This document shows, in pieces, positions 1 to 64,000 of a DNA stretch of 64,000 bases. Under the pieces are notes generated by a model. The model saw nothing but the letters and a program-made list of their open reading frames with translations, did no database searches and was not told the DNA's origin. The stretch is taken from contig OY969474.1 in the NCBI GenBank assembly GCA_963700145.1, forward strand, positions 3,136,001 to 3,200,000, written 5' to 3'. Made by a program: the position numbers and the translations under genes. Source of the stretch: an uncultured Acidobacteriota bacterium. GTDB lineage: Bacteria > Acidobacteriota > Thermoanaerobaculia > Multivoradales > UBA5704. The first letter of the stretch is position 1, and every line of letters begins with the position of its first letter.

Positions 1-2
1 GC

Positions 3-233
3 TACCCGGCCTCGGCGCGGCTGATCAATAAGGAAGGGACGGTCGTCGTCGAGGTGGTCGTCGAAACCGACGGCAGCACCGGCGACGTGCGCGTCCTACG
101 CGGCATCCACAAGGCCCTCGACGAAGCCGCCGTCGCCGCCATCCGCCAGTGGCGCTTCCGCCCGGCTCGGGTGGAAGGCAACCCGGTGCGGGCGTACCAC
201 ACGGTGACGGTGCGGTTCGAGCTGCGGCGTTAG
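3..233 (+). CDS. TonB C-terminal domain protein (5' partial)
   Basis: Frame 3 reads YPASARLINKEGTVVVEVVVETDG...ALDEAAVAAIRQWRFRPARVEGNPV...VTVRFEL*, the typical TonB_C pattern; not in the ORF track. Confidence 0.85.
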   Translation, partial: YPASARLINKEGTVVVEVVVETDGSTGDVRVLRGIHKALDEAAVAAIRQWRFRPARVEGNPVRAYHTVTVRFELRR

Positions 234-251
234 GACGCGAGCCTTCCACCG

Positions 252-293
252 GGGCGGCTGAGATCCTTCGGAGCTCAGCCGCCCTGTTTTTTT
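252..293 (+). terminator. Rho-independent terminator
   Basis: GGGCGGCTGAG...CTCAGCCGCCC stem followed by a T run, just after the TonB stop codon. Confidence 0.8.
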
Positions 294-1248
294 GGGGATT
301 ATGCCTGACCAGGGAGCCAGCCGGTCTAAGCTCTCGCGGATGGACAGGCAGGCAGCCGGAGCTGTCTTTCGCCGGTGGGTTGGGCCGGTAGTGAGCTTCC
401 TTCTGGGATGGGCCTACAATCTGACCGGCCCCAAGAATCCGCTCATTGCCCAAGTTCTTCTTGCCATTGCGGCCCTCTGGAGTTTCGCGGCTTTCGTCAC
501 GCTTGAAAGCGTCAGGCGGTTGTCGTGGAGGGCCAAAGGTGTCGTTTGGTCCGCCGCGGCTCTAGTTTTGTGCTTCCTGTGGTGGGGTGCTGCTTACCAC
601 ATCTTCGTCCCACCGCCCGAGATCATTCCAGAACAGCTCGCGGAGGCAGCAGCGGAAGCCGCTCTAAGGAAGCAGGCTGCCGCCCAACCCTTATTTGCGT
701 TTGTCCTACGCTCTTGCGCTCATGACAGAACTGTTGACTGCCTCGAAATTTGGAACCGCGGAGAGCGGATCAGGTCTTTCACTGTACAGCAGTATGCGTT
801 TGTCAGGGTTACCGGTAGAGACTATCCAGCGTCTCGGGTTATCCCCACCCTCTATTACCAAGAGCAGCGACCGACGGGAAAGCTTGCGGGCAAATTGACG
901 ACTCTGGTCGGGGCGCCGCCCAGCGGCGGTTCCCTCCGAACCCTAGACCTTCTCGATTCCCAGATGACGAAGAAGTACGGGGAGTGGAATAGCGTGGTAG
1001 ATATTCGACTCTTTATCGAGATGAAGTACATCGATACCGCCGGAAGTAGCCGTAGCTCCGGCTATGAGATTCTCCTGCGAAATCGCTTCGACCCTATCCG
1101 GATTCTTGACTACGATGTCGGCCGATACGGACATTTCACGCAAGAAGAGGAGCGAATAGAACAGTTATCGGTAGATAGCATCGAGAAGAATTGGGACCGC
1201 TACAGGTCCTCCGACGAAGTATTCCCGAGCCTGTTTCGAGGAGAGTAG
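292..1248 (+). CDS. Hypothetical membrane protein (about 3 N-terminal TM segments plus soluble domain); start uncertain
   Basis: 318-aa ORF with hydrophobic helices; codon usage more AT-rich than the backbone. Confidence 0.6.
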   Translation: MGIMPDQGASRSKLSRMDRQAAGAVFRRWVGPVVSFLLGWAYNLTGPKNPLIAQVLLAIAALWSFAAFVTLESVRRLSWRAKGVVWSAAALVLCFLWWGAAYHIFVPPPEIIPEQLAEAAAEAALRKQAAAQPLFAFVLRSCAHDRTVDCLEIWNRGERIRSFTVQQYAFVRVTGRDYPASRVIPTLYYQEQRPTGKLAGKLTTLVGAPPSGGSLRTLDLLDSQMTKKYGEWNSVVDIRLFIEMKYIDTAGSSRSSGYEILLRNRFDPIRILDYDVGRYGHFTQEEERIEQLSVDSIEKNWDRYRSSDEVFPSLFRGE

Positions 1249-1256
1249 CGAGAGTG

Positions 1257-1430
1257 CTAATCCTCCACCCCGAGGGCCCTGCGAATGATCTCGCTCTTGG
1301 ACGTGCGCTCGCGCTCTGCCTTCTGCGCCAACGCTTCGACTTCATCGGGATGCATAGGTAGGCGACTTCGCGCACCAGTCCGCGACTCGTGGCGGGCCGG
1401 CTTGGGCGGCTTCTTGGCCTTGGACGCCAT
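1257..1430 (-). CDS. Small CopG/ribbon-helix-helix-like protein (57 aa), possibly degenerate
   Basis: Own translation: MASKAKKPPK...HPDEVEALAQKAERERTSKSEIIRRALGVED*; the C-terminus is RHH-like. Confidence 0.5.
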   Translation of the reverse strand: MASKAKKPPKPARHESRTGARSRLPMHPDEVEALAQKAERERTSKSEIIRRALGVED

Positions 1431-1657
1431 GCCGGGAACATGGCCATAGGTGTGGCGCTACTGTAGACACACTGCCGCGCTAGCTCCTTCGCACGGCCCT
1501 TGCCGTTCCCGCGCGACTGGAGTGCGCTCTTCGGCACGGCGAGAATCCCTCGCATCGCCGTGTCGAATTCCAAGGGCTCGGCGAGGTGCATCGGCCCTCC
1601 CTCGCCTTAGGCTGAGGATAGGTGCCTAAGACCTTGGAAGCGGAGACTGGGCACCGG

Positions 1658-2095
1658 TCACCCCGCCGCGAGAGGATGTCGCCAGCGCAGGTGCGGGAAG
1701 CGGCCGAAATCGGAGTCGGTGGTGACCAAGGTGCAGCCGTGCTCGATGGCGATGGCGGCGTGCTGCGCGTCGGCGACGAGCTTCCCGGTCGCCTTGGCGG
1801 CGCGGCAGAGCTCGCCGACGAGCTCCCAGTGCTTTGGTCCAGGACCCAGTAGAAAAGCTGTCGGCCGGCTCGTCAGCTCGTCTGCGAAGCCGAGCGCCTC
1901 CTCCAGCGTCGACGGGCGGCGAAAGATGCGCGGGTTGGTCACGATGCGGACGAGCCCGACGAGGGTGAGAACCGATAGCGCGAAGGGCTCCGGGCCCGTT
2001 GCCAGGTTCGCGACCCAGTCGGCGAAGCGCGGGTGCTCCGCGTGGCTGTCCGCGCGGTGCGCGTAGACGAGGACGTTGACGTCTGGAAGCAGCAC
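1658..2095 (-). CDS. vapC: VapC PIN-domain toxin
   Basis: LLPDVNVLVYA...VADAQHAAIAIEHGCTLVTTDSDFGRF PIN motifs. Confidence 0.92.
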   Translation of the reverse strand: MLLPDVNVLVYAHRADSHAEHPRFADWVANLATGPEPFALSVLTLVGLVRIVTNPRIFRRPSTLEEALGFADELTSRPTAFLLGPGPKHWELVGELCRAAKATGKLVADAQHAAIAIEHGCTLVTTDSDFGRFPHLRWRHPLAAG

Positions 2096-2096
2096 G

Positions 2097-2363
2097 TCAG
2101 GTCTCCTCGTCGGCGGATCCGTAGATGGCCTCGTCCTCCGCGACGAGAAGCTCCGAAGTCCGGTCGAGGTCGATGCCGGGACGGGGACCGCCGCCGCCGA
2201 CGGTGATGAGCCGGAACGGAGGCGGCTCGTCTGGGCGGGGCCGCTTGGCGAGATACTCCTCGAGCGCGCGCGACACCAAACCGCTCAAGGACTTCCCCTC
2301 GCGCCGAGCGCGGCTCCGCGCCGCCTCTCCAAGCCGGTCGTCGACGAAGATCGTCGTCCTCAT
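2097..2363 (-). CDS. vapB: VapB/CopG-family antitoxin
   Basis: MRTTIFVDD...SLSGLVSRAL...GIDLDRTSELL, directly upstream of vapC. Confidence 0.85.
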   Translation of the reverse strand: MRTTIFVDDRLGEAARSRARREGKSLSGLVSRALEEYLAKRPRPDEPPPFRLITVGGGGPRPGIDLDRTSELLVAEDEAIYGSADEET

Positions 2364-2405
2364 GTGGCGTAGAGTACCACGGGTTCATACCGTAATACTA
2401 CGACC

Positions 2406-2474
2406 TTAATCCCTCTCGACTAAAGTGTTCCAGGTCTTGAGCTTATCGGCGAGTGAGTTGGGGTTCGTGGGCAT
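2406..2474 (-). pseudogene. 22-codon ORF with strong RBS, probably a truncated gene start
   Basis: AAGGAGAGG-ATC-ATG then MPTNPNSLADKLKTWNTLVERD*. Confidence 0.35.
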
Positions 2475-2507
2475 GATCCTCTCCTTCGAACGGGGGTTTG
2501 CGGGGCG

Positions 2508-2739
2508 CCGGAGATAGATCTCGAGGACCCGGAGATAGATCTCGGCGGTCCGGAGATAGATCTCGAGCTATGGAAGATTCATCTCGGGCGCTCCGGGATA
2601 GATCTCAGAGGGCCGAAGACTTATCTTTCGGAGCTCCGGGATAGATCTCCGTGGCTCTGGGATAGATCTCGGGAGGCCCGGGATAGATCTCCGGGACTCC
2701 GGGATAAATCTCCGGGGCTCCGGGATAGATCTCGGACGA
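2508..2739. repeat. Array of 11 degenerate 21-nt tandem repeats with core GATAGATCTC
   Basis: Units start at 2508, 2529, 2550, 2571, 2592, 2613, 2635, 2656, 2677, 2698, 2719. Confidence 0.92.
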
Positions 2740-2840
2740 AGAGCGAAAGGGGAGGAAGTCCGGCGGACTACGCCTCGGTTACGCCGGTTGTCGGGGCGGG
2801 GCTCCGGCGTTTCAGCCGCCGCGTCCTTAGAATCCACACG

Positions 2841-3431
2841 ATGGCGGACGACGAGGTGCTGTACTTCGCCACGCCCGCCGCCTGGCGCGGCTGGCTGGAG
2901 AAGCACCACGACAAGGCGAAGGAGCTGTGGGTCGGCTTCTACAAGCGGGACTCGGGGAAGCCGTCGATCACCTGGCCCCAGTCCGTCGACGAGGCGCTCT
3001 GCTTCGGCTGGATCGACGGCGTGCGCAAGTCGATCGACGAGACGCGCTACAAGATCCGTTTCACCCCGCGCAAGCCGACCAGCACCTGGAGCAGCGTCAA
3101 CATCAAGCGCGTCGCCGAGCTCACCGAGCTTGGCCGCATGCGCCCCGCCGGCCTCGCCGCCTTCGAGCGGCGCAGCGAGAAGAGATCGGGGATCTACGCC
3201 TACGAGCAGCGCAAGGAGATCGTGCTCGACCCCGCCTACGAGAAGAAGCTCCGCGCCAACAAGAAGGCCTGGGTGTTCTTCACGTCGTCGGCCCCTTCCT
3301 ACCAGCACGTCATCCTCTTCTGGATCATGGGCGCCAAGCAGGAGCAGACCCGCCTGCGCCGCCTCGAGCGGCTCATCGAGGACTCCGCCGCCGGCCGCAA
3401 GGTCGGGATCATGGGAGCTGCGGCAAAGTGA
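2841..3431 (+). CDS. YdeI/OmpD-associated family protein
   Basis: WRGWLEKHH...VDEALCFGWIDG...RFTPRKPTSTWS...AKQEQTRLRRL. Confidence 0.9.
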   Translation: MADDEVLYFATPAAWRGWLEKHHDKAKELWVGFYKRDSGKPSITWPQSVDEALCFGWIDGVRKSIDETRYKIRFTPRKPTSTWSSVNIKRVAELTELGRMRPAGLAAFERRSEKRSGIYAYEQRKEIVLDPAYEKKLRANKKAWVFFTSSAPSYQHVILFWIMGAKQEQTRLRRLERLIEDSAAGRKVGIMGAAAK

Positions 3432-3455
3432 AAGGGGGGCGGTTGCCCGCCCCCC
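3431..3455. terminator. Hairpin between convergent genes
   Basis: GGGGGGCGG-TTGC-CCGCCCCCC, followed by TTT on the minus strand. Confidence 0.6.
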
Positions 3456-3488
3456 GGAAGGGTCCTGCTGTTTGCCTAGCGCCCCGCT

Positions 3489-6425
3489 CTAGAAGTCGTA
3501 CCGCAGCGAGAGCTGGAAGGTACGCGGGGTCGCATAGACGCCGTTGAGGGCGCCGAAGCCGGCGCGGGTCGGCGTCGCGCTCGTGGCGCTGCCCCAGACG
3601 GGCTGGGTGACGAAGCGGTTGGCGGCGTCGCTGCAGTTGAAGCACTCCACCCCCACCGCGAGGTCGCCGGGGCCGATGCCGAACTCCTTGAACACCCGCA
3701 GGTCGAGCTGGCGGAAGTCCGGCTGGCGGAAGCTGTTGCGGCCGAAGTGCTCGCCGTTGACCGTCGGGCGGTCGGTCGCGGTCTCACCGTCGAAGTTGAC
3801 GTCGGACCCGACCGTGGCGTTGAAGGGCGAGCCGGTGGCGAAACGGAAGCTGCCCGAGAGGCCGAGCCCCCAGAACGGCGTCCGCCAGAGGGCGTTCGCC
3901 CCGACCTTCCACTCCTGGTCGCGGTTCGACGGCCCCCAGTTGAGGTCGAGGTTGTTGAAGTCCTCGGCCTGGATGCCGGCGAAGTTCCGCTCGTTCGAGT
4001 CGCTGTCCTCGTCCTCCGACCAGGTGATCGACGCGAAGGCGCTCCAGTTGTCGGAGTAGCGGCGGTTGAAGCTGCCGGTGATCGCCTTGAACTCGGACTC
4101 GGCGTCCGAGAGGCTGGTGGTGATCCGGCCGTAGAAGGGGAACGGGAAGACCGTGCGGCTGTAGGTCGGCAGCCCGTTGGCGCCGACGCCGCCGTCGTAG
4201 ACGCGGTTGATGTCGGTCAGGCGCTGGAGCTGCTTGCCCTCGGCGTAGGTCAGGTCGAGTCCCACCGAGGCGTTGGCCATGACCTCGTGCTGCACGCCGA
4301 GCGTCAGGCGGTCGGTGTAGGGGTTCTCGAAGCTCTCGTCGACCGTGAAGACGCCGGGGCGCGGCACGAAGGGCACCCGCGTGAAGTCGATGCGCTCGAC
4401 CCCCACCGGCGTCCAGGACGTGCCGAAGCCCAGGGGACCTGCCAGCGGATCGGTCGGCGCCTGGACGACCCCGTTCACGACCCGGTTGCTGATGATGTAC
4501 TGCGTGCCTTTCAGGCCGTTCGAGGTGTAGAGCTGGGCGAGCAGGATGGCCGGCGTGCGGCTCCAGAAGCGCCCGGCCGAGACGCGCACCACGGTGTCCT
4601 CCCGCGGCGACCAGGAGACGCCGAGGCGCGGCGAGATCTGGTCGGTCAGGTCCATGTCGGGGATGTCGCGGCTGAGGTTGAAGGAGCCGTTCGGGTTGCG
4701 GTCGTCCGGGTTGAGGATCGGGTCGTCCGGGTTGTCGAGCGCCTCGAAGCGCAGGCCGCCGCTGACGGTCAGGTTGGAGCTCGCGAACCACTGGTCCTGG
4801 AAGAAGAGGGCCTGCTCCTTCTGCCCGAAGCTGGCCCGGCCGGCCTCGATCGAGGTCAGGCCGCCGACGCCGCCGAACTGCCGGTACTGCGACCACCGTC
4901 CGGCCAGCAGGTCGGCCTCGTTGTTGAAGACGAAGACGCCGCGCCAGTTGCCGCGGAAGACCTGGTCGATCGAGGTGTCGTTGTACTCGAGCCCGCCCTT
5001 CAGGACGTGGTCGCCGACCGAGTAGGTCACCGTGTCGCCGAACGCCTTGCGCTCGGTGTCCGTGGGGTCGATCGGCAGGAAGCTGACCTCGCCGTAGCGG
5101 AAGGCGCCGAGCTGGATCTCGGGGAGGTTCAGGCCCTTGTCGGCGCGCGGCGTCGACTCCTCGATGAAGTTGAGGTTGAGGTCGTTGAGCAGGCTCGCGC
5201 CGAAGGCGCCCGACCACTGCCCGACCCAGGCGTCGGTGTTGAGCCCCTCGACGCCGTTGTAGCTCGCGGTGCGGGTCTGCGAGTTCGAGGTGCCGTTGAC
5301 TCCCTCGTAGTCGGTGAAGTTGCCGCGCAGCATGAAGCGGTGGGCCGGGCTCGCCTGGAAGTCGAGGCGGCCGAAGAGGACGTCGCCGTCCTGGGTCTGC
5401 ACGTACTGCGGGGACGAGGCGAGCGCCGGGTAGCGGGCGAAGATGTCGGCGTCGAGCACCAGCGGGTTGATCGGGATGGTCTCGCTCTTGGCCTGCTCGT
5501 CGTAGGACACGAAGTAGAAGAGCTTGTCCTGGATGATGCGGCCGCCGAGCGAGCCGCCGTACTGCTCCTTCTCCTGGTCGCCCGGCGCGGTGCCGTTGTT
5601 GAAGTCGGCGATGTAGTCCTGCGGCTGGTTGTAATAGAAGACCGAGCCGTGCAGGTTGTTGGTGCCGCTCTTGGTGATGACGTTGACGAAGCCGCCGCCG
5701 GAGCGCCCGAACTCGACCGAGGCGCCGTTGGTGATGACGGTGAACTCCTTGATCGACTCCTGCGAGATGGCGAGCGGCGCGCGCCCCTCGGCGCCGCCGA
5801 CGGTGCCGCCGAAGAAAGCGTTGTTGAAGTCGACGCCGTCGATGGTGACGTTGGTGTTGATGCCGCGCTGGCCGGAGATCGCCAGGTTGCCGCGCTCGGA
5901 ATCGGTGCGCGTCTGCGGCGTCATCAGCACCAGGTTCTTGAAGTCGCGGCCGCTCACCGGCAGCGCTTCGATCTGCTCGGTCTGGATGGTCGTCGAGGAG
6001 GAGGTGTTGGTGACCTCGACCAGCGGCACCGTGTCGGTGACGGTGATCGTGTCGGCCACCTGCGCCGGCTGCATCGTGAAGTTGATCGTCGGCGCCGAGC
6101 CGAGGAGCAGCCGCACGTCGGGCTGCTCCAAGGTGGCGAACCCGTCGAGCGCGGCGGTCAGCACGTAGGTGCCGGTCGGCAGGTTCAAGAGGCGGTAGAA
6201 GCCGTTCTCGTCGGTGACCCCCGTCACGACGAGCCCCGTCTCGGTGTTGCGAGCCTCGATGGTCACGCCCGGCAGCGGCGTGCCTTCACCGTCGGTGACG
6301 ATGCCGGAGATGCGGCTGGTCGTGACGTCCGTCTGGGCCAGGCCGGGGGCAGCGGCGCCCAGGAACAGGACGGCGGCGAGGAGCGCCCACACTCCCCGCA
6401 TGGGGTTGGTTAGGCCGGACAGCAT
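3489..6425 (-). CDS. TonB-dependent receptor, Oar-like, with N-terminal carboxypeptidase-regulatory-like domain
   Basis: Signal peptide; plug motif EFGRSGGGFVNVITKSGTN; C-terminal FQLSLRYDF. Confidence 0.92.
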   Translation of the reverse strand: MLSGLTNPMRGVWALLAAVLFLGAAAPGLAQTDVTTSRISGIVTDGEGTPLPGVTIEARNTETGLVVTGVTDENGFYRLLNLPTGTYVLTAALDGFATLEQPDVRLLLGSAPTINFTMQPAQVADTITVTDTVPLVEVTNTSSSTTIQTEQIEALPVSGRDFKNLVLMTPQTRTDSERGNLAISGQRGINTNVTIDGVDFNNAFFGGTVGGAEGRAPLAISQESIKEFTVITNGASVEFGRSGGGFVNVITKSGTNNLHGSVFYYNQPQDYIADFNNGTAPGDQEKEQYGGSLGGRIIQDKLFYFVSYDEQAKSETIPINPLVLDADIFARYPALASSPQYVQTQDGDVLFGRLDFQASPAHRFMLRGNFTDYEGVNGTSNSQTRTASYNGVEGLNTDAWVGQWSGAFGASLLNDLNLNFIEESTPRADKGLNLPEIQLGAFRYGEVSFLPIDPTDTERKAFGDTVTYSVGDHVLKGGLEYNDTSIDQVFRGNWRGVFVFNNEADLLAGRWSQYRQFGGVGGLTSIEAGRASFGQKEQALFFQDQWFASSNLTVSGGLRFEALDNPDDPILNPDDRNPNGSFNLSRDIPDMDLTDQISPRLGVSWSPREDTVVRVSAGRFWSRTPAILLAQLYTSNGLKGTQYIISNRVVNGVVQAPTDPLAGPLGFGTSWTPVGVERIDFTRVPFVPRPGVFTVDESFENPYTDRLTLGVQHEVMANASVGLDLTYAEGKQLQRLTDINRVYDGGVGANGLPTYSRTVFPFPFYGRITTSLSDAESEFKAITGSFNRRYSDNWSAFASITWSEDEDSDSNERNFAGIQAEDFNNLDLNWGPSNRDQEWKVGANALWRTPFWGLGLSGSFRFATGSPFNATVGSDVNFDGETATDRPTVNGEHFGRNSFRQPDFRQLDLRVFKEFGIGPGDLAVGVECFNCSDAANRFVTQPVWGSATSATPTRAGFGALNGVYATPRTFQLSLRYDF

Positions 6426-6515
6426 AAGGACCCTCCTTTGGTCTTTGGTGGTCGGTGGGGAACGGCGCGATTCTAGCCCAAAGCGGGTCTAGAATCGCGC
6501 AAGAGGCCCATCCTT

Positions 6516-7319
6516 TTGTACTCCCGCAATCCCGGTCCCGGTCGCGTCGCTCTGGGCGGGCTGGGGCTCGGCGGGCCGGCGCCGCGCGACCTGCTGGCGC
6601 TCCTCGCCGTCCTCTTCGCCACCTTCGCGCTGCAGTTCCTGGCCCCGGCGCTGGTGGCGCCGCTGCGGCTCACCTCCGAGGCCTGGCGCAGCCTCTGGCT
6701 CTGGCAGCCGCTGACCTACGCCGCCATTGGGTACGGGCCGCCCAGCCTCTGGTTCTTGCTCGAGCTGCTGATGCTCTTCTGGTTCGGGCGCGACGTCTAC
6801 GGCCAGCTCGGCCGGCGGCGTTTCTGGCGCACCTTGGCCGCCGGGGCGCTCGCCGCGGCGGCGGCGGCGCTTGCCGTCGATCTCGCCGGCGCGTTCCTCG
6901 CCGGGCGTCCGGCCACCCTCTTCTCGCTGATGCAGGGGCAGCGGATCGTCCTCGTTGTCGTGGTGGCCGCCTTCGCCACCCTCTACCGCGACGCCACGAT
7001 CTACCTCTTCTTCATCCTGCCGCTGCCGGCCCGCTGGCTCCTCTGGACCACTCTCCTGATCGCCTTCATCGGCTTCCTGCAGATGCCGGCGCCGGGGCAG
7101 CCGCGCGACCTGCCGGGGCTCCTCGGGATCTGCGCCGCCGTCGCGGCGACCTGGCTGGCGCTGACCGGCCGCGGCTCCCGCCGCGGCCTGCGCGACTCGC
7201 GGCTGCGGCTCGAGCGCTGGTGGCTCGAGCGGCGGCTGGACCGCCACCGCCGCAAGAGCCGGCTGCGCGTCGTGCGCGAAGACCCGGGCGAGGTGCGCAA
7301 GGGCCCCTGGGTCCACTAG
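6516..7319 (+). CDS. Rhomboid-like membrane protein
   Basis: LWLWQPLTY, MLFWFGRDVYGQLGRRRF and several TM helices; a catalytic GxS motif is not evident. Confidence 0.65.
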   Translation: MYSRNPGPGRVALGGLGLGGPAPRDLLALLAVLFATFALQFLAPALVAPLRLTSEAWRSLWLWQPLTYAAIGYGPPSLWFLLELLMLFWFGRDVYGQLGRRRFWRTLAAGALAAAAAALAVDLAGAFLAGRPATLFSLMQGQRIVLVVVVAAFATLYRDATIYLFFILPLPARWLLWTTLLIAFIGFLQMPAPGQPRDLPGLLGICAAVAATWLALTGRGSRRGLRDSRLRLERWWLERRLDRHRRKSRLRVVREDPGEVRKGPWVH

Positions 7320-7323
7320 CTCC

Positions 7324-7791
7324 CTACATTTCCACCCCCGCCGCCGCCAGCCAGCGCTCCATCCGCGTCACGTGCGTGGCGCGCCAGTAGTAGCGGCCGC
7401 AGCCGGGGCAGCGGCGGAACTTCTCCTGGGTGCGGGCGACGAATGGGGGCACGTGCTGGCGCGCCGTCGCGGCGTCCACCGGCACCAGCGGCGTGTTGCA
7501 GCGCAGGCAGCGGGTGAAGAGGCCCGCCGGGTCGGGCGTCAGCGCCAGCTCGTCGAGCACCTGGCGGAGCTGCTCGGGGACGCGGCCGGAGCGCACCAAG
7601 AGGTGGTCCCGGGCGAGGCGGCGCTCCAGGAGCTTGCGGTCGCGGGTGAGGATCGTCCGGCCCTCGGCGGCGGCGAGCTGCACGAGAGCGCCGTCGTCGA
7701 GCCCCGGGTCGTAGGCCGTGTCGAGGCCGAGCACCCGCAGCCAGCGGGCGAGTGCCCCGAGCATCGCGTCGGCGAAGAGGCGGCCGGCCAT
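7324..7791 (-). CDS. Mut7-C RNase (PIN-like) domain protein
   Basis: ADAMLGALARWLRVLGLD...ILTRDRKL...RCLRCN...CPGCGRYYWRATH; start trimmed to ATG 7791. Confidence 0.9.
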   Translation of the reverse strand: MAGRLFADAMLGALARWLRVLGLDTAYDPGLDDGALVQLAAAEGRTILTRDRKLLERRLARDHLLVRSGRVPEQLRQVLDELALTPDPAGLFTRCLRCNTPLVPVDAATARQHVPPFVARTQEKFRRCPGCGRYYWRATHVTRMERWLAAAGVEM

Positions 7792-7873
7792 CCGCGCCGT
7801 TTCTACCACCCGGCCGGCCCGCGAATGAACCGTTCCCGGCCGCCGCGGGACGTACCCTGCGGAGGAGTCTTCT

Positions 7874-9319
7874 ATGAGAAAGCCGCTCCAGATCGCCGGG
7901 CTCGTGGCCTGGGTGCTGTTCGCGACCGCCGCGGCGCGCGCGCAGTACGACGATCCCCCCGATCCCGAGCCGGGCGCCAACTGCCTGGCCGGCGACGTCC
8001 AGATCAACGCCGGGACCAACAACCGCTTCACTCCCGGCAACACGACCATCCAGCAGGGCCAGATCGTCTGCTTCCGCAACAACACGTCGATCCCGCACAG
8101 CGTCCACGCCACCGGCCTCTTCCAGTGCTCGGGCGACTGCGACCCCAACCCCAACAACCCCAGCGGACCGCTGGGCGAGCCGTCCACCGGCTGGGTGACG
8201 CGCATCCGCTTCACCGACACCGGGACGGTCAACTACTTCTGCGACCTGCACGTCAGCATGGGGATGACCGGCACGATCGTCGTCCAAGGCTCCACCGCCA
8301 CCACGCCGGGAGCGCTCTCCTACACCGTCTCCAACTTCTCCGTCTCCGAGGCCGGCGGCAACGCCACGATCAACGTGCGGCGCACCGGCGGCGACGACGG
8401 CGCGGTCTCCGTCCAGTACGCGACGGCGAACGGCAGCGCGACGGCCGGCAGCGACTACACGACCAAGACCGGCACCCTCTCCTGGCCCGACAACGACGAC
8501 AACAACAAGAGCTTCACCGTCGCGATCGCCAACGACACCGCGGACGAGGCGAACGAGACGGTGCAGCTCAGCCTGAGCGCCCCGACCGGCGGCGCCACGC
8601 TCGGCAGCCCGTCGTCGGCGACCCTCACCATCAACGACAACGACGGCGGCGGCGGTGGCGGCGGCGGCACGACGGCGCCGGCGGCGCCGAGCCTCCTCAA
8701 GGCGCGCGGCGACTCGACCACCGAGATCCTCCTCACCTGGAAGGACAACGCGACCAACGAGACGCAGGTCCTGATCGAGCGGCGGCCGCTCGAAGGGGGC
8801 ACCTTCGTCCAGGTCGGCACCGCCGCGGCCAACGCGACCGCGTTCACCGCCGGCGGGCTGACGCCGGAGACCGCCTACGAGTTCCGGGTGCGCGCCGCCA
8901 ACTCCGGCGGCAACTCGGCCTACTCCAACGTCGCCGACGCCTCGACCGACACCAACGACGTCGGACCCTGCATCGACGGCCCCAACACCCTCTGCGTCAA
9001 CAACGAGCGCTTCAAGATCGAGGTCGACTTCGCAACCGCCCAGAACAGCGGCGCCGCCTCGGCCGTGGCGATCCCCACGGCGCCGGCCTCCGGCCTTTTC
9101 TACTTCTTCGGCGCCGACAACATCGAGCTGCTGATCAAGGTGCTCAACGCCTGCGGCGTCAACAACCGCTACTGGGTCTTCTTCGCCGCCACCACGAACG
9201 TCGAGTTCACGGTGAAAGTGCTCGACACCCAAACCGGAAAGACGCGGTTCTACTTCAACCCGCTCAACCGGACCGCGCCGCCGGTCCAGGACACGGACGC
9301 CTTCTCGACCTGTCCGTAA
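7874..9319 (+). CDS. Secreted cupredoxin + Calx-beta + FN3 protein with Cys-containing C-terminal domain
   Basis: Signal peptide; PHSV...YFCDLHVSMGM copper ligands; ATAGSDY Calx-beta; PETAYEFRVRA FN3. Confidence 0.85.
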   Translation: MRKPLQIAGLVAWVLFATAAARAQYDDPPDPEPGANCLAGDVQINAGTNNRFTPGNTTIQQGQIVCFRNNTSIPHSVHATGLFQCSGDCDPNPNNPSGPLGEPSTGWVTRIRFTDTGTVNYFCDLHVSMGMTGTIVVQGSTATTPGALSYTVSNFSVSEAGGNATINVRRTGGDDGAVSVQYATANGSATAGSDYTTKTGTLSWPDNDDNNKSFTVAIANDTADEANETVQLSLSAPTGGATLGSPSSATLTINDNDGGGGGGGGTTAPAAPSLLKARGDSTTEILLTWKDNATNETQVLIERRPLEGGTFVQVGTAAANATAFTAGGLTPETAYEFRVRAANSGGNSAYSNVADASTDTNDVGPCIDGPNTLCVNNERFKIEVDFATAQNSGAASAVAIPTAPASGLFYFFGADNIELLIKVLNACGVNNRYWVFFAATTNVEFTVKVLDTQTGKTRFYFNPLNRTAPPVQDTDAFSTCP

Positions 9320-9336
9320 TCAGGGCCCTCCAGGGC

Positions 9337-9383
9337 CGGCCGGCCCCCGTTTTTTCCCGCGAGGGGGCCGGCCGATTTTTTTT
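9337..9383 (+). terminator. Rho-independent terminator
   Basis: CGGCCGGCCCCC...GGGGGCCGGCCG followed by an A and a T run. Confidence 0.7.
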
Positions 9384-9421
9384 CCACCGGTCTCCTTTAG
9401 GATGCAGCCAGAGAGTCTCCG

Positions 9422-11719
9422 ATGCTGCCGCACGCCGGGAAGATGGTCGCCTTCGCCTCGCTCTGGCTGGGCGTCGTCGCCGGCAACGTGCCGGTCGAGC
9501 TGCTGGTGCCGCCCGGCACGGCGCGCGTCGAGCTCCTCCTGGACGGCCGTCCCGCCGGCGCGCTCGCGGCGGCCCCCTGGAAGCTCCCCGTAGACCTCGG
9601 CGAGGAGATCGCCCCGCACGAGCTGGTCGCCGTGGCGACCGACGCCGCGGGGGCCGAGCTCGGCCGGGCGCGGCAGTGGCTCAACCTGCCGCAGCCGCCC
9701 GCCGTCCTGGAGGTCACGCTGGAGGCCGACCCCGCGACCGGCGGCGTGGCGCGGGTCGCCTGGGCCGCGGTGGGGGGCGTCCAGCCGCTCGCGGTGCGCG
9801 CCGCGCTCGACGAGCAGCCGCTGCCGGTCCGCGACCCCGCCGTCGTCGCCCTGCCGCCCTTCGACGCCGACTCCCCCCACCTGCTGCGCGTCGAGGCCGA
9901 GTTCCCCGACGGCTACTCGGCGCGCCGCGACCTGGTCTTCGGCGGCGTCCTCGCCGAGGAGCTGACGTTCGAGCTGACCCACGTGCCGGTGCTCCTCGAA
10001 GGCAAACGGCTGGCGAGCGAGATCGTGGTGTTGGGCGGCGGCGAGCGGCTGGCGCCGATCGCCGTCGAGGAGGGGGAAGCGGACCTCGTCGTGGTCGTCG
10101 ACCCGAGCGCGCGCGAGGAGCTGCGCGCCCTGGCGCGCGAGGTGTCGCGCATGGGCACCATGCACCCCGGGGCGCGCGGCCTGCTGTCCAAGATCGACGG
10201 CCGCTTCGTCGCGCCGCTGCCGGCGGGGGCGCGGCTGCGGGTGATGTGGCCGGTGGCGCGGCGGACGGCGCGGCAGGCCCTGCGCTGGCAGGTCTTCGCC
10301 CACACCCAGGAGATGCCGGCGCGCGACGGCGGCCTCCTCTGGCACCTGCTGCGGCTGGGCGACCCGGCGCGCAAGGGGGCGGCGGCCTTGACCGACGCCG
10401 TCGCCGTCGCCGGCCTGGCGGCGGCGCAGAACACGCGCCGGCGCGCCGTCCTCCTGCTTCTCGGCCCCGAGCCCCAGGACATGAGCCTCTACGCCGCCGC
10501 CGCCGTGCGCCGCTATCTCGAGCGGCTGCGCGTGCCGCTGCACGTCTGGTCGGTCGGCGGCGAGGAGCCGCCGCCAATGTGGGCGGACGCCGAGCGGGTG
10601 CGCAACCTCGCCGGCTTCGAGCGTGCCATGAAGCGCCTCTCCGACGTGCTGGAGCGGCAGCGCATCGTCTGGGTGCCCGGCGCCCACCTGCCGCAGTCGC
10701 TGGCGCTGGCGCCGGAGGTGCAGGGCGTCGTGCCGATCGGCACGCTGGGGAGCGAGACCGCCGCCGAGGAGGTCGAAGAGGCCGCAGCCGTGGAGCTCGC
10801 GGCCGCCGCCGATCTGGCGCCGGCGCCGGTCCCGAGTCCCGCCGCGGCGGCCGCCATCGCCGTCCCCGCCGGGCTCGCCGCCTTCGCCGCCGGCCCCTTC
10901 TCCTTCCACACCGACCTCGAGGACCGCGCCACCGTCGCCGCGCTCAAGCGCGCGGCGCTCGCTCTGCCGCAGGTCTGGACGGACCGCTTCGGCGTGGCGC
11001 CCGAGGGCCCCCTCGGCGGCACGCTCCTGGTCTTCCGCCGCGACGAGGACTTCCGCGCCTTTGTGCGCGGCGAGGGCGAGGAGGTGGACCGCGGGGTGCG
11101 CGGCAGCGCCCGCGCCAGCCGGGTGGCCCTGGCCGCCGCCGGGGCGCCCACCGAGGAGGTGACGGCGCTTCTCGTCCACGAGCTGGCCCACCTGCTGTCG
11201 CGCCGCTCGTTCGAGCGCGAGCTGCCGCCCTGGCTGGAGGAGGGGCTGGCCGAGGAGCTGGCGCTGGCGCGGCAGGCGCGCAACGGCGCGATCGTGCCCG
11301 GCACCCTGCGCGGCCGCGTGCGGGCGCGGGCGCTCGACGCCGGCTCCAGCCGCCCGACCTTCGCCTCCCGCTTCGAGATCTCCGCCGACGGCGCCTACGG
11401 CGCGCTCTCGGCGCTGCTCGTCGCGCAGCGCAACGGCGCGGCGCCCTCGCTGGCCGAGCTCCTCGCCCTGCCGCACGCGGCCTTCACGCGCTACGAGGGG
11501 CGGCGCGAGCGCTACACCGCCAGCGCCTTTTTCGTCCGTTTCCTCCTCGACGGCCGCGAGCGCCGCGCCCGCGAGCGCTTCCACGCCTTCCTCGACGAAG
11601 TGGCGCGCGGCGGCGCCGCCGACGCCGAGGCCCTGACCGCCGCCCTCGGCGAGCCGCTCGCCCACCTCGAGCGCGACTACCTGGCCTGGCTGCGCCTCCA
11701 GGCGACCGTCAACCGCTAA
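9422..11719 (+). CDS. Hypothetical protein with Ig/vWA-like N-terminal region and C-terminal zinc-metallopeptidase-like domain
   Basis: LVHELAHL...PPWLEEGLAE gluzincin-type motif after an Ala/Pro/Glu linker. Confidence 0.7.
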   Translation: MLPHAGKMVAFASLWLGVVAGNVPVELLVPPGTARVELLLDGRPAGALAAAPWKLPVDLGEEIAPHELVAVATDAAGAELGRARQWLNLPQPPAVLEVTLEADPATGGVARVAWAAVGGVQPLAVRAALDEQPLPVRDPAVVALPPFDADSPHLLRVEAEFPDGYSARRDLVFGGVLAEELTFELTHVPVLLEGKRLASEIVVLGGGERLAPIAVEEGEADLVVVVDPSAREELRALAREVSRMGTMHPGARGLLSKIDGRFVAPLPAGARLRVMWPVARRTARQALRWQVFAHTQEMPARDGGLLWHLLRLGDPARKGAAALTDAVAVAGLAAAQNTRRRAVLLLLGPEPQDMSLYAAAAVRRYLERLRVPLHVWSVGGEEPPPMWADAERVRNLAGFERAMKRLSDVLERQRIVWVPGAHLPQSLALAPEVQGVVPIGTLGSETAAEEVEEAAAVELAAAADLAPAPVPSPAAAAAIAVPAGLAAFAAGPFSFHTDLEDRATVAALKRAALALPQVWTDRFGVAPEGPLGGTLLVFRRDEDFRAFVRGEGEEVDRGVRGSARASRVALAAAGAPTEEVTALLVHELAHLLSRRSFERELPPWLEEGLAEELALARQARNGAIVPGTLRGRVRARALDAGSSRPTFASRFEISADGAYGALSALLVAQRNGAAPSLAELLALPHAAFTRYEGRRERYTASAFFVRFLLDGRERRARERFHAFLDEVARGGAADAEALTAALGEPLAHLERDYLAWLRLQATVNR

Positions 11720-13056
11720 GCGCCGTCGCGGGGGCTCGGCTCCTCGGTGCCGTCGAGGTAGAGGCCGACCAGCCGCGCCACCTTCCCCACCGCGTCGCGC
11801 TCGAAGCGGACGCGGAAGAAGTCAAGGTCGCCGACCAGGAAGCGGTCGTCGCCGGCCGCTTGGAGGCGCACCTTCGGGCCGCCCTGCCGCTGGTACCAGA
11901 GCGCCCCGTTCTCGAGCGACACGAGGCGCGGGCCGTAGCTGCCGACGTAGGCCTGCATCTCGCCCTCGGAGAGCGTCACCTGCGCGCGGCGGTCCTCCAA
12001 TAGGCCGCGGGTGAACTCCGCCTCCGCCTTGACCTGCGGGTCAGTTGCCTTCGCGGCGACGGCGGCGAGCGCCTTGGCGTGCGCCACCTCGAGGGCCTCG
12101 GCGGCCGGTACCGCGATGTCGGGCTCGACGCCGGTGCCCTCCCAGTTGGTGCCGGTGATCGGGTTGACGGCGCGGCCGGAGGGGAGGCTGACGACGACCG
12201 GATAGCCCTTCACCCGGTGCTCGTCGGTGGGATGGGCGCCGCCGCCGGTCGTCTCGCCGACGATCGTCGCGCGCTTCAGGTTCTTCAGGTTGTAGGCGAA
12301 CTCCTCGGCGCCGGAGAAGCTGCGCCCGCTGGTCAGGACGAAGACCGGCACGTCGGGGAGACGCGTGCCCGGCACCCAGGCGTGGGTCCAGAACTGCTCG
12401 GTGCGGTCCCCCCTGCGGACGTAGAAGCTGTTGAGGTGGGTCGGCTCCTCGGGCAGCAGGTAGCTGGTCAGGAGCTGGATCATCGTCGGGTTGCCGCCGC
12501 CGTTCTGGCGCAGGTCGAAGATCAGCGCGTCGCTGCCGGCGAGGAAGCTCATCGCCGCGACGGCCGTGGCGCCGCCGAGCTCGGCCGGCGCGAAGCAGTC
12601 GAGCCGCAGGTAGCCGACGTTGCCGGCCAGGCGCTCGATCTTGCGGAAGCAGTAGTTGTCGCGGCGGATCGCGGCGCGCCGGCGCTCCATCTGCTGCTCC
12701 GGCGTGAGCGCGGTGCCGCCGGCCGGGGCCGGCTCCTGCGGCGCCCACATGACGCCGAGGTGGAGGTCCTTGCTCACCGACCGCAGGTCCTCGGTGAGCT
12801 GGTTGGCGAAGGCGTCGAGGGTGGCGAGCCGGTCGTAGGCGCCGCTCGCGAGCTGCCGGCGGACGTGCTCCTCCATCTTCTTGGCCGTCTCCGGGAAGAC
12901 GTAGCTCTCGTTCAGGACGGCGGCGACGTCGTCGACGATCGCCTGCCGGTCCTTGGCGGCGATCGTGGGGGGCGGCGGCGGCGCGGCGACGGCCGGCGTG
13001 GCGAGCGCGGCGGCGAGGCAGAGGGCGGCGAGGCGGTGAGCGGAGTTACGGCGCAT
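11716..13056 (-). CDS. S41 family peptidase, secreted
   Basis: NVGYLRL, FDLRQNGGG, SFSGAEEFAY, VGETTGGGAHP, WEGTGVEPD; AGGAGG RBS before ATG 13056. Confidence 0.9.
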   Translation of the reverse strand: MRRNSAHRLAALCLAAALATPAVAAPPPPPTIAAKDRQAIVDDVAAVLNESYVFPETAKKMEEHVRRQLASGAYDRLATLDAFANQLTEDLRSVSKDLHLGVMWAPQEPAPAGGTALTPEQQMERRRAAIRRDNYCFRKIERLAGNVGYLRLDCFAPAELGGATAVAAMSFLAGSDALIFDLRQNGGGNPTMIQLLTSYLLPEEPTHLNSFYVRRGDRTEQFWTHAWVPGTRLPDVPVFVLTSGRSFSGAEEFAYNLKNLKRATIVGETTGGGAHPTDEHRVKGYPVVVSLPSGRAVNPITGTNWEGTGVEPDIAVPAAEALEVAHAKALAAVAAKATDPQVKAEAEFTRGLLEDRRAQVTLSEGEMQAYVGSYGPRLVSLENGALWYQRQGGPKVRLQAAGDDRFLVGDLDFFRVRFERDAVGKVARLVGLYLDGTEEPSPRDGA

Positions 13057-13144
13057 ACGGAAACCTCCTTGCGGCCGATGGATACGAGGAGAGCGGAAGG
13101 AGGTTTCAGCGATTAGGATCGGCGGCGAAAGCGAGGAGACCCGA

Positions 13145-13657
13145 ATGGCCACGACCAAGACCCCGAAAGAGCAGTTCCTCGACGCCTACGAGCGCGAGCA
13201 CCGGACGACGATGAAGGTCCTGCGCGCCTACCCGCCCGAGAAGGCGGACCTCCGTCCCCATGAGAAGTGCAAGACCGCGAAGGAGCTGGCCTGGATCTTC
13301 GTCCTCGAGCGCGGCCTCGGCACGATGGGGCTCAAGGACGTCTTCGCGAGCGGCAACGCGGTCGCCGGGCAGGTGCCGCCGCCGCCGGACACCTGGGAAG
13401 AGGTGCTCGCCGCGCTCGAGAAGGCGCACGGCGAGTTCGCCGAGACCGTGCGCTCCTACAGCGACGAGGAGCTCGAGGAGCGGATCAAGTTCTTCGTCGG
13501 CCCCGGCACCCTCGGCGACTGGACGCGCACCGAGTTCGCCTGGTTCCTGCTCCACGACCAGATCCACCATCGCGGGCAGTTCTCGATCTACCTGCGCATG
13601 GCCGGCGGCAAGGTGCCGTCGATCTACGGCCCGAGCGGCGACGAGCCCTGGTTCTAG
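13145..13657 (+). CDS. DinB family protein
   Basis: HDQIHHRGQFSIYLRMAGGKVPSIYGPS. Confidence 0.9.
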   Translation: MATTKTPKEQFLDAYEREHRTTMKVLRAYPPEKADLRPHEKCKTAKELAWIFVLERGLGTMGLKDVFASGNAVAGQVPPPPDTWEEVLAALEKAHGEFAETVRSYSDEELEERIKFFVGPGTLGDWTRTEFAWFLLHDQIHHRGQFSIYLRMAGGKVPSIYGPSGDEPWF

Positions 13658-13659
13658 AC

Positions 13660-14766
13660 GTGCGGCGGCGAACCGGCGGCCTGGCGCTGGCGCTTCTCCT
13701 TGCCGGCTGCGGGCCGCCGGCCGAGGAGCTCGCGGCGCGCTTGCGCGACGGCGCGACGGCGGAGCGGCGGCAGGCGGCGGAGGGGCTCGGCCGCAGCGGC
13801 GGGCCCGCGGCGGTGGGTGCGCTCTGCGCCGCGCTGGATGACGCGGAGTGGACCGTGCGCGTCGAAGCGGCGCGCGCTCTCGGGCGGATCGGCGCGGCGG
13901 AGGGGATCGGCTGTCTGACGAAGGCGCTGGAAGAGGACGACGTCCAGACCCAGATCACGGCGGTCAAGGCGCTCGCCGCGATCGGCCGGGCGGCGGCCGG
14001 CCCGATGCTCGCCGCCCTGCCGCGCACCCGCGGCCCGGTCCGCGACGCGCTCGCCGCCGCCGCCGGCCGTGTCGACGACCCGCGCGCCGTGGCGCCGTTG
14101 CGCTCGCTTGTGGCGCGCGCCGACGGGGCCGAGAACGGCGCCGCGAGCGGGCTGGTCGCGCTCGGCCGGCCCGACGTCCTCCTCCCCTTCCTCGAAGAGC
14201 CGGCGGGCTCGCCGCGCCGCCGGGCCGCCGCCCGCGCGCTGGGGATGGCGCGCGACCCGGCCTCGCTCGCGGCGCTCGACCGCGTCCTGCGGCGCCAGGA
14301 CGGGACGCTCGACCCCGACGTCGCGCTGGCGCTCGTCCGCCGCCGCCGGCTCGACCCGGTCATCGCGGCCCTCGACACGGACGCTCCCGACGCCGACCGC
14401 CGCGTCGCCGCCGACGCCCTCGCCGCGAGCCCCGAGCGGCGCGCCGAACGGGCGCTCGACCGCGCGATCGGCCGCCGCGACCTCGCCGCCGTCGCCGGCG
14501 CCCACCTCCGGCTCATCCGGCAGGGCCGCCCCGAGTCCGAGCCGCTCCTCCTCGCCGCCCTCGCCGCCGGCGGCGACGAGCGGATGGCGATCCGCTTCTG
14601 GGAGTGCGGCAACCCAAGGCTCGCCGCCGCCGGCAAGGCCTGGCTCGAAGCCCACGGCCTCAAGGAGGTGGGAGGCCGCTGGGTGCCCGCCGACTTCGAC
14701 TACGTCATCCTCCCCGGCGCCGCCGCGGCGCCGCGCGAGCCGGAAGTGCGCTGGGGACGGCCGTAG
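13660..14766 (+). CDS. HEAT-repeat lipoprotein
   Basis: GTG start, LLLAGC lipobox, repeated VRVEAARALGRIG-type motifs. Confidence 0.8.
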   Translation: MRRRTGGLALALLLAGCGPPAEELAARLRDGATAERRQAAEGLGRSGGPAAVGALCAALDDAEWTVRVEAARALGRIGAAEGIGCLTKALEEDDVQTQITAVKALAAIGRAAAGPMLAALPRTRGPVRDALAAAAGRVDDPRAVAPLRSLVARADGAENGAASGLVALGRPDVLLPFLEEPAGSPRRRAAARALGMARDPASLAALDRVLRRQDGTLDPDVALALVRRRRLDPVIAALDTDAPDADRRVAADALAASPERRAERALDRAIGRRDLAAVAGAHLRLIRQGRPESEPLLLAALAAGGDERMAIRFWECGNPRLAAAGKAWLEAHGLKEVGGRWVPADFDYVILPGAAAAPREPEVRWGRP

Positions 14767-14784
14767 AGAGCCATAGCTTGGGTC

Positions 14785-14980
14785 TCACGGAGTCCGGGTC
14801 CGTCAAGGCTCTTGAACCTAGAGGACGCACTGGACCATTTTCTCGATCGGTTTCCAGGAGTGGACCCCGCGAGCAGATCGAGGCCGCCCCGAGCACGCCG
14901 GGCAGAGCCCTCGCCCAGCAGAACCCGGCAGGACTGCCGCTCGCACCAGCGTGAGAAACCTGCTCGACTAAACAACCTCG
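14785..14980 (+). pseudogene. Frameshifted remnant of a DUF433 + DUF5615(PIN)-like TA pair
   Basis: Fragments SVKAL / DALDHFLDRFPGV / PREQIEAA in different frames, then an overlapping GTG start VRNLLD* resembling MRILLDEN. Confidence 0.5.
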
Positions 14981-15061
14981 GCGCCGTTGCGCGATGCCGT
15001 TGAAACGACATTGTGCTTCCACGAATCCAGCACTTTCCGACGCGTCGTGGTTTGATCGCCA

Positions 15062-15687
15062 CTAAGCTTCACCGGGGCCATTGGCTCCAAACCAGGTGCG
15101 AAGCAGTTCCCTGAAACGGAGAAAAGCGCGATCCCGGCACCGACTCTAACCCGTTCCGCGAGGTCACGATAAATGGATGACGACCGGGGTTTCCTCACCT
15201 GACGTAGTGCCCACTCGAGGGAACGCTTCGGATCCTGCGGCTTAGTATTCCCTCTCGGCCACAAGCCCTCGTTATCGAGCGCGCTCCGCAGGTCGCGACC
15301 GTGACTGTCCCAGCCGAGCGCCCGCGTGACATGTGGCGAGTCGCTGAACACCCAGACCTCAAGCTCTGGCTCAATCACGACGGCACGGGCCCAGTCCCCT
15401 AGGCCGCCAGAAATGAGTCTGTTCTCCAGCATCCACTCGGTCTCCTCAGCCCCCTCTCCAGGCGCGCCCTGCCATCCCTGATCGAGAAGGACGAGGGCGT
15501 GGCGGGTATCCGCGCAATACCCGCGCAGTAGACCGTCGGGCTCGTGGAAGCAGCCGGGATCGCGACGCGGGTGGACAAGCACTTCGAATTCGATGTGACG
15601 GATCCCGAGGGCCTCTGGCCTAGCCAGTACCCCCTTTACAGTTGCCTCCATGTTCCTGTCCGCCACAACGCAAACAAGATCTCTCAT
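15062..15687 (-). pseudogene. MAD4-like (TOPRIM-like) partner of the ABC ATPase, frameshifted near its C-terminus
   Basis: MRDLVCVVADRNME...HPRRDPGC...VIEPELEVWV...KPQDPK; the expected tail SRCRDRAFLRFRELLRTWF lies in another frame after about 15146. Confidence 0.65.
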
Positions 15688-16994
15688 GCGAGCAACCCAC
15701 TCGCAAGTAGCGTCCCTAGGTCGACTTCCCCCTTCCACTCACGCAGACGCGGGTGCTCGTTGCCCGGCACGACGTCGGTCGCACCTTCCACGTTGCGCGC
15801 GAAACACAGAACCTGGGCCAGCTCCGCCATGCTCACGATTACTGGAGAATGCGTGGCGAGCAACACTTGAGCGCCGTACACCGAGGAAAGCGACTGGAAT
15901 ACCGTCTCGACCGCCCGAGGATGAATGCCGTTCTCGGGCTCTTCGATGAGATAGAGCCCAGAAAGATCTGGCAGATAGGCGAGAAGCGTAAGCGCGAGCA
16001 ATCGAAGCGTACCGTCCGAGACAAGCCAGGAGGGCGCCTCTAGTCCGCTGAGATAGCGCAGGATTAGGTAGCGATGACGATCTTCTTCTCGTTCACGCGT
16101 TGTGATGGATTGGAGATCGGGCAGTGCCTCACGGACGTGCCGGACCCACTCCTCGAAGCGTGCCGGATGCTTCCTCTGAAGCGCGTTGACGACATGCGGA
16201 AGGTTTGAGCCATCAGGAAGGTACCCACGTGCGCGGCCCGGCGGGCTTGGCTTTCGCATGTCCTCGCTTGAAAGGACCAGCCGCTGCACGCCTGCCCCGA
16301 GGACGTCGCGAAACCACGTTGCCACGGGAAACCGCTCCTTGTCCTCTGGAAGACTTGCGAGAGCAGCCTTGTCGGCCCCGAGGCGGAACGGATTGTTCCA
16401 TCCCGAAGTCTCGGAAAGGAACATCACCTTTTCCGGTTCCTCCCCTCGGGAGATAACCTTCTTCCAGCCTGGCGGCGTGTGCCTCCGCGGTGGATGCACA
16501 ATGCTCTCGGGAGGACTCGGAGGTTGGGGAAAGAGCGACCGCTGGGGAGCTGAGCTGGTTCGATCCTCCGCTGGCTTGAGCCACAGGGTCTCGGCGACTA
16601 GTCGTAGGTGGCCTGAAACGTCGATTGCGACCTCATAACGGCACTGTTCGGCACTGCCATTCTTGAGTCGCTCGCGACGATCGGGGGGGATGCTGAGTTC
16701 TACCGCCAGCTCGAATCGGCCGCCGTGTCGCATCCACGTTAGATGCTTGGCGTCGGGAGCCCGGTGCGGGATGCCGAGACGGGAATCGCCCTGAAGCGCG
16801 ACTTCTACTCCTGCACGGACGATGTCGCCCAGCAGAGCAACCACATCGAGAAAAGTCGACTTGCCACTGGCATTCGGTCCGACGAGGACATGGAGTGCAT
16901 CTAGCTCTTGGGAGACATACCGCAAAGAGCGGTAGCTGAGCGCTTCAACCCGCGTCACGATTCCCGCGGTTGTACCGGCGTCCTTCGTGCTCAC
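15684..16994 (-). CDS. ABC/AAA_21 ATPase, MAD3-like (defence-associated)
   Basis: Walker A GPNASGKS, LVSDGTLRLLAL, Walker B LIEEPENGIHP, H-loop ATHSP; GAGGAG RBS before GTG 16994. Confidence 0.85.
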   Translation of the reverse strand: MSTKDAGTTAGIVTRVEALSYRSLRYVSQELDALHVLVGPNASGKSTFLDVVALLGDIVRAGVEVALQGDSRLGIPHRAPDAKHLTWMRHGGRFELAVELSIPPDRRERLKNGSAEQCRYEVAIDVSGHLRLVAETLWLKPAEDRTSSAPQRSLFPQPPSPPESIVHPPRRHTPPGWKKVISRGEEPEKVMFLSETSGWNNPFRLGADKAALASLPEDKERFPVATWFRDVLGAGVQRLVLSSEDMRKPSPPGRARGYLPDGSNLPHVVNALQRKHPARFEEWVRHVREALPDLQSITTREREEDRHRYLILRYLSGLEAPSWLVSDGTLRLLALTLLAYLPDLSGLYLIEEPENGIHPRAVETVFQSLSSVYGAQVLLATHSPVIVSMAELAQVLCFARNVEGATDVVPGNEHPRLREWKGEVDLGTLLASGLLA

Positions 16995-17345
16995 CGCATC
17001 TCTCCTCTGCAAATAGAGTCCCTTGATCGCGCTCCGTGCTCAGACCTTCTTGAGCGGGTCTCTGCGGGCGGCCAGGGCCTTGTGGCCAGCTCTAGAACTT
17101 CGGGGGCCGTACCGAAGCCACATTGACAGAGGATGGCAGGATGTCGCGCCGCAGTGATGGTTCGGAGATCTTCGCGCTTGATCATGCAGACGACTCACCC
17201 CCTCGAGGCCCATCGCCGGATACCCCATGGCCTCGGATCTTGACGGCAGGACCTGATGAAGGAACCACATTCTAGCGTGGGCAGCTACTCTGCCGGCTAA
17301 GTCCTACTGCAGTCGGCGTCCTTCGCCCGCGATACGCTCCGGGGC

Positions 17346-18179
17346 ATGGACCCCCGGGACCTCCGTCCGCTCCCCTTCGGCACCTTCATCGGCGAGCGCC
17401 GGCACGCGATCGCCGTGCGGGGGTTTTCGCTGGCGGAGATCGTCGATCGGCGGGACGAGCCGATCTTCCGGCACACGCATGAGGACGCCCACTTCTGCTT
17501 CGTCCTGAAGGGGCGGTGGATTACCGAGGCGCGCGGCGTCGAGGCGGTCTGCGCGCCGGCGACGATGATCTGGAACCCGGCGGGCACGACGCACTTCGAT
17601 CGGTTCCACGCCGGGTCGCGCGGCGGGAGCTTCCTCACGCTCTCGGTCGCGGCCGAGGCGATCGAGCTGGCGGGCGGGCACCGCGGCCTCCTCGATCACG
17701 CCGTGGGCTTCGCGGCGGGGGAGCTGCCGGCCCTCGGCGCCAAGCTCTTCCGCGAGCTGCGCGCCGGCGACGACCTCTCGCCGCTCGTCGTCGAGGGGCT
17801 CGCGCTCGAGCTCCTCGCGCACGCCGCGCGCGAGGCCGATCGCGCCGGCCGCGGGACGCAAGCCTGGCTGGGCCGGGCGCACGAGCTGATCCGCGACAGC
17901 TACCGCAGCCGCCTCACCGTCCGCCAGATCGCCGCCGACCTCGGCGTCAACCCGCTGCACTTGAGCCGCTCCTTCTGGCGGCGCTTCGGCTGCACGCCGG
18001 GCGATTTCCTGCGCCAGTGCCGGGTGCGTCGCGCGGCGGAGCTGCTCGGGAAATCGCGGGTCAGCCTGGCCGAGGTGGCGCTCGAGAGCGGCTTCGCCGA
18101 CCAGGCGCAGCTCACCAAGTCCTTCAAGCGCGTCACCGGGACGACGCCGGGCCGCTACCGCAAGCTCCTCGCTTCCTGA
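17346..18179 (+). CDS. AraC family transcriptional regulator
   Basis: Cupin HTHEDAH; C-terminal VALESGFADQAQLTKSFKRVTGTTPGRYR. Confidence 0.92.
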   Translation: MDPRDLRPLPFGTFIGERRHAIAVRGFSLAEIVDRRDEPIFRHTHEDAHFCFVLKGRWITEARGVEAVCAPATMIWNPAGTTHFDRFHAGSRGGSFLTLSVAAEAIELAGGHRGLLDHAVGFAAGELPALGAKLFRELRAGDDLSPLVVEGLALELLAHAAREADRAGRGTQAWLGRAHELIRDSYRSRLTVRQIAADLGVNPLHLSRSFWRRFGCTPGDFLRQCRVRRAAELLGKSRVSLAEVALESGFADQAQLTKSFKRVTGTTPGRYRKLLAS

Positions 18180-18237
18180 CAATCGGCGCGAAACGACAAG
18201 ACGCGGCCGGCGCGGCGCGATAGCTTGGCGCCCGCCA

Positions 18238-20207
18238 TGAACGCCGCGCTCGCGCTCTCCCTGCTGCTCCTGCTCTTCAGCGCTCCGGCGCCCGCCGCCG
18301 CGCCGCCGGCCAAGCGCCCGATGACGGTGGACGACCAGTTCCGCCTCGCCGCGCCCGGCACGCCGCTGCTGTCGCCCGACGGGCGGTGGGTGCTCTACAC
18401 CGTCGAGCGCGCCTCGCTGGCCGAGAACGCGCGCCACACCTCGACCTGGCTCGCCGCCGCCGACGGCCGCGTCCCGGCGCGGGAGTTCCTGCGCGAGGGG
18501 GACTCCTCGCCGACGTGGGCGCCGACCTCGCGCTCGGTCTTCTTCTTCCGCGGCGGCGAGCTTTTCGAGCAGGGGGTCGAGGAGACCGGCGCCGTGCAGC
18601 GCAGCCGCCTCGGGGTCGAGGACCCCGGCAGCTGGCAGCTCGCCCGCGACGGCAAGTCCTTCCTCGTCGTCCGCCAGGAGGCCTCCCCGTCCGGGCCCGG
18701 CGCCGACTCCGACGTCGTCTACGTCGACGAGGGCTCGAACGGGCAGACCCGGGACTTCTGGACCAACCTCTGGCGCTACGACCTCGCGGCCGGGACCCTG
18801 GCGCGGGTCACGCAGCGCGACTGGTCGATCGGCGGCTCGGACCTCTCGCCCGACGGTCGCACCGCGGTCGTCGCGGCGCGGCCGGACAACGGGCGGAACA
18901 CGCGGGCCAAGACCGAGTTCTACACCGTCGATCTCGCGACCGGCGCGGTCCGCCAGCTCACCCGCAACGGGGTGCCCGAGAGCGGCCCGCTCTGGTCGCC
19001 GGACGGCAAGTCCGTCCTCTTCACCGCGGTGCGCCTCGACCGCTGGGAGCACGGCAACGGCGACCTCTGGCTGCTGGACGTCGAGAGCGGCGAGGCGCGG
19101 AACCTGACGCCGAACCACACCGGGCGGTTCATCCAGCCGGTCTTCGCGCCGGACGGGAGCGCGCTCTTCGTCACCAGCGGCTACGGCACCACCCGCTTCC
19201 CGGTGCGCATCGACGTCGCCTCCGGCCGCATCGCCCCGCTCGTCGAGACGGCGGGCAACGTCCGAGTCGGCTCCTGGTCCGACGACCGGCGGAGCTTCGC
19301 CTACGTCTACCAGGACTTCACGACGCCGCCGGACGTCTACGTCGGCCGCACCGGCGACGCCGCCGACCGCCAGCACCGCGTCACCGACTTGAACCCCTGG
19401 GTGCGCGAGGAGATCGCGCTGGGTTCGGTCGAGACGGTGCGCTGGCCGAGCCTCGACGGCAAGGAGATCGAGGGCCTGCTCCACCTGCCGCCCGGCGCCG
19501 CCGCCGCTCCCGGACCGCGCCCGCTCCTCGTCCACGTCGCCTGCGGGCCGGGCTGCGCCTGGCTGAACCAGTTCGCGGTCAAGAACCACGTCTGGGCGGG
19601 GCTCGGCTACGCCCAGCTCTCGCCCAACGTCCGCGGCGCGAGCAACTACGACGACGCGCACATGCAAGGCAACCGCTTCGACATCGGCGGCGGCGACCGG
19701 CAGGACCTTCTAGCCGGCGTCGACGCGATGATCGCGCGCCAGATCGCGGACCCGGAGCGGTTGGGGATCGGCGGCTGGTCCTACGGCGGCATCCTCGCCG
19801 GCTACACGATCACCACGACCACGCGCTTCAAGGCCGCGAGCCTCGGCGCGATGGTGAGCGACTGGACGAGCGAGTACGGCGCCGGCGCCAACTACGACAT
19901 GGAGCTCTGGTACATCGGCGGCGATCCGTGGAGCAACCCGCAGTGGCGCGAGCGCAGCCCGCTGACCCACGCCGACCGCGTGCGCACGCCGACCATCCTG
20001 CACCACGGCGACCTAGACGACACCGACTCGCCGTTCCACAGCCTCAACTACTTCGCCGCGATCAAGCGGGCCGGCACGCCGGCGCGCCTCATCCGCTACC
20101 CGACCGAGGGGCACGACTTCCGGCAGCCGCGCAGCCTCAAGCTCCGCGACACGGAAGACATCGCCTGGATGCAGCGGTACGTGCGGGGAGCGGAGAGCCC
20201 GCCCTAG
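18238..20207 (+). CDS. S9 family peptidase (acylaminoacyl/dipeptidyl peptidase-like), secreted
   Basis: Signal peptide, SPDG beta-propeller repeats, GGWSYGG nucleophile, EGH catalytic His. Confidence 0.92.
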
Positions 20208-21031
20208 GCGAGGCTGCGCAGCCGCTCGGCGAGCTTCCCGAGGCCCCAGCGCGCGAAAAGGTCAGCGGCGCCCTGCCAGTCCGGCTCGGCGTCGGGAAAC
20301 TTCGGGATCGGCGCCGTGCGGTCCAGCGTCGCGATGCGGAGGTAGGCGCGGAGGTTCTCGGCCTGGCCGGCGAAGCCGCCGGCCTGGAGCGTCGCCTCCA
20401 GCGAGCCGTTGCGCTTCAAGATCGCCGCGGCGCTCACCGGCCCGACGCCGGGCGCGCCCGGGATCTTGTCCGAGGGATCGCCGCGCAAGGCGATGAAGTC
20501 CGGCACCAATGCCGGCGGCACGCCGTAGCGCTTCTCGACCTCGGCCGGCCCCACCCGCTCCAGCTCGCTGACGCCGCGGCGCGGATGGAGGATCGTCGTC
20601 CGCTCGCTGGCGAGCTGGAAGAGGTCGCGGTCATTGCTCAAGACGAGCGCCGTGCCGCGCCGCTTCTCCTCCGCCGCCACCCCGGCAGCGAGGAAGTCGT
20701 CCGCTTCATAACCGGCCTGTTTGGCCGCGGCGAACCCGAACGCCGCGACCAGCTCCGGCAGCCGGTCGAGCTGGAAGCGGAGCTCGGGCGCGAAGTGCCG
20801 CCCCGACTGGTACTGCGGCAGCAGCGCGTGGCGGTAGGTCGAAACGTCGAGCGTGTCCAGCCCCACCAGCACCGCTCGCGGCCGCTCCGCCTCCCACACC
20901 GAGACCAGCATGTTGGTGAACCCGACGAGCGCATTGGCCGGCCGCCGGTCCCCATCCCGAATCGACGGCGGCAACGCATGAAACGCCCGATGCGCGAGGT
21001 TGTCGCCGTCGACGACGAGGAGCGGCTTCAT
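20204..21031 (-). CDS. Stand-alone 5'-3' exonuclease / flap endonuclease
   Basis: LLVVDGDNLAHRAFHA, GYEADD, SNDRDLFQL, ALRGDPSDKIPGAPGVG; start trimmed to ATG 21031. Confidence 0.92.
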   Translation of the reverse strand: MKPLLVVDGDNLAHRAFHALPPSIRDGDRRPANALVGFTNMLVSVWEAERPRAVLVGLDTLDVSTYRHALLPQYQSGRHFAPELRFQLDRLPELVAAFGFAAAKQAGYEADDFLAAGVAAEEKRRGTALVLSNDRDLFQLASERTTILHPRRGVSELERVGPAEVEKRYGVPPALVPDFIALRGDPSDKIPGAPGVGPVSAAAILKRNGSLEATLQAGGFAGQAENLRAYLRIATLDRTAPIPKFPDAEPDWQGAADLFARWGLGKLAERLRSLA

Positions 21032-21258
21032 AAGTAGGGGGCCAAGTCGTCTTCCGTGAGGATGCTCCGCTCCTTCGCCTGGCGACTCCAGTAGCCCTGG
21101 AGCCCCGCCAGTTCCCGCTCGAGGCGCGTCCGGCGAGCGAGACGGAGGGCGTCCGCGACAACGGCACTTAGCGTCTTCCCCTCCGCCTGCGCGACCTTCT
21201 CGGCCTCCCGGGCGAGCGCAGAAGGCAGAGTGATCGTTTTCTTGACGGCGGCACCCAT
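21028..21258 (-). CDS. Ribbon-helix-helix (CopG) antitoxin-like protein
   Basis: VKKTITLPSALAREAEKVAQAEGKTLSAVVADALR...ILTEDDL. Confidence 0.8.
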   Translation of the reverse strand: MGAAVKKTITLPSALAREAEKVAQAEGKTLSAVVADALRLARRTRLERELAGLQGYWSRQAKERSILTEDDLAPYL

Positions 21259-21467
21259 CACCATGCTCCTTCGGCAGGTAGAAATCATGCCAGATGAGGC
21301 GGGACCTTGGCGTCAGACCTCGAGAAGACAGCGTAGCGGCCGGCAAAGTCGCTGCCGGCGCCGGAGTCATCCCGACGGGTGCGGCGGCGCTTCCGGCCGA
21401 CGTTGGAGATGTCGCGGCGACTCCCGAAATACACCAGCCGGCCGGAGGATGGTGCACGGCGGGCGCC

Positions 21468-21698
21468 GGAGACGTTTCCCCAGGCCCCGCGGCATTATCC
21501 GGAACGCTCGCCGAATTATCCTCGGCGCCTGCGGCATTATCCCCAGCGCTTGGAGATCTGTCCTCAGCCGCTGCCCCATTATCCCCAGCGCCCGGGGGGT
21601 GTACCCCGGCGACAGAAGGGTGTATAGCAGCCGCCGCGGCATTATCCGGAACGCCCGCGGCATTTCCCCCAGGAGCCGCGGAAAACGACTTCAGCGGC
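21468..21698. repeat. Degenerate 21-nt tandem repeat array, consensus about GCGGCATTATCCnnnnCGnnn
   Basis: Units at 21468, 21489, 21510, 21531, 21552, 21573, 21594, 21615, 21636, 21657, 21678; weaker periodicity continues to about 21340. Confidence 0.8.
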
Positions 21699-21784
21699 CC
21701 GGAAGTTATTGGGAACCCGGGGCTTACGTGGAAACCACCACGCTGGAGCCGCCGGGCCAACCTCCGGTGCTACCATCGTTCCTC

Positions 21785-22033
21785 GTGAGTCCCCGCGATC
21801 GCCTTCACGTCCTGGTCGACGAGCTGCCGGACTCTGACGTGCCGACCGCCGAACGTGTCCTCGAAGCGCTCCGCGCCGCCCCGGCTCCCTCCTATTCTCT
21901 CGAGGACGCACCGCTCGACGACGAGCCCGACGAGGACGACCGCGACGGCGGCCTCACCGAGGCCCGCGCGCAGGCGGACCGTGGCGAGCTGATCCCTCAC
22001 CAAGAAGCCAAGCGAATCCTCGGCGTCCGGTGA
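21785..22033 (+). CDS. Putative antitoxin of a RelE/ParE pair
   Basis: RDRLHVLVDELPD...EDAPLDDEP...RGELIPHQEAKRILG; acidic; GTGA overlap with the toxin. Confidence 0.8.
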   Translation: MSPRDRLHVLVDELPDSDVPTAERVLEALRAAPAPSYSLEDAPLDDEPDEDDRDGGLTEARAQADRGELIPHQEAKRILGVR

Positions 22034-22290
22034 CGCCCCTGCGGATCGACTGGACCTCGCGCGCCCTGCGCGAGGCCAAGCGGCTCGATCCCCCGGCGCG
22101 GCAGCGCATCGCGACAGCGCTGGACGCATTCGTCGAGACGGAGCGCGGCGACATCGTGCTCCTCACCGATGTCACGCCGCCCGAGTACCGGCTACGCGTC
22201 GGCCCCTGGCGCGTACGCTTCCGCGTCGACCGCAAGGCCGGCGCCCTGGTGGTACTGCGCGTCCTACCGCGAGGAAAGGCCTACCGCTAG
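22030..22290 (+). CDS. relE: RelE/ParE family toxin
   Basis: IDWTSRALRE...EYRLRVGPWRVRF...VLRVLPRGKAYR. Confidence 0.88.
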   Translation: MTPLRIDWTSRALREAKRLDPPARQRIATALDAFVETERGDIVLLTDVTPPEYRLRVGPWRVRFRVDRKAGALVVLRVLPRGKAYR

Positions 22291-22336
22291 CCGGCCGGGT
22301 TCCCATTTTGGGAACGCTCCTTCCCAATCTGGGAAC

Positions 22337-23257
22337 TCAGCCCCGAAACACCGTGTCCGCATGCCATTCCAGAAACTCCGGCCGCGGTCGCTCCGCTTCG
22401 CCGGAGGGCCGCCAGATCTCGCGGCCTTCGAGCGGGTAGTAGATCTCGCCGTTGTCGAACTCGTCCTTGAGCCGGCGGCTGACGCGCACCCGCCCGTCGG
22501 GCGTCACGGTGACGTAGCCGCGGTCGAAGAGGCGATGGAGGTCCGAGCGCAAGAGGAGGCCGTTGTCGATCCGGTGGAGCCCGCCTTCGCCCACCGGCCG
22601 GATGTGCGCCGCCTCGAGCACCGGCAGCGCCCGCTCCTGCGTCACGGCGCATCGCCGCTGGTAGGTGTCGGTGATCAGCACCCGGAACGACCCCTGCCCC
22701 AACCGCGGCCGTACCAGCACCGGCTCGCCGAACATCGGCAGCTGCTCTTCCGCCAGCTCCGCCGGCTGGCTCATCCGCAGGACGCCCTGCACCCGCATCC
22801 AGAGCGAGCGCCCGGGCTCCTGCAGCGCGTCGTAGGTTTTCCCTTGCTGCGTAGCGAGGTGGAAGTCCGCCGGGATCGGGATCCAGTCGATCTCGTCGAA
22901 GAAGAACGGCTGGGTGAGGATGACGCAGCCGATCTCCGGGTCCTCCCGCGGATCGAGGAACGCCCGTCGGTACCTCCCGATCCGCGCCCGCATCTCCGCG
23001 AACGTGCGCGCGCCGTTCTTCTCCTCGAACGCCTCCCAAGCGCGGCTCGCCGGCAGCCGGGAGAAGTGGGCGAAGAACCCGCCGCCAACGATGAAGTTCT
23101 GGGGTGCGTGGAGCTTGAAGAGGAGCGGCTCCCCGGGCTGGAGGCGACGAAACGTCGAGCTCCCGCCCGGCTGCCAGAAGTTGACCTCGTCGATCAGCGG
23201 CTGGCTGCGCAGGAAGCGGAACCAGTCACTGTCGGTGATTGCAACGTAGAGGTTCAC
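22337..23257 (-). CDS. HNH endonuclease (putative modification-dependent restriction enzyme)
   Basis: N-terminal VAITDSDWF...EVNFWQP domain; C-terminal CAVT...LEAAHIRP...NGLLLRSDLHRLFD. Confidence 0.88.
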   Translation of the reverse strand: MNLYVAITDSDWFRFLRSQPLIDEVNFWQPGGSSTFRRLQPGEPLLFKLHAPQNFIVGGGFFAHFSRLPASRAWEAFEEKNGARTFAEMRARIGRYRRAFLDPREDPEIGCVILTQPFFFDEIDWIPIPADFHLATQQGKTYDALQEPGRSLWMRVQGVLRMSQPAELAEEQLPMFGEPVLVRPRLGQGSFRVLITDTYQRRCAVTQERALPVLEAAHIRPVGEGGLHRIDNGLLLRSDLHRLFDRGYVTVTPDGRVRVSRRLKDEFDNGEIYYPLEGREIWRPSGEAERPRPEFLEWHADTVFRG

Positions 23258-23341
23258 GAACTCTGTTGTGATCAACCCACAACTAGGAGATCTTAGCGCG
23301 CGGCAACAGGTGCGCCGGCATGAACATCTCGCAAGGCGTCC

Positions 23342-24508
23342 CTACCCGCTCCGCCCGGTCACCGCCCTCGCTTCGCGTGCCGGGCCGGCCGGCTGGTCGA
23401 GCGCCCGCAGGTACTGCCGGTCAAACGCCGCGAGCTGGCTTTCGAGCTCGGAGTACGGGCCGGGGTCCCAGGCGCTCGAGACGGCGCCTTTGTAGGCGTT
23501 GGCGCAGAGCTCCCAGTCCTGGCGGTTGGTGAGGTCCCAGAAGTCGATCGCCGGCTGCGGGTCGAAGCCGGGAGCGGCGATGGCGTCGGGGTGGAAGAGC
23601 CAGTCGCAGAGGATGCGGGTGCGGTCGAGCGCGAGCGGCTGCGCGCGGTGCAGGAGGACGTAGTCGGGGTGGAGCGACATGAAGGCGCTGGGGAAGAGGA
23701 CGTAGTAGTAGACGCGCCCGCGCTGCTCGGGCGAGAGATCGGGGAAGGGCGGCGCGCAGCGCCCGCCGTGCATCGTCATGCTCCCTTCGGGGTTGGTCAT
23801 CCACATCGGGCCGCCCAAGACCGGCCCTTCGTCGAGGTCGTTCTCGGTCTGGCGGTACGGCGTCAGCTTGTTGAGGTGCGGGTGGACGTTGGGGCAGTGG
23901 TAACACTCGCTGTAGTTGTGGAAGAAGAGCTTCCAGTTCGCCTCGACCTCGTAGACGGTCTGGTGTGCCGACTTGAGCTCCGGCAGCCGCCAGGGCTCGA
24001 ACTTGCCGACCAGCGCCGGCAGTGCCTCGGCGAACGGCTGCGGGTCGGGCGCGAGGTTCAGGAACAGGAACCCCTGCCAATCGGCGAGCCCCACCGGGTG
24101 CAGCGGGTAGTCGGCGCGGTCGAAGCCGGCGACGCCGGTCATGTTGGGCGCCGCCCGCAGCGCGCCGTCGAGGCCGTAGGTCCAGGCGTGGTACGGGCAC
24201 TGGATGGCGGCGCCGAGGGTGCCGGCCGGCTCGCTGCACAGGCGCGTGCCGCGGTGGCGGCAGTGGTTGTGGAAGGCGCGCACCGCGCCGTCGCCGTCGC
24301 CGTCGCGCACGACGAGCACGCTCTCGCGGCCGAGCGTGTGGACAAAGTAGGCGCCCGGGCCGTCCAGCTGCGAGACGTGGCCGGCGAGGAGCCAGGAGCG
24401 GCCGAAGACGCGCTCGTGCTCGAGGCGGTAGATCTCCTCGGAGGTGAAGTACTCGCGGGGCAGGGTGTGCTGGCCGAAGGCGCTACGCTGCTTCATTCCG
24501 GCCGCCAT
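23342..24508 (-). CDS. Rieske non-heme iron oxygenase alpha subunit (glycine betaine/choline oxygenase-like)
   Basis: CRHRG...CPYHAW Rieske ligands; ANWKL...ECYHCPNVH iron site; start at 24508 or 24496. Confidence 0.9.
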   Translation of the reverse strand: MAAGMKQRSAFGQHTLPREYFTSEEIYRLEHERVFGRSWLLAGHVSQLDGPGAYFVHTLGRESVLVVRDGDGDGAVRAFHNHCRHRGTRLCSEPAGTLGAAIQCPYHAWTYGLDGALRAAPNMTGVAGFDRADYPLHPVGLADWQGFLFLNLAPDPQPFAEALPALVGKFEPWRLPELKSAHQTVYEVEANWKLFFHNYSECYHCPNVHPHLNKLTPYRQTENDLDEGPVLGGPMWMTNPEGSMTMHGGRCAPPFPDLSPEQRGRVYYYVLFPSAFMSLHPDYVLLHRAQPLALDRTRILCDWLFHPDAIAAPGFDPQPAIDFWDLTNRQDWELCANAYKGAVSSAWDPGPYSELESQLAAFDRQYLRALDQPAGPAREARAVTGRSG

Positions 24509-24556
24509 GATAACTTTCGCCGGCCTGCCGGCGCAGCCCCCTCGACGATCGCGACG

Positions 24557-25759
24557 ATGCCGATCCCGTCCCCGTTTCACGAGCGCACTGCCAAGCTCTG
24601 CACCAGCTACCGCTGGAAGGACTGGTCGGGGTACGCCGCGGTGTGCAGCTACGACACCACCCACGACCGCGAGTACTTCGCCTTCCGCGAGTCGGCGGGG
24701 CTGCTCGACGTCTCGCCGCTCTTCAAGTACGAGGTCTACGGGCCGGACGCCGCGGCGCTGCTGTCGCGCATGATGGTGCGCGACGTCTCGAAGCTCAAGA
24801 TCGGCCGCGTCGGCTACAGCTGCTGGTGCGACGACTACGGCAAGGTCATCGACGACGGCACGGTGACGCGGCTCGACGAGGACTACTACCGCGTCACCGC
24901 CGCCGACCCGACGCTGCACTGGCTGCAGACGGTGGGGCGCGGCATGCGCGTGACGCTGGAGGACTCCAGCGCGCGCCTAGCCGCCGTGGCGCTCCAGGGC
25001 CCGCGCTCGCGCGACATCCTGCGCGCCGCCTGCGACGCCGACCTGGACAAGCTCAAGTTCTTCGGCGCCACGCGCACCCGCCTCGACGGCCTCGACGCCT
25101 GGCTCACCCGCACCGGCTACACCGGCGACCTGGGCTACGAGGTGTGGGTCGAGAAGGCCGAGGCGCCGCGCCTCTGGGACGCGCTGATGGACGCCGGCCG
25201 GCCGCACGGCATCACGCCCGCGGGCCTCGACGCGCTCGACGTCTCGCGCATCGAGGCCGGATTCATCCTCCTCGGCGTCGATTACTTCAGCGCCCCCAAG
25301 ACGGTGCTCGAGGCGCGCAAGTCGACGCCCTTCGAGATCGGGCTCGGCTGGCTGGTCGATTTCGAGCGCCCGCGCTTCCCGAGCTTCGTCGGCCGCGAGG
25401 CGCTCGAAGCCGAGAAGGCGCACGGCTCGGCCTGGGCCCTGATGGGCCTGGAGGTCGCCTGGGAGGCGCTGGAGGCGCTCTACGAGAGCTTCTCGCTGCC
25501 GCCCAGCCTGCCGGCGACGGCGCGGCGCGACGGCCTGCCGGTCTACGACGGCGACGGCCGCCAGGTGGGGAAGGTGACGAGCCACACCTGGTCGCCGATT
25601 CTGAAGAAGTACGTCGCGCTCGCTTCGCTGCTGGCGCCGCACGCGGCGCTCGGGACCGTGCTCGAGATGGAGCACACGGTCGAGTTCGAGCGCCGCAAGG
25701 TGCCGACAAAGGTGGTCAAGACGCCGTTCTTCGATCCCGAGAGGAAGCGCAAGCCGTGA
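24557..25759 (+). CDS. Aminomethyltransferase (GcvT-like) family protein
   Basis: LLDVSPLFKY, VIDDGTV, ALQGPRSR, TRTGYTGDLGYE, RIEAG. Confidence 0.9.
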   Translation: MPIPSPFHERTAKLCTSYRWKDWSGYAAVCSYDTTHDREYFAFRESAGLLDVSPLFKYEVYGPDAAALLSRMMVRDVSKLKIGRVGYSCWCDDYGKVIDDGTVTRLDEDYYRVTAADPTLHWLQTVGRGMRVTLEDSSARLAAVALQGPRSRDILRAACDADLDKLKFFGATRTRLDGLDAWLTRTGYTGDLGYEVWVEKAEAPRLWDALMDAGRPHGITPAGLDALDVSRIEAGFILLGVDYFSAPKTVLEARKSTPFEIGLGWLVDFERPRFPSFVGREALEAEKAHGSAWALMGLEVAWEALEALYESFSLPPSLPATARRDGLPVYDGDGRQVGKVTSHTWSPILKKYVALASLLAPHAALGTVLEMEHTVEFERRKVPTKVVKTPFFDPERKRKP

Positions 25760-27381
25760 GCGCCGCCGCGAGCTCCGTCCCGAGCCCGTCGCCCGCCGCG
25801 CGCTACGACGCGATCGTCGTCGGTGCCGGGCACAACGGCCTGGTCTGCGCCGCCTACCTCGCCAAGGCGGGGCGGAAGGTGCTGGTCCTCGAGCGCCGCC
25901 ACCAGGTCGGCGGCGCCACGACGACCGAGGAGATCCACCCGGGCTTCAAGTACTCCTGCTGCTCGTACGTCGTCTCGCTGCTGCGCCCGTGGATCATCCG
26001 CGACCTCGACCTGCCGCGCCACGGCTACGAGGTGCTGCCGCTCGAAGAGACCTTCACGCCGTTCCCCGACGGCCGGTACCTGCTGCGCGACTCCGACCCC
26101 GAGCGCACCAAGCGCGCCATCGCCAAGTTCTCGCCGCGCGACGCCGAGGTCTACAAGCCCTTCGGCCAGAAGATGGCCGAGCTCGGGCGGCTGGTCAAGC
26201 CGATGATCGACGGCCCGGCGCCCGACCCGGTGTCGCGCAACCCGCGCGAGCTCTGGCGGCTGGCGAAGTTCGCCAAGCACCTGCGCGGGCAGGGCGAGGA
26301 GTGGCTGATCGGCAACGTCAAGATGATGACGATGTCGGCGGTCGACTTCCTCTCGGAGTGGTTCGAGAGCGAGCAGCTCATCGCGCCGATGTCGGTGTCG
26401 GGGATCATCGGCACCTTTCTGGGCGTGCGCTCGCCGGGCACGGCCTACGTGCTGCTGCACCACTACATGGGCGACATCGACGGCTCCTACCGCGCCTGGG
26501 GCCTGCCCAAGGGGGGCACCGGCGCGGTGGCCGACGCGATCGCCGCCGCGGCGCGCGAGCTCGGCGTCGAGATCCGCGTCAACGCGCCGGTCGCGCACCT
26601 GCAGATGAAGAACGGCCGCGCCACCGGCGTGGTGCTCGAGAACGGCGACGAGATCGCGGCCAAGGTCGTGGTCTCCGGGGTCGACCCCCACCGCACCTTC
26701 CTGCGCCTGGTGGGCGAGGAGCACCTGGAGCCTGACTTCGCCAAGCAGGTCAAGCGCTTCAAGATGCGCGGCTCGACCGGCAAGGTCAACCTGGCGCTCG
26801 ACGCGCTGCCCGAGTTCGCCTGCCTGCCCGGCGACGGGCCGCACCTGCGCGGCGACATCACCATCGCCCCCTCGATCGAGTACCTGGAGCGCGCCTACGA
26901 CGCCGCCAAGTACGGCGCCTACTCGCGCCGGCCGTTCATGGACATTGTCATCCCGTCGCTCACCGACCCGACCGTAGCGCCGCCGGGAAAGCACACGATG
27001 TCGATCTTCGTGCAGTACGCGCCCTACAACCTGAAGGAGGGCGCGGCCGACTGGCCGAACCAGCGCGAAGCCTTCGGCGACGCGGTCGTCGACACGCTCG
27101 CCGAGTACATGCCGAACCTCAAGTCCCGCATCCTCCACCGCCAGGTGCTGACGCCGCTCGATCTGGAGGAGATCTACGGCCTGACCGAGGGCAACATCTT
27201 CCACGGCGAGCTGTCGCTCGAGCAGCTCGCGTTCCTCCGCCCGGTGGCCGGCTGGAGCCGCTACCGGACGCCGATCGAGGGCCTCTGGATGTGCGCCTCG
27301 GGGACCCACCCCGGCGGCGGCATCATGGGCGCGCCGGGCGCGCTGTGCGCGCGCACGCTGCTCGACGGACGAGCGGTCTAG
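25756..27381 (+). CDS. FAD-dependent oxidoreductase, phytoene desaturase / PYROXD2-like
   Basis: VVGAGHNGLVCAAYLA, PKGGTGAV, GNIFHG, GTHPGGGIMGAPG. Confidence 0.9.
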   Translation: MSAAASSVPSPSPAARYDAIVVGAGHNGLVCAAYLAKAGRKVLVLERRHQVGGATTTEEIHPGFKYSCCSYVVSLLRPWIIRDLDLPRHGYEVLPLEETFTPFPDGRYLLRDSDPERTKRAIAKFSPRDAEVYKPFGQKMAELGRLVKPMIDGPAPDPVSRNPRELWRLAKFAKHLRGQGEEWLIGNVKMMTMSAVDFLSEWFESEQLIAPMSVSGIIGTFLGVRSPGTAYVLLHHYMGDIDGSYRAWGLPKGGTGAVADAIAAAARELGVEIRVNAPVAHLQMKNGRATGVVLENGDEIAAKVVVSGVDPHRTFLRLVGEEHLEPDFAKQVKRFKMRGSTGKVNLALDALPEFACLPGDGPHLRGDITIAPSIEYLERAYDAAKYGAYSRRPFMDIVIPSLTDPTVAPPGKHTMSIFVQYAPYNLKEGAADWPNQREAFGDAVVDTLAEYMPNLKSRILHRQVLTPLDLEEIYGLTEGNIFHGELSLEQLAFLRPVAGWSRYRTPIEGLWMCASGTHPGGGIMGAPGALCARTLLDGRAV

Positions 27382-27391
27382 TGGGAGCTCG

Positions 27392-28945
27392 GTGAGCGCC
27401 GCCCGCTACGACGCCGTCGTCATCGGCGCCGGCCAGAACGGCCTCGCCGCCGCCGCGCGCCTTGCCGCCGCCGGCAAGAAGGTGGTGGTCCTCGAGCGGC
27501 GCGACGCGGCCGGCGGCCTCGCCGGCGCGAGCGAATTCCACCCCGACTACCGGGTGCCTGGCATCCTCCACGACGAAGGCCTGGTGTCGCCGCGCGTCGC
27601 GGCGGCGCTCGGCCTGGAGCGGCACGGCCTCGCCTGGCGCGAGGCGCCGCCGATCCTCCTCACCGAGGATGGCGGCCCCGGCCTGCTCCTCGACCGCGAC
27701 CCGGCGCGCGCCGCCGGCGGCGAGCTGGGCGCGCGCTCGCGCCACGACGCCGAGGCGTACGGGCGCTACCGCGGCTTCCTCGCGAAGCTCCGCCCGCTCG
27801 TCGCGGCGGTGATGAGCGCGCCGCCGCCACCGCTCTCGCCGGCCGGCGCCGGCGACTTCTGGGAGGTCGCCAAGAGCGGGCTCGGCCTCTGGCGTCTCGG
27901 CCGCCGCGACACGCTGGAGCTGATGCGCGTGGCGCCGATGTGCGTCGCCGATTTCCTGAACGAGCTGTTCGCCACGCCGCTCCTGGTCGAAGGGCTGGCG
28001 GCGCCGGCGGTTACCGGCACCTTCGCCGGGCCCTGGTCGGCCGGCACCAATACCAACTTGCTGCTGCTGGAGGCCGCGCCCGGGACGTACGTCGCGGGCG
28101 GACCGGCCGCGCTCGTCGCGGCGCTGGAGCGCGCCGCGCGCGCCGCTGGCGCCGAGGTCCGATTCGGCGCCGAGGTGGCGCGCATCCGCGTCGAAGGCGG
28201 CCGCGCCGCCGGCGTGACGCTCGCCTCGGGCGAAGCGCTCGACGCCGCCGCGGTCGTCGCCACCGGCGATCCCAAGCGTACCTTCCTCGAGCTGATCGCC
28301 CCGGGCACTCTGCCGATCCGTATCGAGGACGAGTACCGCCGCATCCGCATGCGCGGCACCGCGGCGAAGCTGCACCTCGCGCTCGACGGCCCGCTCGAGC
28401 TGGCGGCTCGGCCGGGCGAGCGCTTCGAGTCGATCCGCATCGGCGGCGGCCACGTCGACGACCTGGAGCGGGCCTTCGACGCCGTCAAGTACCGCGAGGT
28501 CTCCGAGCAGCCGCACCTGGAGGTCCGCGTCCCCACCGTCGCCGATCCGGCGCTCGCCCCGGCGGGGCACCACGTCGTCTCGGTCCTCGCCAGCTACGCC
28601 CCCTACGACGTCGCCGGCGGCTGGACCGAGGAGCGCCGCGCCGCGCTCCTCGAATCGATCCTCGCAACGCTCGAGCGCCACGCCCCCGGTCTGCGCGAGC
28701 GGGTCGTGGCGCAGGAGCTGCTGACCCCGGCCGACCTCGAGGCCCGCTACGCCCTGACCGGCGGCCAGCTCCACCACGGCGAGCCGGCCCTCGACCAGAT
28801 GCTGGTCCTGCGCCCGACGCCCTCGGCGGCGCGCTACGCCACCTCGGTCCCCGGCCTCTACCTGGGCGGCAGCGGCAGCCACGCCGGCGGCGGCGTCACC
28901 TGCACCGCCGGGTGGCTGGCCGCGGGTGGCGCGCTGGCCCAGTAG
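27392..28945 (+). CDS. Second FAD-dependent oxidoreductase, phytoene desaturase-like
   Basis: VIGAGQNGLAAAARLA, GGQLHHGE, GSGSHAGGGV. Confidence 0.9.
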   Translation: MSAARYDAVVIGAGQNGLAAAARLAAAGKKVVVLERRDAAGGLAGASEFHPDYRVPGILHDEGLVSPRVAAALGLERHGLAWREAPPILLTEDGGPGLLLDRDPARAAGGELGARSRHDAEAYGRYRGFLAKLRPLVAAVMSAPPPPLSPAGAGDFWEVAKSGLGLWRLGRRDTLELMRVAPMCVADFLNELFATPLLVEGLAAPAVTGTFAGPWSAGTNTNLLLLEAAPGTYVAGGPAALVAALERAARAAGAEVRFGAEVARIRVEGGRAAGVTLASGEALDAAAVVATGDPKRTFLELIAPGTLPIRIEDEYRRIRMRGTAAKLHLALDGPLELAARPGERFESIRIGGGHVDDLERAFDAVKYREVSEQPHLEVRVPTVADPALAPAGHHVVSVLASYAPYDVAGGWTEERRAALLESILATLERHAPGLRERVVAQELLTPADLEARYALTGGQLHHGEPALDQMLVLRPTPSAARYATSVPGLYLGGSGSHAGGGVTCTAGWLAAGGALAQ

Positions 28946-29218
28946 GTCAGCGAACGCCTTTCCGTCGGACGTCGAACGCTACGAACCCAGAACGCGAACG
29001 TCGCGGCCTATCCCACGCTCGCGCCGATCTCGTGGTGTTTTTTCAGCGCAATCCTGCCCCGGCCGGCGCCAGCCGCAGCCGGGAAACACCTCGCCACAGG
29101 TGGGAAAATCCTCCAGGCATTCGGCAGCGTTACCCGACGGCGGTGCACAGACTGCTGAGGGCGCGCTGGCCTACGAGTGACTTCGGGTCGGCTAGCCTCA
29201 GCCGTGCGGCTCTCGCGC

Positions 29219-31177
29219 TCATTTGACTCCGGCGGCCGTTTGCAGAATCTCTTTCGCCATCTCCTCCAGCTCACGCTGGCTGATGTTGATTCCGATGATG
29301 TCGAAGTTGAGTTTCTCGGTGTCACGCAGACGCCGAGCTATGCCCTCACTCGGCACATCCTTCGGAAGGACTCCGAATATTTTTGTCTTGGAGACACTTC
29401 TTACCCACACAAGGTACTCGTCGTCGCCGATGAAGATGGTTGGTAGCGAGCCGTCCTCGAGTTGATCGAGCCGCTCGATGGTGCCCCGCGCCTGCCCGCC
29501 CAATTCCCCGAGCTTGTGCTCCTTTGCGACTTCTTTCTCGAACTGCTCGAGGCTGCCCTCAAACGGCTGACCAAGTTTCTCAGCCGCGAGCTTGGCCTTC
29601 GCCAGCCGCCGCTCCGCCACAGCCCGCAGCGCTGCGCGATCGGACGCGGTGACGTCGTACACGTATGAGAGCTCTCGCGCGACGGCCTTCCCAGCCTTCG
29701 TCTCATCCACCGCTAGAACCTCTATGACGCCCTGAATACGAGCGCTCTCATCGGCCGTGCGTTGGCCGTACCACTGCTGCCTGATCTCCTGCGACGGCAG
29801 TCTCCAGCCGACGATCCCGTCGCTCAGCTTGCGGCGATGGACGTCCGTGATCATGTATCCGGGGAAGTATTCGGCACGCCGCGCGGTGGCTGCGATGCCG
29901 AGCGCCTTGGCCCCGTGGATGTCCTGCAAGAGTCGCACGGTGCGGCTCTCCTTCAATTCCTCCAGGAGCTGCCCCTTTGCTTGCCCAATGGCCAGGCCCC
30001 TCTCCGTCTTGGCCGCGTCCACGACGCGCTTGAGCGCCAACTCGTCGAGTTCTTTGAGTAACGGGCGGCTCTCGCCGAGTTTGGCAAGGGCAGCGAGCAG
30101 CTTCTTGCGGGAGAGGGAAGCCGCGGGACCCAGCAGGCGACCGGCCGCCGCCGCCGAACCGCCCGGCTGCGAACCTTTCCCCACAAGCGAGGCGAGCGCC
30201 TTCTCCACGTCCTGCGCGAGCTGCGTCGGGAGCGGCTTTTCCGCCTTGAGCAGCTTGCCGGCCTCGCGCACAGCGCGCCGTACGGAGGGGTCAGCGGTGG
30301 CACGCTCACCCATGGTCACGATGAAGGCCCAATGCTGCGCGTCGCGCCCGTAGAGCCGCGCGAGACGCGAAGCGGTATAGAACGCGAACCCGCCCCGCGC
30401 GATGCGCCCGAGCGCCGGCAGCATCATGGCGATGCCGATGATCCCGCGTTCCTCCACGCTCAACTTGCGACAGAACAGATCGCGGCCAGTCGCCGCCTCG
30501 ATCAGCGCCATCGCGTTCCCGACGTACGGCAGGCACGACACGACGAAAGCGATGAGTTCGTCAAGGAGCGCCGGCTCCAGCTTGGTAATTGAGGAGACTT
30601 TGCCGAGCCCAAGGTCTTGCGCCGCTCGTAGCGAGACGACGACGTCCTGCCGCTCTTCCAAAACAGCCACCAAGCCGGCAACGGCCGACGCCTTGTAGAA
30701 GGTTGGGTCGTAGCGGTGCGCGGCCATGTACTCCTGGACGGCGACGAGGAACTCATTCCGGGCCTCCTGGACGCGCGGGTGTTCCTCGATGAAGTATCGC
30801 GTCTCGCAGTCTCCTTGGGTGTGCGCCTTGACGCTGAGAGACCGAAGCGTCGCCCCGACGGCCGCGGTGTACTCGTTCTGCTTCGCGATGACTTCGGCGT
30901 CGGTCGGCTCGTACTGCCGCAGGAGCTCCGCCGCGCGCCTGGCGGAGGCGCTCTGCCAGAGAAATGGGCCGCGGGAGCCCGGCTCCCGTGCCGAGGCATG
31001 CTCGTGGAAGTTGATGACCTCGGCCGGCCGGAGCCTTAGTTCTTCGTCCATCAGCTCAACGATGGTGCGGAGGAGCGCGATGCCGTAGGCGGTCTCCGAG
31101 CCGCCGGCGAGAGCAACGTGAAGTTTGGTGCGCGTTTCCTGGAGCGCGCGACGGTAGTCGTCGATCGTACTGGACAT
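29219..31177 (-). CDS. Putative polymorphic toxin: PT-TG domain plus C-terminal PD-(D/E)xK-like nuclease
   Basis: LPYVGNAMALIEAATGRDLFCRKLSVEER (pre-toxin TG pattern); KGQLLEEL...KLSDGI...VDETKAG...GQARGTIERL. Confidence 0.6.
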   Translation of the reverse strand: MSSTIDDYRRALQETRTKLHVALAGGSETAYGIALLRTIVELMDEELRLRPAEVINFHEHASAREPGSRGPFLWQSASARRAAELLRQYEPTDAEVIAKQNEYTAAVGATLRSLSVKAHTQGDCETRYFIEEHPRVQEARNEFLVAVQEYMAAHRYDPTFYKASAVAGLVAVLEERQDVVVSLRAAQDLGLGKVSSITKLEPALLDELIAFVVSCLPYVGNAMALIEAATGRDLFCRKLSVEERGIIGIAMMLPALGRIARGGFAFYTASRLARLYGRDAQHWAFIVTMGERATADPSVRRAVREAGKLLKAEKPLPTQLAQDVEKALASLVGKGSQPGGSAAAAGRLLGPAASLSRKKLLAALAKLGESRPLLKELDELALKRVVDAAKTERGLAIGQAKGQLLEELKESRTVRLLQDIHGAKALGIAATARRAEYFPGYMITDVHRRKLSDGIVGWRLPSQEIRQQWYGQRTADESARIQGVIEVLAVDETKAGKAVARELSYVYDVTASDRAALRAVAERRLAKAKLAAEKLGQPFEGSLEQFEKEVAKEHKLGELGGQARGTIERLDQLEDGSLPTIFIGDDEYLVWVRSVSKTKIFGVLPKDVPSEGIARRLRDTEKLNFDIIGINISQRELEEMAKEILQTAAGVK

Positions 31178-31215
31178 GGTTGGGTGGCGGGGCGTGGTTG
31201 CCACCGCCCGCCTTC

Positions 31216-34143
31216 TCAAGTGAACTTGGGCAGTCCGGCGTCCGGCTGGAGCCATACCAACGTTGTCGGGACGGTGAACTCCCAGGGTGTTCCTTCCGGA
31301 GTCGCGCCCGCGAGGTCGTCAGTCTGGTTGCGTATCTCTTCGGTAATCGAGATGTAGAGGTCGCTCCCGAGCGTGGGCCGCTCGCCCCCGTGCCAGACCT
31401 TTTTCCCCAGGTCCGTCTCCTTCGACTGAAGCAGGTACTGCACAGCATCAGCGTAAGGCATCGGCACCGGCACCACGACGCGTGCCGCTCCAGCGGTGAG
31501 GAAGCGGGCGAAAAGGGGGTCTGGATCCGACAGGTTGCTCACCTCGACCCAGTTCCTCTTCCGCCCCCAGAAGTACGGGTAGAACAGGTACGTCATCTGC
31601 TCCCACTCGAAGGCCTGCTCGAAGAACTGGACGATGCGACCCTCCGCGAGCGCCTCCAGCACTTGTACCTCGGGATGGTGCGCGGGCTTATCCGCTGGGT
31701 CCGTCATCGCGTTGAACTGCTTGAAGTGCTGCCCCGTCATCATGGTGATGCAAAGCTTTTTGAGTTCATCCTTCTCGATGGTCCTGTTCAGCCCGGGGTT
31801 CCGGCCCTCGATTGCGATCCCGCCGGCTGCCTCTGCCTGCGCGACCTTCTGGTCGTAGGCATTCTTCAGCGCTTGGTACGCAGCCTGAATCTTGTCGAAG
31901 GTCTGGAGCTGCCACTTTTGTAACGTCCGCTGCCCAGCGTCATCGCGCAAACAGACACCCTGGGCATTGACCGCGAAGCCTCTCACGTCGTAGGCCGCGA
32001 CAGTTACTCGGACGGCGCCTGTCCAATTGACCACTTGCTTCGGCGTCCCCTGCTCGTGAATGGTCATGTCCGGCACATCAGGGTCCGGCGGCCAAGGCTT
32101 GTGTAGAAGCAGGTGAGTGTCGGGGCCGATCTGTAGGCTGAAGCGACTGGCGTGTGCCGAAAGGATCGAGGCGGTGGCGCTGTAGTAGATCAGCACGTAC
32201 CCTTCGGGGACTAAGAAGTCCTTCGCCTCCATAGCGACCGCCTGCCCAAGACCCACCCCTTCCTTTATCAGCGAGATGCCGATGTACTTGTGGAGCTGCG
32301 GCGGCGGCGTCACTCCGGCGACGTTGTAGCGGCTGGCATAGAGGAGATAATCGGTCTCGGTGATATCTGCGACCGTGAGCGGCCCGTCAGACGTGTTGAG
32401 GAAGGCGGCCGGCGGCGTCGCATTCACCGACTTCAACGCGCGCCGGAGCTGCGAGGCCCGGAAGAAGGCGGCGGGCTCCGGCACGACGAACTCGAGCAGC
32501 AGGCGGACGCCGTAGTTGTAGACCTGCGCCCGGTATCGCTTGTCCACCCAACGGTAAACTCCGATCACGTGGTCAGCGCCGGGTTGTGCGTTGTCCACCA
32601 GATGAGTGTTAATCTCCTCGACTTCGTTCAAAGTCTTTGTCGTCCGCTCGGTTCGGGTCTTGATCTGCACTTTGCTGACGGACCGGTCCACTAGATCGCG
32701 CGCGAAGTTGCTGCTGCTCTTCTGCGAGTCCTGCTTTGAGGTCGAGTAGGCGAAGTCGCCAGTAGCCGTAGTGACGACGGGACCGAAAGAGGCGGTGACC
32801 GTGAGGCCCGCCTTGACGCTCATGTCTTCCTTGACCGTTTGTTCCGTCTCGCGCTTGAGCTCGAAGCGGTCCGTGGACTGCGTGTCGCGCTCGGTCTCCT
32901 TCGTCTCTTCCACGGAGGCGAACAGGGTCGTCTCCGTCCGGTCGAGTTTCCGATGCTTCCGTTCCTTTGATTCACCCTTGAGCACGTTCTCAATATGGGC
33001 GACTTCGCCGGGTAGGTAGGCAAGGAGCGTCTGCTTGACGACCTTAAGGTCGCCGACACCGAGCGGCGTGATGTGCCCCGCCACGTTCACGTCGGGCGAG
33101 GTGCCGGGATCGTCGAGCAGCGCGCTGATCTTCGGGCCTTCATACAGGGAGGGCACTAGGATGCCTCTCAGCTCCCGCACGTACCCTTGGTACTCCCGGT
33201 CGTCAGCGAGGATGATGGCCTGCTCGCTCAGCTTCATCAAGTGCGACTGCAGCGCCTGGGCAGCATCAGTGACGGGCGATGTCTCGGCCACGCGTAACCG
33301 ATCCAGGATTGCCGCCTGCTCGCGAGAGATTTGGCCGGACAGCGCGTGATGCAGCGCTGGCGCGTTGCGCAGGTCGAACTCGCTGCGTACCCATCCGCCG
33401 GTCTGTTCTGTCGGGCCCGCGATCACCCGGGCAGTAAGGGCAGGCGCGGTCGCCACAGTCGCGAGCAGCCGCTCTGTGGCGTCGATCTCCTTTGCGAGCT
33501 CGCGCAGCCGAGTGCTGCGCTCTGGGTTGTTGGCTTCCCTAGGGCCGCCCTGGGCCGTAACACCCGTTGTGCCGGGCGCTGCCCCTGCTGGGAGCCGGAT
33601 GGAGTCATCGAACACGGTCGGAATTGCGGGTGTGGCGCGGAGTGCTTCCAGCGCTGCGGTCGGAGCGGGGTACTGGTCCTCGTCGAGGAGACGGGCGAAG
33701 TGCAGAACCCGAAGAGCTGCGATCGGCTTCTCAAGCAGCGGCCCGGCATCCGGCCCGGTAAGGTGGGCTGTGTAGAGCGCATCCCACGCGACGCGGAGAA
33801 GTTGCGGGTCGCGACCGGTGCGCGCGCGCGGCGCAGCCTCATTGAGCAATTCCCTCCCGTCGGGCGCGTGCTCGTCAGCGCTGAAGTTCTCATAGCGCAG
33901 CACAAGCTCGCGATGCGCCTCCGCCAGCGACTCGATTGGTGAGAGATCGAGTTCCCGCCAGCGCCCCGGGGCTACGCCGGAGTGCGATAGCTCGCGGGCG
34001 AGCTGCGCCAGCTTGACCGCGCCGTCCGGATTGTCGGCGCGCTCGTCGCGAATGATGGTACGGCGCGTCTCTTTCTCCGTGACGCGTTGCGCGGGACGAA
34101 CGGCAACGAACTTGAACAGGTCCGTTGTAATCGGCTCGGCCAT
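31216..34143 (-). CDS. Large (975 aa) uncharacterised protein, possible pore-forming/translocase component
   Basis: GGAGG RBS before ATG 34143; GVGDLKVVKQ...GEVAHIENVLKGE...VYRWVDKRYRAQVYNYG...FFEQAFEWEQMTYLFYPYFW; Ser/Thr-rich amphipathic segment. Confidence 0.7.
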   Translation of the reverse strand: MAEPITTDLFKFVAVRPAQRVTEKETRRTIIRDERADNPDGAVKLAQLARELSHSGVAPGRWRELDLSPIESLAEAHRELVLRYENFSADEHAPDGRELLNEAAPRARTGRDPQLLRVAWDALYTAHLTGPDAGPLLEKPIAALRVLHFARLLDEDQYPAPTAALEALRATPAIPTVFDDSIRLPAGAAPGTTGVTAQGGPREANNPERSTRLRELAKEIDATERLLATVATAPALTARVIAGPTEQTGGWVRSEFDLRNAPALHHALSGQISREQAAILDRLRVAETSPVTDAAQALQSHLMKLSEQAIILADDREYQGYVRELRGILVPSLYEGPKISALLDDPGTSPDVNVAGHITPLGVGDLKVVKQTLLAYLPGEVAHIENVLKGESKERKHRKLDRTETTLFASVEETKETERDTQSTDRFELKRETEQTVKEDMSVKAGLTVTASFGPVVTTATGDFAYSTSKQDSQKSSSNFARDLVDRSVSKVQIKTRTERTTKTLNEVEEINTHLVDNAQPGADHVIGVYRWVDKRYRAQVYNYGVRLLLEFVVPEPAAFFRASQLRRALKSVNATPPAAFLNTSDGPLTVADITETDYLLYASRYNVAGVTPPPQLHKYIGISLIKEGVGLGQAVAMEAKDFLVPEGYVLIYYSATASILSAHASRFSLQIGPDTHLLLHKPWPPDPDVPDMTIHEQGTPKQVVNWTGAVRVTVAAYDVRGFAVNAQGVCLRDDAGQRTLQKWQLQTFDKIQAAYQALKNAYDQKVAQAEAAGGIAIEGRNPGLNRTIEKDELKKLCITMMTGQHFKQFNAMTDPADKPAHHPEVQVLEALAEGRIVQFFEQAFEWEQMTYLFYPYFWGRKRNWVEVSNLSDPDPLFARFLTAGAARVVVPVPMPYADAVQYLLQSKETDLGKKVWHGGERPTLGSDLYISITEEIRNQTDDLAGATPEGTPWEFTVPTTLVWLQPDAGLPKFT

Positions 34144-34244
34144 ATGATGTCCTCCATCGTCTCGATGCTGGACAGCCAAAGAGGAACTTTCAGGAGCCTG
34201 GAAGCGACCACTGCAGCTACCGCGAGTAGTGAGTAAAGTTTCAA

Positions 34245-34322
34245 ACCTCGAGGTCCGCGTCCCCACTGTCGCCGACCCGGCGCTTGCCCCGGCGGGACAT
34301 CACGTCGTCTCGGATCCTCGCC
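34245..34322 (+). repeat. Diverged direct copy of 28515-28591 (internal fragment of the second oxidoreductase gene)
   Basis: Both copies encode LEVRVPTVADPALAPAGHHVVS; six substitutions and a 1-nt insertion. Confidence 0.92.
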
Positions 34323-34470
34323 GCCGGTCCCGTAAGGCGCAAGAAACATTCCGCGTTGGCCTTCACTCCACTCACGCGGGATCGCGAGGTGAAAACCGGC
34401 AGGCGGCGTCGAGAACTCCGGTCCAAGCCCTCAATGTCTTACAATTGCAGCAGACTCCCGAGCTTTTCTC

Positions 34471-35052
34471 ATGAGCGCAGGCGCTGCCCCCGACGACGTC
34501 ACAGGTCTCCTCTTTGCCTGGTCGCAGGGCGACCGCGCCGCGCTCGACCGGCTAGTGCCGCTCGTCGAGCGCGAGCTGCAGCTCCTCGCGCACCGCTACC
34601 TGCGCCGGGAACGCACGGACCACACGCTGCAAACCACCGCGCTGGTCAACGAGGCCTATCTGCGCCTCGTCGATCAGCGCGAGCCACGCTGGCAGAGCCG
34701 CGCGCACTTCTTCGGCATCGCGGCGCAGATGATGCGGCGCATTCTCATCGACCACGCTCGCAAGGTCGCCTACGCCAAGCGCGGCGGTGGTGCGCAGAAG
34801 GTCTCGCTCGACGAGGCATGCTTGCTCGCAGAAAGCCGCGCGTCCGAGCTCGTGGCGCTCGACGATGCGCTTACCACGCTCGCCCGGGTGGACGAGCGCA
34901 AGAGCCGGGTGGTGGAGCTGCGCTACTTCGGCGGCCTCAGCGTCGACGAAGCAGCGGAGGTCCTCGGCGTCCACCCTGACACCATCACCCGCGAGTGGCG
35001 GCGGGCGAAGACCTTCCTCCGCCGCGAGCTCGAAGCCGACGGCGGCGGTTGA
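34471..35052 (+). CDS. ECF sigma factor (TIGR02999-type, kinase-associated)
   Basis: [47 protein letters not shown]. Confidence 0.92.
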
Positions 35053-35059
35053 GCCGCCG

Positions 35060-37933
<2,874 letters not shown>

Positions 37934-37965
37934 CCCGTCCGCTCGCGTCGCCCTGCGCTAGCGGT

Positions 37966-39453
37966 CTACTGGCCCGCGGCGTGGGCGGCGAGCGGGAACG
38001 AGATCGTCTGGTCCTTCAGCTCGCGGGTGTCCAGCACCGAGTTCCTCGCGTCGCAGTTGCAGTTGAGGATGTTGCAGTCGGTGGAGAAGTTGGTGAGGCG
38101 GGCCTGGCTCTCCTCGAGCAGGAGGCTCACCGAGAGGTCGATTCCCTGCAGCCCCTGGCGCCGGCCGCCGGGCAGGCGGTAGATCGCGTACTGCTTGCTC
38201 TCCATCGCGCCGCGCTGGACGGGATAGGGCATCTGCAGGAGGTTGTCGCAGTTCGTCGACGGCCCGCCGTAGGCCCGGAGGTCGTTCACCGTCCGCATCT
38301 GGGGCATCTCGAAGCGCCAGCCGGCGACCTCGGTGGCGGGGTTGCTGATCCCCACCAACGTGGCGTCCTTGATCGTCACCTTGCTGCTGCGGCTGAACTC
38401 GGCTCCGGCGCTCAGCTCGACACCCCCCTTCGCGCCCTTGTCGTCGTAGCCGGCGGTGACCTTGCCGCCGAGGGAGAACTTGCTGCTGTAGGTGTACTCG
38501 TCCTGCACGCGGTCGGAGTCCGGGCCGTAGTAGACGAGCTCGAGGCCGTTGGTCTTCGGCGCCACCTTCACTTGCACCTTGGTCGCGAAGCGGTCCCGCT
38601 TGCACGAGGACTTCACGATCGCCCGGCAGTGGGTGTCGTTCTTTTCCCACTCGTCCCAGGGAAAGGCCGCGCTGTAGGTCGCGAAGTTCAACGGCTGCGA
38701 CGTCGTGGTGAGCTCGAAGATGTACCAGTCCTCGTTCTGCGCGGGGGAGTAGGCCGCCCACGACTTCACGACCGTGGCCATGCTCCCCTGGTCGAACTGG
38801 AAGCTGACCTTGCGCACGATCGCGCTGGTGAGATCGTCGATCGCCGGCCGGCCGCCCTCCTTGGCGGCCGTCAGCGCCCGGCGCGCCGGCGCGTCGGCCT
38901 GCGGCGCCTCGCGGACCCATTCCGCGATCGACGCCACCAGCGCCGCGTCTTCGGCCTTCTCCTCCGCCGCCGGCCCGTCGCCGTCGTCGAAGGCGACCCA
39001 GAACTCGGCCGTATCGGCCGCGGCGCCGCCCCGGCGCTGGAGCCCGATGGCTTCCAGCCGGGGCTCGCCGGAGGAGGGGTTGCGTGCCGACACACCCTCC
39101 GGGAGGTCGACCTCCCCGCCGGTCACCTCGTCGAGGAAGCCCTGCGTCTCGGCCGTCGGCTCCACGACGACCACCGGCAGGCCGGCTTCGTAGGCGGCCT
39201 TGATGCCGGCCACCGCGGTGCCGAGCCCGGCGCCGTCGCTGCCGTCGACGACGATCGGATGCTGGAGCCGCCCCTTCTCCGGCAGCGCGACGCTCTCGAA
39301 GGCCGACCCGAGCTCGTCGGCGATCCGCGCGAAGAGGTCCTTCTCCACGTGCGCCTTGATCTTCGCCGTCTCCTGCCCCCCCGCCGGGGAGACGACGAGC
39401 AGCCAAGCCAGACACAGCCACAGCGTTCTCGAAGACAAGCTACGAGTCGACAT
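37966..39453 (-). CDS. Secreted leukocidin/hemolysin-family beta-pore-forming toxin-like protein
   Basis: Signal peptide, GGAGGGAG RBS; YYGPDS...YTYSSKFSLGGKVTAGYDDKGAKGGVELSAGAEFSRSSKVTIKD stem-like hairpin. Confidence 0.65.
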   Translation of the reverse strand: MSTRSLSSRTLWLCLAWLLVVSPAGGQETAKIKAHVEKDLFARIADELGSAFESVALPEKGRLQHPIVVDGSDGAGLGTAVAGIKAAYEAGLPVVVVEPTAETQGFLDEVTGGEVDLPEGVSARNPSSGEPRLEAIGLQRRGGAAADTAEFWVAFDDGDGPAAEEKAEDAALVASIAEWVREAPQADAPARRALTAAKEGGRPAIDDLTSAIVRKVSFQFDQGSMATVVKSWAAYSPAQNEDWYIFELTTTSQPLNFATYSAAFPWDEWEKNDTHCRAIVKSSCKRDRFATKVQVKVAPKTNGLELVYYGPDSDRVQDEYTYSSKFSLGGKVTAGYDDKGAKGGVELSAGAEFSRSSKVTIKDATLVGISNPATEVAGWRFEMPQMRTVNDLRAYGGPSTNCDNLLQMPYPVQRGAMESKQYAIYRLPGGRRQGLQGIDLSVSLLLEESQARLTNFSTDCNILNCNCDARNSVLDTRELKDQTISFPLAAHAAGQ

Positions 39454-39621
39454 TCTCCCTCCCTTTGACGGCCTTGCGGCCGAGCTGGATTGGCCGCCTA
39501 GCCTAACAATCTCGGCGGCCTGGCCCGAACCCTGAACGATCCACAGGCCGGGGGATTTGCGCGAACCGAATAGCCGGCCCGTGTTACAGTGCAACCGAAT
39601 CTTCCAACAGGGAGAGTTTTC

Positions 39622-42189
39622 TTGACCTTGATCGGCTCGATGGTGGGCCGTATCCGTGTGGAATCACTGCTCGGGCAGGGCGGCATGGGGGAGGTCTACG
39701 TCGGCTACGACGAGACGCTCGACCGCCGTGTCGCGCTCAAGTCGATCCTCGCCGACCGGCGGCTGCACGCCGACGCCAAGGCGCGCTTCCTGCGCGAGGC
39801 GCGGGTCCTGTCGCAGCTCGATCACCCGAACATCTGCCGCATCTACGACTACCTCGGGTGGGGCGAGCGCGACTTCCTGGTGCTCGAGCTGATCGCCGGG
39901 CGCAATCTTCAGACCGCGATCCGGGAGGGGCTCGCCCGCGACCAGCAGCTGCGCATAGCCGAGCAGATCGCCGCGGCGCTGGTGGCGGCGCACGCCGAAG
40001 GGGTGGTCCACCGCGACCTCAAGCCGGGCAACGTGATGCTGACCGAAGCGGGCGAGGTCAAGGTGCTGGACTTCGGCATCTCGCGGTCGCTGCGCGAGCG
40101 GCCGGCACCGCCGCCTCCCGTCCCGGCGGAGCGATCGCTCGAGCCGGCGTTGCCGCCCACGGAGCTGGCGCGCGGCGGCCCCCCGCGGGCGCCGGCATTG
40201 GCGGCGCCGACCTTCGTCGAAACCACCGGCGCGACGCTCGCGGAGATGCGCTTGCCCCGCCCGGAGGCAGGCACGGCCAAGGACGACGAGTGGCTGGAGA
40301 CCGAGGGCGGGAAGATCACGGGCACCATCGCCTACATGAGCCCCGAGCAGGCGCGCGGCGAGCCGGCCACCACGGCCAGCGACCTGTACTCCTTCGGGCT
40401 GCTGCTCCAGGCGCTGTTCACCGGCCGCCTCCCCCACCCGGCGGGCCTCGACAGCACCGAGCTCCTGGCGCGCGCGCAGCGCGCCGAGACGCTGCCGGTC
40501 GCCGGCCTCCCCAAGGAGCTGGCGGCGCTCGTGGAGCGGCTGAAGGCCGTCGCCCCGGCGTCGCGCCCGACCGCGATGGAAGCCGCGGCGCGGCTACGCT
40601 GGATCCGCGACGCGCCCAAGCGCCGGCTGCGCCGCCTGGCGGCCGCCGCCGTCCTCCTCGTCGCCGTCCTGGGCGGGGTCAAGTACACCCTGGACTTGCG
40701 GCGCGAGCGCGGCATCGCCGTCGCCGCGCGCCAGGAGGCGGAGCGCCGCCGCGACCAGGCCGAGGACCTGATCCAGTTCATGCTCGGCGACCTGCGCGGG
40801 CGGCTCGAGCCGGTGGGCCGCCTCGACGCCCTCGACGGCGTGGCGGACAAGGCCCTCGACTACTTCGCCACCCTGCGCTCGGAGGAGCTGACCGACGCCG
40901 ATCTCTTCCGCCGCTCGCGGGCGCTGACCCAGATCGGCGAGGTGCGGACCGCGCAGGGGAACCTGCCGGCGGCGCGGCGCTCGCTGCTCGAGGCCCACGC
41001 CCTGGCGCGGGACCTGGTCGCCCGGCAGCCCGACAACGGCGAGTGGCTGATGGGGCTGGGGGCGATCGAGTTCTGGATCGGCAACGTCCACTGGCTGCAG
41101 GGGGACCTGGCGGCCGCCGAGGACCGCTTCGAGGCCTACCTCGACGTCGCCGACCGCCTGGTGCGGCTCGACGACGTCAAGCCCGACTGGCGGCTCGAGC
41201 AGGCCTACGCGCACAGCAACCTGGGCTCGGTGCAGGAGGCGCGGGGGGACGTCGACGGAGCGCTCGCGCACTTCCACCAGACGGTCGCCGTCAAGCGCCA
41301 GCTCGTGCGCTCCGATCCCGCCAACGCGCGCTGGCAGAAGGAGCTCGCCAGCAGCCTCTCCTGGCTCGGCGAGGCGCTCCTCGGCCGCGGCGACCTGGCC
41401 GGGGCGAGCGAGCAGTACGAAGCGGGCCGGGCGGTGGTCGCGCGGCTCGCCGCTCTCGAGCCCGAGAACGCGCAGTACCAATTTCTGCTCGGCATCGCCC
41501 ACAACAAGCTCGGGTCGGTCCTCGAGAGCCTCGGCGCGGAGGCGGAGGCGCACCGGCAGTTCGAGCTGAGCCTCGCCGTGCACCGGCGGCTGGCCGAGCT
41601 CGACCCGGCCAACGCCGACTGGCGCCGCGAGCTCGCCGCCGCGCAGCAGCGGCTGGGTGTGGCCCTCGTCCACGGCGATGCGGCCGCCGGGCTGCGCCAC
41701 CTGCGGCGCGCCGCGCAGAGCCTCGGCGAGCTGCATCGGGCCGACGTCTCGAACACCGAGCGGCGGCTCGATTTCGTGCGCGCCCGCAAAGACCTGGGCC
41801 GCGGTCTGCTCGCCGCCGGCGACGCGGCCGCGGCCGCCGCGGAGGTGCGGGCGGCCCTCGCCGCGCTCCCGCCGATGGCGGCGGCGAGCGCCGACGACCG
41901 CCGGCGGCGGATCCTCGAAGCCGAGGCACTGGTGGTGCTCGGCGAGGCCGCGAGCGCCGCCGGGCGCACCGGCGAGGCCCATGCCGCCTGGCAGCAGGCC
42001 GCGGCCGTCCTGGAGCCGCTGGCCGCCGGCGGTCACGACCCGCGGGTGCTCGCGCCGTTTGCCCACGCCCTGCTGCGGCTCGGCCGGCGGGAGGAGGCGC
42101 GGCCCGCCGTCGAGCGGCTGCGGAGCAGCGGCTACCGGCGCCGGGACTTCCCGGCGGCGGCGCGGCAGCAGGCTTCTCAGAGCAGTTGA
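39622..42189 (+). CDS. Ser/Thr protein kinase with TM and TPR repeats
   Basis: LGQGGMGEVY, HRDLKPGN, DFG, YMSPEQ; TPR-rich C-terminus. Confidence 0.92.
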   Translation: MTLIGSMVGRIRVESLLGQGGMGEVYVGYDETLDRRVALKSILADRRLHADAKARFLREARVLSQLDHPNICRIYDYLGWGERDFLVLELIAGRNLQTAIREGLARDQQLRIAEQIAAALVAAHAEGVVHRDLKPGNVMLTEAGEVKVLDFGISRSLRERPAPPPPVPAERSLEPALPPTELARGGPPRAPALAAPTFVETTGATLAEMRLPRPEAGTAKDDEWLETEGGKITGTIAYMSPEQARGEPATTASDLYSFGLLLQALFTGRLPHPAGLDSTELLARAQRAETLPVAGLPKELAALVERLKAVAPASRPTAMEAAARLRWIRDAPKRRLRRLAAAAVLLVAVLGGVKYTLDLRRERGIAVAARQEAERRRDQAEDLIQFMLGDLRGRLEPVGRLDALDGVADKALDYFATLRSEELTDADLFRRSRALTQIGEVRTAQGNLPAARRSLLEAHALARDLVARQPDNGEWLMGLGAIEFWIGNVHWLQGDLAAAEDRFEAYLDVADRLVRLDDVKPDWRLEQAYAHSNLGSVQEARGDVDGALAHFHQTVAVKRQLVRSDPANARWQKELASSLSWLGEALLGRGDLAGASEQYEAGRAVVARLAALEPENAQYQFLLGIAHNKLGSVLESLGAEAEAHRQFELSLAVHRRLAELDPANADWRRELAAAQQRLGVALVHGDAAAGLRHLRRAAQSLGELHRADVSNTERRLDFVRARKDLGRGLLAAGDAAAAAAEVRAALAALPPMAAASADDRRRRILEAEALVVLGEAASAAGRTGEAHAAWQQAAAVLEPLAAGGHDPRVLAPFAHALLRLGRREEARPAVERLRSSGYRRRDFPAAARQQASQSS

Positions 42190-42230
42190 AACCCACGCCC
42201 GCTCGCGCGGGCTTTTCAAGAGGAGAGCAG

Positions 42231-42533
42231 ATGGCCGATATCACCGTCACCGTCACCGGTACCCCCCCGTCGGGGACCTACAGCCCCGCGGGACCGATCG
42301 TGGTCAGCCCGGGGACGACCACCATCCAGTTCCAGCGCGGCAGCGGCCAGAGCTGGGCCTTCGAGTCGCCGTACTTCACGACCTCTCCGTCGGGGCCGTT
42401 CACCATCGCCAGCCACTCCGACGGCCAGGTGACAATCACGGACACCGACCCGGGCGGGACGACCGTGGATTACGAGTACACCCTCTACACCACGGAAGGC
42501 CCCTTCGACCCGGAGATCATCAACAAGGGCTAG
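42231..42533 (+). CDS. Small beta-rich DP-EP-like protein (100 aa)
   Basis: AGGAGAG RBS; MADITVTVTG...YEYTLYTTEGPFDPEIINKG*; hidden at the end of a shadow ORF. Confidence 0.75.
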   Translation: MADITVTVTGTPPSGTYSPAGPIVVSPGTTTIQFQRGSGQSWAFESPYFTTSPSGPFTIASHSDGQVTITDTDPGGTTVDYEYTLYTTEGPFDPEIINKG

Positions 42534-43966
42534 CGCTGCCGGCGCCGGACGGTCCCGGCGGAAGGCTCGGCAGCTCTGCGCCGCATCATCCGCGCCGCGC
42601 TCAGCGCCAGCAGGGCGGCCAGCACCGTCAGGCCGAGCCCGTCGAGGGCCGGAATGGCCACGGCCGTGCCCGGCAGCTGGAAGGAGGTCGGGTCGTCCTC
42701 GGCCGCCGTCCCCGGATCGTCGGTCACCGCCGAGGCCTCGTTGGTGCCGTTGCCGTCGGCGTCGTAGGCGATCGTCCCCTGGTTGGAGATCGTCGTGCCC
42801 GGGCCGGCGCCGGCGTCGATGACGGCGTCGATGGTGATCGTCACCGAGGCGCCGTCGCCGAGCGAGCCGTTCCAGGTGACGGTGTTGGTGGCCACGGTCG
42901 CCGTCGCCGTGCCGGAGGTCGCCGTGGCGTCGACCAGGGTCAGCTCCGCCGGCAGGACGTCGGTGAACTCGTCGCCCGGGTTGTCGCCCTGGCTCTCGGG
43001 ACCGCTGTTGGTCAGCACCACGGTGTAGGTCACCGCGCCGCCCGGCACGAACGTGCCCGCCACGGTCTTGGTGCCCGCGAGCGTCGCCGGCGAGACCACC
43101 GTCGTCGAGGCGCTGGCGCCGTTGTCGGTCTCGTCGGGGTCGTCGCTCGAGGAGGAGACCGTGGCCGTGTTGAAGATCTCGGCGCCCGCGGCCCCGCCGG
43201 CGTCGACCGCCACGGTCAGGGTGAAGACCGCGCTGCCCACGTCGAGCGAGAAGATCGTGCACAGGACGTCGCCGGGGTCGCCCGGCGCCGGCGTGGCGCA
43301 CGACCAGCCTGCCGGCGCCGACAGCGACACGAACGTCGTCCCGGGCGGCAGCGCGTCGATCAGGCTGGCGCTGACCGCGGAGTCCGGACCGCCGTTGGTC
43401 ACCGTGATCGTGTAGACCAGCTCCGCCCCCGGCGTCACCGGATCGGGGTCGTCCACCTTGCTCACCGCGAGGTCGGCCCCCGGGGGCGGGCTGCCGACCG
43501 TCGTCGAAGCCAAGCCGTCGTTGTTGCCCTCGACGGGGTCGCCCTCCTCGGCGCCGGCCGTCGCCGTGTTCTCGATGACCGTGCCGGGGGCGAGGTCCGC
43601 GTCGACCGCCACGGTCAGGGTGACGGCGGCGCTGCCGTCCACGACGAGCGACGCCAGCGAGCAGTCGACCGTGCCGGCCGACCCCACCCCCGGCGCGGTG
43701 CAGCTCCAGTCGGGGTCCGCCACGAGCGAGAGGAACGTCGTGCCGGCCGGCAGGGTATCGGTGAGCGTGACCCCGGTGGCGTCGAACGGGCCGTTGTTGG
43801 TGACGACGATGTCGTAGGTGATGCTGCCGCCCGGCAGCACCGGGTCGGGGCTGTCGGTCTTCACCGTCTGCAGGTCGGCGGTCTGGGCGGCGGCGGGCTG
43901 CGCGGCCGGCAGACCGAGCGCGAGCGTCGTCAGCAGGATGAGCGACAGGCGAGAGACGTAGCGCAT
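42530..43966 (-). CDS. DUF11-repeat surface protein with IPTL-CTERM-like sorting signal
   Basis: Three ADL.V.K...YTI.VTN.GP repeats; C-terminal IPALDGLGLTVLAALLALSAARMMRRR. Confidence 0.88.
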   Translation of the reverse strand: MRYVSRLSLILLTTLALGLPAAQPAAAQTADLQTVKTDSPDPVLPGGSITYDIVVTNNGPFDATGVTLTDTLPAGTTFLSLVADPDWSCTAPGVGSAGTVDCSLASLVVDGSAAVTLTVAVDADLAPGTVIENTATAGAEEGDPVEGNNDGLASTTVGSPPPGADLAVSKVDDPDPVTPGAELVYTITVTNGGPDSAVSASLIDALPPGTTFVSLSAPAGWSCATPAPGDPGDVLCTIFSLDVGSAVFTLTVAVDAGGAAGAEIFNTATVSSSSDDPDETDNGASASTTVVSPATLAGTKTVAGTFVPGGAVTYTVVLTNSGPESQGDNPGDEFTDVLPAELTLVDATATSGTATATVATNTVTWNGSLGDGASVTITIDAVIDAGAGPGTTISNQGTIAYDADGNGTNEASAVTDDPGTAAEDDPTSFQLPGTAVAIPALDGLGLTVLAALLALSAARMMRRRAAEPSAGTVRRRQR

Positions 43967-44033
43967 GCGAAAGGTCCCGCAAGGATAGGGGATTGCTCGC
44001 GGCGCCACAACGGCCCGCCTGCGGTGGCGACGA

Positions 44034-44081
44034 AAAACCACCCACCCCCGGCGACATGTGAGCCGCGTCGCCGGGGGTGGG
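44034..44081 (-). terminator. Rho-independent terminator after the vWA gene
   Basis: CCCACCCCCGGCGAC...GTCGCCGGGGGTGGG stem followed by TGGTTTTT on the minus strand. Confidence 0.7.
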
Positions 44082-44088
44082 CTGGGAG

Positions 44089-45819
44089 TCACTTGCGGAC
44101 TTCGGGGACCTGCTCGACGTCGATGCTGACGGAGTCATCCCTCAGACCGGAGGCGGTGTAGACCGCGGTCACGGTCAGCGGGACGTCGCTGACGATCTCC
44201 AGGAAGCCGACGGTGAGCGGACCGTTGAGGCTCACCGGCTGCTTGAGCAGCTCGGCGAGGCGGCAGCAGTCGTCCATCGTCGCCGTGCGCGGCGGCAGCT
44301 CGATCTTGTCGCGGGCCATCTCCTTGCCGTGGCGCGGCTCGCGCCCGATGGGCTCTCCCTTGACGACCACCGGGACGACGTGCTTCTCGATCACCGCGGC
44401 GGAGCAGTGGCCGTTGTAGATGTTGATCTCGGTGGCGTAGCGGCCGGGCCGGAGCGGGCTGCAGCGCTCGTCCGACGTCTCGTTGAGGCCGCAGACGAAC
44501 TTGGCCGTGTAGTGGTAGCGGCACTTGGGGATCGTGATCTTGGTGGGCTTCTTCGCCACCACGACCTTGTCCATCACGACGTCGATGGATCCCGTGAAGA
44601 CCTGGTCGCGCAGCGCGCAGCGCTCGGCGCCGCGCTCGAACACGACCTCGAACGTGAGCGTGTGCGCCTTGGTCGGGTCCAGCGGCCCGAAGCCGCCGGC
44701 GGGCGTGATCGAGGTCACGAACGGGGCGATGGCGCCGGAGGGCACCAGGCTCACGTTCTGGATCTGGATGGCCTTGATCAGCGCGTCGAGGATCGTGGTC
44801 GCGACGGCCGACGGGTCGATGTTGGTGGACAGCGAGCCGCCGCTGGCGGCGGTAATGCTCGTGGCTTGGCCGGAGAGGCCGTTGCTGGGGCAGCCGGGGT
44901 AACCATCGGTGCTGGCCCCATCCAGACCGGTGCTGCCGGTGTTGACCGAGATGGCCAGGACCGCGATGCCGCCGGGCTGGTTCGGCGCGACGACCGCTTG
45001 GAGAGCGGAGATCACCGTCGCCCGGGTGATGTTGAAGCCGCCGCCCCATACCGCGGGGCAGATCGGCTCATGGCCCGGAGCGTCCCCGAACCAGACGATG
45101 AACTTGATGGCTCCCGGGCGCCAGCCGGCGACGCTCGCCACCTGCTGCAGGCCGTACAGGTTGGCTTCGGGGGTATCGGCCCCGCCGCCGGCCGACCAGT
45201 TGTTGATGGCGTTGGTGACGGCCGCCTGGCTGGCGGTGATCACCTGCTGGTTCTGGAAGGCCGCCGCATCGGTGAAGTCCCGGTAGTTGCCCACCCCGAA
45301 CTGGATGTCGAGGCCCATCCCCAGCAGGGTGTTCATGATCGCGCTCGCGCCCGCCTGCACGTTCGCGATCGCGGAGCCCATGCTGCCGGTGTTGTCGGCG
45401 AGGAAGTAGACGTCGACCCTCTCGCCGATGGCCTGGGCCGGGATCGAGACCTTGATCTTCTCCCGGAAGCCGCACTCGGTGAGCTGAATGTCGTTGACCT
45501 TGGGATCGATCTTGACGAGCTTGTCGAAGATCCCCTTCGGCAGATCGACCTTGAACGGGGGCACGGCGAAGAAAGCCCTGCCTTCCACCCGCGCCAGCTT
45601 CGTCAGGTCGACGTGCTTGCCCGCCGCGTCCAGGACGATCGTCGCGTGGGACGCGTTCGGCTGGTCGGCCGGCCGGACCGTGAACCGGTGGAGGGTCTGC
45701 TTGGAGGAGGGAACAGTATCGGTCTCCTCCGCGACGATCTCCGGCTTCTTGCCCTCGAGCTGCTTGGCGAGCGACTCGAGGGCCTTGGCGCGCAACGCCT
45801 TGATGTCTACCTTGGCCAT
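44089..45819 (-). CDS. vWA-domain protein with Cys-rich C-terminal domain
   Basis: DVYFLADNTGSM MIDAS, GGGADTPEA, WFGDAPGH; tail YTAKFVCG...PGRYATEINIYN. Confidence 0.8.
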   Translation of the reverse strand: MAKVDIKALRAKALESLAKQLEGKKPEIVAEETDTVPSSKQTLHRFTVRPADQPNASHATIVLDAAGKHVDLTKLARVEGRAFFAVPPFKVDLPKGIFDKLVKIDPKVNDIQLTECGFREKIKVSIPAQAIGERVDVYFLADNTGSMGSAIANVQAGASAIMNTLLGMGLDIQFGVGNYRDFTDAAAFQNQQVITASQAAVTNAINNWSAGGGADTPEANLYGLQQVASVAGWRPGAIKFIVWFGDAPGHEPICPAVWGGGFNITRATVISALQAVVAPNQPGGIAVLAISVNTGSTGLDGASTDGYPGCPSNGLSGQATSITAASGGSLSTNIDPSAVATTILDALIKAIQIQNVSLVPSGAIAPFVTSITPAGGFGPLDPTKAHTLTFEVVFERGAERCALRDQVFTGSIDVVMDKVVVAKKPTKITIPKCRYHYTAKFVCGLNETSDERCSPLRPGRYATEINIYNGHCSAAVIEKHVVPVVVKGEPIGREPRHGKEMARDKIELPPRTATMDDCCRLAELLKQPVSLNGPLTVGFLEIVSDVPLTVTAVYTASGLRDDSVSIDVEQVPEVRK

Positions 45820-45948
45820 CGTTCTTTCCTTTCGGCGATCGCGCGGAGCTCGGCCCATCCGGCTCTGCAGCGACCTCCAGAAAGGGCATTCGCGGCCCGC
45901 GCCGGCTTTCTGACACGGGAGCCTGCTGGAGCGAGCGGTAGAAGCGCG

Positions 45949-47343
45949 TCAGTGCGTCTGCAGCCAGCTCAGGATCGCCTGCCAGCTCAGGGACTCGGCG
46001 TTGGCGGCGGTGAAGAGGTCGCCGTGGCCGAAGTCGAAGAGGCGGGTTGCCGGGGGCTCGAGGTCGACGAGATGGACCTGGACGTCCGTGCTGCCCAGAA
46101 GCGTCGTCGTGTAGACCCCGAACTCGCCGAAGCCGCCGCCGCCGCCGACGTAGAGGACCGGGACCGTGATCTCGCCCAGGTGGTCGTCGAATGCCACGTC
46201 GGTCTCGTCGCAGAGCACGCGGTCGCCGTCGACGACCTCCTGCTCGGGCTGGAAGGGGGAGGCGCCGGTCAGGAAGTCGAACCACAGGGCCTCGTCCGTG
46301 TAGAGCAGCCCCGTGGGGACGCCGAATTCGTCGAACGTGCCGGCCGTGAAGTGGTAGACGGGCACGATCTGCTGGTCCGGTGGGAAGAGGGCGAAGGTCG
46401 CTGCGCCCAGCAGGAGGGCCGCCTGGCGATTGGTCAGGCCGGGGAAGACCGGCGAGGGGTCGTTCGGCGCCGCCTTGGCGAGCTGGCCGAGCGTGATGAC
46501 CAGGACGCCGATCGTGCTCTGGTAGGTCCCGCCGTCGATCAGCGCCTGCCCCGCGTCCGCCCGCGTGCAGGCCGCCTCCCGCAGCTCCTCGACGGCGGTC
46601 TTCAGAAAGATGTCTACCGGGATGAACCCGGCCGCGTTGCGCAGCCCTGGCGGCACCTGCGTCTCGGCGTTGAGATAGGCGTAGCCGATATGGCCGCCGC
46701 GGCTCCAGCCCAGCAGGTGGACGCGGCCGTGGCCCTCGCCCGTGCGGGTGCGCACGGCGCGCGCCAGGGCCAGGGCGAGCCCGACGTCGCGCGCGTCGCG
46801 CTCCATCCCCCAGCCGGCGAAGAACGAGAAGTCGGTGGTCGAGGCCGGTACGAAGCTCCAGCCGAGATCGATGCCCCAGACGTCGACGCCGTTCTGCGCC
46901 AGGAAGACCGGCAGGGCGCGGTCGTCGGGCGCGGCGGGCGAGTCGACGTTGGCAAGGAAGGCGGCGTCGAAGCCCCAGACGTCGCCGTGGGTCATGAGCA
47001 CGGGCGGCCCGGTGGGCGCGAGCTCGTAAGGCGCGGTCTCCTGGACCACCCGGTGGATGCCGATCGAGTCGAACGCGCCCGGCCCGGTCGCGAGCCGGAA
47101 GGCGTACTCGGCGATGCCGGGGACGATCTCGCGGCGGGTGAAGGCGGAGACGGTGCAGTCGCCCTCCAAGGCCGGCAGGGTGCCGGCGAAGAACGTCTGC
47201 ACCTGCACGCAGGCGAGCGCGGCGGCGTGCTCGACGTCGGACTGCCACCGCTCGGCAGGCGTGGGCGCCTGGGCCGCGGCGGCGGCCGGCAGGACGGCGA
47301 GACCGAGGGCGAGGAGCAGGCTGTGCGTGGTCACGGCTCTCAT
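45949..47343 (-). CDS. Secreted alpha/beta hydrolase
   Basis: Signal peptide, LMTHG, GWSRGG nucleophile elbow, FGHGD. Confidence 0.8.
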   Translation of the reverse strand: MRAVTTHSLLLALGLAVLPAAAAAQAPTPAERWQSDVEHAAALACVQVQTFFAGTLPALEGDCTVSAFTRREIVPGIAEYAFRLATGPGAFDSIGIHRVVQETAPYELAPTGPPVLMTHGDVWGFDAAFLANVDSPAAPDDRALPVFLAQNGVDVWGIDLGWSFVPASTTDFSFFAGWGMERDARDVGLALALARAVRTRTGEGHGRVHLLGWSRGGHIGYAYLNAETQVPPGLRNAAGFIPVDIFLKTAVEELREAACTRADAGQALIDGGTYQSTIGVLVITLGQLAKAAPNDPSPVFPGLTNRQAALLLGAATFALFPPDQQIVPVYHFTAGTFDEFGVPTGLLYTDEALWFDFLTGASPFQPEQEVVDGDRVLCDETDVAFDDHLGEITVPVLYVGGGGGFGEFGVYTTTLLGSTDVQVHLVDLEPPATRLFDFGHGDLFTAANAESLSWQAILSWLQTH

Positions 47344-47530
47344 CGGCGTCCACCTCCTGTTGCTTAGATAGTGCATGCAGACGCCGCAACGGCGACAGTC
47401 GCCCGTGAGCGGCTAGGCGCCGCCGCTCGTCCCGCAGCGAGCATCCTCTGGTCCTGTTCCGCCGACTGCTGGAGTAGCTCCAGAAGCTCCCGCTTCGCCC
47501 GCACGAACTAGCTTCGGCCGGTAGGAGCTC

Positions 47531-47705
47531 AGCTTCGACCTCGACGTCGTCTTCGAGACCTCGGCGGAGAACCGTGCGCGCCTCCTCGCGGCCCTCGAGG
47601 AGATCGACGCCGTCTACCTCGACCCGCTCGACCGCCGCATCCCGCCGACCGACGAGCGCCTCCAGGCCCACCGTCTCAACCTCTTCACGACTCGCCTCGG
47701 CCACG
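47531..47705 (+). pseudogene. Internal fragment of a nucleotidyltransferase (MNT/AbiEii-like)
   Basis: SFDLDVVFETSAENRARLLAALEEIDAVYLDP...LFTTRLG with no start codon or C-terminus. Confidence 0.55.
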
Positions 47706-47735
47706 CCGGCAGCGGTGAACCTCTCGCGCGGCGCC

Positions 47736-50369
47736 CTATTCGGCCACCAGGGCCTCGAGCGGCGAGACCCGCGCCGCGCTGCGGCCGGGGAGCCAGCAGG
47801 CGAAGAGAGCGGCGCCGAGCAGGCCCGCCGCGACGGCGGCGAGCGTCAGCGGGTCGGCCGCGCCGACGCCGAAGAGCAACGCCTGGAGCAGGCGCACCTC
47901 CAGCACCGCAAGTAGGAGGCCCAGCGCCAGCCCCGCGACCGCGACGCCCATGCCGCGCCGGACGATCATCCAGGTCACCGACTGCGGCCCGGCGCCGAGG
48001 GCGATCCGCACGCCGATCTCGCGCCGGCGCTGCCGCACCGAGTAAGACATCAAGGCGAAGACACCGATCGACGCGAGCAGGACCGCCGTCGCGCCGAAGG
48101 CGCCGACGATGGCGGTCCAGCGCCGGGGGTCCGCCAGCTCCCCCGCCAGCCGCTCCGCCAGCGTCGCCTGTGCCACCGGGAGATCGGGGTCGAGCCGGCG
48201 CACGACCTCGCGCAGCGCGGCCAGGGTCTCGGCCGTCGTCCCCCGGCCGCGCGCCACGAGGTGCCCGTCCCGCGGCCCGCCCTGCGCGAACGGCAGGTAC
48301 ACCGCCTCGCCGGCGTTCTCGAGGCCGAGGTACTTGACGTCGCCCACCACGCCGACGATCGTCGTCCGCGGACACTCCACGCAGCCGCCCTCGATCATCT
48401 GCCGGCCGACCGGCGACTCGCCCGGGTAGAACCGCCGCGCCCAGGACTCGGTAACGATAGCCACCGGCGGCGCCTCGGCGGTGTCGCCGACGCGGAACGC
48501 TCGGCCGTCGACGAGCGGCACGCCGAGTGCCGCGAAGTAGCCGTTCGTCGCGTAGACCCACGGCGAGGTGGGCTGCGAGGCGCCCGCCGGCACCGGGCGG
48601 TCCACCAGGTCGAAGTTGTTCTCGTTGCCGGGCTGGCTCGGCGGCAGCTCCGTCGACAGCCCGAACGCTTCGATGCCGCCGAGCTCGGCGACGAGCGCTT
48701 CGGCGCGCCGCCAGAACGCCGGCGTCGCCTCGTCGGGGTGGCGGGCCTCCGGCAGCGCGACCGACGTGGTCACGACCCCGGCCGCATCGAACCCCGGATC
48801 GACCCGCTGGAGCCGCAGGAAGCTGTTGAGCAGCAGCCCCGCGCCGAGGAGCAGCGGCAGCGCCAGCGCGAACTCCGCCATCACGAGAGCCGTGCGCACG
48901 GCGTGCGTGCCGCGGCCCGGTCCGACGCGCCGGTCGCCGGCGCCGAGCCCCGCGGCGCGCCCGGGCCGGAGCGCCGCGAAGAGCGGCGGCAGGCTTACCA
49001 GGACGCCGACCGCGAGCGTCGCCGCGGCGATGAACGCGAGCGCGCGCCAATCGAGCCCGACCTCGGCCTGCCGCGGCAGGTACGGCGCCAGCGCCCCGGC
49101 CAAGCGCACGCCGAGCGCGGCGACGAGCAGGCCGGCGAGACCCGCGAAAGACGTCAGGGTCAGCCCCTCGACGAGCACCATCCGCACCAGCCGGGCGCGC
49201 GGCGCCCCGAGCGCGACGCGGACGGCGAGCTCCTGGGCGCGCGCCGAGGCGCGGACGAGGACGAGTGTGGCGACGTTGGCGACGGCGATGAGGAGGACGA
49301 GCGCGACGGCGGCGGCGAACAGCCCGAGGCTCCTGCCGGCGTCGCCCACGAGCGCCTCGCGCAGCGGCACCGGCGTGAAGCGCGCGTCGCGATCCTGGAA
49401 CCCGGCCGCCCAGAGCGGGAAGATCCGCTCGCTGATGCCCGCGAGGTCGCGCCCCGCCTCGGCCAGGGTGACGTCCTCCTTCAGGCGCGCGATGCCGCGG
49501 ATCCAGAACGGTCCGCGCCGGGTCGGCGTCTCCATCTGGACCGCGGGCCAGAGGCCGAGGTCCCAGCCGGCCAGGCCGGCCGCCGCCGCCGGGCCCCCGG
49601 GCAGGACGCCGACGACCTCGTGGCTCCTGCCGTCGAGCGTGACCGCCCGCCCCAACGCCGCGCGCGCGCCGCCGAACAGCTCTCCGGCGAGCGCGTGCGA
49701 CAGCACGACGACCGGCGGCGCGCCGAGCGCCTCGTCGCGCGGTTGGATCAGTCGGCCCACGGCGGGGACGACGCCGAGCGCCTGGAAGAATCCGGTCGTC
49801 ACGCGGCCCGCGTAGACCAGCTGCGGCTCGCCCGCCCCCGACAGCGCCATCGTGGCGAGCTGGACCCCGCCGAAGGCGTCGAAGCTCCGCTGCTGGTCGC
49901 GGATCGCCTGGAAGTCGACCGTCGAGAGGTTCCCGAAATTCCGCGTCACCCGCGGGTAGACGCGCACCAGCCGGTCGGCGTGGGGGTGCGGCAGCGGCGC
50001 CAGAACCACCGCGTCCACCACCGCGAACGAGGCCGCGGTCGCCCCGATCCCGACGCCCAGGACCAGCACCGCGCCGCAGGCGAAGCCGGGGTTGCGCCGC
50101 AGCCCGCGCAGCGCGTGGCGCACGTCGGCGGCGAAGTCCTGGAGGGGGCGCACGCCGGTGGCGTCGCGGACCTCCTCCTGGAAGCGCTCGGCGCCGCCGA
50201 AGGCGAGCGCCGCCTCGCGCCGCGCCGCGTCCGGGCTCGCGCCCCGCCGGCCGCGCTCCTCGGCCTCCCGCTCGACGTGGAAGCGCATCTCCTCCTCGAG
50301 CTCGCGCCGGTGCCGCCGCGGGAAGAGCAGCGCGCGCAGCCGCTCGGAGAGGTCGGAGAGCGCGCTCAC
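47736..50369 (-). CDS. ADOP-family duplicated ABC (MacB/FtsX-like) permease
   Basis: RELEEEMRFH...FGGAERFQEEVRD; ALRGLRRNPGF; two EL/EIGVRIALGA FtsX motifs. Confidence 0.92.
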   Translation of the reverse strand: MSALSDLSERLRALLFPRRHRRELEEEMRFHVEREAEERGRRGASPDAARREAALAFGGAERFQEEVRDATGVRPLQDFAADVRHALRGLRRNPGFACGAVLVLGVGIGATAASFAVVDAVVLAPLPHPHADRLVRVYPRVTRNFGNLSTVDFQAIRDQQRSFDAFGGVQLATMALSGAGEPQLVYAGRVTTGFFQALGVVPAVGRLIQPRDEALGAPPVVVLSHALAGELFGGARAALGRAVTLDGRSHEVVGVLPGGPAAAAGLAGWDLGLWPAVQMETPTRRGPFWIRGIARLKEDVTLAEAGRDLAGISERIFPLWAAGFQDRDARFTPVPLREALVGDAGRSLGLFAAAVALVLLIAVANVATLVLVRASARAQELAVRVALGAPRARLVRMVLVEGLTLTSFAGLAGLLVAALGVRLAGALAPYLPRQAEVGLDWRALAFIAAATLAVGVLVSLPPLFAALRPGRAAGLGAGDRRVGPGRGTHAVRTALVMAEFALALPLLLGAGLLLNSFLRLQRVDPGFDAAGVVTTSVALPEARHPDEATPAFWRRAEALVAELGGIEAFGLSTELPPSQPGNENNFDLVDRPVPAGASQPTSPWVYATNGYFAALGVPLVDGRAFRVGDTAEAPPVAIVTESWARRFYPGESPVGRQMIEGGCVECPRTTIVGVVGDVKYLGLENAGEAVYLPFAQGGPRDGHLVARGRGTTAETLAALREVVRRLDPDLPVAQATLAERLAGELADPRRWTAIVGAFGATAVLLASIGVFALMSYSVRQRRREIGVRIALGAGPQSVTWMIVRRGMGVAVAGLALGLLLAVLEVRLLQALLFGVGAADPLTLAAVAAGLLGAALFACWLPGRSAARVSPLEALVAE

Positions 50370-50716
50370 CGCGCCTCCCCGGCGAGCCGGCCGCGCAGGA
50401 TGCCGGCGATGACCTCCACCGTGCGCTCCCAGGCCTCGGTCTCGAGAGCGAGCTGGCGCTCGCCGGCCTTGGTGAGCCGGTAGTAGCGCGCGCGCCGGTT
50501 GTTCTCGCTGGCGCGCCACTCCGCGCGGATCCACCCCTTGCGCAGCATGCGCTGCAGCGCCGGGTAGAGCGATCCCTGCTGCACTGCGAAGGCGCCGCCC
50601 GCGAGCTGCTCGATCCGCTGCCCGATCCCCCAGCCGTGCATCGGCTCGAGCGACAGGGCCTTCAAGGTCAACATCTCGAGCGTGCCCTGCAGGATCTCGG
50701 CGGTTCTGGTCGTCAT
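50366..50716 (-). CDS. PadR family regulator (acidobacterial type)
   Basis: LQGTLEMLTLKAL...HGWGI...QGSLYPALQR...SENNRRARYY. Confidence 0.93.
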   Translation of the reverse strand: MTTRTAEILQGTLEMLTLKALSLEPMHGWGIGQRIEQLAGGAFAVQQGSLYPALQRMLRKGWIRAEWRASENNRRARYYRLTKAGERQLALETEAWERTVEVIAGILRGRLAGEAR

Positions 50717-50725
50717 CGGGCCTCT

Positions 50726-50782
50726 CCTCTAGATGAGCTAGAGGGATGATACACGGCCCTCTTCTAGACGGTCAAGAGGAGG
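50726..50782. promoter_or_regulatory. Two putative PadR operator palindromes
   Basis: CCTCTAG-N5-CTAGAGG (50726-50744) and imperfect CCTCTTCTAG-N5-CAAGAGGAGG (50758-50782) just upstream of padR. Confidence 0.6.
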
Positions 50783-50850
50783 CGAGATGCGAGGGGTGGG
50801 CAGGAAGGCGGCGGCCGCTCCGGCGACGGCCGCCGCCTCGGGGGGTCAGC

Positions 50851-52230
50851 TCACTGCGCCGCCGCCACCGCCGCTTCGTAGGCATCGATGTGGCCGGCGC
50901 CGACCTCGAACGCCGCACGGCCCGGCATCGGGTTCGCGGTGCTCGCGAGGATCTGCTTGACCTCCGCCGGCGTCAGCGCCGGGTCGGCCTCGAAGAGCAG
51001 GGCGGCGATGCCGGCCACGTGCGGCGTCGCCATCGAGGTGCCGCTCATGTGCGTGTAGTACGCCACGTGGCCCAGGTCCAGAGAGAGGTCCTGCGGGAGC
51101 GCCAGGACGGGCAGGGCGCCGGTCAGGGCGCGCGTCGAGACGATGTCGACGCCGGTCGCCACCAGGGTCGGCTGGTTGACGTAGGTCCACTGCTGGCCGT
51201 CGGGCATGGTGAAGGTGCCGGACTCGCCCGGGTTGCCGCGCGAGGAGAAGTCGGCGAGCGTGCCGTCCTTGTTCCCGGCGCCGACCGAGACGACCCACGG
51301 CGCCTGGGCGTAGGGATTGTGCGTGTTGGCCCCCGGTCCTTCGTTGCCCGCCGCGAAGATGGACAGGATGCCTTCCTTGAACGCCGCGTAGCTGGCGACG
51401 TTGACCGGATCGGTGGGATCGAAGGCGCCGGAGCTGCCCCAGGAGTTGCTGATCACCCGGATCGGCGCCGCGAAGCGGTTCTCGTTGGCGATCGCGTAGT
51501 CGAAGCCGCCGATCGCGTCGAGGATCGAGATCACCGCGCCCGACCCGTAGCCGACGAGCAGCGAGTCGGTCGCGACGCCGCGGTAGAGGCCGCCGGCCTG
51601 CCCGCCGCTGCCGCCGACGATCCCGGCGCAGTGGGTGCCGTGCCCGGAGCTGATGTCGGAGTTGGGCTGGCCTTCGAGATAGGTCACCGGCAGGATGGTG
51701 ACGACGGCGCTCAGATTGGTCAGCGCCTGCACGTTCTCGACGACGTGGCTGCCGAACGCGAGGTCGCCGTGCGTCGCGTCGATCCCCGAGTCGTTGACCA
51801 GCACCGTGACGCCGGCGCCCGTGTAGCCGAGGTCGGGATCGGCCTGCACGAGGTCCACTCCCGACAGGCGCCGGGCGTCGTCGTTGTAGTAGCTCAACGT
51901 GCTGTTGGCGGTGATCGACAAGACGTCGCCGCGCCGGGCGAGCTGGTTGATGGCGTACGGCGTCGCGAGCGCGCCGACGACCGGCAGCGCCCGGAAGGAG
52001 ATCCCGCGGTTGATCCCCAGGGACTTGAGCGCTTGCACCTGGGCCGCCTGTACCGGGCCCGACTGCCTGTAGGTGACCACGATCTCGAGCTGCTGCAGCG
52101 GCAGCGCCGCGGCCATCTTGCCGGCCAGCTCGGCGCTGATGCGCGCGTCGGCCATCGCGGGGCCGGGCCCCAGAACGGCGGCAAGCGCGAGCGCGACAAA
52201 CACAACCCTGCTGAACGATGGATGGTTCAC
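50851..52230 (-). CDS. S8 subtilase (AprX-like), secreted
   Basis: VNDSG, GHGTHCAG, SGTSMATPH catalytic triad. Confidence 0.93.
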   Translation of the reverse strand: MNHPSFSRVVFVALALAAVLGPGPAMADARISAELAGKMAAALPLQQLEIVVTYRQSGPVQAAQVQALKSLGINRGISFRALPVVGALATPYAINQLARRGDVLSITANSTLSYYNDDARRLSGVDLVQADPDLGYTGAGVTVLVNDSGIDATHGDLAFGSHVVENVQALTNLSAVVTILPVTYLEGQPNSDISSGHGTHCAGIVGGSGGQAGGLYRGVATDSLLVGYGSGAVISILDAIGGFDYAIANENRFAAPIRVISNSWGSSGAFDPTDPVNVASYAAFKEGILSIFAAGNEGPGANTHNPYAQAPWVVSVGAGNKDGTLADFSSRGNPGESGTFTMPDGQQWTYVNQPTLVATGVDIVSTRALTGALPVLALPQDLSLDLGHVAYYTHMSGTSMATPHVAGIAALLFEADPALTPAEVKQILASTANPMPGRAAFEVGAGHIDAYEAAVAAAQ

Positions 52231-52355
52231 GTTCCCCCTCCTTGTTGGGCTCGTCCTTCGTTGACTCCATGAATGCTGGCACCGCGCCGGCGGCGCGGCG
52301 ATGAGGGAAACCCCTCAGGCGGAGGGGGGAATTCACCCATCGCGCCGCGGATAGG

Positions 52356-53519
52356 ATGGAGCGCATGGCGCCCGTGAGGACCCGCCGCGCCCTCCTCTGG
52401 GTGATCGCCGTGAGCCTGGCGGTGATCGCCGCCGCCAGCGCGGCGCTGCTCTGGCTGCGCGTCGAAGAGGAATCCGCCTTCGAGGTGACCGGCGAGGAGC
52501 CGCCCCCGGCAGCGGAGCCCGAGTCGCCGCTCGCCGAGCTCGCCACCGCCATCGGCTTCGACGAGGACGACTGCGGCCGCGACATGCTCTACGCCGCCAC
52601 CGGCGGCATCACCGGCAACGCCGAGGGCGAGAGCCCCGTCGAGAGCCCGCGCGCGCCGTTCTCCCTCAAGTTCAAGGACGAGGTGAGCCCGTACAGCCTG
52701 ATCTCGACCTTCGTGCTCCCGGGCGAGACGCTCGAGGTCGAGGCGGTCTTCACCGACCAGCCGATCGCGCTCGAGGCCTCGGCCGAGGAGGGCGAGCTGG
52801 AGCGCCTGGGCCCCGACCGCTGGCGCTGGACGGCGCCCGAGGAGACCGGCGGCGTGCACTGCCTGGCGGTGCGCGAGGTCGGCTCGGCGCACAGCACCTG
52901 CCTCAACGCCTTCGTGATGGTTCCGTACGCGGGCGAGGAGGAGGTCAACGGCTACCGCGTCGGCCGCTATCAGCCGACGGCGCTGCGCGGCCAGCCGACC
53001 TACGAGCGGCCGCGCGGGCTCGTCGAGGTGACGCGCGAGACCCTCGGCACCTGGGTCTCGCCCCACTTCCGGCTGGCGCAGTTCGTCGGCAAGCAGGAGA
53101 GCGACTATCCCAAGTACCTCGTCCTGCGCACGCGCCTCCTGCTCAAGCTCGAAACGGTGCTCGAAGAGCTGCGCGAGCGCGGCATCGACGCCGACACCCT
53201 CTTCGTGATGAGCGGCTACCGCACGCCCTTCTACAACGCCGCCATCGGCAACACGACCACCTACAGCCGCCACTCCTACGGCGACGCCGCCGACGTCTTC
53301 GTCGACCTCGACGACGACGGCCGGATGGACGACATCAACGGCGACGGCAAGGCCGACCTCGGCGACGCCCTGCTCATCTACGGCATGGTGGAAGAGCTGT
53401 CGAAGGACACCTGGTTCCAGCCCTTCGAAGGCGGCCTCGGCATCTACCCCCCGAACCCCCGCTTCGGCCCCATGGTCCACATGGACACGCGGGGGGAGAA
53501 GGCGCGGTGGAAGGGGTAG
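52356..53519 (+). CDS. Peptidase M15A family (D-Ala-D-Ala carboxypeptidase-like), membrane-anchored
   Basis: SGYRTP...SRHSYGDAAD...VHMDTRG. Confidence 0.85.
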   Translation: MERMAPVRTRRALLWVIAVSLAVIAAASAALLWLRVEEESAFEVTGEEPPPAAEPESPLAELATAIGFDEDDCGRDMLYAATGGITGNAEGESPVESPRAPFSLKFKDEVSPYSLISTFVLPGETLEVEAVFTDQPIALEASAEEGELERLGPDRWRWTAPEETGGVHCLAVREVGSAHSTCLNAFVMVPYAGEEEVNGYRVGRYQPTALRGQPTYERPRGLVEVTRETLGTWVSPHFRLAQFVGKQESDYPKYLVLRTRLLLKLETVLEELRERGIDADTLFVMSGYRTPFYNAAIGNTTTYSRHSYGDAADVFVDLDDDGRMDDINGDGKADLGDALLIYGMVEELSKDTWFQPFEGGLGIYPPNPRFGPMVHMDTRGEKARWKG

Positions 53520-53548
53520 GGGCCGCAGTCGCCGTGACGGGCGTCGCG

Positions 53549-54031
53549 ATGGACGTCAGAGCCGCCGCAGAAGCCGAGATCGGTCGCTTGGCGAAGATCT
53601 GGCACGAGGCCTGGCACGATGCGCACGCGCGGATCGTGCCGGCGGAGCTGACCCGGCTGCGGACGCTGGAGAGCTTCGAAGACAGGCTCCGGGCGGCGCT
53701 GCCGGACGTGCGCGTCGTCGGCCCGCCGGGCGAGCCCCTCGGGCTCTGCATCGTCAAGGGCGACGAGCTCTACCAGCTCTTCGTCGCGCCGCAAGCCCGC
53801 GGCGCGGGCGTGGCAGCCGCGCTGCTCGCCGACGCGGAGACCCGGCTAGCCGAGCGCGGCGTCGAGACCGCCTGGCTCGCCTGCGCCATCGGCAACGACC
53901 GCGCCGCGAAGTTCTACGAGAAACACGGCTGGCGGCGAGCCGGGACCATGATCAGCCAAGCGGAAACCTCGGCCGGCCCGTTTCCTCTGGAGAGCTGGCG
54001 CTACGAAAAGCCGCTGACGCGCCCGGCCTGA
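53549..54031 (+). CDS. GNAT N-acetyltransferase
   Basis: LFVAPQARGAGVAAALL, GNDRAAKFYEKHGW. Confidence 0.9.
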   Translation: MDVRAAAEAEIGRLAKIWHEAWHDAHARIVPAELTRLRTLESFEDRLRAALPDVRVVGPPGEPLGLCIVKGDELYQLFVAPQARGAGVAAALLADAETRLAERGVETAWLACAIGNDRAAKFYEKHGWRRAGTMISQAETSAGPFPLESWRYEKPLTRPA

Positions 54032-54043
54032 AGAAGAGCTCGC

Positions 54044-56458
54044 CTACGGCTGCGTCGGCTGCGCCCGCACCCCCGCCACCCACTCCTCGATGCTCTTCTG
54101 CAGCAAGTCCAGCGGCAGCTGCCCGCTGCCGAGGACGCGGTCGTGGAAGGCGCGGACGTCGAAGGCGGGGCCCAGCTCCTTTTCGGCGTAGCGGCGCAGC
54201 TCGCGGATCTTGAGCTCGCCGATCTTGTAGGCGGTCACCCCGCCCGGGTGGGCGATGTAGCGGTCGACCTCGTTGACGATCTCGCGGTCGGTCCTGGCGG
54301 AGTTGGCGCGGCAGTAGTCGATTGCCTGCTGGCGGGTCCAGCCATAGGCGTGCAGGCCGGTGTCCAAGACCAGCCGGATCGCCCGCCACATCTCGGCGTT
54401 GAGCTGGCCGAACTTCGAATAAGGGTCCTTGTAGAGCCCGAGCTCGCCGCCGATCGTCTCGGCGTAGAGCGCCCAGCCTTCGGAGAAGACCGGGTAGACG
54501 TCCCACTGCCGCCAGGCGGGCAGCGCCTCCAGCTCCTCGACGAGGGCGTACTGCAGGTGGTGCCCCGGCACCGCCTCGTGCGCCGCCAGGCTCTCCATCG
54601 CCCACTTGGGCCGCGCCTTGAGGTCGAACGTGTTGATCTGCATCCACCCCGGGCGCCCCGCGGCGAGCGAGCCGTTCTCGTAGAGGGCCGAGGGCGCCAT
54701 GTTCGCCTCGTCGCCCATCGGCTTGACGCCGTAGGGCAGGCGCGGCAGCCGGCCGAAGAGCTTGATCAGCTCGGGGTCGATCCGCTTGACGATGTCGCGG
54801 TAGCCCGCGACCATGTCCTCGGGCCGCTCCCAGAAAAAGCGCGGATCGGTGCGCAGGTGCTCCAGGAACTCCGCGAAGCTCCCTTCGAAGCCGGTCGAGG
54901 CGACGACCGCGTCCATCTCCTTGCGGATCCGCGCCACCTCGGAGAGGCCGAGCTGGTGGATCTCGTCGGCGGTCAGGTCGGTCGTCGTGTAGCTGCGCAG
55001 CAGGCGGGCGTAGTAGGCCGGGCCGTCGGGCAGCGCGCTCGCCGCGATCGACTCGCGCGCCCGCGGCACGTAGCTCTTGGCGAGGAAGTCGTGGAGCCGG
55101 CGCAGGGCGGGCTCGACCTGCCGCCGGAAGACCTCCGCCGCCTCGGCGCGCAGCCGCTCCCGCTCGGCCGCCGGGACGGTCTCGGGGATGCGCTGGAAGG
55201 GCTCCAGCGTGGGGCTCTGCAAGGGATCGTCGGCGAGCGGCGCGAGCACCTGATCGGCGACCCCATCGAGGGTCACTTTGGGCGGGGTAATGCCGCGCCG
55301 CGCGCCCTCCTCGAGCAGGGCGATGCCCTGCTCCACCAGCCGGGGAAAGCCGCGCAGCCGGGCGAGCATGTTCTCGTAGTCGGCGACGGTGCGGGCGGGC
55401 ATGTAATAGAGGAGGCCGAGCGCCGCGGTCAGCCGGTTGCCCTGGCGGCTGACCAGGAGGTACCTGCCGGGGGACGGCTCGCCGGTGGACGACCCGCTTT
55501 CGGCCTCGAGCCCCACCTCGAAGCCCCGGCGCAAGAGGTCGTAGCTGAGCTGCTCGGCCGGCGTCAGCCGCGAGCGGTCGATCGAGGCGAGGGCCGCGCG
55601 CTCGAGCTCCAGCAGGCGCTGGGAGTGCGCGAACGCCTCCGGCGAGTAGTCCGGCAGGCGGTCCTCGACGCCCGCGTAGCCGATGTACGACGCGAAGTCC
55701 GGCGCCTCGCGCATGGTCGCCGCCCAGTAGAGGTCGAAGAACCTCGCCAGCCGCGCGCTCTCGCTCGCGCTCCCCGCCGCGCTCTCGGGGAACCGCTCGA
55801 TCTGCCGCGTCAGCTCGGCGAGGTCCGGGGCGACTTGGGAGCGCGCGGGGAGCGCGAGCAGCAGGGCGGCGAGTAGGTAGGCGGCGAGCCGCTCGAGATC
55901 GCGTATGAACTTACGGAATGAGCCGGCCCGGTCGGCCAGCCGGAAGTCGAGCGCTTGCGCGAGCGCCGCCTGGTCGACCCGCGGGCCGTAGATTCTTCCC
56001 GTGGTCATGCGGGCGGAAAGCCAGCCCTTGGCGTCGCGCACGGCTTCCGGATCGGGCGGCGATTCGATCTGCACCGGCAAGCCTCGGTGGCCGCCGAGGG
56101 ATTCGGCCGAGGCGAGGAACCAGGCCTCGAATTCTCGGACGGGCAGAACGACCGCGATGTCGCGGTCGGCGCGCGCTTGTCGCGCTCGCTCACGCAGCGA
56201 TCGGCCCAACTCCGCCGCACAGTCGTCGTCAGCGTCGACGAGAACCAGGACGGCCCCGTCGGTACCCGCCTTGCGTGCTGCCTGCTCGACCGTTCGCTCC
56301 AGCTCGCCCGCGGCTAGCAGCCTGCTCTTTGGAACACGGATCGGCCGTGGAAGCTCAGGCGCGAGCAGCCCTCTGGACTCGAACCACCGGCGGATGAGCA
56401 GGGGTACAGCCTCGACTTCTCCGAAGCCCTCGACGATGGCGACGATCGTCCTAGGCAA
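54044..56458 (-). CDS. In-frame fusion of DUF4276 (TOPRIM-like) and DUF885 family protein
   Basis: N-terminal IVEGFGEVEAVP...VDADDDC...REFEAWFL; C-terminal HEAVPGHHLQ, FSEGWALYAE, RAIRLVLDTGLH. Confidence 0.85.
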   Translation of the reverse strand: MPRTIVAIVEGFGEVEAVPLLIRRWFESRGLLAPELPRPIRVPKSRLLAAGELERTVEQAARKAGTDGAVLVLVDADDDCAAELGRSLRERARQARADRDIAVVLPVREFEAWFLASAESLGGHRGLPVQIESPPDPEAVRDAKGWLSARMTTGRIYGPRVDQAALAQALDFRLADRAGSFRKFIRDLERLAAYLLAALLLALPARSQVAPDLAELTRQIERFPESAAGSASESARLARFFDLYWAATMREAPDFASYIGYAGVEDRLPDYSPEAFAHSQRLLELERAALASIDRSRLTPAEQLSYDLLRRGFEVGLEAESGSSTGEPSPGRYLLVSRQGNRLTAALGLLYYMPARTVADYENMLARLRGFPRLVEQGIALLEEGARRGITPPKVTLDGVADQVLAPLADDPLQSPTLEPFQRIPETVPAAERERLRAEAAEVFRRQVEPALRRLHDFLAKSYVPRARESIAASALPDGPAYYARLLRSYTTTDLTADEIHQLGLSEVARIRKEMDAVVASTGFEGSFAEFLEHLRTDPRFFWERPEDMVAGYRDIVKRIDPELIKLFGRLPRLPYGVKPMGDEANMAPSALYENGSLAAGRPGWMQINTFDLKARPKWAMESLAAHEAVPGHHLQYALVEELEALPAWRQWDVYPVFSEGWALYAETIGGELGLYKDPYSKFGQLNAEMWRAIRLVLDTGLHAYGWTRQQAIDYCRANSARTDREIVNEVDRYIAHPGGVTAYKIGELKIRELRRYAEKELGPAFDVRAFHDRVLGSGQLPLDLLQKSIEEWVAGVRAQPTQP

Positions 56459-57650
56459 CGGGAGCGGGCTCCTCGAAGAGCTTCACATCCGGCAGGTCCG
56501 CCTGGGCCGGGTCGGGGAAGAGCTGATCCATGCGCAGCAGCTCGCCCGGAGTCCGAAGGTGGTCCTGCAGAAGCCCCCGAGTCACCTCGTCGAGCTGCCC
56601 AACTTGCGTGCGACCTTTGAGCTGCTCGACCACGAGCACTTCGTCCGCTCCGATCGACGAGTCGTCCAGGAGATCCGGGCTGTGGCTCGTGACGACGATC
56701 TGTCTCTTCAGGCCCGCCTCCCGCATCGCGTCGAGCAGCACGCCGAGGGCCGCGGGGTGGAGCGCGTTTTCCGGCTCCTCGATGGCTACGAGGGGCGCCG
56801 ACGGCCGCGGTAGGCCGTTCGGCTGGAAGAGCGCGACCAGGATGCCCAACGCGCGGAGCGTTCCGTCAGACATGTTCGCCGCCAGGAACCGCCACGGGCT
56901 GTCGGTGTCGCCCACCTCCTGACGAAACTCGATCGTCTCGCGCGGCCCCAACGTCTTTCGGGAGATTCCTCGCACTCCGGGAACGATCTTTTCCAAGTAC
57001 TGCTCGACGCGCTCCTTGGCGGCCGGCAGCTCCTCCTGGAGACGGCCGACGACGCTCGCGAGATTGCTCCCGTCGCGGCGGAGGATCGAGCCCTCCTCCG
57101 GGGGTTGCAGCTCCCGAATCTCCTCCGGAATCAGGTTGTAGAACCCGGCGCGCCCGAAGCTGTCGTAGAGCTCCCGGAACTCCTCGCGCCCGGCTGCCTG
57201 GCCGAGGTAGAGACGGTCCGCTGCCGCCGGCGGAGGAGAGGGCATGGAGCTGCGCGCCACGCGGCCACTCTCCACGCGGTAGTGACCAGTAGCCGTGCCG
57301 TGGATGAAACACTCTTCGAGCTGCACTTCAAAGCCACCTCGCGAGCGGGCGGCGACCTCGAAGGCATAGCTGCCCGAAGCTCCGCCGGCAAGTCGAAAGT
57401 GGTATCGCGCGCCGAAATGGGTGGGATGACCGGCCGAGCGCCGCCGGACCTCGTTGATGCCGCCACGCTCGCGGATGGCGTGGTCGAGGGAAGCGGTAAG
57501 AGCGTCGGTGACGAAACGAAGTGCGTCGATGAAGTTGCTCTTGCCGGAACCGTTGCGGCCGACGAGGAATGTCGGGGAGCCCAGCGGCACGTCGCATGCC
57601 GCGATGCTCTTGTAGTTGCGGAGAACGACTCTCTCTATGAAGACTGGCAT
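56451..57650 (-). CDS. ABC/AAA_21 ATPase (defence-associated)
   Basis: LRNYKSI, GRNGSGKSN, MSDGTLR, IEEPENALHP, TSHSP. Confidence 0.9.
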   Translation of the reverse strand: MPVFIERVVLRNYKSIAACDVPLGSPTFLVGRNGSGKSNFIDALRFVTDALTASLDHAIRERGGINEVRRRSAGHPTHFGARYHFRLAGGASGSYAFEVAARSRGGFEVQLEECFIHGTATGHYRVESGRVARSSMPSPPPAAADRLYLGQAAGREEFRELYDSFGRAGFYNLIPEEIRELQPPEEGSILRRDGSNLASVVGRLQEELPAAKERVEQYLEKIVPGVRGISRKTLGPRETIEFRQEVGDTDSPWRFLAANMSDGTLRALGILVALFQPNGLPRPSAPLVAIEEPENALHPAALGVLLDAMREAGLKRQIVVTSHSPDLLDDSSIGADEVLVVEQLKGRTQVGQLDEVTRGLLQDHLRTPGELLRMDQLFPDPAQADLPDVKLFEEPAPVA

Positions 57651-57747
57651 CGGCAGTCGAGCCCTTGCAGAGGCATCTTCCCACAGCGACAACATCAAGG
57701 GTGCCGAAGGCGGCGGGAGCGTGGTCCGCTGCTCGCCCTGCCGCGCC

Positions 57748-59577
57748 CTACGGCCGCACCGGCGGGTTCGGCCGGGCGCGCGTCGTCGCCTCGACGTAGA
57801 TCACCGCCTCGAAGCGGTCGGGGAGCACCAGCTCCGTCGCCATCTCGGGCTCGCCGCGGAAGACGGCGCCGATCTCGCGGATCGGGTGCGGGGCGCGGAA
57901 CCAGTCGGCGACCGGCCCCTCCGCCGGCAGGCGGCGCAGGTCGAGGAGGCTGAGCGGCCAGCCGGCGCGCTCGAAGGCGTCCTCGAGCGTGCCCGCGGGG
58001 GGCGGGCCGACGGTGTGCTCGATCAACCCGCGCCGTCCCCCGGTGCCGTCGAGCGCCTGGAAGCCGCCGTGGTGGAAGAGGAACCCCACCGGCAGGTAGT
58101 CCTCGCCCAGCTCCGCCTCGAGGTGGCGTCCCAGCGACGTGAAGCGGAGGCCGGCCTTGGCGATGTGCCCGTTGTGCGCCCACAAGACGATGCGCGACCC
58201 GGGCTCGGCGACGTCGGCGATCCAGTGCAGGTTGTCGGCCATGCGGCGGTCGCGCACCTCGGAGTTGCCCAGGGGGTCGCTCCCCAGCTCGACGTACTGG
58301 CGCAGCACCTCCACGTACCGCCGGTCGACGAGGGCCTGCCGGTCGGCCGCGGCCGCCGGCTGCGGCAGCCGCTCGCCGATCCGCGGCAGCAGCGCGCCGA
58401 CGGCGGCGAGGCCCTCGTCGGTGGGCCCCGTTTCGGCGCGCTCCTCCGCGACGAGCCTGGCGAGGGCCGGCCCCGCCGCCGCCGCGAGCGCCGGGTCGAT
58501 CTCCCCGAGCCGCGCCGCCAAGCGCTCGGCCGCCACCGCGCCCGCCTGCATGTCGATGCCGTAGAAGCGGACCTGCCGGCGCCCCGGCACGGCGTTCCAC
58601 TGCCGCATCCAGCGGATGAGGTCGAGCACCTCCTCGGTGTTCCAGGTCCAGAAGTACATCCCGGCGAGCGCCGCGGCGGGGTCTCCCTGCCCCGTCCGCA
58701 CGTACTCGTCCACCGCCTCGGACTCCGGCCAGTTGGCCTCGATGGCGAAGACGCTGAAGCCGAGCTCCGAGACGAGGTACTCGAGCATCCGGTGCTTCAT
58801 CTGGAAGTGCTCGCGCGTGCCGTGCGTGGACTCGCCGAGCGCCACCACCCGCGCGCCGCCGACGACCTCGCGCAGCGGCGCCATGTCGGCGAAGCCGTGC
58901 CCGGCGCGCGTCGTCAGCAGCGGCACCGCCTGGCCGCGGATCCAGTCCACCACCGCCTCCGGCGGCGGCGCCGGCCGGCGGATCACCAGGTCCTGCCGCG
59001 CCGCGCCGGCGGCGACCTCGAAGTGGGCCGAGCGCTCCTCGCCCGCCACCGCGCGGCAGACGTGCGGCGCCGCCGGCAGGCGCAGCGCGTAGCGCCCGGC
59101 GCCGTCGGCGCGGACGACAAAGAGGTCACTCCGGAGGAAGGAGCGCATGCACCGCACCTGCGCGCCGCCGAGGGCGGCCCCCGTCGAGTCGCGGACCTCG
59201 CCGGCCAAGAGGAACCCCTCGGCCGGGGCCAGGAGGCGCAGGTCGCGCACCACCTTGCCGCTCGCCTCCGCCGGCGGCGAGTAGGCGGCGGTCCACTGCG
59301 GATGGGTCGCGGTCAGGGCATAGGAGCCGGCGGGGACCGTCGCGGCGAACGCCCCGCCGGCGCCGGCGACCACGACCGCCGCCGGATCGGCGCGGTTGCG
59401 GGGGACGACGGCAACGATCGCCCCCGCGGCCGGCTCGCCGCCGGGCCCGAGGACCGTGCCGCTCACCTCGGCGCTCGCGGGCGCGGGCGGCTCCTCCGCG
59501 CCGGCGAGCGGCGCGCCCGCGGCCCCGGCGAGCCCGGCGGCGCAAGCGAGGACGAAAGCTCTGCCGCGGCGGATCAC
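57748..59577 (-). CDS. Erythromycin esterase family protein with two carboxypeptidase-regulatory-like domains
   Basis: VALGESTHGTREH, FWTWNTEEV, RDRRMADN, VLWAHNGHI; GTG start with signal peptide. Confidence 0.88.
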   Translation of the reverse strand: MIRRGRAFVLACAAGLAGAAGAPLAGAEEPPAPASAEVSGTVLGPGGEPAAGAIVAVVPRNRADPAAVVVAGAGGAFAATVPAGSYALTATHPQWTAAYSPPAEASGKVVRDLRLLAPAEGFLLAGEVRDSTGAALGGAQVRCMRSFLRSDLFVVRADGAGRYALRLPAAPHVCRAVAGEERSAHFEVAAGAARQDLVIRRPAPPPEAVVDWIRGQAVPLLTTRAGHGFADMAPLREVVGGARVVALGESTHGTREHFQMKHRMLEYLVSELGFSVFAIEANWPESEAVDEYVRTGQGDPAAALAGMYFWTWNTEEVLDLIRWMRQWNAVPGRRQVRFYGIDMQAGAVAAERLAARLGEIDPALAAAAGPALARLVAEERAETGPTDEGLAAVGALLPRIGERLPQPAAAADRQALVDRRYVEVLRQYVELGSDPLGNSEVRDRRMADNLHWIADVAEPGSRIVLWAHNGHIAKAGLRFTSLGRHLEAELGEDYLPVGFLFHHGGFQALDGTGGRRGLIEHTVGPPPAGTLEDAFERAGWPLSLLDLRRLPAEGPVADWFRAPHPIREIGAVFRGEPEMATELVLPDRFEAVIYVEATTRARPNPPVRP

Positions 59578-61229
59578 CCCGGAGCGCGGCGGACGCAACG
59601 GACCTTGAGCGTCCCTTCCTTGTCCCACTTCCAGGTGGTGTAGACGCTCCCGTTCGAGGTCTGCGCCTGCCACGCCGACTCCGGTCGGTTTTCCCCTTCC
59701 GTCGAGCTCCAATAGGTGCCGGTGGTCATTCCCAAGGTCGCTCGGTTGTCCATCAGGCAGCGGAGCTCGTTGCTGGCCGGTAGATACCAATCCTCCCGGT
59801 TGGCGGCGTTGAGGGCCGCGCAGACGGCGGCCGCCGAAGCCGGCCCGCACTCGTGTTTCCCGATCGCCGCCGTGTTCTCGTCGCCGTTCCACTCGGAGCG
59901 CGCGCCGGTGGAGACGCCGGTCTGGCCGCGTCCGGGATCCGGCCGCCAGCAACCCCAGTCTCTGTTCGTCGCCGAATCGTTGGGCATGACGACGAGCGTG
60001 CGATCCCCGCAGCGGAGGCGCGGATAGCCCTTGAACGAGACTTTGGTGTCCGAGGTCGTGGTGCCGCACTCGTTGGCCACCGTCCAGCGGAGCGTGTAGG
60101 TCTCGTTCTCCGAGCCGGTGAAGCCGCTCGCCGGATCGGTCGGCGAAGCGATCCTCCCGCGGCCGTCCGCCGCCCCGACGATCGACCACCGTCCGGCCCC
60201 CGCTTCGCGGCTCGCCGCCAGGGACGCCGACGGCGCGGCGAGGTCCCGCTGGTCGGCGCCGGCGGCCGCGGCCCGGTCCTCGACCTTGAAGGGGGCCGAG
60301 GAGACGCGGCAGCCGTTGCGGTGGGTCGTGTGCACGGTGTACGTGCCCGGCTGGGACACGGCCAGGGTTTGACCCTTGCCTCCGGTCGACCAGACATAGC
60401 CCTCGGCGCCGTCGCCGATGAGCTCCACCTGCCGCCCGGGACAGAGCAGCGGCGGTTGGTTGGTCCTGATCGTGGGCTTCGGCGCCGGGTGGATGACGAC
60501 CTCCGTCGCGCTCCGCGCGCTCGAACAGCCGCCGACGATGGCGCGGACGTTCCACGTCCCGCCGGCCGCCGCCGCGACGTCGTCGATCCGGACCGTCGGT
60601 CCGAACGGCTTCTGCCCGTTCGGGCCGGTCCAAAGGTGGAGGACGCCGGGAACCTCGCTCGCCGCGAGCTGGAGCCGGCTCCCCGCGCACTGGGGCCCGT
60701 CGTTCGCCGCCCTCGGCGCCGGGGGCGGCGTGCCCGGGCAGGCCGCGCGGACGCAACGGACCCGAGCGCGCGTGTCTTTGAAGGTGTTGCGGCTGGTACC
60801 GGTGCCGAAGAGCATGGCAAGGGCGTACGAAGGGTCGAACGCTTCGGTCGAAGACCAGTACTCCTCCCGTTGGAACCCGCCGATCCGGGCGCGGTTGTCG
60901 AAGAGACACTTGAGCTCTTGGTTCGAGGGCAGATACCAGGGGGTGTCGCCGCTCGCGAGCCCATCGCAGACGCCCGCGCCGCCCGCGTCGGCGCCGCACG
61001 TCAGGAAGATGGCCTGCCCGTTGAAGAGACCGTCGTCGTGGGAGCCGGCGTTGGTCCTTTTGCGGCAGCCCCCGGTCGCGGTCCCACTGTCCTCGGGCTG
61101 CACCTGGAGCCTCCGGCCGAAGCAATCGATCTCCGGCAGAGCGGCGCCGAGAGCGGGACCGGCCGGCAACGCGCCGAGAGCGAAGAACGCCGTGACGAGG
61201 ATCGACCGGGAAACCGGCAAGGTCCGCAC
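59574..61229 (-). CDS. Secreted protein with two DUF1566/Lcl-like domains flanking Ig-like domains
   Basis: Two copies of WYLP...EL...YWSSTE...VRCVR; GGAGG RBS before GTG 61229. Confidence 0.75.
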   Translation of the reverse strand: MRTLPVSRSILVTAFFALGALPAGPALGAALPEIDCFGRRLQVQPEDSGTATGGCRKRTNAGSHDDGLFNGQAIFLTCGADAGGAGVCDGLASGDTPWYLPSNQELKCLFDNRARIGGFQREEYWSSTEAFDPSYALAMLFGTGTSRNTFKDTRARVRCVRAACPGTPPPAPRAANDGPQCAGSRLQLAASEVPGVLHLWTGPNGQKPFGPTVRIDDVAAAAGGTWNVRAIVGGCSSARSATEVVIHPAPKPTIRTNQPPLLCPGRQVELIGDGAEGYVWSTGGKGQTLAVSQPGTYTVHTTHRNGCRVSSAPFKVEDRAAAAGADQRDLAAPSASLAASREAGAGRWSIVGAADGRGRIASPTDPASGFTGSENETYTLRWTVANECGTTTSDTKVSFKGYPRLRCGDRTLVVMPNDSATNRDWGCWRPDPGRGQTGVSTGARSEWNGDENTAAIGKHECGPASAAAVCAALNAANREDWYLPASNELRCLMDNRATLGMTTGTYWSSTEGENRPESAWQAQTSNGSVYTTWKWDKEGTLKVRCVRRAPG

Positions 61230-61274
61230 GTTTCGCTGTCCTCCGAAAGGGTGGCGGGAGCGTAGCATGGTGCC

Positions 61275-61892
61275 ATGCCAAGCACCGGGCGCTCGCGCGA
61301 CACCCTTCTCCTCCTCGCCGTTCCCGCCCTCCTCTGTGCCGTCGCGGCCGTGCAGCTCTATCTGGTGGAGCAGCGCTCGCTGTCGCGCTGGAAGGGCGGC
61401 GGGTTCGGGATGTTCTCGACGGTGGACTCGCCGAGCGCGCGCTTTCTGCGGATCTACCTGAAGTCGGACGAGGGCGAGGTGCCCGTCCTCGTCCCCGACG
61501 AGGTCCGGGAGCTGTCGCACAAGGTGCGGGTGATGCCCTCGCAGCGGCGGTTGGCGGAGCTGGCGGACACGCTGCGCAACGGCACCTGGGTGCACCTGTC
61601 GGTGGTCTCCGCCACGCAGCATTACCACGACCTGCTGCGCGCGGCCGGCGGGGAGTACCAGGACTCGGCGGACGACATCCAGGTCCAGACCCAGCCCGGT
61701 CCCGCCCGCATCGACTTCGAAGGGATGAAGCTCGTCCGCATGCTCGGCGAGGACGAAGGTCCGTCGGACGACAAGCCGCTCGTGGTGACGGGCGCCCGCG
61801 TCGAGGTCTGGCGCTACGTCTTCGACCGGGAGGGGCTGGTCCTGCGCGCCCGCAAGATCGCCGAACACGCGTCGCCGGGCGATGGCCGCTGA
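61275..61892 (+). CDS. Membrane-anchored partner of the HTTM protein (SdpA / GGCX-luminal-like)
   Basis: N-terminal TM then RWKGGGFGMFSTVD; overlaps the next gene. Confidence 0.6.
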   Translation: MPSTGRSRDTLLLLAVPALLCAVAAVQLYLVEQRSLSRWKGGGFGMFSTVDSPSARFLRIYLKSDEGEVPVLVPDEVRELSHKVRVMPSQRRLAELADTLRNGTWVHLSVVSATQHYHDLLRAAGGEYQDSADDIQVQTQPGPARIDFEGMKLVRMLGEDEGPSDDKPLVVTGARVEVWRYVFDREGLVLRARKIAEHASPGDGR

Positions 61893-62796
61893 CCTCGCGC
61901 CGGCCGAGGGCCTCCCCGCCCGGCGGCGCCGGCCGAGCGCCCTCGAGCGGGCGGCGGCCGAGATGGACCGGCTGGAGCTGAGCCTGCTCCTGACGCTGCT
62001 GCTGCTGGTCTTCCACCCGCCGCGCTACCTCTACGTCAGCCTGCCGCTCTCGGTGATCGCGCTGGTGGCGATCCTGATGCCGCCCCTGCGCCGCAGCCGG
62101 CTCCTGTGGCTCCTGGCCGCCCTCCTCGTGGGGGCGGCCGCCGTCGGCCACTGGCAGACGACCGACAACCACAAGTACCTCCTCGCCTACTGGTGCCTGG
62201 CGATCGCCTGCGCCCTCTGGACGAGCGACCCTAGCCCGTCGCTGGCGCGCATCGCGCGCTGGCTGGTCGCCGCCGTCTTTGCGTTCGCGGTGCTGCAGAA
62301 GCTCCTCTCGAGCGACTACCTGAGCTCCGACTTCTTCTACTTCGCGCTGCTCTTCGACGAGCGCTTCGCCAGCCTGGCCCGGCACCTCGGCGGCGTCTCG
62401 GAGTTCAGCGGCGAGCTCAACGAGTCGGCGCGGCGCGCCCTGGTCAACTACGACAGCGCCCTCGAGGCGGTGAAGCTCTCAAGCCAGAGCGGCACGCTGC
62501 CGGTCGTGGCGGCGTTCGTCACCTGGTGGACCGTCCTGCTGGAGGCGGCGATCGGCGCCGCCCACCTGGCGCCCCAGACGACGTGGCTCGCGCGCTGGCG
62601 CCACCCACTGCTGCTCCTCTTCGTCTTCAGCACCTACCTCTTCGCGCCGGTGATCGGCTTCGGCTGGCTGATGATCGTCCTCGGCGTCGCGCAGCTCGGC
62701 CCGGCGGCCACCCGGATGCGGCTGGCCTACCTGCTGTCGATCGTCGTCCTGCAGGCCTACCGGTACCCGTGGTCCAGCCTCTCCGACGGCGGCTGA
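61882..62796 (+). CDS. HTTM-domain / vitamin K-dependent carboxylase-like membrane protein
   Basis: Multi-TM; DNHKYL and FAFAVLQKLLSSDYL motifs. Confidence 0.6.
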   Translation: MAADLAPAEGLPARRRRPSALERAAAEMDRLELSLLLTLLLLVFHPPRYLYVSLPLSVIALVAILMPPLRRSRLLWLLAALLVGAAAVGHWQTTDNHKYLLAYWCLAIACALWTSDPSPSLARIARWLVAAVFAFAVLQKLLSSDYLSSDFFYFALLFDERFASLARHLGGVSEFSGELNESARRALVNYDSALEAVKLSSQSGTLPVVAAFVTWWTVLLEAAIGAAHLAPQTTWLARWRHPLLLLFVFSTYLFAPVIGFGWLMIVLGVAQLGPAATRMRLAYLLSIVVLQAYRYPWSSLSDGG

Positions 62797-62832
62797 CGGC
62801 GGCGCCGCGGGCGGGCGTATACTCGGGCCAAC

Positions 62833-63528
62833 TTGCGAACCAGACAGGCGCTCGCGGCGCTGTTCCTGCTGGCCGTCGGCCCGACCGGGTGCAGTCAACC
62901 GCCCGACGCCGGCGGCGAGACGACCGTCGACATCGAGCCGCGCCCCGGGCTCCCCTTCCCTGACGGCGACGCCGGTCGCGCCGTCGCGTCGCACCTCGAC
63001 GCGATGTTCGCCATCGGTCCCAATGCCGAAGCGAGCTACCAGGCGTCGCTCGCGGCCCTGCGCGCGCGGGGCGGCGAAGCGATCGCGGCCCTCGTCGCCA
63101 CCTACAACCAGGCCGACGAGACGCTGTACAACGAGCGCGCGGCCCTCGTCGAGACCCTGGCGGCGCTGTGGCTGCCCGAGGCGCGCGACGCGCTGCTCGC
63201 GATCGCCAACGAGCCCCTGCCCGAGCGCGTCCCCGCGCCCGACGACACCATGCAGCCGATCGGGCCGGAAATCGTCATCCGGACGACCGCGATCCGCGGC
63301 CTGGGGAACCTCGCCGAGCGCGACGACGCCGCGGCCCGGGCCCTCGCTGCGCTGGCGAAGCATCGCGAGCTGGCGCTGCAGGAGCAGGCCAAGCAGTCCC
63401 TGGCCATCGTCATCGCGCAGGAGAAGAACCGGATCCGGCGCCAGCTGCTGATCCAGCTCTTCCCGGGCGAGCACCAGGACTGGGTGCCGCTCCAGGACCT
63501 CGCGCCCCCGGCGCCGAGCCGCAACTAG
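62833..63528 (+). CDS. Lipoprotein with HEAT-like helical repeats
   Basis: PTGC lipobox-like motif; IRTTAIRGLGNLA. Confidence 0.65.
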   Translation: MRTRQALAALFLLAVGPTGCSQPPDAGGETTVDIEPRPGLPFPDGDAGRAVASHLDAMFAIGPNAEASYQASLAALRARGGEAIAALVATYNQADETLYNERAALVETLAALWLPEARDALLAIANEPLPERVPAPDDTMQPIGPEIVIRTTAIRGLGNLAERDDAAARALAALAKHRELALQEQAKQSLAIVIAQEKNRIRRQLLIQLFPGEHQDWVPLQDLAPPAPSRN

Positions 63529-63544
63529 CAGGGAGGCCGATCCC

Positions 63545-64000
63545 ATGCGAACGAAGGTGTCGCGGACGCTGTCGCTGATCGCGCTCCTGACCCTGGCGCT
63601 GCCGACCCGCATGGCCAACGCCGACTTCGAGGAGGAGTGCGTCGAGGAGGAGTGCGACGGCGAAGAGCTCGAAGAGATGCACGAGGACTACGCGGACGAG
63701 TGCCTCGAAGAGGAGTGCGACGTCGAGGAAGTGCGCGAGCTCGCCGGGACCCGCGGCAACATCAACGCCCTGCTCGACGCGTTCCAGAGCCGGGGCTTCC
63801 AGATCGACGCCTGCAGTCGCGTCGGCGCCTGCTCCCCCTCCCCGGGAGACAACAACGCCAGCCTCGACAACTTCTTCGACGGGTTCTGCAACCAGTCCTC
63901 GATCGACCAGCACTGGGACGACTTCGAGATGTCGAAGGACGACTGGGACGGCACCTTCGGGTGGGACGCCCCCTGCGACCAGAACCTGCCGCTGGGCCGC
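63545..64000 (+). CDS. Secreted protein with tandem Glu/Cys (Gla-like) motifs (3' partial)
   Basis: GGGAGG RBS; MRTKVSRTLSLIALLTLALPTRMANA-DFEEECVEEECDGEELEEMHEDYADECLEEECDVEEVRE...; open to the window end and absent from the ORF track. Confidence 0.85.
   Translation, partial: MRTKVSRTLSLIALLTLALPTRMANADFEEECVEEECDGEELEEMHEDYADECLEEECDVEEVRELAGTRGNINALLDAFQSRGFQIDACSRVGACSPSPGDNNASLDNFFDGFCNQSSIDQHWDDFEMSKDDWDGTFGWDAPCDQNLPLGR

Follow-up and report, generated by a model that had tools for sequence, protein, structure and literature searches.

Analysis of the window, the 64,000-nt stretch of DNA studied here, revealed a cassette of four genes in which a candidate two-subunit membrane enzyme of the HTTM/GGCX kind is encoded beside an exported protein with a module resembling the core of Gla domains. 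By analogy with animal GGCX, the vitamin K-dependent carboxylase, we tentatively propose that Glu residues in exported modules are the target of a menaquinol-dependent enzyme of two subunits, the reaction probably being gamma-carboxylation. The proposal is based on the linkage of the genes, the likeness of ORF2 to GGCX in fold and motifs, the likeness of the module to the Gla core, and the finding of oxidases and of genes for menaquinone synthesis in the same genome. It agrees in part with the initial annotation, which had read the cassette as a split GGCX-like pair next to its own protein substrate: the fold of ORF2 and a one-way co-occurrence of module and gene pair favor that interpretation, but the claimed likeness of ORF1 to GGCX does not. 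The four co-oriented genes it described were all present in the ORF list, on the + strand between 61275 and 64000:

61275..61892, + strand: ORF1, 205 aa, with an N-terminal hydrophobic helix
61882..62796, + strand: ORF2, 304 aa, overlapping ORF1 by 11 nt
62833..63528, + strand: ORF3, 231 aa, with a TTG start, after a 36-nt gap from ORF2
63545..64000, + strand: ORF4, first 152 of 342 aa within the window, after a 16-nt gap from ORF3

In the genome, ORF4 has a full length of 342 aa and ends at the window-equivalent position 64573, outside the window. The host of the cassette is a soil-type bacterium. The N-terminal part of ORF4 contains the following features:

63545..63622, + strand: signal peptide of ORF4, residues 1-26, ending A-N-A, from reading of the sequence
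63623..63811, + strand: Gla-like module, residues 27-89, tandem units and then a conserved tail
63635..63676, + strand: repeat unit 1, residues 31-44, ECVEEECDGEELEE
63698..63739, + strand: repeat unit 2, residues 52-65, ECLEEECDVEEVRE, the unit closest to the disulfide loop and helix of the Gla domain

The module consists of two tandem E-C-x2-E-x-C-x2-E-E-x2-E units followed by a conserved A-G...I-N-A-M-L...F...R-G tail. Both of the E-C-x-E-E-E-C-D-x-E-E motifs seen earlier were recovered, as ECVEEECDGEE at 63635 and ECLEEECDVEE at 63698. These two sites are the only matches to EC.EE.C..EE in a six-frame translation of the genome (10.9 million residues), and likewise the only matches to the looser C..E.C..EE across the whole genome, and the ORF4 motif is therefore far beyond chance. 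The motif is kept in ORF4 homologues down to ~45% identity, and the module positions E5, C6, C11, E14, E15, E18, Y23, E26, E35, E36 and E39 are invariant in alignment A3. Of the 40 residues that open the module (27-66), 18 are Glu.

Profile searches of the PDB related the module to vitamin K-dependent clotting proteins, which made up 21 of the 22 matches at E<=10 for the A1 profile (best 0.0014) and 21 of 23 for the module-only A3 profile (best 0.0022); the latter search placed each of the two repeat units on the Gla core. ORF4 itself scored 16 bits against Pfam Gla (PF00594; E=0.013-0.015), below the 27-bit cut-off. When the 93 module proteins were compared with Pfam, Gla alone recurred as a family, with matches in 24 of them at E<=0.01 (best 4.5e-05). 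The PROSITE Gla pattern reads E-x2-[ERK]-E-x-C-x6-[EDR]-x(10,11)-[FYA]-[YW]. Its first part, up to [EDR], has two matches in ORF4 and is present in 14 of the 93 module proteins; the full pattern was found in none of the 93 and not in ORF4, the second half being absent. The C-x4-C loop is present, with E-C-x-E-E-x-C-x2-E-E-x-R-E of the module aligning on E-C-[MI]-E-E-x-C-x-[FY]-E-E-A-[RK]-E of factor IX, factor X and protein C, whose aligned Glu positions we take to be those carboxylated in clotting factors. No propeptide docking site was found between the ORF4 signal peptide and the first Glu (A-N-A|D-F-E-E-E-C), and some ORF4 homologues have ~10-15 extra residues between signal peptide and module.

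Proteins with the module fall into 93 clusters that differ in their C-terminal domains, and the distribution of the module is tied to that of ORF1 and ORF2. Of the 80 genome loci compared that encode an ORF4-type domain, three carry the module, and exactly these three have ORF1 and ORF2 nearby; the pair was found at none of the 77 loci in which the domain lacks the module. Nine of 80 metagenome loci carrying ORF2 also carry the module, in at least three different C-terminal contexts that include small proteins directly upstream of ORF1, and in a sample of the phylum the module was present in 1 of 401 genomes and the ORF2 family in 12. The co-occurrence of motif and gene pair suggested by the initial annotation thus runs in one direction, in that every readable module locus adjoins ORF1/ORF2 but most ORF1/ORF2 pairs are without a module. 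The ORF2 tree separates the 12 module-linked rows, which all lie on one side, from the 26 DUF6515-linked rows, which all lie on the opposite side. The DUF6515 partners carry G-E-E-G repeats without Cys, and in a further clade pilin-like peptides ending E-C-x2-E-G...C adjoin ORF1/ORF2. In the module of locus L098, both Cys are gone from unit 2, but the Glu residues remain. An S41 peptidase gene adjoins the cassette in loci L002, L003 and L007.

Beyond the module, ORF4 has a C-terminal domain of ~250 aa, not visible to the initial annotation, with an invariant HExxH (H240, E241, H244), and the mature protein has 16 Cys, including two C-x4-C pairs in the module. H249 is kept in at least 90% of ORF4 homologues, most of which read H-E-A-R-H-A-D-G-K-G-H, with the subclade of the window one residue shorter there. 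The domain had no match in Pfam, NCBIfam or the PDB sequences; its HExxH motif, of which the extended zincin/metzincin form is HExxHxxGxxH, makes it a putative metallopeptidase. ORF3 is a long-standing partner of this domain: an ORF3 homologue was present in 45 of 80 loci encoding the ORF4-type C-terminal domain, and 41 of these 45 homologues lie directly upstream of the ORF4-type gene on the same strand. ORF3 is probably a lipoprotein with weak HEAT-repeat likeness. The earlier label "HEAT-like" was worded more strongly than the match allows (HEAT_2, E=0.0022, 18.7 bits versus a cut-off of 27.7), and the lipobox of ORF3 itself (PTGC) is atypical, but its homologues have ordinary lipoboxes.

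ORF2 is predicted to cross the membrane several times and to adopt a divergent HTTM-type fold. With its AF2 model (pLDDT 90.9, pTM 0.86) as the query, human GGCX (9bvo_A) was the first Foldseek match among 350,542 PDB chains (prob 0.98, TMq 0.47, E 0.17), followed by ABC transporters at TMq ~0.2, and a Harvfovirus HTTM protein was the first match in BFVD (prob 1.00, TMq 0.47, E 0.045; rank 2 had TMq 0.23), both leading E-values being weak (>0.01). In the ESM Atlas, an HTTM cluster ranked 19th (score 0.84), which is a lead only. In sequence comparisons, ORF2 had no match to Pfam HTTM (PF05090; family cut-off 27.7 bits) at E<=1, PF05090 had no match anywhere in the genome at E<=0.01 and was assigned to none of the 52 homologues in precomputed annotation, the ORF2 family profile did not find GGCX among PDB sequences, and hhalign of ORF2 with a canonical HTTM protein gave a Prob of 6-8% and a P of ~0.005. 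The earlier description of ORF2 as HTTM-like is favored by the rank of GGCX in Foldseek, but weakened by the missing Pfam match, the E-values and the hhalign result. Two conserved motifs form the candidate active site:

62167..62172, + strand: Asn96-His97 of ORF2, in D-N-H-K-Y-L-L-x-Y-W-C-L, from conservation
62299..62301, + strand: Lys140 of ORF2, in A-V-L-Q-K-(x4)-D-Y-L, invariant

His97 is invariant in 39 of 39 sequences and Asn96 is kept in at least 90%, where canonical Pfam-HTTM proteins have Q-N-H-L-Y-L or Q-H-H-Y-L, and in a greedy hhalign run the Asn-His motifs of ORF2 and canonical HTTM fell within a few residues of each other. Lys140 is invariant and followed by D145-Y146; hhalign paired it (P ~0.005, Prob 6-8%) with the Lys of G-G-V-A-K-L-N-P-D-W-L-R-G in a canonical HTTM protein, and canonical HTTM proteins carry N-H...K-L-x2-D-W in the order of ORF2. 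Asn159 and His160 of GGCX are described as holding the carboxylate of the substrate Glu, and Lys218 as the general base, on which Trp223 stacks (PMC12647623). The His-to-Lys spacing is 43 in ORF2 versus 58 in the canonical HTTM protein and GGCX (160 to 218).

ORF1 appears to have an N-terminal membrane helix, at 5-34 in its AF2 model (pLDDT 82.2), and then an alpha/beta domain that would lie in the periplasm. Invariant in its alignment are L36, W39, G41, G43, F44, G45, M46, F47, R56, R59 and W105, most of them in one loop:

61389..61415, + strand: loop W-K-G-G-G-F-G-M-F of ORF1, residues 39-47, invariant or nearly invariant columns

Residues 40-49 are the sole segment of the model with pLDDT <50, consistent with a loop that may become ordered solely within a complex. 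ORF1 is an obligate partner of ORF2: of 80 metagenome loci, 64 have it immediately 5' of ORF2 and the remaining 16 have <650 nt upstream, and one natural fusion was found (P0050). The likeness to GGCX that had been claimed for ORF1 (61275-61892) was not recovered. GGCX was absent from the best 50 Foldseek matches of the ORF1 model (all E>0.4), hhalign of ORF1 with fused HTTM proteins gave P>=0.04, ORF1 had no Pfam match at E<=1, and DUF5819 (PF19136) had no match anywhere in the genome at E<=1, so that ORF1 is not a member of that family. Because ORF1 matches neither GGCX nor DUF5819, the label "split pair" rests on linkage, not on likeness. The lumenal/clamp part of GGCX, including residues 374-418 (Tyr395, Met401), was detected in neither ORF1 nor ORF2, the chain of ORF2 stopping after the membrane core; since ORF1 shows no likeness to the lumenal part, 374-418 is without an identified counterpart in the cassette, where one may nevertheless exist. 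Residues 374-418 of GGCX are said to be essential for carboxylation (PMC13486548).

The genome makes menaquinone, with two MqnA/MqnD-family genes, and has two haem-copper oxidase genes; no VKOR homologue for quinone epoxide recycling was found in it. We infer a complex of ORF1 and ORF2, its periplasmic topology, an enzyme-substrate relation with the module and, most conditionally of all, the chemistry. ORF1 and ORF2 would be the two subunits of an HTTM/GGCX-type enzyme in the inner membrane, its active site facing the periplasm, ORF4 would be exported by Sec, and its N-terminal Glu-rich, C-x4-C-containing module would be the substrate. If the mechanism follows that of GGCX, menaquinol would lose a proton to Lys140 of ORF2, its oxygenation would yield a strong base, this base would take the gamma-proton from a Glu held by Asn96-His97, and CO2 would add to the deprotonated Glu to give gamma-carboxyglutamate. 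The modified module may then act as a Ca2+- or surface-binding handle for the putative metallopeptidase domain, which would work together with the ORF3 lipoprotein. Against this reading count the missing Pfam HTTM match and the low hhalign probability of ORF2, the lack of likeness of ORF1 to the lumenal part of GGCX, the absence of VKOR, the Gla score of the module below the cut-off and its missing propeptide, and the many ORF1/ORF2 pairs without a module.

It is rather unlikely that ORF1 and ORF2 act on the module by another chemistry, such as quinol/O2-driven hydroxylation or oxidation through the epoxidase half-reaction, or precursor maturation or processing similar to that by SdpA/SdpB. 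The linkage evidence would fit such reactions as it fits carboxylation, Foldseek and hhalign of ORF1 found no counterpart of GGCX 374-418, and the S41 peptidase genes beside the cassette in L002, L003 and L007 also count on this side. SdpB is presumably an HTTM protein, in agreement with the B. subtilis control match in the HTTM search. Among HTTM relatives reported to differ in function from GGCX, viral homologues without residues 374-418 are called carboxylase-like epoxidases and are read as working without carboxylation (PMC13486548), and according to a preprint substrate activation is absent from Leptospira homologues, which counts against carboxylation in the cassette. However, the conserved residues of the candidate substrate are Glu, aligning with Glu positions of Gla cores, and ORF2 appears to retain the Asn-His dyad with which GGCX holds the carboxylate of its substrate; against SdpA/SdpB-like maturation, the NCBIfam library matched neither ORF1 nor ORF2. 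This library presumably includes models of SdpA and SdpB.

We consider it quite improbable that enzyme and substrate are unrelated, with an acidic module that is stapled by disulfides, binds Ca2+ or metal without modification and is Gla-like by convergence, and with ORF1/ORF2 as some other membrane partner (anchor, export or sorting aid, immunity factor) that travels along with these proteins. All Gla and HTTM similarity scores are below curated thresholds, 18 Glu in 40 residues could bind Ca2+ unmodified, and the module is missing from most ORF1/ORF2 pairs, but the invariant residues of ORF2 appear to be those of the catalytic site, the ORF2 phylogeny follows the type of neighbor, and two other operon types also have Glu-pair or E-C-x2-E-G motifs. 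In addition, the module moves among unrelated C-terminal domains, yet remains beside ORF1/ORF2. A quinone-linked system forming the C-x4-C disulfides of the module in the manner of DsbB/VKOR is highly improbable. The two C-x4-C pairs of the module, the 16 Cys of mature ORF4, the lack of VKOR in the genome and the fusion of some HTTM proteins to DCC-type thiol-disulfide oxidoreductase domains (bioRxiv 10.64898/2026.08.19.745780) would fit it, but ORF1 and ORF2 have no invariant Cys in the family alignments, which argues against thiol chemistry, the L098 module keeps its Glu residues without both unit 2 Cys, and the G-E-E-G repeats of the DUF6515 partners are without Cys.

Glu modification of exported modules, probably by gamma-carboxylation, thus remains our preferred reading, and bacteria may carboxylate their own proteins. 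To our knowledge, protein gamma-carboxylation is known only from animals, and bacterial relatives of GGCX have until now either been assigned to a small-molecule pathway (MloH) or lacked substrates. The statement in the initial annotation that no bacterial Gla-type protein substrate has been described agrees with literature searches of open-access text. The locus is a compact, testable bacterial pair, with enzyme candidate and protein substrate candidate side by side and dozens of natural substrate variants also on offer. If carboxylation is true, it would open a genetically tractable route to Gla-containing proteins and suggest concretely how the Gla domain may have originated; with a different chemistry, the cassette would still define a new system by which exported proteins are modified or matured. 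A broader proposal, possible but somewhat doubtful, is that bacteria invented the gamma-carboxylation of Glu in exported proteins, with a two-subunit HTTM enzyme and a portable E-C-x2-E-x-C-x2-E-E substrate module as a pair that decorates many periplasmic or secreted proteins (the 93 clusters, the pilin-like peptides and possibly the DUF6515 proteins), and that the animal GGCX/Gla pair descended from, or shares its origin with, such a pair.

Comparison with animal GGCX showed a predicted polytopic HTTM-type fold in ORF2, Asn-His and then Lys with D-[WY] in the same order, and an active face that would likewise be extracytoplasmic; the candidate substrate ORF4, similar to the substrates of GGCX, is a secreted protein with E-C-x2-E-x-C-x2-E-E-x2-E beside a domain of putative protease type. 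In contrast to GGCX, the candidate enzyme of the cassette is split in two genes, with the non-HTTM part first and without detectable lumenal-domain likeness, and ORF2 has 304 aa versus 642 residues in the solved GGCX chain. The cassette also differs from the animal system in having no propeptide, in a genome without VKOR, and the ORF4 unit differs from the animal Gla domain in being tandemly duplicated and without the aromatic end of the Gla pattern.

MloH, a bacterial GGCX orthologue in malonomycin biosynthesis, reportedly carries out vitamin K-dependent carboxylation. It is similarly a bacterial HTTM-type enzyme, but is fused, and what it modifies is an aspartyl residue in a polyketide-peptide intermediate and not Glu in an exported protein of ribosomal origin. 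SdpA/SdpB/SdpC (and YitP/O/M) of Bacillus subtilis, in which a Sec-exported precursor needs a small accessory protein and a polytopic membrane protein for maturation, follow the same operon logic as ORF1/ORF2/ORF4, but show no sequence match, and SdpC is cut to a hydrophobic 42-aa toxin that is not Glu-rich (PMC6818787). The HTTM/GGCX-like "epoxidase" of giant viruses adjoins VKOR; its authors report finding no Gla-type substrate there and suggest lipid modification (PMC13486548). These viral proteins are short and without the GGCX lumenal part, and the Harvfovirus protein is the best BFVD structural match of ORF2, whereas the cassette has an adjacent Gla-like candidate substrate and a genome without VKOR. 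[quoted passage not shown] Similar to this pair, the cassette encodes a small protein with one N-terminal membrane helix and a soluble domain beside a membrane protein of predicted HTTM type, but ORF1 is not DUF5819, ORF2 is not Pfam HTTM and ORF2 has no DCC-like domain; and whereas that preprint names no substrate, candidate protein substrates are encoded alongside the pair described here.

The last 2.7 kb of the window contains four ORFs, all on the + strand, in which ORF1 and ORF2 form a candidate enzyme pair and the Glu-rich N-terminal part of ORF4 (residues 27-89, hereafter the module) is a candidate substrate. The features of this cassette and its surroundings, with L001 denoting the window's own region, are as follows:

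61275-61892, + strand: ORF1, 205 aa
61882-62796, + strand: ORF2, 304 aa; 11 nt shared with ORF1
62833-63528, + strand: ORF3, 231 aa, a probable lipoprotein
from 63545, + strand: ORF4, cut at the window end and ending at window-equivalent position 64573; 342 aa in the genome
57748-59640 and 59574-61160, - strand, divergent and upstream: genes for an erythromycin-esterase-family protein carrying CarboxypepD_reg domains and for one containing Ig-like and Lcl_C domains
L001:10185-13379, + strand, about 6 kb past the window end: a fused MmeI/Eco57I-like restriction-modification gene, 1064 aa

Neither of the two divergent upstream genes was seen again beside the cassette at other loci. After ORF4 comes a convergent TPR gene and, farther along, the restriction-modification gene, which matched Pfam Eco57I (7e-19) as well as N6_Mtase, TaqI_C, MmeI_Mtase and MmeI_hel. 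A scan of window-equivalent positions 60900-65200 returned no promoter-like sites and no + strand terminators, a result that is uninformative at 70% G+C.

Analysis of ORF4 confirmed the E-C-x-E-E-E-C-D-x-E-E motif reported in the initial annotation, which was read exactly, and twice, in the sequence. A signal peptide ending in A-N-A is followed by D-F-E-E-E-C-V-E-E-E-C-D-G-E-E-L-E-E and, 21 residues on, by a second unit, E-C-L-E-E-E-C-D-V-E-E-V-R-E; in a six-frame translation of the whole genome (10.9 million residues), EC.EE.C..EE occurred only at these two sites. A large protein collection held 41 relatives of ORF4. In an alignment of 34 sequences the module was common to all 27 long ones, ORF4 included, with the consensus Y-x-E-E-C-Q-x-E-G-C-D-x-E-E-x-E-E-L-H-E-S-Y-E-S-E-C-F-E-E-x-C-x-x-E-E-V-R-E-I-A-G, while the seven short relatives (about 210-270 aa) lacked it, having nothing but the C-terminal domain behind a signal peptide. 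The C-terminal domain, which had no match in Pfam, NCBIfam or PDB sequences, contains an invariant H-E-x-x-H, extended to H-E-x-x-H-x-x-G-x-x-H in most members, and is a putative zinc metallopeptidase. In the window's subclade this stretch (ORF4 residues 240-249; L001:4262-4291) reads H-E-S-R-H-D-D-V-G-H, one residue shorter than in most relatives.

Comparison of the module with the Gla domains of vitamin K-dependent proteins gave marginal E-values but striking specificity at the level of sequence profiles. The Pfam Gla model matched ORF4 at E=0.013-0.015 (16 bits, below the cut-off of 27). When the ORF4-family profile was compared with all PDB sequences, 21 of the 22 matches at E<=10 were factor X, IX, VII or protein C (best E=0.0014), the segment aligned to the Gla core being e-e-l-h-e-s-y-e-s-e-c-f-e-e-s-c-d-v-e-e-v-r-e. 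A profile of the module only, built from ten sequences of the window and the fetched loci (A3), likewise found vitamin K-dependent proteins in 21 of its 23 PDB matches, with both repeat units aligning to the Gla core. Searched against 1.84 billion representative proteins, A3 identified 93 at E<=0.001, 62 of them at E<=1e-10, ranging from 106 to 699 aa, in which the module started at residue 21-75 in all but one. The exception, P0269 (261 aa), has the module at residue 113 and runs on into membrane-protein sequence; an error in gene calling or a gene fusion is the probable cause, and its membrane-protein part probably explains the single RhaT match among the 93. Pfam Gla was found in 24 of the 93 (E<=0.01; best 4.5e-05), and the other Pfam families were scattered (NAGPA, 2; beta/gamma-crystallin, 2; DUF346, 1; and others). 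Module proteins whose sequences were read had an exported, microbial-type appearance and varied C-terminal parts, and none of them resembled an animal clotting factor. None of the 93 contained the latter half of the PROSITE Gla pattern, and by these sequence definitions the module is neither a Pfam nor a PROSITE Gla domain.

Two other explanations of the module were rejected. That its likeness to Gla domains is an artefact of composition is contradicted by PDB matches that are almost only Gla proteins, and by the 24 of 93 module proteins that fall to a single Pfam family, Gla. That it is a protease prodomain with a Cys switch is contradicted by its occurrence alone and on unrelated C-terminal domains.

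[quoted passage not shown] It had no Pfam HTTM (PF05090) match, nor did any other part of the genome; none of its 52 relatives carries a Pfam annotation, NCBIfam gave nothing useful for the cassette ORFs, and the ORF2-family profile found no GGCX among PDB sequences, returning only two chance matches to PsaJ. The AlphaFold2 model of ORF2 (pLDDT 90.9, pTM 0.86), compared by Foldseek with 350,542 PDB chains, ranked human GGCX (9bvo_A) first (prob 0.98, TMq 0.47, E 0.17), followed by ABC transporters at TMq of about 0.2 and prob<=0.25. Among viral predicted structures the first match was a Harvfovirus HTTM protein (prob 1.00, TMq 0.47, E 0.045) and the second had a TMq of 0.23. The ESM Atlas search placed an HTTM cluster 19th (score 0.84), which we treat as a lead only.

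In ORF2, H97 and K140 are among the invariant positions of the family and N96 is present in at least 90% of members, within the motifs D-N-H-K-Y-L-L-x-Y-W-C-L (N96, H97) and A-V-L-Q-K-x4-D-Y-L-x-G (K140). Of ten canonical Pfam-HTTM proteins drawn from genomes in the window's phylum, the best has, at a distance of 58 residues from one another, Q-N-H-L-Y-L and G-G-V-A-K-L-N-P-D-W-L-R-G; His160 and Lys218 of GGCX are equally far apart. In GGCX, as described in PMC12647623, Lys218 is the quinol-deprotonating base on which Trp223 stacks, and Asn159/His160 hold the substrate Glu. Alignment of ORF2 to the ten by hhalign placed K140 on the Lys of K-L-N-P-D-W with P of about 0.005 and Prob of 6-8%, which is not significant by HH-suite standards. 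Judging from the helices of the model and the positive-inside rule, N96, H97 and K140 would lie at the periplasmic face. ORF2 is thus probably a divergent HTTM-fold protein that has kept the catalytic core.

For ORF1, the description of the pair as a split GGCX could not be supported by likeness. ORF1 had no Pfam match and no DUF5819 match; its model (pLDDT 82.2), in which an alpha/beta domain comes after a membrane helix, had no Foldseek match in the PDB below E 0.4, with GGCX not among the top 50; hmmsearch and hhalign against fused canonical HTTM proteins found no match, and the ESM Atlas returned unnamed clusters alone. Its 298 relatives include Myxococcus and Moorena (Moorea) proteins. 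Linkage of ORF1 to ORF2 is very strong: in all eight genomes examined and at 64 of 80 metagenome loci, the gene directly upstream of ORF2 is ORF1, the remaining 16 loci having less than 650 nt of upstream sequence. In one homologue (P0050, 454 aa) an ORF1-like N-terminal part is fused to an ORF2-like part in the same order as the genes. The C-terminus of P0050 looks disturbed, and either a frameshift or an error in gene calling may lie behind this protein. The only stretch of low confidence in the ORF1 model is the invariant loop W-K-G-G-G-F-G-M-F, which would become ordered against ORF2.

Co-occurrence of the module with ORF1/ORF2 was examined from both sides and held in one direction. On the substrate side, 80 loci of species-representative genomes, each with an ORF4-type C-terminal domain, were searched with HMMs; ORF1, ORF2 and the module occurred together in only three, a Saprospiraceae MAG (L002) and two Acidobacteriota MAGs (L003 and the frameshifted L007), and the other 77 had none of them within up to 7 kb on each side. 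All three have a peptidase S41 gene inside or beside the cassette (Pfam E of about 1e-15), which is not adjacent in the window's cassette:

L002:2727-4280, - strand: peptidase S41
L003:4050-5951, - strand: peptidase S41
L007:7718-9661, + strand: peptidase S41

On the enzyme side, 80 of the 416 metagenome loci found with ORF2 relatives were read, and nine contained the module: four in full ORF4-like genes, three directly upstream of ORF1 in small proteins rich in Cys and about 140 aa long, one with a different C-terminal part and one running off the contig end. Where at least 2.5 kb was available on both sides (six loci), the module was present in one and absent from five. Of 401 genomes sampled from the window's phylum, 12 had the ORF2 family and only the window's genome had the module; the patchiness of the cassette's family would fit lateral acquisition of this region. 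Thus, in every context read, the presence of the module implied that of ORF1/ORF2, but ORF1/ORF2 did not imply the module.

An ORF3-like lipoprotein gene accompanied the ORF4-type domain at 45 of the 80 substrate-side loci, directly upstream in 41. Pairs of ORF3-like and HExxH genes that lack the module are widespread among bacteria (L002-L081, for example L044, L045, L054 and L057), were also found in MAGs of the archaeal Promethearchaeota, Thermoplasmatales, Natrialbaceae and Methanoperedens, and form an independent, uncharacterised unit of two genes. ORF3-ORF4 is thus an old pair to which the module and ORF1/ORF2 were added.

Other neighbours of ORF1/ORF2 define further operon types. In six of eight further genomes two conserved genes precede ORF1-ORF2, identified in the three genomes tested as DUF2092 and DUF6515, giving the order periplasmic DUF2092, DUF6515, ORF1-like, ORF2-like (L188-L195, for example L192:5204-8065). 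This pair was present at 20 of the 80 metagenome loci (L082-L161) and at none of the nine module loci. DUF6515 proteins, in which G-E-E-G / G-E-D-G units recur, are possible substrates of that branch. In a FastTree phylogeny of 91 ORF2 rows, which left out homologue-search proteins (no context), two window duplicates and rows filled in fewer than 200 columns (L007 among them), all 26 DUF6515-linked rows and all 12 module-linked rows fell on opposite sides of a branch with 99% support. On the module side, a clade of four loci has a small pilin-like (Flp-type) peptide gene downstream of ORF2, followed by a cysteine desulfurase gene:

L107:9409-9666: pilin-like peptide beside ORF1/ORF2 relatives
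L108:5221-5685: pilin-like peptide beside ORF1/ORF2 relatives
L109:1560-1850: pilin-like peptide beside ORF1/ORF2 relatives
L117:1547-1837: pilin-like peptide beside ORF1/ORF2 relatives

These peptides contain R-R-G-x-L-T-L-E-W-I-L-L..., end in E-x-E-C-x-x-E-G-x(2-6)-C and possibly constitute a third substrate class. The enzyme lineage thus tracks the motif of its neighbour, and these neighbours have Glu pairs or E-C-x2-E-G in common.

Taken together, linkage, the mobility of the module and the tree make it likely that ORF1/ORF2 and the module stand in an enzyme-substrate relation. That the reaction is gamma-carboxylation is a tentative reading, slightly short of an even chance, suggested by a core in ORF2 that resembles GGCX, by conserved Glu residues that match Gla-core positions one to one and by the available cofactors, the genome having two MqnA/MqnD-family genes (futalosine route to menaquinone) and two haem-copper oxidase genes. 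Counted against it are similarity scores below thresholds, GGCX residues 374-418, for which no counterpart was found, and the absence of a propeptide and of VKOR, the quinone-epoxide recycler. VKOR was not found in the genome, which leaves epoxide recycling unexplained. Also counted against it are viral HTTM homologues that are read as epoxidases (PMC13486548) and Leptospira HTTM homologues that, according to a preprint, lack substrate activation. A different modification or a maturation role for ORF1/ORF2 is unlikely but deserves consideration. Less probable still is that the pair and the module have no enzymatic relation, a reading to which the many loci without the module would be congenial and the lineage-by-motif split of the tree would not. 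A disulfide-forming role for ORF1/ORF2 is very improbable.

Comparison with published work indicates where the proposed gamma-carboxylation system would stand. Searches of open-access papers and bioRxiv preprints brought up no bacterial protein described as a Gla-type substrate, or as having a Gla-like module and lying beside an HTTM-type enzyme, and a search of giant-virus proteomes for Gla domains is reported to have found none (PMC13486548, 2026). A 2025 paper describes GGCX relatives and their catalytic residues as conserved in bacteria, and citations present MloH as a bacterial carboxylase with a small-molecule target. DUF5819 + HTTM has been put forward in a 2026 preprint, with no substrate, as a split bacterial GGCX (bioRxiv 10.64898/2026.08.19.745780).
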